Assembly (NCBI GenBank): GCA_964632485.1
Contig: CAZWDO010000026.1
Coordinates: forward strand, 1-43,498
Length of the DNA stretch: 43,498 nt
From: an uncultured bacterium
GTDB lineage: Bacteria; JAGOEH01
Direction of reading: 5' to 3'
Shown in pieces: positions 1-43,498 of this stretch. The notes beneath the pieces were generated by a model. It was not told the origin of the DNA and searched no databases. It was given only the letters and a program-made list of their open reading frames with translations. A program made the translations under genes and the position numbers. Each line of letters starts with the position of its first letter. Position 1 is the stretch's first letter.

Positions 1-200
1 CTTAGTACTTTGCAATAAACCAAGTTTACTCCATTTCGAGCTTGGAAGATCCGTTAAAAATTTCTGGTAACAGAGTATGCAACCCGTCGCTGTTTGGGTA
101 TGGTTCTGTGAAGCCCTTATTATAGAGATGTGGTGATTGAGCAGGACAACGGCTGGATATTGAACAGAGAGGGTGGAGAATCGGTCAGGCTTTAGCAATT

Positions 201-239
201 CAGGGGCAGACTATAAATAGAAGCAGATTTCTGCCCCTG
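201..239. terminator. GC-rich hairpin just downstream of the ABC operon (probable terminator or REP-like stem)
   Basis: CAGGGGCAGA (201-210) / TCTGCCCCTG (230-239) is a perfect 10-bp stem with a 19-nt loop, about 10 nt past the stop at 250. No strong U-tract. Confidence 0.45.
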
Positions 240-249
240 GCTATAACCA

Positions 250-1476
250 TTACTCGTAGCGGAGCGCGTCGATAGGATTGAAGCGGCTGGCTTTCCAGGC
301 AGGGTAGGTGCCGAAAACAACCCCCACGATAATGCATAAGGATACGCCGATCACGATCCAATCCATGGGCAGGCTGGGTTGGGCGTTTAAAAATGATCCG
401 GCCATATTGCCCACGCCTACGCCCAGCACAATACCGATGATCCCGCCTACCTGGCAGAGGATGATCGCTTCAATGACAAATTGCATCAGTATCTGGTAGC
501 TTTTAGCGCCGATGGCTTTGCGGATACCGATCTCGCGTGTCCGTTCTGTGACGGTAACCAGCATAATGTTCATAATGCCGACTCCCGCTGCCAGCAATGC
601 GATAAAAGCCACGACAAATGCGCCCAGTTCGGCGTATTTCGTTATCCCCATCACCTGGTTGATCATTGATTCATTGGAAAAAATATCGAAATTATTGTCT
701 TCTCCGGGTTTGACCTTGCGGATGATCCGCATGTAGCCGATGGCTGACTCGATGGTTAAATTGTAGGTTTCTGCATTATGGGACATGACGGTGATATTGA
801 CGCTTTTATCATATTTTCCATATTTAGCCTGATATGTTGAAATCGGAATAGTCATAAAACCGTCCTGGCTTTCGCCGAACATGCTTCCCTGGCGTTCATA
901 AACTCCAATGACGGTATATTTGGCGCCATCCACCGTGACTTCCTGCCCGATCGGATAAATGTGTTTGAAGAGATAATCCGCCACATCGGCGCCCAGAATG
1001 CAGACTCTCATATTGTGCTGGATATCGTTTTCATTGATGGGGCGGCCTTCCTTCACGTCCCATTTGTTGTTGGGCTGAGCTTCGGGACTTAGCCCGCACA
1101 ATTGGATGTTCGGATTGGTCTGGGCTTTGCCGTACTTGACTAAACGGGCAAATTCCCATTGCTCGGCCCCGACGGATTTCGCCTCAATCAGCCGATCTTT
1201 AAGCAGATAGTACTCTTCGATTGTCAGATTTTTCCGGTTGCGAATCCGTTCATCCATCCGGCCGAAATTCATTGCCGGATATTTTTGTATTTGGAAGGTA
1301 TTTTTACCCAGCATGGAAAAACCTGACTCGATCGAATTTTTCAGCATAGTAATGATGGTGCTGATCGAGATAATCGAAAAAATACCGACAATGATGCCCA
1401 GAATCGTCAGGCTTGAGCGCAGTTTGTTGCCGCGCAACGAATGAAAAGCGATAGCCAGATTTTCTAACCAGTTCAT
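250..1476 (-). CDS. MacB/FtsX-family ABC transporter permease
   Basis: N-terminal 'NKLRSSLTILGIIVGI', large periplasmic domain, 'GIMNIMLVTVTERTREIGIRKAIGA', C-terminal 'PIDALRYE'. Confidence 0.95.
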   Translation of the reverse strand: MNWLENLAIAFHSLRGNKLRSSLTILGIIVGIFSIISISTIITMLKNSIESGFSMLGKNTFQIQKYPAMNFGRMDERIRNRKNLTIEEYYLLKDRLIEAKSVGAEQWEFARLVKYGKAQTNPNIQLCGLSPEAQPNNKWDVKEGRPINENDIQHNMRVCILGADVADYLFKHIYPIGQEVTVDGAKYTVIGVYERQGSMFGESQDGFMTIPISTYQAKYGKYDKSVNITVMSHNAETYNLTIESAIGYMRIIRKVKPGEDNNFDIFSNESMINQVMGITKYAELGAFVVAFIALLAAGVGIMNIMLVTVTERTREIGIRKAIGAKSYQILMQFVIEAIILCQVGGIIGIVLGVGVGNMAGSFLNAQPSLPMDWIVIGVSLCIIVGVVFGTYPAWKASRFNPIDALRYE

Positions 1477-2711
1477 TATTCGTACCTCAAAGATTCAACG
1501 GGGTCGAGTTTGGCCGCTGTCCATGCGGGCGCGAAGCCGGAAACCACCCCGGTTAAAAGGGAAATAACAATAGCCAGAATCAATGTTTCAAATTGAAACG
1601 AAGTGGGTAGAACCTGATTGACCAACTGGCTGAGCGCCAGGGCCAAAATCAGGCCAATCGTACCGCCGATGAGGCAAATTGTGGCGGCTTCGGTAATAAA
1701 CTGGCCCAGAATCGCGCGATTCTTGGCGCCGATAGCCTTTCGTACTCCGATTTCCCGTGTCCGTTCTTTGACCGAAACAAACATAATATTCATGATCCCA
1801 ATCGCTCCAACCAATAGCGAAAGGCCGGTAATAAAGAGTCCGGCGATCTGAATAACGCCGACTGTGCGGTTATAATCTTCCACCAGGGCTTCCTGCTGAT
1901 TGATGGTAAAATCGTTCTCTTCCTGCCAGCTCAGGCCTCTCACTTTGCGCATGACGCCTTCGGCCTCATTTTTGGTTTCCATCAGCATCGCCGTTGATTG
2001 CGCCTTGACGACAATTGTGACGCTGCGGAATGAAGGTGGTTGAAAATATTTGTATATGGTTTGCAGGGGAACATAGACCGAGCGGTCGGGATTCGCGTTA
2101 CCCATTAAATTGTTGCCTTGCTGGGTTAAAACTCCTAATACCCGGTATGGGCGATTGCCGATTTTAATGGTTTGGTTTATTGCCGGTGTATCTTCGAAGA
2201 GGTTTTTCGCAATTTCTGAGCCGATAATGACCACCGGGCGCGCTCCGCGGCTTTCCATTTCTGTAAAAAACCGACCTTGTTCAAATTCAAAATTAGTGGT
2301 TTTCACATAATCCTGGTTGGTGCCGTTAATTGTTACTCCTTCGATATTGTGGTCTTTGCGTTGCACTGTCTGGATGCTCCATAAAGAAGGAGCCACGGCA
2401 GAAGGAAGTTTCGCCAACTCTTTAAAACGTTCAAAATCGTCCAGTTGAAGATTCTTGCGGTTCCTGATTTTCCACCATTCGTCATTACTGAACCAGGCCC
2501 ATTTATCAATATAGAGATTATCCGAGCCCATGGCGCTGATCCCCTTTTCAAAGGCCTGGTTGATGCCTTGTATCGCGGTGGACATCAACACGACCGAGCA
2601 AATACCAATGACAATCCCCAGCGTCGTGAGCGCGGAACGCGATTTGTTGGCCCAGATGATGTTCAGCGCGATCAACAGACCTTCTTTCAGCTCTATTAGA
2701 AATGACCACAT
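1476..2711 (-). CDS. MacB/FtsX-family ABC transporter permease (second paralogue)
   Basis: 'NKSRSALTTLGIVIGI', 'GIMNIMFVSVKERTREIGVRKAIGA', 'LDPVESLRYE'. Stop overlaps the next start. Confidence 0.95.
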   Translation of the reverse strand: MWSFLIELKEGLLIALNIIWANKSRSALTTLGIVIGICSVVLMSTAIQGINQAFEKGISAMGSDNLYIDKWAWFSNDEWWKIRNRKNLQLDDFERFKELAKLPSAVAPSLWSIQTVQRKDHNIEGVTINGTNQDYVKTTNFEFEQGRFFTEMESRGARPVVIIGSEIAKNLFEDTPAINQTIKIGNRPYRVLGVLTQQGNNLMGNANPDRSVYVPLQTIYKYFQPPSFRSVTIVVKAQSTAMLMETKNEAEGVMRKVRGLSWQEENDFTINQQEALVEDYNRTVGVIQIAGLFITGLSLLVGAIGIMNIMFVSVKERTREIGVRKAIGAKNRAILGQFITEAATICLIGGTIGLILALALSQLVNQVLPTSFQFETLILAIVISLLTGVVSGFAPAWTAAKLDPVESLRYE

Positions 2712-2721
2712 ATCTGTCTCC

Positions 2722-3447
2722 TTAATCCAGGCTGGAGCCGTTGGTTTGCGGAATGATCCGATCGGCTATTTTTTCGTCGCTTTCGATCATTCCATCGCGA
2801 ATACGGACGACTCGTTCGGCATGCCGGGCGATATATTCTTCATGAGTTACCAGGATAATGGTATTCCCTTGACGGTAGATCTGATCGAATAAAGCCATAA
2901 TGTCTTCACCGGTTTTTGAGTCCAAATTTCCGGTCGGTTCATCGGCCAGAATGATGGCAGGACGGGTAACCAGCGCGCGGGCAATGGCCACGCGTTGGCG
3001 TTGTCCGCCGGACAGCTCCTGGGGCTTATGATGGACACGGTTGCCCAAACCTACTTGTTCCAGGGTTTCCCGGGCCCGGTCTTTACGATCCGTAGAGGGA
3101 ACACCGGCATAGATCAGGGGTAGCTCCACATTGTGCAGTGCGTTGGAACGCGCCAACAAATTAAAGGTCTGAAATACAAACCCGATCTCTTTGTTGCGGA
3201 TTTCAGCCAGTTGATTTCCGCTCATTTCATTCACCATTTCACTGCGAAAGCGATAGCTCCCTTCATCCGGAGTATCCAGGCAGCCTAAAATGTTCATCAA
3301 AGTTGATTTGCCGGATCCTGAAGGGCCCATAATCGCCAGGTACTCATTGGGCTGGATAGTGAGCGAAACTTTATTGAGCGCCAGTACTTCTTCTGTACCC
3401 AGTACATAGCGTTTACTAATGCTTTGAATATCAATCAAGTCGTTCAT
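2722..3447 (-). CDS. ABC transporter ATP-binding protein (LolD/MacB-like)
   Basis: Walker [10 protein letters not shown], signature LSGGQRQR, Walker [13 protein letters not shown]-loop VTHE. Confidence 0.97.
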
Positions 3448-3465
3448 ATTGATTCTCCCGTTAGT

Positions 3466-4740
3466 TTAGGGATGAGCAAGCGGGGGATTGGTTTTATCCT
3501 GAGGAGCGACCATCGAGCTTTCCTCGAGTTGTTTGGCAATCGCCTGATAGGAGCCGCTGACGATCATTTCGCCTTCATTCAGTCCCTCGATAATTTCCAG
3601 AAAATTGTCGTCACTAATTCCGCTTTTCACCGGTTTAATATGAGCCAGTCCATTTTCGACTACAAAAACGATTTCGCGCGGCTGCAATTGCTTGCCATTT
3701 CCGTTTTTTAAATTTTCCGGCGTCAGTGTGTCGCTATTACCCTTAGGGGGGACAGTACGCGTGGTAACTGATTGGATTGGAGCGGCTAAAACATGGATTT
3801 TCGTCTCGGTCTCTATATCGGCATTGCATGACATGCCGGGACGGATGCGTGGATCCAGGTCAAGAATGCGGATTTTAACTTCAAAATTGACAACTTCGTT
3901 TTGCGTGCCTTCTCCCAGTCGTCGGGCGCTATTCCCAATTTGCGTGACAACTCCTTTGAATGTTTGATTTGCGATGGCGTCGATTTCGATGACGGCTGTA
4001 TCGGTTATCGAGACCAGGATTACATCGTTTTCATCAATATCGACATTGGCTTCCATCAGCGATAAATCTGCGACGGTCATGATATGGGTTCCCTGGCTAT
4101 AGCCGCTTCCCAACACTTTTTCGCCCAGTTCCACGTTCATTTGGCTGATCGTTCCGCTCATGGGCGCATATATCGCTGTTTTAGCCAAACTTTCTTCCGC
4201 TTCCTTCAATGCGGCTTCCGCCTGCAACACCTGGGCTTGTTGCGCTTCGTACCGCGCCTGTTCGCTGGTGAGTTCCGTATTGATTTGTTCTAACGACTGA
4301 TTACTCGATAGTCCTTTGTCAAAAAGTTCCTTCTCCCGGTTATAATCTAACCTGGCCATTTCCAACTGCGCCTTTTGCATTCTTAAATTTGCCTTGGTTC
4401 CGGTCAAGGTGGCAACGGCTCGTTCTTTCTGAGCCAGATACATGTCCGGTTTGATCTTGATCAATAAATCTCCTTTTTTTACCTGGTCTCCCTCTTTGAC
4501 CGGTAAAACCACGATTTCTCCGGTTACTTCGGACGTGATCACGACCTGTTCTTCCGGCATAATCTGTCCGGTTACCGCCACTGTTTGCGTAATGTCTCGA
4601 TATTCCACACTTTCTGTTTGAACTTGTATCTTTTTTTCTTTTTTACCACTGAAAAAAAAGATGAAAATTAACACCGGTATTAAAGCGGAACCGGAAATAT
4701 AGTACCATTTGCGACGTTTGATACTTTTGGGGGTTTTCAT
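3466..4740 (-). CDS. Efflux periplasmic adaptor / membrane fusion protein (MacA/YknX-like)
   Basis: N-terminal TM anchor, lipoyl half-motifs 'VKEGDQVKKGDLL' and 'IYAPMSGTI', coiled-coil hairpin, 'IRPGMSC'. Confidence 0.93.
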   Translation of the reverse strand: MKTPKSIKRRKWYYISGSALIPVLIFIFFFSGKKEKKIQVQTESVEYRDITQTVAVTGQIMPEEQVVITSEVTGEIVVLPVKEGDQVKKGDLLIKIKPDMYLAQKERAVATLTGTKANLRMQKAQLEMARLDYNREKELFDKGLSSNQSLEQINTELTSEQARYEAQQAQVLQAEAALKEAEESLAKTAIYAPMSGTISQMNVELGEKVLGSGYSQGTHIMTVADLSLMEANVDIDENDVILVSITDTAVIEIDAIANQTFKGVVTQIGNSARRLGEGTQNEVVNFEVKIRILDLDPRIRPGMSCNADIETETKIHVLAAPIQSVTTRTVPPKGNSDTLTPENLKNGNGKQLQPREIVFVVENGLAHIKPVKSGISDDNFLEIIEGLNEGEMIVSGSYQAIAKQLEESSMVAPQDKTNPPLAHP

Positions 4741-4782
4741 AGTTAAATCCTTGGATTAAGGTTATGGGTTGCTGTTTCAACA

Positions 4783-4808
4783 TACGGAGACGAAGTCTAA
4801 AAGTTTCA
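4783..4808 (-). promoter_or_regulatory. ECF sigma (sigmaW-type) promoter for the MFP-ABC operon
   Basis: Minus strand reads TGAAAC-ttttagacttcgtctc-CGTA, i.e. TGAAAC-N16-CGTA, 42 nt upstream of the ATG at 4740. Confidence 0.7.
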
Positions 4809-4870
4809 TAGCGAAATGCGGCGCGGGCGTAAAAAAATTGGTGTTATAAAAATTTGAAGGATAAAAAAAC

Positions 4871-4899
4871 TTGACAAAAAAATAATTGTTGATTATTAT
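4871..4899 (+). promoter_or_regulatory. sigma70-type promoter
   Basis: TTGACA (4871-4876), 17 nt, TATTAT (4894-4899), with an A-rich upstream tract. Confidence 0.7.
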
Positions 4900-5162
4900 T
4901 AGGGTAGTTCATCCTTCAAACAGATAATATGCGTGAATGCCACGCATACCATGACTGGGCGGATTCTGGCTGAGTAGCGATAATCCATTGGCGGGGAAAA
5001 GTTTCTGCGATGGATTTATGAAATTCATTTTTGTATCGCTATGAGATGGAAGTGGATACAGGAGCGGTTTTTAATGGAACGTGAATGGCTCTAATTGAAT
5101 GAAGACGTGAGAAAATGTTTGAGATAGTTATGTTCACGGATTAATAAGAAAGGTGAAAATGT

Positions 5163-6194
5163 ATGAAAAAAATATGGTTTTGGTTTATATCATTAATATT
5201 GATTCAGAGTGTTGCCAGAGGAGATTATTGGACGATTACACTCTATATCCGCGATCAGTGTCCGGCTTGTGAAGAAGCGGCTGGGAAACTGGTTGCTGCA
5301 GGTATCGAATATTCTGCGAAAAATATTCGTGAACCCTATAACATGCAGGAATTAAGCGAAAAAATGGAGGGGGAGACCTATGTGCCGGCTTTGGTGTTTA
5401 AAATGGAACTGGGGGGGATGAAGTATTATAACTGGTTTATGGGAGATGAATGCGCGGATAAATTTTTGAATTCCGAAGCGGTCGGTTTGATCCAGCAATA
5501 TAATTCCACCGAACAGAAGGAACCTGCAATTCCTTCGCAACCCGTAGTGGAGGATACTCTACAGGCTCAGGACACCAGCTCAAAAAACTATGATTCTTTC
5601 CCGGCTGATTCACTACCCGGTTTTTCTCTCGAGGAGATTAAACTCGCTAACACGGGAATTTCCGCCGATTATATGAACCCGGCTGAAAAAAATGTTTTGT
5701 TATTACTTAATTTGGCGCGAATGGATGGCCTTCGCTTTTTCCAGTACATTATGCCCTTGTATATCGAGATGAACAATAAATCCTATAAACCCATCCAACC
5801 CGCAAGCAATTTGTTTTATCTTTCGCTCAGACATGATATGGAATCAGTGAAAAACCTTCCATTGCTTTATCCGGAAAAGGAGTTTTATCTGGCTGCTGAA
5901 TTCCATGCCTTAGATATGGGAAAAACCGGTAATATCGGACATCTCTCATCGGATGGGAAAAAACCGATGGAACGGATTGAAAGGTTTACTCAAAAAAAGA
6001 GCAATATCGCTGAAAATTGCTATTATGGTAGCGACCAGCCAATACTGATTGTCGGTAGCATGCTTCATGACGACGGCCAGGTTGGTGTGGCGCATCGTCG
6101 GAATATCCTCAATTCCCGTTATACTAAAGCCGGAATCGCAATCCGGGAGCATAAAGTCTTTAAATTTAACTGCGTCCAGGATTTTTCCGACTAA
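5163..6194 (+). CDS. Exported glutaredoxin-like (CxxC) plus CAP/SCP domain protein
   Basis: Signal peptide; 'ITLYIRDQCPACEEA...GIEY' Grx/NrdH-like start; C-terminal CAP motifs 'AAEFHALDM...GH', 'AENC', 'HRRNILN'. Confidence 0.8.
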   Translation: MKKIWFWFISLILIQSVARGDYWTITLYIRDQCPACEEAAGKLVAAGIEYSAKNIREPYNMQELSEKMEGETYVPALVFKMELGGMKYYNWFMGDECADKFLNSEAVGLIQQYNSTEQKEPAIPSQPVVEDTLQAQDTSSKNYDSFPADSLPGFSLEEIKLANTGISADYMNPAEKNVLLLLNLARMDGLRFFQYIMPLYIEMNNKSYKPIQPASNLFYLSLRHDMESVKNLPLLYPEKEFYLAAEFHALDMGKTGNIGHLSSDGKKPMERIERFTQKKSNIAENCYYGSDQPILIVGSMLHDDGQVGVAHRRNILNSRYTKAGIAIREHKVFKFNCVQDFSD

Positions 6195-6315
6195 CCGGTT
6201 CGAGCTGTTTTTGATGGCGCTTAATTAAAGTGTACGATATTGCTGTCAGATAAATCATTTATTGATTTGACGGAACAGATTCAACTAAGCGAACCATTTT
6301 AAAAGGAGACATCTG

Positions 6316-7080
6316 ATGAAACGAACATTTTTCGTAATTGTATGTTGCGTGATGACAATTTATTTCCTGCCTGTCAGCTCTCTAAAAGCCAGTTACGGTG
6401 GCTCTATCTCCTCGTTTAACGAAGCGTTTCTGACCGACCAGTTCGTACCGAAATTCATCCAACTGGGGGGCTACTTTTATTATAGTAGTTTTGACGGGTA
6501 TTCCGCTAAAAATTACGGCATCCTGGGTGTCTTGCCCTATGGCAATAAATGGAATTTTGGCGCCAGCCTGGGCCTGGCCAGTTGGTCGCCGGATGAAGGG
6601 GACAGCGAATCCGGGTTAGCCAACCCTCATCTTTTTGCTGGCTATAAACTTTTTGGAGAGAACTCTTTTCATTTGCTGGGACATATTTCTGTTCCCATTG
6701 GTAAAGAAGAAGCCGGAGATGGAAATTTCTCGATGGGCGCGGGCGGGCGCTATCATCTTGCCATCGGCGCGGCACATGATATTACCGCCGTCGCCAAGTT
6801 CAATGTTTATGAAACTAAGGAGTTCGATTCTTGGGGAAAAACCGATACGAAATACAAAACCGGCGTTTATCTGCATGGGCTTTATGAGTACGGGGTCAAC
6901 GATAATCTTGAGGTGTACGGGCGTTTCATACACGATGACCAGCGTGAATACACACTACTGGCCGCCGGCGGATTTTTCCATTTTCTGGCTCTGCATAATC
7001 TTAAAGCCGAATTGGGTTTCGGCTTGAGCGACGGAGCCCCCGACTTCCAGGTGTTTTTTGTTTACTTGCCCCGTTTATAA
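6316..7080 (+). CDS. Exported protein, probable outer-membrane beta-barrel
   Basis: AAGGAG RBS, signal peptide, Gly/aromatic-rich alternating beta-strand pattern through to the C-terminus. Confidence 0.6.
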   Translation: MKRTFFVIVCCVMTIYFLPVSSLKASYGGSISSFNEAFLTDQFVPKFIQLGGYFYYSSFDGYSAKNYGILGVLPYGNKWNFGASLGLASWSPDEGDSESGLANPHLFAGYKLFGENSFHLLGHISVPIGKEEAGDGNFSMGAGGRYHLAIGAAHDITAVAKFNVYETKEFDSWGKTDTKYKTGVYLHGLYEYGVNDNLEVYGRFIHDDQREYTLLAAGGFFHFLALHNLKAELGFGLSDGAPDFQVFFVYLPRL

Positions 7081-7091
7081 CTCCGAAGGGT

Positions 7092-7121
7092 CCACTAATC
7101 GACGATTTCGTCGCGTAGTGG
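7092..7121 (+). terminator. Hairpin downstream of the 6316-7080 gene
   Basis: CCACTA..CGACG / CGTCG..TAGTGG interrupted stem 11 nt after the stop. No U-tract. Confidence 0.35.
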
Positions 7122-7269
7122 CATGAAAATTGGGGGAAGTATCGCCAGGCATTACCATGAATCTGGTATTACATTTAGCGATAGATATCAATTTTCGTAT
7201 TCCCCTTGATGAAAATCCGGCGATCGTTATAGTTCGGTTCGATAATTTTGTCAAATTAAAGATGAAGGA

Positions 7270-9033
7270 GTGATAGTTCTGTTCAGGCGATTAATCGGTT
7301 TATGGCTTTGCATTATTAATTTTCCAGGATTGACGATGGGGGATACTCAGACTGTAAAAGAAGTGGGTGACGGGTGCCGTTTGATTTCGATTAAGCAAGA
7401 GGAGGGACCGGTTAATATTCGCGTTTTAGAAATTGATATCCTGCGGGAGAATCTGGAGTTAAAAGTTGCCATCTCTTCAGATAGATTAGGGAAAAAACTT
7501 GAGCGGACTTCTTCAATGGTCAGCCGGGAGCAAGCTAATGGACACGTTGTCCTTGGGGCGATTAATGCTGATTTTTTTAATTATTCTGACAAGTTGCCGA
7601 TAAATGAAATGATCGCGCAGGGAGCCCATGTTTTCGGTTTCAACTCACAGCGAACACAATTTGGGATCGTGGATCAAAAGCGCCTGGTTATGGGTCTCCG
7701 GGATTTTTCCGCTATATTGAAAATTGAGGATACGGATATCCCTGTTTCCGGTATCAATTATCCGTATAGAGCCGACTCATTGACGATTTTTAATCATCTG
7801 GCGGGAGAAACACTCGCTGATGACAGCTCAGCCAGTTATTTGCGGTTGCATCATCTTCCCTTGTCCCAATTGCCGAGCCGCCAATTTTGGCTGGCTGGGA
7901 AAAAAACACGGGGGTGGGATGGGATTTCCCCGGATAGTTGCAGCTTACTTTTAAAGGGCGGGGTGGCGTGTCGGCAAATTATCGATTCGGCGATACAGTC
8001 CGGCGATACTCTTGCTATAATGATTAATGAGGCGATGGATGGCATGAAATGGATAGAATCGGTAGGGGGCGGGCCGCGATTAGTGGTCGATGGCAAAATT
8101 TTAGAGAATTATTGCGGGGAAGAGGGTTTTGGCAGTTCTTTCACGGATAATCGGCATCCCCGCTCGGCGATTGGTTTTAATCAGGATTCTTCCCGTTTAT
8201 ACCTGGTGGCCGTTGATGGACGGCAGGAGGGTTATAGTGTGGGTATGACGATTCGGGAACTGGCGGAGTTAATGGTTTCCTTAGGATGCTTTCAGGCTAT
8301 GAATTTTGACGGCGGGGGCTCAACCACCCTGACCGTTGGCGATAGTGTTGTGAATTCTCCTTCCGATGCGAAGGGAGAACGCGCAGTGGCTAACGCGCTG
8401 ATGGTCATCGAAACTCGTCCGGCGCGGGAATTGCTCCGGCAAATTTATATTCTGCCCGATACCCCCCTTATTATGGTCGACCAGCCATTTCAATTAAAAG
8501 TACGGGCGTATGATGTCTATCACCATTTATTGCCCTTGGAACCATGTGATTTGGACTGGCAATTCGGGGGACTGCCCGGTTTTGCCGATAGCATGGCAAT
8601 CGCCCACATCTTCGAACCCGGTCAGGGTTGGCTGACGGCAAGTTGCGACTCTATTCGGGATTCAGTGCCTTTTCTGGCTTGCCAAATGGAAGATTGGGCG
8701 GCTGAATCGGACAGCCCGGTAATGATTCCATTATTGTTTGAACGATTTGGTTTGTATATCAATCCCACAGCCAATGCCCATCTTCATGAGATTGGGTGTA
8801 CGATTCCTTTTTCCGGACGGTTGAATATTGCGGTTTACAATGTATTAGGCGAAAAAATCGAAACCCTTCTGGATCAACCGGCGATCAGCGGATTCTATAA
8901 GACTTCCTGGGATAGCGCTCGAATGCCCGTCGGCGTCTATTTTTTAGGTTTGCTCCTTTCTACCCAAAAAGCGCCAATCCCCGGATGGAAAAAAACTAAG
9001 CAGTTTTATATCTTACCTGAAAATTGCAATTAA
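7270..9033 (+). CDS. Phosphodiester glycosidase (NAGPA/DUF2233) family exported protein with a degenerate T9SS/FlgD-like C-terminal domain
   Basis: 'AINADFF', 'RHPRSAIG', 'VAVDGRQ', 'AMNFDGGGST', 'ERAVANAL'; tail 'VYNVLGEKIETL...WD...GVYF'. The GTG start is uncertain. Confidence 0.85.
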   Translation: MIVLFRRLIGLWLCIINFPGLTMGDTQTVKEVGDGCRLISIKQEEGPVNIRVLEIDILRENLELKVAISSDRLGKKLERTSSMVSREQANGHVVLGAINADFFNYSDKLPINEMIAQGAHVFGFNSQRTQFGIVDQKRLVMGLRDFSAILKIEDTDIPVSGINYPYRADSLTIFNHLAGETLADDSSASYLRLHHLPLSQLPSRQFWLAGKKTRGWDGISPDSCSLLLKGGVACRQIIDSAIQSGDTLAIMINEAMDGMKWIESVGGGPRLVVDGKILENYCGEEGFGSSFTDNRHPRSAIGFNQDSSRLYLVAVDGRQEGYSVGMTIRELAELMVSLGCFQAMNFDGGGSTTLTVGDSVVNSPSDAKGERAVANALMVIETRPARELLRQIYILPDTPLIMVDQPFQLKVRAYDVYHHLLPLEPCDLDWQFGGLPGFADSMAIAHIFEPGQGWLTASCDSIRDSVPFLACQMEDWAAESDSPVMIPLLFERFGLYINPTANAHLHEIGCTIPFSGRLNIAVYNVLGEKIETLLDQPAISGFYKTSWDSARMPVGVYFLGLLLSTQKAPIPGWKKTKQFYILPENCN

Positions 9034-9213
9034 TAGACATTATAAAAAAATTGGAACGATCTTTTCCAGAATTTTCGTATTCTGAAGGGAGGCGAAAACC
9101 CCTTTAATTAATCTGGTATCATGAATATTTAAACGGTTTTAAGCTGATGGGTTTAAAGGCTATGTTCCCGTCGCTGGACAGGAACTTTTTTCTGATGGTG
9201 ATAAATAAAATTC

Positions 9214-9241
9214 TTGACTTTTAGCGAAAAAAAACTAACTT
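9214..9241 (+). promoter_or_regulatory. Possible promoter of the agmatine deiminase operon
   Basis: TTGACT-N16-TAACTT about 70 nt upstream of the ptcA ATG, in an AT-rich context. Confidence 0.35.
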
Positions 9242-9311
9242 ATAAGAAGTATGGCGCGCAGGCTTGAACCGTTTTTTTCAATTTTTTCAAACTTTTTGCG
9301 AGGAGCAAGAC

Positions 9312-10340
9312 ATGAAGGATTTGCGTCATTTTATCGACACGCAGGACTTTAGCAAACGGGAATTGTTGGACATGATGGAATTGATGGCGATGTTGAAACG
9401 GAGCAGGAAATTGGGCGCCGTTCCCCGACTTTTGGAAGGGGCATCCCTGGCAATGATCTTTGAAGAACCCTCGACTCGGACCCGAGTCTCCTTTGAAGTG
9501 GCGATGGAGCTTCTTGGAGGCCATGCCCTTTACTTGAAACCGGGTGAAATCCATCTGGGCCAACGTGAATCGTTACACGATACGGCAAAAGTTTTATCCC
9601 GGATGTGCGATGTTATTATGGCTCGTACCCTGGAACACAAAACGGTATTGGGCTTGGCTGAGCATTGCACAGTTCCTGTTTTAAACGGATTGACCGATTA
9701 CAATCATCCGACCCAGGTTGTTGCGGATGTCTTCACCATGAGCGAACATCTGCCTGAAGGGAAAAAACTCGAAGACTTGAAAGTCGTGTTTATTAGCGAC
9801 CGCACTAATGTGTGCAGCTCCCTGATGCATATGACCACGAAGATGGGAATGAATTTTGCGCATATCGCCCCGAAAAAATATCAATCTCCCCGGGAATGGG
9901 TTGATATTGCGTTGAGTAATATCAAGGAAAATGGCGGCAGCGTCAAGGTAACGGATGATATGAACGAAATTGTGGGAGCTGATATCATTTATACCGATTT
10001 ATGGTGGTGGGTTGGCCAGGAGCACGAAGCTGAGGAACGGGTGGCGGCTTTTAAACCGACCTATCAAGTGACTCAGGACGTGATGAAAAAAGCCGGGCCT
10101 CATGCCAAATTCATGCATTGTCTGCCGGCATCGCGGAATGTGGAAGCAATGGATGATGTCATGGATGGACCCCAGTCGATTATTTTCGATCAATCAGAAA
10201 ATCGCCTGACAGCGCAAATGGCGCTTTTGGTTTATTTTACATATCCCCGCCTGGCCAAAGCCTCTGCTGAGCTGAAAGCATTCTGTAAAGCCCAAGCTGA
10301 AGATTTCCTCAATAACGATCAACGCATCTGGAACCAATAA
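9312..10340 (+). CDS. ptcA: Putrescine carbamoyltransferase
   Basis: STRTRVSFE, HPTQ and HCLP transcarbamylase motifs. 'EHLPEGKKLED', 'TTKMGMNF' and 'DYNHPTQ' match the Enterococcus-type PtcA/AguB. Adjacent to agmatine deiminase. Start set at the ATG after GAGGAG. Confidence 0.9.
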   Translation: MKDLRHFIDTQDFSKRELLDMMELMAMLKRSRKLGAVPRLLEGASLAMIFEEPSTRTRVSFEVAMELLGGHALYLKPGEIHLGQRESLHDTAKVLSRMCDVIMARTLEHKTVLGLAEHCTVPVLNGLTDYNHPTQVVADVFTMSEHLPEGKKLEDLKVVFISDRTNVCSSLMHMTTKMGMNFAHIAPKKYQSPREWVDIALSNIKENGGSVKVTDDMNEIVGADIIYTDLWWWVGQEHEAEERVAAFKPTYQVTQDVMKKAGPHAKFMHCLPASRNVEAMDDVMDGPQSIIFDQSENRLTAQMALLVYFTYPRLAKASAELKAFCKAQAEDFLNNDQRIWNQ

Positions 10341-10355
10341 CCCGGGGAGGCATTT

Positions 10356-11750
10356 ATGTCGATTGAAACAGCAGATCGGAATTTCAAGAAATCATTATCT
10401 CTTTTTGATCTGGTTTTATTTACGTTTTGCGCGGTTTTTGTTATCGATACACTGGCCGCATCGGCCGCCATCGGCCCATCGACCATCACTTGGTGGATTA
10501 TCTGTACAATTGTTTACTTTATTCCCTATGGACTCATCAGCGCGGAATTGGGGACGACCTATCCCGAACAGGGCGGACTCTATGTCTGGACGAAAAAGGC
10601 GTTTGGCGACTATCCAGCCGCTATGACTACCTGGTTTTATTGGGTCAATGTCGCTCTTTGGATGCCCTCGGTGTATGTGCTCTTTGCAGGAATGTTTGCC
10701 CAAATGTTCTATCCCGAGATGAGCTTATGGATGCAGGTCGGTATTGGAATTTTCATGAGTTGGGTGACCGTCTGGATCAACATCCGCTCACTTTCCTTCG
10801 CTAAATGGATACCGAATGCGGGAGCAATCGCTAAGATTCTGGTCGTTACGGCCATGATCATCGCGGCTGTCAAACATTTTTTTGAATTCGGTTCGGCTAA
10901 TGTGATCGATTTTTCCAATATTCTACCCTCATTTGATTCGGGTCTGGCTTTTTTGCCGGTGATTATCTATAATTTGTCCGGTTTTGAATTGATGTCCTGC
11001 GCAGCAGGTGAAATGAAAAATCCCCGGCGTGATATCCCACGCACGGTGATTTTGTCCGGGATTATTATTTTTGTCTTTTATTTATTGACGACGGTATCAA
11101 TTTTATGGGTGGTACCGCTGGAAGAGCTCAATTTGGTAGAAGGTCTTTTGGATACGCTTTATAAGGTTTTCGGCGATGGCGGTGTCGGCAGCTTCTTTGT
11201 ATCATTGTTGGGAATTGCCGCGTTATTTACGTTTGTTGCCAATATGGTGACCTGGACCCTGGGCGCCAATCGTTCCGCGGCCGAAGCGGCCGAAGGGGGC
11301 GAATTGCCCCGCGTGTTCGGGATCATGCACCCCACTTTGAAAACTCCAGTTGGTTCCTCGATTTTAACCGGAATCGTTTCAACCGTTGTCTTTATTGTTT
11401 ACGGACTGCTTGCGACCAATTCTGAAGATTTGTTCTGGTCTATTTTCGCCTTCAGTTCCATTGTCTTTTTAATGCCCTATCTGTTTCTCTATCCGGCGTT
11501 TTTAATTCTGCGCTTTAAGGACCATGTTACGGAACGGGTTTATAAAGTTCCCGGGCCAAATTGGTTTATCATTTTAATTTCTGTTATTGCGGAAATTTTC
11601 GTTTTTCAATCGATTATCCTGTTTGTTTGGGTTCCCGGACAAGAGATTGACTGGGTTCAGGCCTGGCCGATTATTATTGGAACAATTATCACTACTCTTT
11701 TCGGAATGGGCATAACCAAATGGTCTTTAGCCAAAAACCAAGGGCGATAA
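10356..11750 (+). CDS. aguD: APC-family permease, probable agmatine/putrescine antiporter (AguD-like)
   Basis: About 12 TM segments, '[16 protein letters not shown]', 'GFE...[12 protein letters not shown]'. Lies between ptcA and aguA. Confidence 0.82.
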
Positions 11751-11752
11751 CC

Positions 11753-12850
11753 ATGTCAGTAACGATACAATCTACTCCTAAAACCGACGGGTACCGCATG
11801 CCAGGTGAATTTGAAATGCACAAAGGGTGTTGGATGATCTGGCCGGAACGGCCGGATAATTGGCGGAATGGCGCTAAACCGGCCCAGAAATCGTTTGCAG
11901 CGATAGCTGAAGCGATCGCTCAATTCGAGCCGGTGACGATGTGCGTTTCGGCCAGGCAATGGCAAAATGCCCGCAATATGTTACCTGCAAATATCCGGGT
12001 AGTCGAAATCTCCAGTAATGACTCCTGGATGCGCGATGCGGGGCCTACTTTTATTGTAAATGACAGTGGGCAGGTCCGGGGCATTGACTGGGACTTCAAC
12101 GCCTGGGGCGGTTTGGAGGGAGGACTTTATTTTCCATGGGATCAGGACGATCTGGTCGCTCGCAAGATACTCGAAATCGAGTCGGCCGACCGCTATAAAG
12201 CTCCTTTTGTGCTTGAGGGCGGTTCGATCCACACCGATGGTGAAGGCGCGCTGCTAACCACCGAGGAATGCCTCCTTAATCCTAACCGCAATCCGGGTAT
12301 GTCCCGTGATGAGATCGAAGAAGCCTTGCGGCAATACCTCAATGTGGAAAAAATTATCTGGATTCCCCGGGGAGTCTATAACGATGAAACAAACGGCCAT
12401 GTCGATAACCTGGTTTGTTTTATCCGCCCCGGCGTGGTTGCGTTGACTTGGACCGATGATCCTAATGATCCGCAATATGAGATATCAAAAGAGGCGTATG
12501 AGGTGTTGAGTCGGTCTATTGATGCCCGCGGCAGAAAACTTGAAGTTCATAAAATTCATCAGCCTGATCCGATTATTATTACAGAAGAAGAAAGCCAGGG
12601 AGTGGATCCCATTGAGGGTACACAGCCCCGCCAGGCCGGCGATCGTTTGGCCGGTTCCTATATCAACCATTATATTGCCAATGGCGGAGTAGTTGCGCCT
12701 ATCTTCAATGATCCCCATGATTCGATTGCGCTGGAGACTCTGCAAAAACTCTATAGAGAACGCAAAGTCGTCGGCGTTTTCGCCCGCGAAATCATTCTCG
12801 GCGGCGGTAATATTCATTGTATTACCCAGCAGCAACCTTTGGGGAAATGA
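11753..12850 (+). CDS. aguA: Agmatine deiminase
   Basis: 'DGYRMPGEF', 'WMRDAGP', '[12 protein letters not shown]', 'TNGHVDN', catalytic '[13 protein letters not shown]'. Start set at ATG 11753. Confidence 0.96.
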
Positions 12851-12876
12851 TTTTAATCGGTTTGGAATAGCTTAGA

Positions 12877-12909
12877 GTTTCTCCGGGCGAAATTTTCGCC
12901 TGGAGAAAC
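12877..12909. terminator. Strong hairpin between convergent aguA and nagB
   Basis: GTTTCTCCGGGCGA-aattt-TCGCCTGGAGAAAC, a 14-bp stem with one G-U pair. Confidence 0.7.
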
Positions 12910-13046
12910 CTATTACGCCGGATTAACACGACGTTATCATTGTTCCGGTTTTACTATAAATCGTGTATCAACACGTTTCACAGCGTGTTAATTAACCTCT
13001 GTCTGCGGGTTGTTAAATTCTTTTTAATTCACTATATTCATTTATA

Positions 13047-13781
13047 TTATTGAATGCGAAGGTCGCCAGCGCTTTCTTTATCTAAGAATATGGTGGCTTT
13101 ACGGTGCATCTGCAGAATAGAAGCCGGGCAACTGGTAGAAATTGGGCCTTCGATCATCGATTTTACCGCTTGCGCTTTATTTTTACCATTTGCTAACAGG
13201 ACGATTTCATGGGCATTCATAATCGTGTTGATCCCCATGGTAATCGCGCTTTTTGGCACTTCATCCTCGGAATTGAAAAAGCGGGCGTTGTCCTTAATGG
13301 TTTTTAATGTCAGCGGCTTAATGCGTGTGAGGGATCCCAGCGATGAACCCGGTTCATTAAAAGCGATGTGGCCGTTAGCGCCAATCCCCAACAGTTGAAG
13401 ATCAATACCGCCGGCTTTTTTAATCTGGTTTTCATACCATTCGCAATGTGAATCGATGTTTTGGGCCATTCCATCAGGGATGTTGACCTGTGAGGGGTTG
13501 ATATTGATATGTTTGAATAGATTTTCCCACATAAAGTAGTGGTAACTCTGAGGATGATCCGGCGGCAAGCCGACATATTCATCTAAATTGAAGGTTGTAA
13601 CTTGTGAAAAATCGAGGGTTTGATCCCGATGCATTTGGATGAGTTCCTGATACACACCGAGGGGAGTACTCCCGGTTGCCAGTCCCAGTACAAGTCCCGG
13701 TTTGTTACGAATTTTTTCGGCAATCAGTATAGCGGCTTCCCGGCTAATTTCCTGATACGTGTTAAAAACCTGAATACGCAT
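13047..13781 (-). CDS. nagB: Glucosamine-6-phosphate deaminase
   Basis: 'LGLATGSTP', 'TFNLDEYVGL', 'GIGANGHIAFNEPGS'. Start set at MRIQV after an AAAGGAG RBS. Confidence 0.96.
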   Translation of the reverse strand: MRIQVFNTYQEISREAAILIAEKIRNKPGLVLGLATGSTPLGVYQELIQMHRDQTLDFSQVTTFNLDEYVGLPPDHPQSYHYFMWENLFKHININPSQVNIPDGMAQNIDSHCEWYENQIKKAGGIDLQLLGIGANGHIAFNEPGSSLGSLTRIKPLTLKTIKDNARFFNSEDEVPKSAITMGINTIMNAHEIVLLANGKNKAQAVKSMIEGPISTSCPASILQMHRKATIFLDKESAGDLRIQ

Positions 13782-13798
13782 AGCAAAACTCCTTTTGT

Positions 13799-14554
13799 CT
13801 AAAGAAATTGACAGTGTTCTATTGGAATCCAACCGGTATAGCCATTCTCCAACTGGATTTCTATCCAATCTTCACGTCGTTGCAATTGATGGAGTTTAAT
13901 TCCGGCGTGAATGATAAACGCGGCTTCGGCTTCTTTGCTGGGGCTGACCTTGACTTCGATTTCGTCGCTGATCAGAATGGCGACACATGGATCCTGATAG
14001 AAGCGCGCGCGTTCGACCAACCACATCGTTTCCAATGTCAGCGCAGCGAGGATTAGAGTCAGCGCCAGCTTGACCAGTGTCAACCGGCGTCTCCGGAATT
14101 GATAGATATAGATAAATGCGCCGGTTAATCCGAGTGAAAAAGTAATTAACCAGAGAATTTGTATCTCCTTGAGTGTCAGAATCTGGGCCCATTGTTCTAC
14201 CCACCGCAAATAAAATGGTTTTGCGATCGGTTCGATTTTATCGCTCAACATTAGTTTTGTTCGATTCAGGTTGAAGCGGATGTCTTCGTCCCGGGGGGTT
14301 AATCGCAGGGCTTTTTCATAGTAATAAATGGCCCATTGGGGGCGGTGGAGTTTCACATACGTATTTGCGAGATTGAAAAAGAGATCCGCCCGCGCATAGC
14401 CTTGCCCCGCAATTTGTTCATAAGCGATGCGGGCGCTGTCGAAATTTTCCTGTTGATAATAGCGGTTGCCCGCTTCAAAAAAACGAAGCAGGTTTTCATT
14501 GGCGGTCAGTAAGCAGGGTACTAAATAAAGGACAACCAACCAGACGTATTTCAT
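13799..14554 (-). CDS. batE: BatE-like TPR plus SH3 membrane protein
   Basis: Signal peptide, TPR 'FFNLANTY...YYEKALRLTPRDEDIRFNL', two TM helices, SH3-like 'WIEIQLENGYTGWI'. Confidence 0.88.
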   Translation of the reverse strand: MKYVWLVVLYLVPCLLTANENLLRFFEAGNRYYQQENFDSARIAYEQIAGQGYARADLFFNLANTYVKLHRPQWAIYYYEKALRLTPRDEDIRFNLNRTKLMLSDKIEPIAKPFYLRWVEQWAQILTLKEIQILWLITFSLGLTGAFIYIYQFRRRRLTLVKLALTLILAALTLETMWLVERARFYQDPCVAILISDEIEVKVSPSKEAEAAFIIHAGIKLHQLQRREDWIEIQLENGYTGWIPIEHCQFL

Positions 14555-14566
14555 GGGCATTCCTTA

Positions 14567-16372
14567 TTAAAAATAGCGGGTTAAACGAGTTAATAAACTT
14601 TCAGTCAGTTTGAAATCGTCTTCTTTTTGTTTTTGATTGGGCTTAACGGGGGAGAATCGGGCTAATTGAGTATGGTCCATGAAGTTCAAAAGTTCCTGGA
14701 TAACCGCTTCATCAATTTTTCTTGCGTTGAAAAGCGCGCGAATTTCATCGCTGTTCAGATCGCTTTTATCGGGCATCAGACGGTCCGTGATATATTTTGC
14801 TAATGCGCAATAGAGCTCGTTATAAAATGCATCAATATTTTCATCCCGTTTTAGCTGTTTAGCCTTACCGAGCCGCTTTTTAGCTTCGCGCGATGCGCCC
14901 ATTGAGCGGGCGTAGCTCCGGTCGTCTATAAGCCGATTGCGATGACTGCTGTGAATGAAGGCAAGCGGTATGGAAAACAAACCGATCATGAGCAACAGCC
15001 AAAAATACCATTCCAGTTGCTGTTGCTGGTTGACGATAGCAGTGGGCGTCGGTTTAATGTAACGGATATCCTGTTTCAACAGATCAATTTCCCGTGCATC
15101 GTAATTGCCGGCGGCGCTGCTGAGTACGGGCGTTTTCCCTTGTTCCACCGTGATGGTGATGGGCTGGGTTGAAACCGTTTTGTATTGATAGCTTTCAATG
15201 TCAAAATAGTGAAAGGAAACGGCCGGAATGGTAAACGAACCTTTTCGGTTCGGCACCAGAGCATACTCAATCACCATTTTACCGGAGACACGATCGCTAT
15301 TGGGAGTAATGGTCGAACCGGATTTATAGGCTGTAAACGCATCGGGAAAAGTCAGTTCCGGTTCACCAACCATCTTGAAGTTACCCTGCCCGGCCAGTGT
15401 CAGGCGAAAAGTGATGCCTTCGTTTGTTTTTGCCTGAGTAGAATTAACCCCGGCTTGAATGGTAAATCGTCCCACGTTTCCATCGGTCATTCCTGCGGGA
15501 CGCCCGGTTGAAGGTAACGGTTTGACGTCGATGGCAATCGGATTGGATTTGACTTCAAGTTGCTGGGATTGTGAAAAAAAAGAGGAACTGAAAAAATCGT
15601 CAAAAAATGGATCGCGCGACCGAACTCTGACCACACAGTTAATGCTGAAAGGTGAAATGGTCTGTTTCCCGATGGCTGTGGGATAGACCAGAATCTCCTG
15701 GAGTTCGGCAACCAGGTATTTCTGGTTGTTGATCACTTTGTTGTATTGTTTGATGCTGTTGTTATTGGGAATCTCTTCGACCCAAAAATTTTGAGTTTTT
15801 GGCAAGGCGTTCACGGAGTATTGTTCAACATTCATCCGCGTATAAAGTTTATAGACAATCCGGATCGGTTCATAAAGATAGACTGATTTTTTACTGATTT
15901 CTCCACGTAGGTAGATATCTTCATTTTGCTTTTCGGGGTTCGAATCGCCCCTCTCGGATCCAGATGCGGTCTGACCCTGAGCTAAAACTTCGATGGCCAG
16001 TCGGTTGCTTTCATAAGTCTGATTATTGAGCGCGATGCTGGCCGGACCCAGCTCAAATTTTCCCACTTGGTTCCCCCGCAGGTAGATCGTAAGGGTTTGA
16101 CTGACGGTTTTTCGGCCATTGACAATTGAAATATTCGATGATTGCGTTTTACCGATCATCTGGAAATTTTCAATCCCTTTGATCACAGGCGTAAAACTGC
16201 CGACTTGTCCCGTACTGCTTACCACTAACTCAATGCCCAACTCTTCACCAATAGTCAGTTGACTGCGATTGCTCGAAAGCGAGACTTCAATTTGCGCCCA
16301 GGTAGATTGAAGGGGACCCGCAAGAAAAATAAAAAGCGCTAAAACAAGTAGATTACCAGTCCTTTTCGACAT
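14567..16372 (-). CDS. batD: BatD family protein
   Basis: Signal peptide, repeated Ig-like BatD domains ('QSSNISIVNG', 'FWVEEI', 'DPFFDDFF', 'G.GN'), C-terminal TM plus cytoplasmic tail. Start MSKR after GGAGG. Confidence 0.9.
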   Translation of the reverse strand: MSKRTGNLLVLALFIFLAGPLQSTWAQIEVSLSSNRSQLTIGEELGIELVVSSTGQVGSFTPVIKGIENFQMIGKTQSSNISIVNGRKTVSQTLTIYLRGNQVGKFELGPASIALNNQTYESNRLAIEVLAQGQTASGSERGDSNPEKQNEDIYLRGEISKKSVYLYEPIRIVYKLYTRMNVEQYSVNALPKTQNFWVEEIPNNNSIKQYNKVINNQKYLVAELQEILVYPTAIGKQTISPFSINCVVRVRSRDPFFDDFFSSSFFSQSQQLEVKSNPIAIDVKPLPSTGRPAGMTDGNVGRFTIQAGVNSTQAKTNEGITFRLTLAGQGNFKMVGEPELTFPDAFTAYKSGSTITPNSDRVSGKMVIEYALVPNRKGSFTIPAVSFHYFDIESYQYKTVSTQPITITVEQGKTPVLSSAAGNYDAREIDLLKQDIRYIKPTPTAIVNQQQQLEWYFWLLLMIGLFSIPLAFIHSSHRNRLIDDRSYARSMGASREAKKRLGKAKQLKRDENIDAFYNELYCALAKYITDRLMPDKSDLNSDEIRALFNARKIDEAVIQELLNFMDHTQLARFSPVKPNQKQKEDDFKLTESLLTRLTRYF

Positions 16373-17177
16373 GACGTCGTCCTCCCGCCGGCACACGCAT
16401 TTTTTCCAAGTTTTTCTTTTCCTGATCTTCCATCGCTTTTAACATCGCCTCCGCTTGTTGCTGGTCCATTTTTTCCTGCTGTTCCTGTTGAGATTGTGTT
16501 TCCTGCGCCTGTTCGTTTTCTTTCTGCTGCTGATCCTTTTCCTGTTGCTGCTGCTGTTGTTTTTCCTGGTCCTGCTGGTTTTGCTGGTTTTGCTGGTCCT
16601 GCTGATCTTTCTGATCTTGCTGTTTTTCCTGGTTCTGTTGGTTTTGCTGCTGTTGCTGTTGGGGTTTAATCAAATAAACGCCCATCTGCACCCCAGCGGC
16701 ATCCGGCTGTTGGTTTTGCTGCTGTTGCTGTTGGGGTTTAATCTGGTCTTTGATCTTTTTGCGAACGAATTCCAGATTAAATTTTGCGTCCTGATCTTCA
16801 GGGTTTTGTTTCAGCGCCTGGATGTAATGTTGGACGGCATCTTCCAGTTGATTGTTGCGATAGGCCAGATTTCCCAAATTATAGTCGATTTTACCTTTGG
16901 TCTCGCGGTCGGAAGTCAAGCTTTGTGATTTTTCGAGTTCTTTTTTAGCTTCTTCATATTTTTGCAGTTCATAGAAGGTAATGCCTTTATTGTATTGAAC
17001 CACATTATGTTCCTGGGCTTCCAGTGCAGCATCGGAATATTTTTTCAGGGCTTCCTGGTACTCTTTTTGCGTAAATAGTTCATTGCCTTTTTTTATATAA
17101 TCATAAAGCGCATCGGCGGAATGGGCGCAGAAGGGGATAAATAGCCATAGTGTTACAATCGGGACGATCCGTTTCAT
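16353..17177 (-). CDS. batC: BatC-like TPR protein with Gln-rich linker
   Basis: Signal peptide, TPRs 'YNLGN..Y...ALKQNPEDQDAKFNLE', poly-Q region, canonical C-terminal 'EKDW'. Confidence 0.9.
   Translation of the reverse strand: MKRIVPIVTLWLFIPFCAHSADALYDYIKKGNELFTQKEYQEALKKYSDAALEAQEHNVVQYNKGITFYELQKYEEAKKELEKSQSLTSDRETKGKIDYNLGNLAYRNNQLEDAVQHYIQALKQNPEDQDAKFNLEFVRKKIKDQIKPQQQQQQNQQPDAAGVQMGVYLIKPQQQQQQNQQNQEKQQDQKDQQDQQNQQNQQDQEKQQQQQQEKDQQQKENEQAQETQSQQEQQEKMDQQQAEAMLKAMEDQEKKNLEKMRVPAGGRRHVEKDW
16635..16743. repeat. Perfect 37-bp direct repeat flanking a unique 35-bp insert inside batC
   Basis: CTGTTGGTTTTGCTGCTGTTGCTGTTGGGGTTTAATC at 16635-16671 and 16707-16743; insert AAATAAACGCCCATCTGCACCCCAGCGGCATCCGG at 16672-16706. 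Confidence 0.95.
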
Positions 17178-18208
17178 ATTTCAAACCTCCCTTTCCAAAG
17201 TTTTTTGCGTTTTTTTCGATCCGGGATCAGACTTTCCAGGAAAAGCAAGAAGAATCCGATAGCGAGGGGGTAATAGAAACGTTCTTCGTATTGGGAGAAT
17301 TTGCGACTATCGATTTCGCTTTTTTCCAAGGCATTAATTTCATTTAAAATTTTATGAATTTCCGAATTATCCGGCGATGCGTGAAAGTATTTGCCATTGG
17401 TCAGCAGAGCGATTTTTTCCAATGTAGTCTCATCCAGTCGGGTGGTAATCAAGTTGCCGTGTCGATCCTTTTTATGGCCGCTGCGATAGCCGTTTTCATC
17501 ATATTCTGGAATCGGGGTTCCTTCCAGGGCGCCGATGCCGACGGTAAAAATTTTAATTCCTTTTTTAGCGGCATCATTGGCGACCTCTTCGATATCGCCT
17601 TCATGGTTTTCGCCATCGGTAATGAGCAGAATTATCCGTGATTTTCTATCTTCTTCGTCGAAGGCCTTTTCCGCCATTTTAATCGCTTCGGGAAGATTGG
17701 TTCCCGGAACCGGAATCAGCTCGGGGTTGATAATGTCGAGCATCATTTTCGCGGCAGCGTAATCCAGGGTCAGGGGACACTGGATAAAAGGGATTCCCGC
17801 AAAGATAATCAGGGCAATACGGTCGCCTTTCAATTGATTGATGATCATCTCGATTTCCATTTTAGCGCGCGTTAGTCGGCTGGGGGCAATATCCTCGGCC
17901 AACATGCTTTTGGATATATCGAAGGCGATTACTAAATCGATGCCTTTCCGTTTGATCAGTTCGACCCGGGTGCCGTATTGGGGACGAGCCAGGGAAATGA
18001 TGAAAAAAACTAAGGCGCAAAGAATTAAGCCGCTTTTCCAGTATTGTCGGTTAAGGCTGATATGCGGGGTGATTTTCGGCAAAATATCCGGATTAGCAAA
18101 CCGAGCCAGTATCTGTTTTTTTTGTTTGAACAGGTAAATCAAAATAAGCAACAGCAGGGGGATGAGCAAAAGCAAATAAAGGGCAGTAGAGTATTCGAAG
18201 CGAACCAA
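17174..18208 (-). CDS. batB: BatB vWA domain protein
   Basis: 'LARPQYG', MIDAS 'DISKSM', 'APSRL', 'CPLTLDY', 'ITDGENHE'. TTG start after a GGAG RBS. Confidence 0.92.
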   Translation of the reverse strand: MVRFEYSTALYLLLLIPLLLLILIYLFKQKKQILARFANPDILPKITPHISLNRQYWKSGLILCALVFFIISLARPQYGTRVELIKRKGIDLVIAFDISKSMLAEDIAPSRLTRAKMEIEMIINQLKGDRIALIIFAGIPFIQCPLTLDYAAAKMMLDIINPELIPVPGTNLPEAIKMAEKAFDEEDRKSRIILLITDGENHEGDIEEVANDAAKKGIKIFTVGIGALEGTPIPEYDENGYRSGHKKDRHGNLITTRLDETTLEKIALLTNGKYFHASPDNSEIHKILNEINALEKSEIDSRKFSQYEERFYYPLAIGFFLLFLESLIPDRKKRKKLWKGRFEI

Positions 18209-18218
18209 TGAACTCCTC

Positions 18219-19217
18219 CTATGGAATTTTACGGAATAGCGTGTGGGTCAACAAGACCTCCACGAGTAGGATTAAGAGGCCCAGAGCGATGAAAATATGC
18301 GCCAATTCCTGATACTTCATATAGTTTTTCACTTCAACTTTAGTTTTCTCCATGGCGCTGATTTCTTCATAAATTTTTTGCAGTTTATCGGTGTCGGTCG
18401 CCCGGAAATAGCGCCCGCCGGTGATTTGAGCGATCTGTTTGAGCATGGTCTCGTCGATATCCACGTCCATGGGCACCAGCCGGGTGCCAAAAAGCGGGTC
18501 GTCGATCGGGTACATTGCCTTGCCAATGCTGCCGACACCTATTGTGTAAACCTTGATTTTAAGGGTTTTGGCCAACTGGCCGGCGGTCAGTGGATCGATT
18601 GATCCCCGATTGTTCCGTCCGTCCGTTAAAAGAATCACCACTTTGCTTTTGGATTGGCTGTTTTTTAGGCGGTTGACGGATGTAGCCAATCCCATTCCGA
18701 TAGCCGTTCCATCTTCAATCAAGCCGAAATCCAGCCGGTTCATAAAAGAAATTAGCACGCTGTAGTCGATGGTCAGGGGGCATTGGGTAAAACTTTCCCC
18801 TGCAAAGACCACTAGTCCAATGCGATCATTCATGCGATTTTTAATGAAATCTTCGGCCACGATTTTCGCCGCTTCCAGCCTATTCTTGGGTTTGAAATCG
18901 ACGGCTTTCATGGAAGTGGATATATCCATGGCCATTACGATGTCGATTCCTTCGGAAAAAAATTCCTGGATTTGGTAACCATAGCGGGGTCGAGCCAGCG
19001 CAATGATGAAAAAAAGTAAAGCCGTCGCCCGCAAAACAATGATGGTGTGGCGCCATTGGGCCGAATTGGAGAGCTTCTGCAAGGGTTTGATCCGCGCGAT
19101 ATCGGAATAGCGGATACTGCCGCTACGCACTTTTAAAAAAAGAAAGTACAAATAGATAACCAATGGAATGACAATAATAAGTAAAAATGCCAGAGGGAAT
19201 TGGAATTCAGGCCACAT
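18219..19217 (-). CDS. batA: BatA vWA domain protein
   Basis: 'ALARP', MIDAS 'DISTSM', 'DGTAIGMGL', 'LLTDGRNNRG', 'GGRYFRATD'. Start set at MWPEF. Confidence 0.93.
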   Translation of the reverse strand: MWPEFQFPLAFLLIIVIPLVIYLYFLFLKVRSGSIRYSDIARIKPLQKLSNSAQWRHTIIVLRATALLFFIIALARPRYGYQIQEFFSEGIDIVMAMDISTSMKAVDFKPKNRLEAAKIVAEDFIKNRMNDRIGLVVFAGESFTQCPLTIDYSVLISFMNRLDFGLIEDGTAIGMGLATSVNRLKNSQSKSKVVILLTDGRNNRGSIDPLTAGQLAKTLKIKVYTIGVGSIGKAMYPIDDPLFGTRLVPMDVDIDETMLKQIAQITGGRYFRATDTDKLQKIYEEISAMEKTKVEVKNYMKYQELAHIFIALGLLILLVEVLLTHTLFRKIP

Positions 19218-20277
19218 GGGTTTTCTCCGCTTCAGGTGTTTCGCCGGGAATAACTTCCTGGACCGAGAAACCGGTTTGATCTGGTTCATCTATGGCGGCT
19301 TTCGGTATCTCAAGAGGCGCCGCCGTAGTATTGACAAAATTTAAGCCCTTTTCCCATAACTCGCGACGGCGTTCATACACACGGAAAAATTTGGCAAACT
19401 TGACCAGATCGCTTTCATCCAATAGGTCTTCGAGATAGGCGTAATGTTCTTTTTGTTGAATATCGTCAATTTCTTGCAGTAAAGGGAGCAGATCGAAGGT
19501 CGGATTTTCCAGCGCCGGTACACAGAATCGTTCTTCGAGATAGCGTCGAATCGTGTAGGACAATTCAATATAAAATTCTTTGCACCGGGAATCGTCAGCC
19601 AGCAGCGTGGTGCCAATACGGCTTAGCGCCTCACGGGCGGTAACATCGGCGGGGACTGCTGGTCCTTCGTCGTCGGCGCGCAACTTGCGGTATTTTCGGT
19701 AAAAGTACCAGACGGCCAATCCAGCGCCGAGTAAAAGCGCTAAACCGCCAAACGCATAGTACCAGGGCCGGTAATCGTAAGGAACACTCAGTGGAGGTTT
19801 GATCGCGCGGATATCCTGAGCCGTATCGCCTCCCAGGCTTTGCACGTCGAGACGTTGCGCCTCGGTACTGATCTCTTGGGGCTGTTTGTCAGGCGAGAGA
19901 TAATGGATGGTTACCGGCGGAAATATGAACGTCCCGGTAAAAAATGTCGTCAACACATAACGATAGGTAATACTCCGTATGCTGTCGTTAAGCTGTACAA
20001 TTTTGCCTTCCTGAAAATCTTTAATCTCAAAATGTCCCAGGTCTTTACCCGGCTCCGGACGCTGAACCTCAATGCCTGAACCGAACTGAACGATAATTTT
20101 GTAAACGATTGTATCCCCTATGGTAATAATCGAGCGATCGATTTCTGTCAGGAGTTTGATATTCGCGGGGGAATCGATAGCCGTCGATTGCGCCTTGGCC
20201 GGGAACGCGGCTATCAGGTGCAGTATGACGAATAATACGCTACGTGTGATTATCGGCGAAATGGATTTGCGGATCAA
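19207..20277 (-). CDS. bat-operon membrane protein (BatD-like N-domain, TM, cytoplasmic helical domain)
   Basis: Signal peptide, 'ITIGDTI.Y', 'DIRAIKPP', TM, 'FYIELSYTIRRYLEERF', 'SDLVKFAK'. Typical of the gene between DUF58 and batA. Confidence 0.8.
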   Translation of the reverse strand: MIRKSISPIITRSVLFVILHLIAAFPAKAQSTAIDSPANIKLLTEIDRSIITIGDTIVYKIIVQFGSGIEVQRPEPGKDLGHFEIKDFQEGKIVQLNDSIRSITYRYVLTTFFTGTFIFPPVTIHYLSPDKQPQEISTEAQRLDVQSLGGDTAQDIRAIKPPLSVPYDYRPWYYAFGGLALLLGAGLAVWYFYRKYRKLRADDEGPAVPADVTAREALSRIGTTLLADDSRCKEFYIELSYTIRRYLEERFCVPALENPTFDLLPLLQEIDDIQQKEHYAYLEDLLDESDLVKFAKFFRVYERRRELWEKGLNFVNTTAAPLEIPKAAIDEPDQTGFSVQEVIPGETPEAEKTHVA

Positions 20278-21264
20278 TTACAATTTCTCCTGATAAATTT
20301 TAACCTGTTGTTGTTGCATGAGTTGTTGGACATAATTCTGATAAAGGACTGATTGTTTTTCCCTGACATACTCTTGGGCGACCTGCTGCGCGATTGTTTC
20401 AAATGGCGCGGGTTGACCGGTATTAGGATCTTTATAGCGGTCGCGGTTGGCATCATAATAGAGTTTAACATCTTCAGGTTTGACGTCCTGAAGCTGTTTA
20501 CCGATTTGCAACTGAAGAAGCTGCTGCACTAAAATCATTTTTTCTGCTTCGTCCAACGCTTTTCTCACTTCCGGATCATTTTGCAACTGCGCCCGTTGAG
20601 CAGATTCAAAGAGTATTTCTGTTACGATATATTCCGTCAGAATTTCTTGTCGGGCTTGAGGTGTGGTAATATTTTTTTGAACACTTTCCGGCAGCCGTTT
20701 TAAATAGTCCATGAATTCGCCATAATTAATTTTCCGGTCATTAAACTCGGCCACAATGGTGGAATGATCGGCCGGTTTGTAATTTGCATCGGCGCTGCTG
20801 GTAAACCTCGCCAGTTCCTGTCGGGCATCCAGAGATTTGTTGCAGCGTTCCAGGCAGGCAACAATCCGTTTGTTTACCTCTGCCATGGCAGAGAAATCGG
20901 GGTAATTGATCTGGACGCGATAGTAAGAACTCAGCGCATTTTCATAATCATGCAGATTTTCCTGGAAGATTGTGCCGATTTGGTAATAAAGATTGGCGCT
21001 TTGTTTTTTGTTGATTTTATAAAGGGTAGTCAGTTCGCGGTACGCATCGATGGCCTGGCTGTACAATCCTTTGTTCAGCAATGTATTGGCATACTCTTTG
21101 TGCAATTCGAAATCGCGGCTGTTGATTTTTAACTGCGGCGAATAGAAAAAAAACTGATACACAAATATGATAATCAGCAAAAGAAGAGAACCAATCGAGG
21201 CATAGGTGGAAAAGGCTTGTTTTTTAGAGAGATGGCGAGAAGCCGGGTGCACTTCATTTTGCAT
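20278..21264 (-). CDS. Membrane-anchored TPR protein fused to a PrsA/SurA-like chaperone (NC) domain
   Basis: N-terminal TM, TPRs ('YYQIGTIFQENLHDYENALSSYYRV'), then 'IVAEFNDRKINYGEF...NDPEV...EDVKLYYDAN..Y...PFETI..QV'. Confidence 0.7.
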   Translation of the reverse strand: MQNEVHPASRHLSKKQAFSTYASIGSLLLLIIIFVYQFFFYSPQLKINSRDFELHKEYANTLLNKGLYSQAIDAYRELTTLYKINKKQSANLYYQIGTIFQENLHDYENALSSYYRVQINYPDFSAMAEVNKRIVACLERCNKSLDARQELARFTSSADANYKPADHSTIVAEFNDRKINYGEFMDYLKRLPESVQKNITTPQARQEILTEYIVTEILFESAQRAQLQNDPEVRKALDEAEKMILVQQLLQLQIGKQLQDVKPEDVKLYYDANRDRYKDPNTGQPAPFETIAQQVAQEYVREKQSVLYQNYVQQLMQQQQVKIYQEKL

Positions 21265-21278
21265 GGATACTCCTTGGT

Positions 21279-22277
21279 CTAAGCGCGTTTGGCTCGTTTT
21301 CTGAAGAAATCGATTAGTGTGTTCACATAGGGTCGGTCTGATTGCAGATTAATAAGATCGATGGAATTGCGTTTAAAGAAACGGTTGAGCAGGTCTAATT
21401 CCAGCCGGCTTTGACGGGTGAATTCATCCCTGATGATTGCATTTTTAGTATCAATGAGAATCTCTTCGCCGGTTTCGGCATCTTCCAGTTCGATATACCC
21501 GACATTTGGCAATTCCATTTCGCGGGGATCGCGGATGGTCATCGCGATTAAATCGTGTTTGCGGGCGGTCAATTTTAGGTTTTTTTCGAAATTGGGGGCG
21601 ATGAAATCGGAGATCAGGAAGGCTACTACCCGGCGTTTGGCTACCTGGTTGAAGAAATCAAGGGCGGCATTGATATTCGTGCCCTTGTGAGAAGGTTTGA
21701 AATAGAGCAGTTCACGCACTAAACGCAATACGTGGGTACGACCTTTTTTGGGCGGAATGTATTTTTCGACCTGGTCGGTGAAAATAATCATGCCAACTTT
21801 GTCATTATTTTTAATGGCTGAAAAGGCCAGCAGAGCGCATACTTCTACGGCGATTTCTCCCTTGAGCTGATGATGAGAGCCGAATTCGCCGGACGATGAA
21901 GCGTCAACCAGCAGCATGAGAGTCAGTTCCCGCTCCTCTTCGAACACTTTGACAAAGGGATGACCCATCCGGGCCGTCACGTTCCAGTCGATGGAACGGA
22001 TATCATCGCCGAACTGGTAGTTACGGACTTCGGCGAATTCCATGCCGCGGCCTTTGAAGACGCTATGGTATTCCCCGGAAAACACATCATTGACTAAGGA
22101 CCGGGTGCGGATTTCGATTTGCCGCACGCGTTTGAGGATTTCCCGCGGAATCAGTCCCTGCTCTTCACGGGCGCGGCTGCTGAAAAATAGCCGCTGCTGT
22201 TTTAGTACCAGGGCTATAAATGTAATAATTAAACCCAGGGCCAAAAATGTGATTAAAAGTAAAAGGCCAATATTCAT
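21279..22277 (-). CDS. DUF58 (vWA-like) protein with an N-terminal TM extension
   Basis: 'GEYHSVFKGRGMEFAEVRNYQFGDDIRSIDWNVTAR', 'FEEEREL', 'LISDF'. Start set at MNIGL. Confidence 0.92.
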   Translation of the reverse strand: MNIGLLLLITFLALGLIITFIALVLKQQRLFFSSRAREEQGLIPREILKRVRQIEIRTRSLVNDVFSGEYHSVFKGRGMEFAEVRNYQFGDDIRSIDWNVTARMGHPFVKVFEEERELTLMLLVDASSSGEFGSHHQLKGEIAVEVCALLAFSAIKNNDKVGMIIFTDQVEKYIPPKKGRTHVLRLVRELLYFKPSHKGTNINAALDFFNQVAKRRVVAFLISDFIAPNFEKNLKLTARKHDLIAMTIRDPREMELPNVGYIELEDAETGEEILIDTKNAIIRDEFTRQSRLELDLLNRFFKRNSIDLINLQSDRPYVNTLIDFFRKRAKRA

Positions 22278-22293
22278 GGATACATCCCGCGCA

Positions 22294-23286
22294 TTAAGGC
22301 ACTTCGATTTGGTTGAGAATTTTGCGGACAATGTCATCGCAAGAGATTTCCTCAGCTTCGGCTTCATACGAAAGGATAACGCGATGCCGCAACACGTCCA
22401 GGCCAATCGCGCGGATATCTTCGGGGATGACGTAGCCGCGGCGATGCAAAAATGCATGGGCTTTTGCTGCCCGCGCCAGATTAATGGTCGCGCGCGGTGA
22501 AGCGCCGTAGGCAATAAAATTCACGATCTCCTTGAGTTGAAACTGGGCCGGCTGGCGCGTCGCAAACACAATATCCACAATATAGCGCTCGATTTTTTCA
22601 TCAACATACACCTGCTCGACCAGTTGCTGCGCCTTGATTAGCTTTTCAGGAGTAATTAATTTTTTCAGTCCGAAATCATGCACTACCGCCATGCGACGTA
22701 AAATCTCCAATTCTTCATCCCGCGAGGGATAGTCTAATAAAAGCTTCAGCATAAAACGGTCGATTTGCGCTTCGGGCAACGGGTAAGTGCCTTCCTGTTC
22801 AATGGGGTTCTGAGTGGCCATCACCAGGAATAGATCCGGTAACGGGAAGGTTTCCTTGCCAATCGAGACCTGCCGTTCCTGCATCGCTTCCAAGAGCGCG
22901 CTTTGGACCTTGGCTGGAGCGCGGTTGATCTCGTCTGCTAATATTAAATTGTTGAAAATCGGGCCTTTTTGGGTTACGAATTCCCCGTTTTTCTGATTAT
23001 AAATCAAGGTGCCGATTAAATCTGCCGGCAAAAGGTCGGGTGTGAATTGGAGCCGTTGGAATCCCGCCTGGATAATCTCGGAAAAGGTGCTGATCGTTAG
23101 TGTCTTGGCTAAACCCGGTACTCCTTCTAAAAGAATATGGCCGCGCGTCAACAGCGCGATCAATATTCGCTCCACCATATATTTTTGACCGACAATCACT
23201 TTTCCGACTTCATCCAGTATCTCCTGGATGAAAGCGCTTTCGGCTTTGATACGTTCATTCAGTATTTTGATTTCTTCACCTGTCAT
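22294..23286 (-). CDS. MoxR-family AAA+ ATPase
   Basis: 'HILLEGVPGLAKT', 'QFTPDLLPAD', 'LADEINRAPAKVQSALLEAMQE', 'TQNPIEQEGTYPLPEAQIDRF', 'GASPRA'. Confidence 0.97.
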   Translation of the reverse strand: MTGEEIKILNERIKAESAFIQEILDEVGKVIVGQKYMVERILIALLTRGHILLEGVPGLAKTLTISTFSEIIQAGFQRLQFTPDLLPADLIGTLIYNQKNGEFVTQKGPIFNNLILADEINRAPAKVQSALLEAMQERQVSIGKETFPLPDLFLVMATQNPIEQEGTYPLPEAQIDRFMLKLLLDYPSRDEELEILRRMAVVHDFGLKKLITPEKLIKAQQLVEQVYVDEKIERYIVDIVFATRQPAQFQLKEIVNFIAYGASPRATINLARAAKAHAFLHRRGYVIPEDIRAIGLDVLRHRVILSYEAEAEEISCDDIVRKILNQIEVP

Positions 23287-23298
23287 GGGTTCCTCCAC

Positions 23299-24195
23299 TT
23301 AGTTGATTGGGTAATCAAATTCAGTTATTTCTTTGGCTTTAAAGAGCAGGTCGGCGCTTTCAGGAGAGCCGATGGGATTGGCGGAATAATTGATCATCTC
23401 ACATTGATCGAAAAAATCCTGGATTTCAATCAATTGAGAATCGCCCATTCCTTTTTGACGCAAAAATTCAACAATAGCGCGTCCGTTTACCCCGGGGGAT
23501 AGCCCGAGAATATCCCGCAAATACTGCAAAACCATCCGATAGGCGCGTTCGACCTTTTCCCGCGGATCATATTTTAGAGCATCTAAATCCTTCAACGCGT
23601 TCAAAACAGTAGCGCGAATGTCGTTGGGCTGTTCACCTTCAACCAAATTTCCCGAGGGGGATTGGGATTTCTTGCGATAAATCCAGAACCCCAGCCCGCC
23701 AATGAAAGCCAGGCCGACTAACAGAATGTAAGCCAGGGCAAACGATGTCTCTTCCTGAATGGAAGATTCTATAATCTTGATACTCAAACGTTGAGTCAGC
23801 ATCGTTTCGCTGAGTCCTGACGCTATTTCCTGATATCCGGTTTTTATAGGTTCGATGTAGCCCATTCCGATACTTTTAGGTTTGAGATAATAAAGAGTGG
23901 AAACAATCCGTTCCCCGGGGGTGGATTCAATGCTGGAACCGGACCCGCAAATGGTAAAGTTGGAAACCTCAGGGATGGCCGGTTGGAATAGTTCGATCGC
24001 TTCATGGTTCCCGCGAATATACATTTTTACCGCCAGAAGTACCGAATCATTCATGGGAACTTCCGTAAGGTTGACCCAGGTTTCAATCCGCACTTCACCC
24101 TGGAACGGGGCAATTGTTTTTTGTTCCACCAAAGTTGTATCGGCATATAAGTGAATAAAAAACAGTAAAAACAGAAAAATCCAGACAGGTTTCAA
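23299..24195 (-). CDS. BatD-like single-domain membrane protein, first gene of the bat operon
   Basis: TTG start after AAGGAG, signal peptide, Ig-like domain ('YYLKPKSIGMGYIEP'), TM, cytoplasmic tail resembling the BatD C-terminus ('FFDQCEMINYS'). Confidence 0.65.
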   Translation of the reverse strand: MKPVWIFLFLLFFIHLYADTTLVEQKTIAPFQGEVRIETWVNLTEVPMNDSVLLAVKMYIRGNHEAIELFQPAIPEVSNFTICGSGSSIESTPGERIVSTLYYLKPKSIGMGYIEPIKTGYQEIASGLSETMLTQRLSIKIIESSIQEETSFALAYILLVGLAFIGGLGFWIYRKKSQSPSGNLVEGEQPNDIRATVLNALKDLDALKYDPREKVERAYRMVLQYLRDILGLSPGVNGRAIVEFLRQKGMGDSQLIEIQDFFDQCEMINYSANPIGSPESADLLFKAKEITEFDYPIN

Positions 24196-24450
24196 ACGGC
24201 GCTCCTTGATTGAGTTTTGCTTATTAACTCAAAAATAATGCAAAATGTTCCAAAAAAGATAATTTCTGTTCCACATATTGCATGATTACCCTATTAGTTT
24301 TTCTTTCTTTCGGGGGTTTTCCCAATCGGCATGAACCTCTATTTTTAAAATATAAGGTCCAATCCCAATGGTCTGAGCGACTCAAATAAAAAAATGGTTT
24401 ATCTTGTGAGCGTTTAAACTAAAAACTCAACTTAATCAAGGAGCGTTAAA

Positions 24451-26766
24451 ATGAATCGTTTATCCGTCACGCATTGGAAACTGGCTTTTCAGATGATTTT
24501 TTTGGTAGTCAGTCTGGTTAAACTGGTTTGGGCAGAACCTGTGGGGGTAATTAATGGAGTTGTGCTGGATCGGGAAACGCAGACCCCATTAATCGGGGCC
24601 AATGTCCTATTAGTAAATACAGTATGGGGCGCAACCAGCGACGAAAATGGTAATTTCGTGATAGAACGGGTTCCGGTGGGATCCTGGTCGTTGCAATTCC
24701 GTTTCATCGGGTATGAGACGGTAACTAAAACGGATGTGATTGTGCGACCCAACCGCTTTAGTGAAGTCAATGCCGTCATGAAAGAAATGTTGATTGAGCG
24801 GGAGGCGGTGACAGTTACTGCGGGCTATTTTTCTCAGTCGGGGGATGAAGGCGGCAGTTCGGTGGTTTTCGGACGCGAGGAAATCCGCCGGGCGCCGGGT
24901 TCTGCGGGAGATGTCAGTCGTATTATGATGAGTCTTCCTTCGATAGCCAAAGTGAATGATCAATCCAATAGCCTGATTGTGAGGGGCGGTAGTCCGATGG
25001 AAAACGCCTTTTATGTGGACAATATTGAAATTCCCAATATTAACCATTTCCCGACCCAGGGAGCCTCCGGGGGACCGATAGGATTGTTGAATGTCGATCT
25101 GATTGAGGATGTTCAATTCTATAGCGGCGGATTCTCCTCTATTTATGGTAATCGGATGTCTTCCATTATGGATATTCAGTTTCGCCAGGGTAACGAAAAA
25201 GAATTTGATGGTCAATTAGACTTGAATTTTTCGGGATTTGGCGCCGTACTTGAAGGTCCTTTACCGGGACGATGGGGAACCTGGATTTTTTCCGCCCGGC
25301 GCAGTTATCTCGATTTATTGGTTAAATCGTTTGATTTAGGTACGTCAATCGCCCCTGTTTATGGCGATCTTCAATTCAAATCTACTTTAAAGCTTTCATC
25401 CGCGCATCAACTGACTTTTTTGGGGATTTGGGCGGATGATCATAACCAACCGGATCATAAAACCGCGCTCGAAAATCAGATGCAGTATTTTGGCGCCCAG
25501 GATATTAATCAAACCACAGTCGGGATTAATTGGCGGGGAGTTTGGGGACCGGTGGGATTCTCCAACACTTCACTGAGCATGGCCGGAACGAGCTATAAAG
25601 AGGATATAGCCCGGAGTTCCGATCAGGCGCCCTTGATGAATAACGACTCACGGGAGATGACCTATACATTGCGTCATGTCAGCCGGTTACGAATTTTCCC
25701 GCGTTTAATGCTGGAGGCGGGTGGAGAACTTAAGGCGTTTCGATCTGAATATAACAATCGGTACCAGGATTTAAAATCACCGGATGGACAATCGATTCCG
25801 GATCTGGTTTTACGGAATGATTTTCAGAATAATTTAATTTCATCGTACATGAATTTAAGTCTCACGCTGCCTGTGAATTGGACAATTACTGGCGGTTTGC
25901 GGTATGATTATCAAACCCAAGCGCGGAAGAGTCTGCTATCACCCCGGTTGAACCTGAGCTGGCAAGCGGGGCCGCGGACGACTTTGAATCTGTCCTGGGG
26001 ACGCTTTTATCAGATTCTACCAACGTTATTTCAGGCTCAAATGCCGATGGTGGTTCGGTTTGACCCCCCGCGCGCGACTCACGCGATTTTCGGGTTCCAT
26101 TATTTGCTGACCGAAAATACCCGGTTAAGTATTGAAACTTATTATAAAACCTATCGGAAGCTGCCGTTAGATTCTCTCCAGCCCGCAAATTCTATCCTGG
26201 ATGAGATTGTCTATGGATATGGATTTTTTTTGACGCATGAGCATTTAATCAATAGTGGACAAGCCGATGCGCGTGGGATTGAATGGACAATTCAAAAGAA
26301 ACTGGCCACTCATTTCTATGGATTGATGTCCGGTTCTATCTCGCAAAGCCGTTACCGGGATTTAACAGGCAAATGGCGAAATCGCAGTTATGATAATCGT
26401 TTTATTTTCAGTATCGAAGGTGGGTACAAACCCAATTCTCGCTGGGAATTCAGTTCCCGCTGGCTTTTCGCGGGCGGCGCGCCTTATACGCCCATGGATT
26501 TAATAAAATCCGCTCAGCAGAACGATGCAGTTTATGATGACACAAAGATTAATGCTAACCGTTATCCGGATTATCATTCATTAAACATTCGCTTCGATCG
26601 GCGGTTTCATTTTAAAGAATCAAATTTGGTACTTTATATTAGCGTCTGGAACCTCTATAATCGAAAGAATGTGGCGACCTGGTACTGGAATCCCATGACA
26701 AAACAGCAGGACGCGATTTATCAATGGCAAATGCTACCGATTTTTGGTCTGGAATATGAGTTTTAA
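24451..26766 (+). CDS. TonB-dependent receptor with an N-terminal carboxypeptidase-regulatory-like domain
   Basis: 'GVVLDRETQTPLIGANV', plug 'LIVRGGSPMEN...NHF', 'GGFSSIYG', C-terminal 'PIFGLEYEF'. Confidence 0.95.
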   Translation: MNRLSVTHWKLAFQMIFLVVSLVKLVWAEPVGVINGVVLDRETQTPLIGANVLLVNTVWGATSDENGNFVIERVPVGSWSLQFRFIGYETVTKTDVIVRPNRFSEVNAVMKEMLIEREAVTVTAGYFSQSGDEGGSSVVFGREEIRRAPGSAGDVSRIMMSLPSIAKVNDQSNSLIVRGGSPMENAFYVDNIEIPNINHFPTQGASGGPIGLLNVDLIEDVQFYSGGFSSIYGNRMSSIMDIQFRQGNEKEFDGQLDLNFSGFGAVLEGPLPGRWGTWIFSARRSYLDLLVKSFDLGTSIAPVYGDLQFKSTLKLSSAHQLTFLGIWADDHNQPDHKTALENQMQYFGAQDINQTTVGINWRGVWGPVGFSNTSLSMAGTSYKEDIARSSDQAPLMNNDSREMTYTLRHVSRLRIFPRLMLEAGGELKAFRSEYNNRYQDLKSPDGQSIPDLVLRNDFQNNLISSYMNLSLTLPVNWTITGGLRYDYQTQARKSLLSPRLNLSWQAGPRTTLNLSWGRFYQILPTLFQAQMPMVVRFDPPRATHAIFGFHYLLTENTRLSIETYYKTYRKLPLDSLQPANSILDEIVYGYGFFLTHEHLINSGQADARGIEWTIQKKLATHFYGLMSGSISQSRYRDLTGKWRNRSYDNRFIFSIEGGYKPNSRWEFSSRWLFAGGAPYTPMDLIKSAQQNDAVYDDTKINANRYPDYHSLNIRFDRRFHFKESNLVLYISVWNLYNRKNVATWYWNPMTKQQDAIYQWQMLPIFGLEYEF

Positions 26767-26993
26767 AAAGCTAACTCTTTCAGCGAAAACGCAAAAACTA
26801 CCTTGACGCTTGGAATATCCATGATATGACCTGAAATTTCCCGCAGCTTGAGCCAATATCGGGGCTTCACACAACGCCCATTCTGCTTGGCTGATGGGCG
26901 CTCTAAGCCTTGATGATACTAATAATTAATGTATAATAATTGGGTTTTTATCCTGATTGATGCTCATAGCGCTTGCGGATTGAATGATTTTAC

Positions 26994-27022
26994 TTGACAG
27001 ACGGCCATCTCTTTGTTATATT
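26994..27022 (+). promoter_or_regulatory. sigma70-type promoter placed for leaderless initiation
   Basis: TTGACA-N17-TATATT with an extended TG. The -10 ends 6 nt before the ATG at 27029. Confidence 0.6.
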
Positions 27023-27028
27023 TTTCGT

Positions 27029-28213
27029 ATGATCGAAATCGGATGGCTGCAAATCATTCTTCTTTTAGCTGCCGGCCAGAGTATTTTACTGGCCTTCGGG
27101 TTGTATCAAAAATACCGGCATTTATTGGCGAATCGGTTTCTTATGGCCTTGTTGCTGGGCTATACATTCATTTTTCTCCATCTTGTGGCCAATGATCTGG
27201 GTTATCTGACCGATAATGCCTATATTATTTCGTTGATGCTATTGGTTCCTTTCGCTTCCAATACACTCCATTTTTTATATACCCGTTATCTGATAAGGCC
27301 TTCGGATCATTTTTCCCGCCGGGATTATATCCACTTCCTTCCCATTCTGCTGTTGGGGCTATTAACTCTGTGTGTATATGGATTGAACCTGCCTGCTCCG
27401 GTGGAACTTAGTTTGGGCGCTTCAAATCGATCTGGTTTTCCCCGGTTTGTGGTGATCAATTGGCTGATGATTTTGCATGCGTACTTATATCTGGGACAAA
27501 CGATGCGGTTGCTGGGGCGTTATGACCGGGAAATTCGCTCGAATTTTTCCACTATCGAACAGATCCAGCTCAACTGGCTTAAATTGATTTCCTGGTTTAT
27601 ATTGAGCGCCTGGAGCATTTTTTTTCTGGAAAACTTACTGTTGCTAGCGGATTTTAGTTTATCCGGCTTTGCGCTTCCCACTTTTATGATGGCGGTTTAT
27701 ATCTACATTATTGGATATATGGCCTGGTTCAAATCTGAAATTTTCCAAAAAGGCGATACAACCGTTTCGTTACAGCAACTTCCCATGAACCAACCGAACT
27801 CAGGCGAAGAAGAATCAGTCCCTGTGGCCTCTGCAATTGCTGAAAAATATCAGAAATCAGGATTGACCCGGGAAAAGATGGAAGAATACGCCCGGCAGTT
27901 GCTGGACTATATGAATAAGCATAAACCGTATCGCGAAGCGACCCTGAATTTGAATCAACTCGCGCTGCAGGTCAATATGCGTCCGTATCATCTTTCCGAA
28001 GTTTTAAACGTCCATTTTCAGAAAAATTTTTATGATTTTGTGAATCAGTTCCGTGTAGAAGAAGTTAAAAATAACTTAATCGACCCCCGTGTCAAAAATC
28101 TGACGATACTGGCGATTGCCTTTGAAGCCGGTTTCAACTCAAAAGCCGGTTTTAATACGATATTTAAAAAGTTATGCGGCATGACGCCGTCCCAATACCG
28201 GGAAAATCATTAA
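27029..28213 (+). CDS. Membrane-embedded AraC-family transcriptional regulator
   Basis: About 7 N-terminal TM helices; 'KYQKSGL', 'HLSEVLN...NFYDFVNQFRVEE', 'IAFEAGFNSKAGFN.IFKK..GMTPSQYR'. Confidence 0.93.
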   Translation: MIEIGWLQIILLLAAGQSILLAFGLYQKYRHLLANRFLMALLLGYTFIFLHLVANDLGYLTDNAYIISLMLLVPFASNTLHFLYTRYLIRPSDHFSRRDYIHFLPILLLGLLTLCVYGLNLPAPVELSLGASNRSGFPRFVVINWLMILHAYLYLGQTMRLLGRYDREIRSNFSTIEQIQLNWLKLISWFILSAWSIFFLENLLLLADFSLSGFALPTFMMAVYIYIIGYMAWFKSEIFQKGDTTVSLQQLPMNQPNSGEEESVPVASAIAEKYQKSGLTREKMEEYARQLLDYMNKHKPYREATLNLNQLALQVNMRPYHLSEVLNVHFQKNFYDFVNQFRVEEVKNNLIDPRVKNLTILAIAFEAGFNSKAGFNTIFKKLCGMTPSQYRENH

Positions 28214-28223
28214 AATTTATTAC

Positions 28224-28251
28224 TTGCTTATTTTTAAAATTCTGCTACATT
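28224..28251 (+). promoter_or_regulatory. Putative promoter of the second MoxR operon (leaderless geometry)
   Basis: TTGCTT-N16-TACATT with a TG extension. The -10 ends 6 nt before ATG 28258. Confidence 0.4.
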
Positions 28252-28257
28252 ATCAGT

Positions 28258-29511
28258 ATGATGTTAAAATATTTACCAGTATTAATGGATAAAATCCGTT
28301 TTCTGATTCAGAAGCAGCCGTTAACCTTATTTGGGATGCTATATCCGGCCATGATGGCGCTTTTCTTTTACTTTTTGGCAATTCGGGAGGTGGACCTGGT
28401 GATGGTCGTCATCGGGGCGTTGGGCATACTGTTCTATCTTTTTGTTTTTATGCTGGTGATGGGTTACTTCGCATTAGCCTTTTTGATTTTACGGCGGAAG
28501 GTTGAAGATATCCATTTTGTTTTGAATGTCAGTGAAACATTAAAAAGCGGATTTAATTTAAATCTGTGGCGCATCCCCTGGTTGCGTTTTGAATGGACCT
28601 GGGATATCCCGGGCGCTGACGTTCGGATTGAGCGTGAAAATAGACGTTGGCATGAATATGTCCGGTGCGGACGGCGGGGGAAATATGAAGGATTTTGCCG
28701 GGAATTTATTTTTTTTGATATATTCGGCTGGTTCAGAATTTCGTTTAAACGGAGGGTGGAGAACCCGGTGACGATTTATCCCGCAAAACTGAAATTCTCG
28801 CACATGGAGACGATTTATTCACTGACCCATGGTGATATGCTATCGCATCCTGCCGGACGGCCCCAGGGTGACCGGGTCGATTTACGCCAATATACCGGAT
28901 CCGATTCGCTGCGGATGATACTCTGGAAAGTTTATGCCCGGTCCCGCAACCTCTATGTCCGTGTCCCGGAGCAAGCTCTGAGCTATAGTAAAAAAGCGTG
29001 CCTATACCTGGTGACGGGCAGCGATGATGAGGCGTCGGCTGGATTCTGCCGGGGTTTAATCGAACAACGGTTGCTCGGTTCTGATTGGCTGTTCGGTACG
29101 ACCGGGGTTCATGAACCGATACGGGAACTTGCTCCGGCGTTGGAAGCGCTGGCCCAAAGCGGCAATACGCGCAAATTTGCTCCGGAATTTCTCTCAGTCT
29201 TTATCCGAAAAGCCGTCAGACAGGGCGCTGATAGCTTTCTGATCATGCTCCCCGGCGATCCCGAAGAGTGGCAGAACAAACTCGGATTTCTTGCTATGTA
29301 TCCTTATACATTTATTTTTGGAGCGCTAATCTCGCCCCCACCACCCACATCGGACATCTTTACTGCATTTTTAAAACGTTGGACGCCATTCCGGCCGACA
29401 CTTCACTCAAAACCCAATGCTTCATATCAGGGATTGCGGGGACCCAACCGCAGGCTTTTTTATTATCAATTGATTCAGGGAGTGGTACATCCCGCCCGAG
29501 GAGCAGATTAA
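28258..29511 (+). CDS. DUF58-like membrane protein
   Basis: Two N-terminal TMs, 'RRGKY...DIFGWF', 'VTIYP', 'GDRVDLRQYTGSDSLRMILWKVYARS..LYVR' (DUF58 core variant). Start uncertain (28258, 28261 or 28285). Confidence 0.8.
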   Translation: MMLKYLPVLMDKIRFLIQKQPLTLFGMLYPAMMALFFYFLAIREVDLVMVVIGALGILFYLFVFMLVMGYFALAFLILRRKVEDIHFVLNVSETLKSGFNLNLWRIPWLRFEWTWDIPGADVRIERENRRWHEYVRCGRRGKYEGFCREFIFFDIFGWFRISFKRRVENPVTIYPAKLKFSHMETIYSLTHGDMLSHPAGRPQGDRVDLRQYTGSDSLRMILWKVYARSRNLYVRVPEQALSYSKKACLYLVTGSDDEASAGFCRGLIEQRLLGSDWLFGTTGVHEPIRELAPALEALAQSGNTRKFAPEFLSVFIRKAVRQGADSFLIMLPGDPEEWQNKLGFLAMYPYTFIFGALISPPPPTSDIFTAFLKRWTPFRPTLHSKPNASYQGLRGPNRRLFYYQLIQGVVHPARGAD

Positions 29512-31790
29512 TGTTTGAAAAATGGTTGAAACATTCAATTATAATTCTATTATATGCCTGCGCATGGGGATTTTTTATCGCTACTGCCGGTGAATTGGAC
29601 CTCACTTTATATTGGTTGCCGGGAATGATCGGCGGTTATGGGTTGGCTGTTTACTGGTCCGGAAAATCGCTGTCTGCTGTCTGGCCCTGGCTGGCATTAA
29701 CGCTGTGCCTGCTTTTGCAGTTTTTTGTCGGCCGCTGGTGGAATAATGCGCTGTATATTCATGAATGGTTGGGCGTAGCGACCGCATTTAATGTTGGCGA
29801 GGTTGTATTGTGGACCTTCAGCGCGTTTTTATGGACCGCTTTTCTGCGGGGATTGAGCCGGCGCCATTCGGCTTGGCTGGCGTTGGAATTGACTATGATT
29901 CTTTTGGTATTGCTGTTGCCAGTAGCCGACCACCGTCTGGGCAATATTTCCCGTCCCATCGCCCTGATCGATCGAACCTGGCTTTATGGCTATGATCCGG
30001 TTACGGTATTTATTACACTGGGCGCCGCTATTCTGGTAGTATTGCTGATTTTTATCATGACCCGCTCTTCCCACCCCACGCGCTGGTTTGAATTTATCCT
30101 GCTTTTCTTGATGCTATTGGTTCTTTATTATGCTGTGCCAGTGGACCGCATTATCGATCGGATCCAATATGGCTCCGGCGGGGGAAATAAGGAAGAAAAA
30201 GAGGGAGGAGGTCAGGGGAAAAATGGCGCTGGCTCGGGCGTCAGCGGTACCGGTACCGATTCGGGAGCCCGGAGTTCCGGTGATGATAGTACCGGACGTT
30301 CTTCTGAGCAATCCGGCCAGTCGGGCCAGGGAGATAGCGGCGGCAAAAACAGCTCAGGCAAAGATGATCAGATTTCCTGGTACGATCGGAATAAACAGGA
30401 TAATAATCGGCAAACGCCGGTAGCCATTGTCAATTTTCTGGAAGAGTTTGAACCGGTCGAAGGATTTTATTATTTCAGGCAATCCGCTTACAGCCGGTTC
30501 AACGGGATACGTTTGGTGGCAGCGAACCGCAAGGGCGTTGATGAAGATATCCTCTATGGTTTTCCCTCGCGGGAAACTGTTTGGGGAGTGGACGAGGCCG
30601 TTAAGGGTGAGCTAAATGAGGACCTGCGGTTTATTACGTTGCGTATTGGATTGCTCAAGGCGCATACCGGCCCGCCGGGACTGGTGAATCCCGTTATTTA
30701 TCGACCGTTGCGTAATCATGACCCCCGGCGGTTTAAGACGGTTTATGAAGAAGTGTCTTTAGCGCGAACCGTTGATTTCAAGGAAATGGTCAAGCGAAAA
30801 GTAGGCGAAGAGTATTGGAACCAGGAGTTCTGGCAGCATTATTGCCAGGCGCCGGCAGATCCCCGCTATCATATTTTGGCAGAGGAGATTATCGCTCATC
30901 TACCGGATAATTGGGTTGAGCTTCCCGTGGCGAATGCCCTGGCGATCAAGCTATGGCTGGATGAAAATTGTATATATAACGATACCGCGAATTATGCGGG
31001 TGAAGGGGACCAAACCGCCGCTTTTCTGTTTGGTCCGCGGGAAGGATATTGCGTGCATCTGGCATACTCGGCCGCCTGGCTAATGCGTTCCATTGGCTTG
31101 CCGGTACGATTGTGTGGCGGCTACGCGGTGAACGCGCGCGATAAGGGAGCGGGCAATTCTCTATTGATTGACGGTAAAAACAGCCATTTGTGGCCGGAAC
31201 TTTATGTTCGCTCTTTAGGCTGGGTTATTGTCGATATTTCTCCCAGTCAGGTGGCGTCGGCTCCCAATTTATCTAATGATCAACGAAGCCAGCAAATGAT
31301 GGGGGAGATGCTGAGGCAGGCGGCAGGCGAGAAACAGGAACTTAAAGAACAGGAGCAGCGTCAGAATACGCAGGAGATCGCCCGCCGCGCTCTGGAAACT
31401 TCGTTTAGCCTGTTCCTGGTTGCGCTGTTAGCATTATATGGAATAAAAATTTACCGTCGGATTATTCCTCATTTCGCGCGCCGGCGGCACCTTTTGCGAG
31501 TGAGTTATCGCGCTATGCTGGATACTCTGGCCGATTGCGGCCGCGCGCGGCCCATGGGAATGCCCCGTATCGAGTGGGCGCGGCAGATGGAGAACGGATC
31601 AGGTGAATTGATCGTGTTGACCCTGGCGCTGGAACAATCCGTATGGAGTCGCGAGCGGAAACATCCCCTCTCGCAGGAAGAGATTCTGCTCTATTCCCGG
31701 GAAGCGGGCCGGTCTGTCAGGAACCGTACTTCTTCGTTTCGGTTTTTTATTGGCCTTCTTAATCCGATCAGTTGGCGTAACATCAGGTAA
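29511..31790 (+). CDS. Multi-TM transglutaminase-like protein (TgpA-like)
   Basis: N-terminal TM bundle, Gly/Ser linker, Cys-His-Asp triad 'GYCVH', 'HLWPELY...GWV', 'VD'. ATG overlaps the upstream TAA, after GAGGAG. Confidence 0.88.
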   Translation: MFEKWLKHSIIILLYACAWGFFIATAGELDLTLYWLPGMIGGYGLAVYWSGKSLSAVWPWLALTLCLLLQFFVGRWWNNALYIHEWLGVATAFNVGEVVLWTFSAFLWTAFLRGLSRRHSAWLALELTMILLVLLLPVADHRLGNISRPIALIDRTWLYGYDPVTVFITLGAAILVVLLIFIMTRSSHPTRWFEFILLFLMLLVLYYAVPVDRIIDRIQYGSGGGNKEEKEGGGQGKNGAGSGVSGTGTDSGARSSGDDSTGRSSEQSGQSGQGDSGGKNSSGKDDQISWYDRNKQDNNRQTPVAIVNFLEEFEPVEGFYYFRQSAYSRFNGIRLVAANRKGVDEDILYGFPSRETVWGVDEAVKGELNEDLRFITLRIGLLKAHTGPPGLVNPVIYRPLRNHDPRRFKTVYEEVSLARTVDFKEMVKRKVGEEYWNQEFWQHYCQAPADPRYHILAEEIIAHLPDNWVELPVANALAIKLWLDENCIYNDTANYAGEGDQTAAFLFGPREGYCVHLAYSAAWLMRSIGLPVRLCGGYAVNARDKGAGNSLLIDGKNSHLWPELYVRSLGWVIVDISPSQVASAPNLSNDQRSQQMMGEMLRQAAGEKQELKEQEQRQNTQEIARRALETSFSLFLVALLALYGIKIYRRIIPHFARRRHLLRVSYRAMLDTLADCGRARPMGMPRIEWARQMENGSGELIVLTLALEQSVWSRERKHPLSQEEILLYSREAGRSVRNRTSSFRFFIGLLNPISWRNIR

Positions 31791-31822
31791 CAGAAATCAA
31801 TCTAATCAGGGAGATTAATAAT

Positions 31823-32821
31823 ATGGATTTGCAAAACAAAGAATTGAGTCGGTCTTATTCGGTCATTGAGCGAATTTCACGACGTGTGAAGAAAGCGGTC
31901 ATCGGCCGGGATACGGTCATCGAACTGGTATTGATTGCCCTTTTTTCCGATGGGCATGTGCTGCTCGAAGATTATCCGGGATCAGGCAAAACGACCCTGG
32001 CAAAAGCGTTGGGGGATTCGATCATTGATGATAAGCCGGACGATCAGATTCCCGGATTCCAGCGCATTCAGTTCACGCCTGATTTATTGCCTTCGGATGT
32101 GACAGGCATTACGATGTTCGATGCGCCCAGTGGGACGTTTCATTTCCGTCGGGGCCCCATTTTTGCGTATGTCGTACTGGCGGATGAAATCAACCGTACA
32201 TCACCCAAAGTTCAATCGGCAATGCTGGAGGCCATGGGGGAAAAGCAAGTGACCGTGGACGATGTCTCCCACTCTCTGGACCCGGTATTTTTTGTCATTG
32301 CCACCCAAAATCCCCTTGATTTGGCAGGGACCTACCCTCTTCCAGTAGCTCAGTTGGATCGTTTTCTGTTTAAAATCCGCATGGACTACATCGCGCGTGA
32401 AGACGAAATCCAGGTGCTCAGTACCCTGCGTGAACGCAAAGCGGAGTTGGGAGGCGATTTCCCGCGCGTGAATCGCGGTGAAATTGAGGAGGCCCGACAA
32501 CTGATTGAAAAACTGATCCATATCACCCCGGAGATTTATGAATGCTTAGTGGATATCGCCCGCGCGATTCGCTTGCATCCCTCCGTCAGCCAGGGTATTT
32601 CTACCCGTAGTCTGGTGCGCATGATTCCGGCTATGCAAGTCCATGCCCTGATGCAAAAACGTGATTTTCTGACCGCCGATGATATCCGCGCCCTGGCGCC
32701 TTATGTGTTTCAGCACCGCATCGAAACCGTTCCCGGCGAAGAGCAGATATCTCAAATTATCGAAGCTGCCATGGCTGCGCCACTGGAACAATTAATCCAA
32801 AAGAGCCTGAAACGATCATGA
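31823..32821 (+). CDS. MoxR-family AAA+ ATPase (second copy)
   Basis: 'HVLLEDYPGSGKT', 'RIQFTPDLLPSD', 'LADEINRTSPKVQSAMLEAM', 'TQNP...GTYPLP.AQLDRF'. Confidence 0.96.
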   Translation: MDLQNKELSRSYSVIERISRRVKKAVIGRDTVIELVLIALFSDGHVLLEDYPGSGKTTLAKALGDSIIDDKPDDQIPGFQRIQFTPDLLPSDVTGITMFDAPSGTFHFRRGPIFAYVVLADEINRTSPKVQSAMLEAMGEKQVTVDDVSHSLDPVFFVIATQNPLDLAGTYPLPVAQLDRFLFKIRMDYIAREDEIQVLSTLRERKAELGGDFPRVNRGEIEEARQLIEKLIHITPEIYECLVDIARAIRLHPSVSQGISTRSLVRMIPAMQVHALMQKRDFLTADDIRALAPYVFQHRIETVPGEEQISQIIEAAMAAPLEQLIQKSLKRS

Positions 32822-34770
32822 AAATATTTTGGGCGCTCTGGGTTTGTATAGTTTTATCCTCCGGTTCTCTTGCCGAGCTGCCTAAGGGATTAGGCGCGGG
32901 TGAGCAGGAATTGCGGTTGTATGAATTGAATGAAGAGCATAACTATATCGAATTGCGCAATCTTGCTCATCAATTGTTGGAAGAGAACCCGCGTTCATAT
33001 CCGGGACTTTTAGGCATGGGCCGTTTTTATCATGAATCGGAAACCAACCTGCCCCGGGCTTACTATTACCTGAAAAAAGCCCGCGCCGCTTATGAAGATT
33101 CGCTTGGAATTGAGGTCTGGGACCATGAAACCTGGCGCTGGCATCTGATGATTCTGCGGGAACTGGCCGATGTGGCGCATGAAATGGGACGGATTGAAGA
33201 ACAGATCGAATTTATTAATTTTTGTAATGAACTTTATAATCCCGACATTATTGATGAATTAGCCTGGGCCCAGCTTAAATTGAAACAATACGACGAACTC
33301 GAGACGACTCTTGAAGAGGGATTAAAAACCGTTGAACCCCGGACCTGGGCATATTGGGGGATTTTGAATACCCGCGGCGCCGTCTATTCGGAACGCGATA
33401 TGCGAGTGGAAGCCTATGATGCCTTCCATATTTTGACGGATGAGCTGGGAGGTGAGACCGGGCATGTTTATGCCTGGCGAAATCAGGGTGAAGCGGCCTT
33501 AGCCTTGTTGAAATTTGACGAAGCCGAACGCGATCATCTTCGGGCGACACAACAGGGAAATGATGAAGATATCACCAGTAATCCCTGGAAAGACCTCGCC
33601 TACCTGTATCTTGTCCAGGGACGCTATGATGAAGGATTCAGCGCGCTGACTTCTATGGTTCGTTGGGGACTTGTCCGTAAACCCAAGTTGGACCAGCAGG
33701 TTAAAGCGGGTGAAGCCTTAGTCAGGGCCTTTTTCCTGGTAACTGCCGGTTATCCGTTGCCGGCCTTACGTATCAGTGAGTTTTGGATGAAGCAGCCGGA
33801 TCGCTTAGCATTCACTAGCAGCGAGGCGGAACAGACTGTGGCTGGATTGTATATCCTGCAATATTTGACATTGAAATGTCAGTCGCGGCTGAAAAAAGAA
33901 GCCTGGTGCTGGCAGAGTTGGTGGCAGCGGGTCAGATCAATTCCGGAACGATTGCTGATTTGGGTGAATCTATCGTTTTTGCGGCGGAAAATCAAAGCAT
34001 TGATTTTCAAACATGAATATCTGGCGCCGTCTTTAAGGGCCTATCATCCTCAGTCGGTTTATATTCCCGAGTATTTTAAGGGAATACTGTATGAAATATG
34101 CGGAAGCGGCGCTGTGCGCGCTCAACTTGCGGGAGATCTGATACACTATGAACATCGAGCGCTGATCGAAGGGTATCTACTGGGATTGACTGCAATTGGA
34201 GATGCCCGGGCAGGAGAAGGAAAGGCAGCGATCACGCAAATTGATGAAGCGCTGCAAAAAATACCGCTAGAAGAAAAGATTTTTCGTTCATATTTGCGAT
34301 TCCAACAGGGGATCGCCGCCTGGCAATCAAGCGCTCGTCAACGGGCGATGGAGTTTTATCAGGAAATGATGGGAGTTTGTCCGGCTTTTTTCCGCATCGA
34401 TGATCTGCCTTTGCCCGTGCGGTTGGTGGCCGATGGTACTAAATTGGCTCAACAAGTTCGAAGCATCATGGAGGATTCACCGGCGATTGATGAATGGGAA
34501 GGTGGGTTTATTCTGTCAATTCGTGGTATTGATCGGGATTTACGGATTCAATTGCTCGATCCGCTCGGTAACGAGTTTTGGAGTTTTGCCCCATCGGATG
34601 GATCGAAAACTCCGCAAGCGATTGCGCAGGAGATTCATGCCCGCCTTTTCAGCAGCGCTGTATCTTTCGATGAAAAGGATATTTATTCGCTCGATGGCAC
34701 CAATCTCAAGCAGGAGGAGACCCGCCAACAGCTCCGGCAATTTTTTTTCCCCGATAGTTCTGTCCATTAG
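32818..34770 (+). CDS. Exported TPR-like alpha-helical protein
   Basis: Signal peptide, TPR-like repeats ('AWRNQGEAALALLKFDEAE', 'WKDLAYLYLVQGRYDEG'). ATGA overlap with the MoxR gene. Confidence 0.75.
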   Translation: MKIFWALWVCIVLSSGSLAELPKGLGAGEQELRLYELNEEHNYIELRNLAHQLLEENPRSYPGLLGMGRFYHESETNLPRAYYYLKKARAAYEDSLGIEVWDHETWRWHLMILRELADVAHEMGRIEEQIEFINFCNELYNPDIIDELAWAQLKLKQYDELETTLEEGLKTVEPRTWAYWGILNTRGAVYSERDMRVEAYDAFHILTDELGGETGHVYAWRNQGEAALALLKFDEAERDHLRATQQGNDEDITSNPWKDLAYLYLVQGRYDEGFSALTSMVRWGLVRKPKLDQQVKAGEALVRAFFLVTAGYPLPALRISEFWMKQPDRLAFTSSEAEQTVAGLYILQYLTLKCQSRLKKEAWCWQSWWQRVRSIPERLLIWVNLSFLRRKIKALIFKHEYLAPSLRAYHPQSVYIPEYFKGILYEICGSGAVRAQLAGDLIHYEHRALIEGYLLGLTAIGDARAGEGKAAITQIDEALQKIPLEEKIFRSYLRFQQGIAAWQSSARQRAMEFYQEMMGVCPAFFRIDDLPLPVRLVADGTKLAQQVRSIMEDSPAIDEWEGGFILSIRGIDRDLRIQLLDPLGNEFWSFAPSDGSKTPQAIAQEIHARLFSSAVSFDEKDIYSLDGTNLKQEETRQQLRQFFFPDSSVH

Positions 34771-35071
34771 ACAGCTTGCTGACGGAGACCTTAAAATCAA
34801 AAAAAGTTAATAATGGAAATTTGCCATATAACGAAGAGTCTTATCTCGACAGGCAGGCCAAAGCAGAAATCAAGAAATTTAGCGCTATCTGTCTGTCTGA
34901 GCTGCAGGACTGGGACAGATGCAGAATTGTTAATGAGGCAATTGCCAGACGGGCTTCTTCACGCAAAATTCTATCAATGGCGTCAGGTCAGCCTTATCTA
35001 AACGGCGTTAAAGCAGGTTATTAATACTGCAACCAAGTCACCCTTGAATTTTAATCCCGAAAGAGTTTTCG

Positions 35072-36154
35072 ATGAACTTCATGCGATTTGTTTTGTTGTT
35101 TTTTGCCTTAATTTCGTTTTTTCCCGTTCCCTCTTTTGCTCGCTATGCCTTTATGATCCGGGTGGATGACATTCTGTCGCGCAATACGTCGTATTTGCCG
35201 CGCAGCATCATCCCTTTCCAGGAAACGGTGGAACAGCGCGGCGCCAAAGTGACCTGGGCGGTGATCCCCCATCGGCTGATCGAAAGCCAGAATGCCGATG
35301 GCGGGTTGGCGCGGGAGCTGCGGGAAACGGAATCTCGGGGCCATGAAATCGCCATGCACGAAATGGTGTGTACCCGCAATAATATCAACTTAACTTATGC
35401 GGAACAAAACGACCTGATAACTCAGGGTCTGGCCATTCTGCGGGATTCTGCGGAATCCATCCCCGTACTGTTCGTGCCGCCGGCGCATGTGGCCGATACC
35501 ACGACCTATCGCGTATTGCTCGATCATCAGTTTTCCAATATTTCGACCACCGGTCCGGGATATGGCTTCCTGTTTGAAGAGCTTTACAATTTCGCGCCCA
35601 ACAAGGAATTTACCTGGCAATTGGCGGCGAGCGCCTATAATTCCAGCCTGGCTTCCGCGTTGTTGGAGATTCGTTCCAAATTTGCAACCGATGGTTATTA
35701 TTGTTTGCTGTTTCATGATTTTTTTATCAGGCAGGGATACGGCGATGGCATCGTAATCCGTTGGGTGGGCGAATTGCTTGACAGTCTCGATGCCGAATAC
35801 GGTGAAAACATCGAGTATCTCACCATTAGCGAAACAATTGCCCGTTATCGCCCGGTTTCCGTATCGGCGCCGGCGACGGCAGGAACCATGGCCTTTAAGC
35901 TTTTCGCCTATCCCAATCCCATCAGCGACAAAGCCCGGATTTTCTATACTGTTGCGGAGGCGGGAGCCGTCGTTATGGATGTTTTCAATCTGAACGGCCA
36001 ACTCGTCAGCCGCATTCTGCCTGGAGCATTTCTGAACGCCGGACGCTATCAAACTGAATGGCGCGTACCCCCGGCTCTGGGTTCGGGGGTTTATCTGTGC
36101 CGCATGGCGCAGGGCGGGTGTTTCCAAACCTGCAAGCTGGCGATCGTCAGATAA
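35072..36154 (+). CDS. Polysaccharide deacetylase-like (DUF2334/CE4) exported protein with a T9SS-like C-terminal domain
   Basis: Signal peptide, 'IRVDD', 'AVIP', 'GHEIAMH', 'FVPP', 'LLFH'; tail 'AYPNP...VFNLNGQLV...SGVYLC...KLAIVR'. Confidence 0.78.
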   Translation: MNFMRFVLLFFALISFFPVPSFARYAFMIRVDDILSRNTSYLPRSIIPFQETVEQRGAKVTWAVIPHRLIESQNADGGLARELRETESRGHEIAMHEMVCTRNNINLTYAEQNDLITQGLAILRDSAESIPVLFVPPAHVADTTTYRVLLDHQFSNISTTGPGYGFLFEELYNFAPNKEFTWQLAASAYNSSLASALLEIRSKFATDGYYCLLFHDFFIRQGYGDGIVIRWVGELLDSLDAEYGENIEYLTISETIARYRPVSVSAPATAGTMAFKLFAYPNPISDKARIFYTVAEAGAVVMDVFNLNGQLVSRILPGAFLNAGRYQTEWRVPPALGSGVYLCRMAQGGCFQTCKLAIVR

Positions 36155-36191
36155 CGCGCGAGAATGATTCAAATCCGCGAAAATTTCGGAA

Positions 36192-36236
36192 GGGGGCCAT
36201 TTGCCTTCGAAATGACGATTTGCGAGACGCGACCCC
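36192..36236. repeat. REP-like palindromic element, copy 1 (degenerate left arm)
   Basis: CGATTTGCGAGACGCGACCCC (36216-36236) is identical to 41011-41031 and is preceded by a GGGGG arm. Lies between convergent genes. Confidence 0.7.
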
Positions 36237-36242
36237 GATCTG

Positions 36243-39200
36243 TTATTTCATCAAAATCAAACGAGCGCTCAGGCTTTTTTCTCCGGCATCGATACGCAGA
36301 AAATAGATGCCGGACGCGGCCTTTGTCCCGGCCGAATTCCTGCCATTCCATGAAATGCGGCGAATGCCGGAGGGCTGTGCCTGCCGCTGCCCTTCGCTGA
36401 TCAAACGCCCCGTTATATCAAATACGGAAACTGCTACCATGGCGGGTTCGGGCAGAAAATACTCGATCATGGTTTCCGCATTGAAGGGATTGGGCTGGAC
36501 GCTTATAATGGTAAATTCCCCATGGGATAATTCATCGCCGTTCTCAATGCCGACGGCATCGATCACCCGGATGTGCCAGATAACGGAAACGGAATCCGCG
36601 CCATCGCTTATTGAGCAGGCCAGGGTATGAGAGCCGATTTCCGTTCCCTCACCGCGGAACAGATACCAGCCGCCGGTGGAATCCGGTGTCTGAACGCCAT
36701 CCAGTCGCCAGACATAATGCAAGACATCGCCGTTCAAATCGAAAGCATCCACGCTGAAGCGCAGGCTGTCGCCCCGGATAACCGTGCAGGTATCCCCGGC
36801 GCCGGGCGTCGCCCGGATGACAGTCGGCGCCGCATTGGTCCAAACGAGCCGAAATACGCCCTGCCCCCAGGTGCCGGCATAGATCGCCTTGCCGTCGGCG
36901 GAAATTTCCAGGTCCTCGACCGCGCGGTTGCCCAATCCTTCGTTGAGCAGATTCCAGTTGTCTCCGCCATTGGTGGAGTAATAGACGCCATTGTAATAAT
37001 CCGCTACATATATGGTCCGCGGATTGGTCGGATCGATGGCGATGCTGGAGATGAAGGTCCAAGGGATGGAATAATACTCGCTGGAGCCGTTGAACCATTT
37101 GGGGGAATGGAATTTGGCGGAATGCCGCAAGGCGCGGGGCGGGGGTTCCGTGGATATACCTTGTGGTTTGCCGATGGCGTTCAGGTAGGAGGGGCAATAT
37201 AGCGTAATCCCGGCGTTGATAGGCTGCCATGATTCAGCGGCGTCTTCGCTGCGGAACACGCCCTGTCCGTCGCTCAAACCGGCGTAGAGGGTATTCGGGT
37301 TCGTCGGATCCATTTTCAGTACGCGGACATTGGCCGAGGTCAGGCCTTGGCTTTTGTGCGTCCAACTGATCCCGCCGTCGGTGGTCAGATAGACGCCGTC
37401 GGTTTCCGTGCCCAGATAGACCCGGTTGGGGTCGGCGGGATGGATGGCCAGATCGATGATTTTCATGAATGGCGCGGTGATCCCGCCATTGCTTTGGCTC
37501 CAGGTCGTCCCGCCGTCGCATGATTTATAGACCCCGAAGTTTCCGCTGTCATCTTCCTGGATCAGTGCTACATAGATAATATTCGGGTCGCTCGGGGCGT
37601 AATCGATGGCATTGAAACCGATGCCGGGAATATCGAGAAGCGTCGTCCATGAGGCTCCAGCATCGCGAGTGATGAAGATTTTGCTCATCTGGTCGGTCAG
37701 CAGCCATTGCCGGTTGTCGGTGGGATGCATGCGCAGGGAATGCCATTCGGCGGAAATTGCCGGGGCGAACGCCAGGCCGGTCCAGTCGTTGCCGCCATTG
37801 ACGCTCTTGAAGGGACCGCTGCGGCCGACCCAGAACACGGTGGCTGGGTTTTGCGGGTCGATCGCCAGATCATAGGTCAGCGCCCCGGTGTAGCCCCTGC
37901 TGGCATCGGTCCAGGTTTGGCTGCCGTCCGCGCTTAAAAAATTACCGCCCTGGTAGTTGTTGATAAAGATGCGCAACGGGTCGTCAGGATCGATGGCCGC
38001 GCCGATCGGCACTCCGGCCCGGATGCCTGGAGGCCCCCAGATGGTGGCGCTGTCGGCGGCGGTTTCACTCCAATAGGCGTTCCAGGTATCCCCGCCATCG
38101 TCGCTGCGAAAGATTTTACCGGCATGGCCCGCATATACGACGTCGGGATTGGACGGCGCCACGGTCACCAGATTGAACATGCCCGAGCCCAACACCTCTT
38201 CCCAGCTTTCCCCGCCGTTGGTTGTCCGGTAGATGCCACCCAGATAGTTGTCGGTGAAATGGACGATTTCATCTGCCCAGACATTCACCCCGCCCGCCGC
38301 TGCATAGAGGATGTTGGGATTGGCCGGATGCATTTCGAGGTAGCCGATAAAGAGATTGTGCAGCCCGTTGTTGATGCGCGTCCAGGTATCGCCGCCGTCC
38401 GTGCTTTTCAGTATCCCCACGCCCAGCGTGTCCGGGGGCAGCGGGTTACGGTCGAAAATGCCCGTCGAGGCATACAGTATCCGGGGATTCAGGTAATCGA
38501 AAATGACGAAGCGCGCCAGGCTGTTGCCTTCCCAGACGCAGGTCCAGTTTTCCCCGCCATCCGTGCTGCGATAGATTTTTCCGCCGCTGGCGGTAAGCCC
38601 GCCCCGGTCACAGTTGATCTCGCAGCCGATGAAGACGGTATCGGGATTGGAGGGATGCACGCCGATGCCGCGAATGGAGATTTCGTTGCCTTCGGTGATC
38701 CCGTTGACCTTCAACTGCCAGGTCTCGCCCAGATCGCTTGATTTGTAAAGTCCTTTGAAGAGGTTCATGCCGGCCCAGAGGGTGTTGGGATTGTTGGGAT
38801 CGATCGTGAGCGAGAAGATCGGAATATTGTCCAGCGTCGAGCCGTTACGCCCGCTGATGCCTGAATTCTTCTGCGTCCAGCTTTGACCGCCGTCGAAGCT
38901 TTTGTTGATGCCGCTGGGATCGTCGGTCACCAGGATAATGTTTTTGTCCGGCGGGTAGATGCGGATGTCGTAGCCCAATCCGCCGTTGGGTCCGCCGGTC
39001 TTTTGCCAGCTTGCCGCCGGTAAATGTTTTTCTCCGGTAACGACAATGTCGTCGATATCGGCCCGGGCGTCATCGCCGCCCAAGCGGAAGGCGAACCGTC
39101 CATAATCATAGGCATCACCGCTCTCTCCATATTCGAACATTTGAACGTCATCGATATAAAAGGTGAAGCGGTTGTCCAGACACACGATTTTCGCCTGATA

Positions 39201-39632
39201 CCATTTGCCGTTGATGCGGTTGAATGGAATTGCCAGCAGGGTTATTCCGTCTTTTTGCAGGACCAGTTGGTCGCTTTCCACGGCGATCGAGTAGCGTTTG
39301 TCGGAAATCAGGAATGCATAAGTGTTGCGGAACAGAATCAGCAGATTGCCGGCGGAAATGTCGAATCGCAAGGAGACAGAATAGTTATGCCATACGTCCG
39401 TGCCGGGAGTGGCCGTGATTTCGTTGCCCTGGCCGCGCAGGATATAAGATTCATCGGCAACGACGCTCCAGCCATTGTCCAGTCCCCAATCTCCCACGTA
39501 ACCCGCTTCGAAATCCTCCTGATAGAGTACCGGCCATTCCGCTTGCGCCCAAAGCGGCGCTGCCGCGGTCAGCGTCGCCAGAATGATGAGGACGGGAATG
39601 CGGCCCCAATTGGCGAAATGTGATGGTTTCAT
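36243..39632 (-). CDS. Large secreted Asp-box/BNR (VPS10/Ycf48-like) beta-propeller protein with an N-terminal ConA/DUF1080-like domain and a T9SS/FlgD-Ig-like C-terminal domain
   Basis: Signal peptide, many SxDGGxTW repeats, N-domain 'EDFE..W...NY...G.F...DDIVV', tail 'PNPFNAETMIEY...WNG.N..G...ASGIYF...LILMK'. Confidence 0.88.
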   Translation of the reverse strand: MKPSHFANWGRIPVLIILATLTAAAPLWAQAEWPVLYQEDFEAGYVGDWGLDNGWSVVADESYILRGQGNEITATPGTDVWHNYSVSLRFDISAGNLLILFRNTYAFLISDKRYSIAVESDQLVLQKDGITLLAIPFNRINGKWYQAKIVCLDNRFTFYIDDVQMFEYGESGDAYDYGRFAFRLGGDDARADIDDIVVTGEKHLPAASWQKTGGPNGGLGYDIRIYPPDKNIILVTDDPSGINKSFDGGQSWTQKNSGISGRNGSTLDNIPIFSLTIDPNNPNTLWAGMNLFKGLYKSSDLGETWQLKVNGITEGNEISIRGIGVHPSNPDTVFIGCEINCDRGGLTASGGKIYRSTDGGENWTCVWEGNSLARFVIFDYLNPRILYASTGIFDRNPLPPDTLGVGILKSTDGGDTWTRINNGLHNLFIGYLEMHPANPNILYAAAGGVNVWADEIVHFTDNYLGGIYRTTNGGESWEEVLGSGMFNLVTVAPSNPDVVYAGHAGKIFRSDDGGDTWNAYWSETAADSATIWGPPGIRAGVPIGAAIDPDDPLRIFINNYQGGNFLSADGSQTWTDASRGYTGALTYDLAIDPQNPATVFWVGRSGPFKSVNGGNDWTGLAFAPAISAEWHSLRMHPTDNRQWLLTDQMSKIFITRDAGASWTTLLDIPGIGFNAIDYAPSDPNIIYVALIQEDDSGNFGVYKSCDGGTTWSQSNGGITAPFMKIIDLAIHPADPNRVYLGTETDGVYLTTDGGISWTHKSQGLTSANVRVLKMDPTNPNTLYAGLSDGQGVFRSEDAAESWQPINAGITLYCPSYLNAIGKPQGISTEPPPRALRHSAKFHSPKWFNGSSEYYSIPWTFISSIAIDPTNPRTIYVADYYNGVYYSTNGGDNWNLLNEGLGNRAVEDLEISADGKAIYAGTWGQGVFRLVWTNAAPTVIRATPGAGDTCTVIRGDSLRFSVDAFDLNGDVLHYVWRLDGVQTPDSTGGWYLFRGEGTEIGSHTLACSISDGADSVSVIWHIRVIDAVGIENGDELSHGEFTIISVQPNPFNAETMIEYFLPEPAMVAVSVFDITGRLISEGQRQAQPSGIRRISWNGRNSAGTKAASGIYFLRIDAGEKSLSARLILMK

Positions 39633-39791
39633 GTTGTCTCCCTGGTTAATGGATTATCGGGCCATCCGAATATTTGATTGTAAATGCCGGTCGGGGTTGG
39701 CTGTCAGGGTACGGACGGGTGTTTGGAAAATAAGAAAATCGGGTCAAGGCTTGTTATAGCGCAATGAGGAGATTCCGGCTATTCTATTTTC

Positions 39792-39820
39792 ATTGTACGG
39801 CATATCAGGGAAATTGTCAA
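39792..39820 (-). promoter_or_regulatory. sigma70-type promoter for the beta-propeller gene
   Basis: Minus strand TTGACA-N17-TACAAT, about 160 nt upstream of the ATG. Confidence 0.7.
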
Positions 39821-40001
39821 GAATTTTTTGAAAATGGATTTTGCATAAAACTTGTTTGTCTGATCGATATGGCAGCCAAACGACATCATGAGACAAGGAG
39901 AACCCATATCCATGGATAAAAAGTCCCAATGTCTTGAGAATCGTCGCTTTGTTGCTAATTTGGCATTGAATTTGGAATATGTAAATTCAGCCATCCGGAA
40001 T

Positions 40002-40038
40002 ACAAAAAAGCCGGGCAGCGTGTGCTTACCCGGCTTTT
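40002..40038 (-). terminator. Rho-independent terminator
   Basis: AAAAGCCGGG...CCCGGCTTTT stem with a longer T-tract on the minus strand, downstream of the 40085 stop. Confidence 0.8.
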
Positions 40039-40084
40039 AACCTGCGTCGCGAGGAATGAAACGAAAACGTACTGCGGCCCGACC

Positions 40085-40846
40085 TCAATCTATCGGACAG
40101 GGTTTGGAACATGAGCATCGCTTTTTCAGCGTTCGCTGAGCTGCGGATACTAAATCGTCAGGCGATACATCGGCTTCGAACATTCCGGTTAACTGCCCCT
40201 TGGCATTGACAACGCATATCAGTGGGAAGCTGCCACTCTGCGGTATTTTATAACGGGCAAAAAGACGATTTTCGTGTGAATCGGACGCATCCACGGCGAT
40301 TATCGCCCCCGAAGGATTCAGTTCGCGACTTGCGGATTCACAGACGGCGGCCATCTGTTTCAGTGTGGGATTCTCCTTGCGATAGATCAGCATAAAGACA
40401 GGCTTGCCTGCTAGCAGAGCCAGCGAGATATCCTCCTCGCGGGGAGAGGGAGCGATCTCGAGCAGTTTGTCTACAGTCAATTCCGACGTCAGTCCGCCCC
40501 CCGCCACGTACCCCTGACGAGCAAGAACCAGAATCACCGGGGCGTTAATTGTATGGAGCTTGAATTGCCGAACCCAATTGGCTGTCGTGGAATCGGTCCG
40601 ATCCAAAACAAGCGCCCGGGCATCGGGAAGCGCGCGGGCGGCCTGGCGCGCCAGACTCACGGCGCGGGCATTCAGGGAATCGCTCCCCATTATCGCCGCT
40701 AAAAAAAGAATTTGTCCCTTCTCTTTCGCCTGGCCGATTTCTGCGCTTAGGTCGAGTTCGGGAATTGTTCCAGCACATCGCAGGAACAAAACGAAGATGA
40801 ATGCCGCCAGCAATTGCGCAACCATTTTTTTGTCGAGATATTTCAT
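40085..40846 (-). CDS. Exported or lipoprotein hypothetical with two thioredoxin-like repeats and a Cys-rich tail
   Basis: AAGGAG RBS, hydrophobic leader followed by Cys, two beta-alpha repeats with 'AP.ILV' and 'FP.ICV..AKG', C-terminal CSCSKPC. Confidence 0.6.
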   Translation of the reverse strand: MKYLDKKMVAQLLAAFIFVLFLRCAGTIPELDLSAEIGQAKEKGQILFLAAIMGSDSLNARAVSLARQAARALPDARALVLDRTDSTTANWVRQFKLHTINAPVILVLARQGYVAGGGLTSELTVDKLLEIAPSPREEDISLALLAGKPVFMLIYRKENPTLKQMAAVCESASRELNPSGAIIAVDASDSHENRLFARYKIPQSGSFPLICVVNAKGQLTGMFEADVSPDDLVSAAQRTLKKRCSCSKPCPID

Positions 40847-40989
40847 CAAAAGCTCCTTTTTCCTACTATTTTGTGTGATGTTTGACAATGATTGCAGGAA
40901 CGATTGATTGATACGCAACAAACCAATCGCGGCGAAACGCCATCGCGACAGGATCGGCTTCTTTTCTATCTTTCCCGGCGCGGATCAAT

Positions 40990-41031
40990 GGGGTCAGGGC
41001 TTGAAAATTGCGATTTGCGAGACGCGACCCC
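40990..41031. repeat. REP-like palindromic element, copy 2
   Basis: GGGGTCAGGGCTTGAAAATTGCGATTTGCGAGACGCGACCCC, with GGGGTC/GACCCC arms. Overlaps an 11-bp tandem duplication (CGACCCCTTTA x2, 41025-41046). Confidence 0.75.
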
Positions 41032-41043
41032 TTTACGACCCCT

Positions 41044-42597
41044 TTATGGGTTGAGCGGTTTCAAGATCAGGTCCTGAAAATCGAAACTGAAATCGATATC
41101 GTCGGAAACGGGCGCCATTTTGGCTTCCGTGATCCTTCCCCGGGCATCGAGGTAAAAGGTGATGAAAGCATCCGCCCTCAATTCAGGGTCATGCCAGCGC
41201 ACTATAAAGGTATCGTATTGCCAGTGAGTAAGATCACCCACAAGCGCGGGCGTGGGGAGGAATTTTATTTGAAGCTTGCCGCTGTCCTGGTCGATGGCGA
41301 TATCGCCGTACCAGCGGTCGCGATATGTGCCGCAATAGCTTTCAAGGGAAAGGGACGGATGGCTGAGCGAGTCGCGGGCGGCGGATTGGACGGCTGTTTT
41401 TTGGTGGCTTGTCGAATCGTTGCGCGCCTTGACGCTTCGGTATGCGCCAAGCCAGTCATGTCGCGGGGCTGCGAGGTAATAATCCAGCAGGGTATGGATA
41501 ATCGCGTTATAGGCATCGGAACTTTCCTGATTGGTCAGGACCGCTATCCCGAGTTTAATGCGGGGGATCATGGCCACACGGGAGAGGAATCCTGGCAATC
41601 CGCCAGTGTGATGCACCATCTTTTCACCGCGGTAATCGCAAACGCGGAAGCCCAGGGCGTATCCGCTGAAATTGCAGCGGGCGGGAATCAATTCGGGCTC
41701 GCCTGCCAGCGGAGCAATTGGCGTTACGATATTCCACAACTGTTCCGCCGTTGCCGGCGAAAACAATCGTCGCGACTCGTCGATGCGGCCTGAATCGAGC
41801 TGCACGCGCAACCATTTCGCCATATCCAGCGCGCATGAATTGATTCCTCCGGCGGGATTGGTGTTATCGCTGCCGAAAGCGTTGATTTTCTTCAGCGTAT
41901 CGTTGATGAGACCGTGGGGCGCGGCGCTGTTGTCGCCCGTTCCGGCGTGAGAATGATAGACGTTGCTGAATTTCATGTCCAGGGGAGCCAGAATCCGTTC
42001 CCGAACGAATTGCTCCCACGAAAGGCCCGATACTGCTGCGATCAATTCTCCGGCCACGGTGTAGAGAACATTGTCATAGGCGTAGGCGCTGCGAAAACTC
42101 GCGCTCAGCGGCACATAACGTAAACGGCGGGTGATTTCCGGGCGGTCATAGCGAGTGGGCGGCCACCAGAGCAGCTCCCCGGCGCCCAGGCCCAATCCGC
42201 TGCGATGCGTCAGCAAATCGCGGATGGCCAATTCCGAAGTGACATAGGGATCGGCCAGGCGAAATTCCGGCAGATAATCAATCACGCGGTCATCCCAGGC
42301 GATTTTCCCCTCCTCGGCCAGCAGTCCCAAGGCCTCGGCCGTGAATGCCTTGGTGTTCGAGGCGATGGCGAACCGCGTGCGCTCGTCCACGGCCTGGTTC
42401 CGGCCGATCTCGCGTATGCCGAAGCCCTTGACTAAAATCGCTTCGCCATCCTTGACAATGGCGATGGCCAGTCCCGGAACCTGAAATTCGCTGCGTACGG
42501 AATCGACCCATGCATCGAAATGCGGGGGAACCTCCGCGTTTATCGTGGAAGCCAATCCCCAGCAAACCGCCAATAGTGCGAACATCCTTGGAATCAT
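41044..42597 (-). CDS. Serine hydrolase (class C beta-lactamase / peptidase S12 family) with a DUF3471 C-terminal domain
   Basis: Signal peptide, 'FAIASNTK' (SxxK), 'LLTHRSG', 'YAYDN' (YxN), 'HTGG'; tail 'Y.GTY....YG'. Start set at MIPRM after AAAGGA. Confidence 0.93.
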   Translation of the reverse strand: MIPRMFALLAVCWGLASTINAEVPPHFDAWVDSVRSEFQVPGLAIAIVKDGEAILVKGFGIREIGRNQAVDERTRFAIASNTKAFTAEALGLLAEEGKIAWDDRVIDYLPEFRLADPYVTSELAIRDLLTHRSGLGLGAGELLWWPPTRYDRPEITRRLRYVPLSASFRSAYAYDNVLYTVAGELIAAVSGLSWEQFVRERILAPLDMKFSNVYHSHAGTGDNSAAPHGLINDTLKKINAFGSDNTNPAGGINSCALDMAKWLRVQLDSGRIDESRRLFSPATAEQLWNIVTPIAPLAGEPELIPARCNFSGYALGFRVCDYRGEKMVHHTGGLPGFLSRVAMIPRIKLGIAVLTNQESSDAYNAIIHTLLDYYLAAPRHDWLGAYRSVKARNDSTSHQKTAVQSAARDSLSHPSLSLESYCGTYRDRWYGDIAIDQDSGKLQIKFLPTPALVGDLTHWQYDTFIVRWHDPELRADAFITFYLDARGRITEAKMAPVSDDIDFSFDFQDLILKPLNP

Positions 42598-42793
42598 GTG
42601 TTTATGTCCTTTCTTTTCAGGAGATGAATCTATCCGGGAATTCCGGTGTTTCGGGTTTGCGGTTTTATTCCGTCCGCGGACGGGAGTGATTCGGCTCATT
42701 ATCCGGCCTTTGCGAAGGGACGGAGCTCCATAGATGGTCATGCGCGCCATCTCGGTCGCAGATGGTTGGCGCTCGTTTAGGCCGCCTACTCAT

Positions 42794-42821
42794 AATATAT
42801 GGAGGATTGTCGAAAAAGCAA
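42794..42821 (-). promoter_or_regulatory. Putative promoter for the serine hydrolase
   Basis: Minus strand TTGCTT-N16-TATATT, about 195 nt upstream of the ATG. Confidence 0.4.
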
Positions 42822-43295
42822 GGAATTAGTGGAAATTATTATCAGGGAATGCAGGGGGGAAGTATATTTGCATTATGGAATTTGGCGAGGGGCTGGGCGG
42901 GAAACTCAGGCGGGAGAGTCTCGTTGCGGAAGCGAGAGCGGGCGCGGCACTTTTGTTGAGCGCTTTCCGTCCTCGTCGGTCCAATTTGTGTAGAAAAAAT
43001 GAGGTGAAATAAATCATCACAATCAGATAATGGCGATGATTTTATCAAGCTTTGTCAGCGACCGCCAGCATGGGCTATATGGGTGGGTATAGTGGATGTC
43101 GGGGATTTTTGAAAATAGTTGCGCTCTCACAATTATCCCGGACTTAGTCAATGATCGATAATTAGTTGGCGGAATTTTACGGGAAAACGCATCCGTCGAT
43201 TCTGGCCATTGATTTTTGGACGGTCGCCTGTGTAAAAATAGAGCCCCTAAAAATCTGAGGAATCGCGTAGAGGGTCGATGAACCAAATATTTTGC

Positions 43296-43323
43296 TTGCA
43301 TTTTCTCTCGGGTTGCGTATATT
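43296..43323 (+). promoter_or_regulatory. Putative promoter (leaderless geometry)
   Basis: TTGCAT-N16-TATATT. The -10 ends 6 nt before ATG 43330. Confidence 0.5.
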
Positions 43324-43329
43324 ACTGAT

Positions 43330-43498
43330 ATGAAGAAACTCGGCATTGGCATCCAATCCTTGACGGAACTAATCAACGGCGGCTATATCTATGTGGACAA
43401 AACCCAACTTGTCCATCAGCTCATCACTTCCGGCAAATACTATTTCCTGTCCCGACCGCGGCGCTTCGGCAAATCCCTGCTGGTTTCCACCCTCAAGG
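43330..43498 (+). CDS. AAA-ATPase-like protein (family usually fused to a PD-(D/E)XK nuclease), 5' part only, cut by the window edge
   Basis: Own translation: MKKLGIGIQSLTELINGGYIYVDKTQLVHQLITSGKYYFLSRPRRFGKSLLVSTLK, with the diagnostic YVDKT and RPRRFGKS motifs. Not in the ORF track. Confidence 0.92.
   Translation, partial: MKKLGIGIQSLTELINGGYIYVDKTQLVHQLITSGKYYFLSRPRRFGKSLLVSTLK

What the first reader, a model, noticed from the sequence alone, without database searches (positions are those of the whole stretch)
16635..16743. Repeat-spacer-repeat scar inside batC: candidate natural ectopic Cas1-Cas2 spacer integration (neo-CRISPR)
Seen: an exact 37-bp duplication flanks a unique 35-bp insert. 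The extra 72 bp keep the frame, giving IKPQQQQQQNQQ-PDAAGVQMGVYL-IKPQQQQQQNQQ. The insert is compositionally alien to the poly-Gln linker, and removing insert plus one copy restores a normal BatC. Known: Cas1-Cas2 integration duplicates a repeat-length target around a spacer-length fragment, 37-nt repeats with about 35-nt spacers are common CRISPR dimensions, and off-target integration has been shown experimentally for E. coli type I-E. Slippage gives adjacent copies without foreign DNA, and IS target duplications are much shorter. Inference: a recent off-target acquisition tolerated in a disordered linker, i.e. CRISPR adaptation inserting new peptide into a protein.
Basis: partly seen in the sequence, partly recalled or inferred. 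Interest (0 to 1): 0.75.

Follow-up and report, generated by a model that had tools for sequence, protein, structure and literature searches.

The report
Stray CRISPR spacer inside batC gene
A 35-base piece of foreign DNA, flanked by a 37-base duplication, sits in frame inside an ordinary gene, and its dimensions match this bacterium's own CRISPR array, so it is most likely a natural mis-insertion by the CRISPR spacer-integrating enzyme.

Summary
Window 16635-16671 and 16707-16743 are identical 37-mers around a unique 35-bp insert, and the extra 72 bp add 24 residues in frame to a BatC-position TPR protein.

- **Matching CRISPR system.** The genome has one cas1, with cas2, cas4 and type I-B effector genes. 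Its single array has 43 identical 37-nt repeats. Of its 42 spacers, 41 are 34-39 nt and 8 are exactly 35 nt.
- **Empty site in a relative.** Two runs of one other marine sample each hold a near-identical contig that skips exactly these 72 bp, leaving one copy of the 37-mer.
- **Junctions supported.** An independent unitig assembly holds a piece spanning both insert junctions.

The insert is not a hairpin and not a copy of anything in the genome. Its 60% GC resembles the newest spacers. In gene sense, the target resembles the leader-repeat junction weakly (top 0.7% of genome positions).

No protospacer or PAM was found, so the case is circumstantial (confidence about 0.7). The scar is not a working new array. 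This scan has noted similar scars in other genomes. It is a natural example of a reaction known from the laboratory.

The parts
16353..17177 (-). BatC-position gene (274 aa): signal/TM segment, TPR repeats, Gln-rich low-complexity linker, conserved C-terminal tail. It carries the insertion at the start of the linker.
   Evidence: ORF. TPR families only. Neighbours are BatA-like and BatB-like VWA proteins, BatD and a second TPR protein. Homologues.
16707..16743 (-). Copy of the duplicated 37-bp target that lies first in gene sense. It is the 'leader-proximal' pseudo-repeat if the gene-sense orientation is the one the integrase read.
   Evidence: Exact duplicate. In gene sense it matches the resident repeat at 16 of 37 positions.
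16672..16706 (.). 35-bp insert of spacer length, foreign to the assembly. In gene sense it encodes PDAAGVQMGVY and the first two bases of the next Leu codon.
   Evidence: Unique in the genome. 60% G+C. No hairpin. Ordinary k-mer content. No exact match in three public collections.
16635..16671 (-). Second copy, in gene sense, of the duplicated 37-bp target.
   Evidence: The empty-site allele in runs X2 and X3 keeps one copy only.
16744..16753 (-). Ten bases flanking the duplication on the gene-upstream side. With the 37-mer they give the weak resemblance to the native leader-repeat junction.
   Evidence: Five of 10 positions match the last 10 leader bases, including the CA just before the junction. 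Flank plus 37-mer match 21 of 47 positions, top 0.69% of genome positions.

Best explanation
The resident type I-B adaptation complex (Cas1-Cas2, with Cas4) integrated a 35-nt prespacer from an unidentified foreign DNA into batC instead of the leader-proximal CRISPR repeat. The two strand-transfer attacks landed a repeat length (37 bp) apart on opposite strands. Gap repair then duplicated the 37-bp target on both sides of the insert. Because 37+35 = 72 is a multiple of three, the insert has no stop codon in the gene frame, and the site lies in a variable Gln-rich linker, the protein gained 24 residues and the allele survived. What is shown: the footprint, its match to the resident array's dimensions, the presence of the enzymes, the empty-site allele and the foreignness of the insert. 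What is inferred: that Cas1-Cas2 did it, the orientation of the event, and that the insertion is tolerated.
For: (1) Duplication and repeat length. The duplication is 37 bp, and all 43 repeats of the only CRISPR array are 37 nt (42 read in full, one interrupted by N).
(2) Insert and spacer length. The insert is 35 bp. The 42 resident spacers are 34 nt (4), 35 (8), 36 (6), 37 (12), 38 (8), 39 (3) and 44 (1).
(3) Enzymes present. The genome has one cas1 match. Cas1, Cas2 and Cas4 all score over NCBIfam cut-offs and lie beside the array. The effector genes are Cas8b/Csh1, Cas7/Csh2, Cas5b and Cas3.
(4) Empty site. In runs X2 and X3 (one sample) a 1213-nt and an 823-nt contig join 16634 to 16707, skipping 72 bp with 37 bases shared. 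Only 3 differences occur in the 794 bases on the TPR side.
(5) Junction support. In run X1 a 95-nt unitig (16642-16736) carries the insert with both junctions.
(6) Distant homologues. None of the 8 homologues printed has the PDAAGVQMGVYL segment, and 3 of them enter the polyQ linker through the same KDQ/KEQ-x-x-PQQ motif.
(7) Nature of the insert. It is not a hairpin (z +0.45 and +0.92), not a genomic repeat, and not significantly like the local sequence (maximum over registers P about 0.12-0.14).
(8) Target resemblance. In gene sense, flank plus target matches the last 10 leader bases plus the repeat at 21 of 47 positions, top 0.69% of genome positions. The best nearby register is the observed boundary. 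The opposite orientation is at chance.
(9) Published parallel. With P. furiosus Cas1-Cas2 in vitro, full-site integration occurs at non-CRISPR sites a repeat length apart, and the preferred such site is 43% identical to the repeat (PMC6698737, passages read). Here the identity is 16 of 37, also 43%.
(10) Composition. The 12 leader-proximal spacers average 54.6% G+C against 41.5% for 28 older ones (Mann-Whitney p = 0.0011). The insert's 60% fits the recent group.
(11) Genome-wide rarity. Of 61 short-range exact direct repeats in the genome, only this one and one other are isolated repeat-insert-repeat units with an unrelated insert. Their unit sizes, 72 and 74, both lie in the array's usual 71-76 range.
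Against: No protospacer was found. The 35-mer has 0 exact matches in viral contigs, metagenome contigs and genome contigs. It has only chance-level hits (E of 1 or more) in phages and plasmids. With up to 3 mismatches it has none in the other 2 genomes held for the phylum. So no PAM could be tested.

The target resemblance is weak: about 0.7% of genome positions score as well, and only one of the two borders has the native border base.

Array polarity, and so which spacers are 'newest', is inferred from the AT-rich cas-adjacent flank and a recalled repeat-end motif.

Run X1 shows 0 differences and may be the assembly's own source, so its junction support is not independent data. Only contigs, not raw reads, were laid.

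The first copy and the insert form a quasi-palindrome at their junction (17 of 35 in one inverted register, post hoc P 0.005-0.015). The model does not predict this.

Earlier notes of this scan describe 72-nt insertion units in other genomes that their authors thought were not CRISPR-made.
Confidence: 0.7

Rival explanations
1. A CRISPR-independent insertion process produced the unit. Candidates are template switching or break repair that captures a short fragment, or the undescribed '72-nt insertion plus compensating duplication' process noted earlier in this scan. On this reading the match to the array's dimensions is coincidence.
For: Earlier scan notes e1-5079327 and e1-3206587 describe 72-nt units, one of them 35+37, that their authors did not attribute to Cas1-Cas2. 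The second scar in this genome is 40+34, a longer duplication with a shorter insert. The junction of the first copy and the insert is a quasi-palindrome.
Against: The insert is neither a hairpin nor a copy of the genome's own DNA. Those two properties characterised the units in the earlier notes. No known repair or transposition route gives a 37-bp target duplication (recalled knowledge). The duplication equals the resident repeat length exactly and the insert falls in the spacer range. Similarity of the insert to local sequence is not significant once all registers are allowed (P 0.12-0.14).
Confidence: 0.15
2. The repeat-insert-repeat form is older standing variation in a fast-evolving linker, for example the remnant of a 24-residue tandem module or a recombinant between diverged alleles. 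On this reading the X2/X3 allele is a deletion between the 37-bp repeats, not the ancestral state.
For: The polyQ side differs at 13 letters plus 6 gap letters between the window and the X2/X3 contigs, so the linker evolves fast. Deletion between 37-bp direct repeats is easy (general knowledge). No close outgroup exists: the best relatives are 47% identical.
Against: The two copies are 37 of 37 identical in a region that differs by 13 letters between strains, so the duplication is young. There is no trace of a second insert-like segment on either side. None of the 8 homologues printed has the segment. This rival does not explain how the unit arose, nor its dimensions.
Confidence: 0.07
3. The unit is an assembly or strain-mixing artefact: the loop through the 37-mer was threaded into the contig wrongly.
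For: In a k=31 graph the 37-mer is a repeat node, so the copy number of the loop cannot be read from the graph. In X1 the insert unitig has depth 3.4 and the 37-mer node 6, against flanks of 6.8 and 5.3. That is less than expected if every cell carried the unit. One array repeat holds a run of N, so the assembly is scaffolded.
Against: The 95-nt unitig joins the end of the 37-mer to the insert and the insert to the start of the 37-mer at depth 3.4. The insert is therefore physically embedded between batC sequences in several reads. The depths fit a mixed population as well as an error.
Confidence: 0.05

Closest known systems
Non-canonical (off-target) Cas1-Cas2 spacer integration, 'neo-CRISPR' (Nivala, Shipman and Church 2018, E. 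coli type I-E). The paper is not held and is known here only through citing papers.
   Same: A spacer-length insert lies outside the array, flanked by a duplication of non-repeat DNA of repeat length, in a genome with the integrase.
   Different: The system here is type I-B with Cas4, with 37-bp rather than 28-bp geometry. The event is natural, not from over-expressed Cas1-Cas2. It lies in frame inside a conserved gene, an empty-site allele segregates in another sample, and there is no sign of a functional new array.
Full-site integration at non-CRISPR plasmid sites by Pyrococcus furiosus Cas1-Cas2 in vitro (PMC6698737; abstract and passages read).
   Same: The attacks are paired a repeat length apart. 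The target is only about 43% identical to the repeat, with resemblance concentrated at the leader-repeat border, and G lies at one integration point.
   Different: That work was in vitro on plasmids with a 30-bp repeat. Here there is a chromosomal scar with a 37-bp repeat, the enzyme is untested, and the mid-repeat A-rich motif is not in register.
Repeat-length ruler of type I-B adaptation in Haloarcula hispanica (PMC4872114; abstract read).
   Same: It is the same subtype. It explains why a duplication would start at a junction-like site and end a fixed distance away.
   Different: Its AACCC and GTGGG anchor motifs belong to a different 30-bp repeat. Only a CCC at positions 9-11 is shared in register between this target and the resident repeat.
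Ectopic spacer acquisition within arrays of Streptococcus thermophilus (PMC7999890; search listing and start of abstract only).
   Same: Spacers are placed away from the leader-proximal repeat.
   Different: Those events are still at genuine repeats inside the array. This one is in unrelated coding DNA.

Membership tests
Off-target Cas1-Cas2 spacer integration scar | Target duplication equal to the resident CRISPR repeat length | tested here: met
   The duplication is 37 bp. All 43 repeats are 37 nt.
Off-target Cas1-Cas2 spacer integration scar | Insert within the resident spacer length range | tested here: met
   The insert is 35 bp. Of 42 spacers, 41 are 34-39 nt and 8 are exactly 35 nt.
Off-target Cas1-Cas2 spacer integration scar | Intact adaptation genes in the same genome | tested here: met
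   There is one cas1 match. Cas1 scores 262 bits, Cas2 54.9 and Cas4 102.9, all over cut-off.
Off-target Cas1-Cas2 spacer integration scar | Empty site (one copy, no insert) in close relatives | tested here: met
   Contigs in runs X2 and X3 skip 72 bp with 37 bases shared.
Off-target Cas1-Cas2 spacer integration scar | Insert derives from a protospacer beside the system's PAM | tested here: inconclusive
   No source was found. The PAM of the system was not determined.
Off-target Cas1-Cas2 spacer integration scar | Target resembles the leader-repeat junction or the repeat | tested here: inconclusive
   In gene sense, 21 of 47 positions match (top 0.69%) and 16 of 37 for the repeat alone (top 2.1%). 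The other orientation is at chance. This is suggestive only.
Off-target Cas1-Cas2 spacer integration scar | Catalysis by Cas1-Cas2 shown directly | not testable with these tools
   This needs an in vitro or in vivo integration assay.
Functional new CRISPR array (neo-CRISPR locus) | Repeats that can be processed into crRNA, and growth beyond one unit | tested here: not met
   There is one unit only. The folds of the 109-nt unit pair its 37-mers with the insert rather than within themselves. I see no counterpart of the AATCC/GGATT pairing that I read in the resident repeat. The unit lies inside an mRNA.
Miniature transposable or hairpin element with target-site duplication | Multiple copies, terminal inverted repeats or a hairpin, and a short duplication | tested here: not met
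   The insert is single-copy, has no hairpin, and the duplication is 37 bp.
Slippage or tandem duplication | Inserted material is a copy of adjacent sequence | tested here: not met
   The best ungapped match to 337 bases of local context is 19 of 35, P 0.12-0.14.

The most novel reading that the evidence does not exclude
Off-target integration by a native type I-B Cas1-Cas2-Cas4 complex is an ongoing mutational process in wild populations. It can write foreign peptides in frame into conserved proteins. This genome would hold two such events (batC, 37+35; a decayed hsdR, 40+34), and the batC one would still be segregating. If so, its frequency, site preference and fitness cost could be measured directly from metagenomes.
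Probability: 0.3. Interest if true: 0.7.

Novelty: new member of a known kind. Interest (0 to 1): 0.55.

Why it matters
Off-target spacer integration is known mainly from E. coli with over-expressed Cas1-Cas2 and from in vitro work. According to the papers I could read, natural evidence is circumstantial. My four searches listed no paper describing a natural in-frame integration into a protein-coding gene.

This case combines three things: a footprint that matches the resident array's dimensions, a filled and an empty allele in environmental populations, and a coding consequence. It documents a genomic cost of CRISPR adaptation and a small source of protein insertions. It also offers a natural off-target site for studying how a bacterial type I-B integrase picks its targets. 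It is one anecdote, without a protospacer, so its main value is as part of a collection with the similar scars this scan has noted elsewhere.

Tried and rejected
**Source of the insert.**
- Exact 35-mer scans of viral contigs, metagenome contigs and genome contigs found 0 matches.
- blastn against phages and plasmids gave only E of 1 or more.
- A search with up to 3 mismatches covered the 3 genomes held for the phylum and found only the window itself.
- The whole array against phages gave no match.
- I did not scan sub-stretches or wobble-masked versions of the 35-mer, so diverged protospacers were not looked for.

**Related arrays.** The exact 37-nt repeat has 0 matches in metagenome contigs and genome contigs, so no sister arrays could be checked for the same spacer.

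**Close relatives of BatC.** None is in the protein database. The next best listed hit is 49% identical or less, and the best in the 40 other genomes searched is 47%.

**Insert as a REP-like element.** Rejected. It shares only an ordinary 8-mer with the genome's palindromic repeats, and no 12-mer of it occurs more than 3 times in the genome.

**Insert as an inverted copy of the target.** Register 0 gives 17 of 35, but the maximum over registers is not significant. A recent fold-back copy would also be near-perfect.

**Overlap of the insert with resident spacers.** The longest shared word is 7 nt.

**Second scar against the leader-repeat junction.** There is no in-register resemblance. Its 21-nt match on contig C27 is only a similar gene start.

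**Run X4.** It holds two 151-nt pieces that do not reach the site, so it says nothing.

**Nivala et al. 2018.** The paper could not be read. Supplements of papers were not consulted.

Full report
**The observation.** Window 16635-16671 and 16707-16743 are identical over 37 bases, and the bases flanking the two copies differ. The duplication is therefore exactly 37 bp and the piece between them (16672-16706) exactly 35 bp. The other 5 copies of this repeat family in the same polyQ-coding stretch are only 62-68% identical. The insert is 60% G+C in a 43.8% genome and occurs once in the 4.45-Mb, 66-contig assembly (no other site with 6 or fewer mismatches; best other ungapped match 24 of 35).

**The gene.** The unit lies in a 274-aa ORF on the minus strand (16353-17177).
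- The ORF matches TPR families only. It sits between two VWA proteins with a BatA-type N-terminus, a BatD protein and a second TPR protein, which is the Bat operon order.
- The protein reads ...KKIKDQ-IKPQQQQQQNQQ-PDAAGVQMGVYL-IKPQQQQQQNQQ-NQEKQQ....
- No close homologue is on record. In the large protein database only the window's own protein is 100% identical, and no other listed hit exceeds 49% (3738 proteins at E of 0.001 or less among 8000 scored, best 120 listed). In the 40 other genomes searched the best are 47%.
- I printed the homologue from 8 of those genomes. None has the PDAAGVQMGVYL segment. Three enter a Gln-rich linker of very variable length through the same KDQ/KEQ-x-x-PQQ motif.
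- The insert is therefore derived, and it lies at the start of a variable low-complexity linker.

**The resident CRISPR-Cas system.** The genome has one cas1 match.
- On contig C34, Cas1, Cas2 and Cas4 all score over NCBIfam cut-offs. Next to them are Cas8b/Csh1, Cas7/Csh2, Cas5b and Cas3, making a type I-B system.
- A scan of the genome for regularly spaced repeats found one array only, at C34:3057-6191. It has 43 repeats, all the same 37-mer; one is interrupted by a run of ten N.
- The 42 spacers are 34 nt (4), 35 (8), 36 (6), 37 (12), 38 (8), 39 (3) and 44 (1).
- So the duplication equals the repeat length, and the insert has the joint second most common spacer length (35 nt, tied with 38).
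- I take the 200-nt AT-rich stretch between cas4 and the array as the leader. The array is then transcribed on the minus strand of C34. This rests on position, on composition, and on my recollection that such repeats end in ATTGAAAC in RNA sense.

**Empty site and junctions.** Six runs were listed for this stretch and four hold it or part of it. I laid their Logan contigs.
- Runs X2 and X3 come from one marine sample of 2012. Each holds a contig (1213 and 823 nt) that joins 16634 directly to 16707, skipping 72 bp with 37 bases fitting either side. That is one copy of the 37-mer and no insert.
- These contigs differ from the window at 3 letters in 794 on the TPR side (2 in 221 for X3), and at 13 letters plus 6 gap letters in the polyQ side. 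This is a very close population carrying the empty site.
- Run X1 (2018, 0 differences) may be the assembly's own source. There the graph breaks at the 37-mer into four pieces: a left piece (to 16664, depth 6.8), the 37-mer alone (depth 6), a 95-nt piece at 16642-16736 carrying the insert with both junctions (depth 3.4), and a right piece (from 16714, depth 5.3).
- The insert is thus physically joined to batC sequence on both sides.
- The depths hint that only part of the X1 population carries it. At this coverage, and with contigs only, that cannot be settled.
- X4 does not reach the site.

**Where the insert comes from.** I could not find a source.
- Exact scans of viral, metagenome and genome contig collections found nothing.
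- Phage and plasmid BLAST gave only chance-level hits.
- The search with up to 3 mismatches covered the 3 genomes held for this phylum and found only the window.
- The insert does not fold (z +0.45 and +0.92), shares no long word with the genome, and is not one of the genome's palindromic REP-like repeats.
- This matters because earlier notes of this scan (e1-3206587, e1-5079327) describe 72-nt units in other genomes whose inserts are hairpins copied from the genome's own DNA. Their authors doubted a CRISPR origin. Neither property holds here.
- One circumstantial link to the array exists. The 12 leader-proximal spacers average 54.6% G+C against 41.5% for the 28 older ones (p = 0.0011). Four of the five spacers at 60% or more are in the recent group, and the insert is 60%.

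**The target site.** I compared the site with the last 10 leader bases plus the repeat.
- In gene sense, flank plus 37-mer matches at 21 of 47 positions. Only 0.69% of all positions of the genome (both strands) do as well. Among neighbouring registers the best one is the observed boundary.
- The repeat alone matches at 16 of 37 (43%, top 2.1%). The junction window from -2 to +13 matches at 10 of 15 (top 0.14%, a window chosen after looking).
- The opposite orientation is at chance.
- This is weak, but it is the pattern reported for P. furiosus Cas1-Cas2 in vitro: full-site integration at non-CRISPR sites a repeat length apart, a preferred site only 43% identical to the repeat, resemblance at the borders, and G preferred at the attack point (PMC6698737, passages read).

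**Other scars in the genome.** I listed 61 short-range exact direct repeats of 24 bp or more, spaced 500 bp or less, outside the array. Nearly all are arrays of REP-like palindromes, protein tandem repeats or duplicates around scaffold gaps.
- Two are isolated repeat-insert-repeat units with an unrelated insert: the batC one (37+35 = 72) and C34:23617-23730 (40+34 = 74).
- Both sums lie in the array's usual unit range of 71-76.
- The second sits in a decayed type I restriction locus. The frame upstream of its first copy continues the match to the HsdR C-terminal family for 19 more residues (E 0.017), whereas the second copy's upstream side does not. The 74 bp therefore look inserted there too.
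- Its duplication is 40 bp, not 37. It shows no in-register likeness to the leader-repeat junction, and its insert happens to carry a ribosome-binding site and start codon. I leave it open.

**Rivals.**
- *A CRISPR-independent insertion process (0.15).* It is kept alive by the earlier notes, by the 40+34 scar, and by an unexplained quasi-palindrome at the junction of the first copy and the insert (17 of 35 in one inverted register, post hoc P 0.005-0.015, but P 0.12-0.14 over all registers).
- *Older standing variation, with the X2/X3 allele a deletion (0.07).* It does not explain how the unit arose, and it fits poorly with two perfectly identical copies in a fast-changing linker.

**What it is and is not.** The best reading (0.7) is a natural off-target integration by the resident type I-B Cas1-Cas2(-Cas4). 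The allele was kept because 72 bp preserves the frame, the insert has no stop codon, and the site is a variable linker. It is not a new CRISPR array. There is a single unit, the pseudo-repeat has no stem like the resident repeat's, and it lies inside an mRNA.

**Literature and novelty.** The founding paper (Nivala et al. 2018) is not held.
- Citing papers describe off-target integration in E. coli with over-produced Cas1-Cas2, and circumstantial evidence in two other species.
- My searches listed no natural in-frame case in a protein gene. Only 2 papers in the library hold 'neo-CRISPR' or 'off-target spacer integration'.
- This scan has already noted similar scars in other genomes (14 findings, 8 shown).
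- I therefore rate this a new member of a known kind, of moderate interest.
- Supplements of the papers were not seen and could hold further natural examples.

Noticed in passing
L023:3617-3730 (= genome contig C34:23617-23730): A second isolated repeat-insert-repeat unit: an exact 40-bp duplication around a unique 34-bp AT-rich insert, sum 74, which is the commonest CRISPR unit size here. It lies inside a decayed type I restriction locus. The frame upstream of the first copy continues the HsdR C-terminal match, so the 74 bp look inserted. The insert carries a ribosome-binding site and start codon for the downstream fragment. It may be a second off-target integration with 3 bases of chance identity at a border, or something else.
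   Followed up: partly
L022:1-3093 (= genome contig C34:1-3093, trailer end of the array): Three diverged copies (82-94% identical) of the 5' part of a phage SPP1 gp7-like minor capsid gene. Each is preceded at an identical junction, 44 nt upstream of its start, by the CRISPR repeat: the full repeat at 3057 and its first 27 nt at 604 and 1838. The roughly 65 nt next to the repeat are identical in all three. This could be tandem duplication from the terminal repeat, or phage DNA carrying repeat-like sequence. It is unexplained.
   Followed up: partly
L022:5975-6010 and L024:1575-1609: The third leader-proximal spacer matches a gene on contig C43 at 30 of 35 positions. I read that gene as a FISUMP-type lipoprotein (a recalled name, from no call). 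All five mismatches are spaced in multiples of three, so the spacer appears to come from a foreign homologue of a conserved motif of that gene.
   Followed up: partly
L022:5309-6154 against L022:3094-5120: Spacer composition shifts sharply along the array. The 12 leader-proximal spacers average 54.6% G+C and the 28 older ones 41.5% (p = 0.0011). This suggests a recent run of acquisitions from a GC-richer invader.
   Followed up: yes
window 16661-16683: The end of the first 37-mer and the start of the insert form a quasi-palindrome (GGGGTTTAATC|AAATAAACGCCC). In this one inverted register the insert matches the 37-mer at 17 of 35 positions. The match is not significant over all registers, may be partly compositional, and is not predicted by the integration model.
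   Followed up: yes
Genome contigs C2:237618, C3:232926, C6:231423, C19:9573, C21:31717, C22:6447, C30:34546, C55:25: A family of GC-rich palindromic REP-like units (core like GTCATGCCGGA...TCCGGCATCCA), often in short tandem arrays of 38-85-nt period.
   Followed up: no
Genome contig C23:49398-49511: A further pair at 72-nt spacing: about 42 nt at roughly 90% identity around about 30 nt. It reads like an internal 24-residue protein repeat (GFNIGF.SK.G.FA) rather than a scar.
   Followed up: no
Whole genome: Only 3 species-level genomes are held for this phylum (this one, one of the same family and one of the same order). The lineage is very sparsely sampled, which limits every comparative test.
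   Followed up: no
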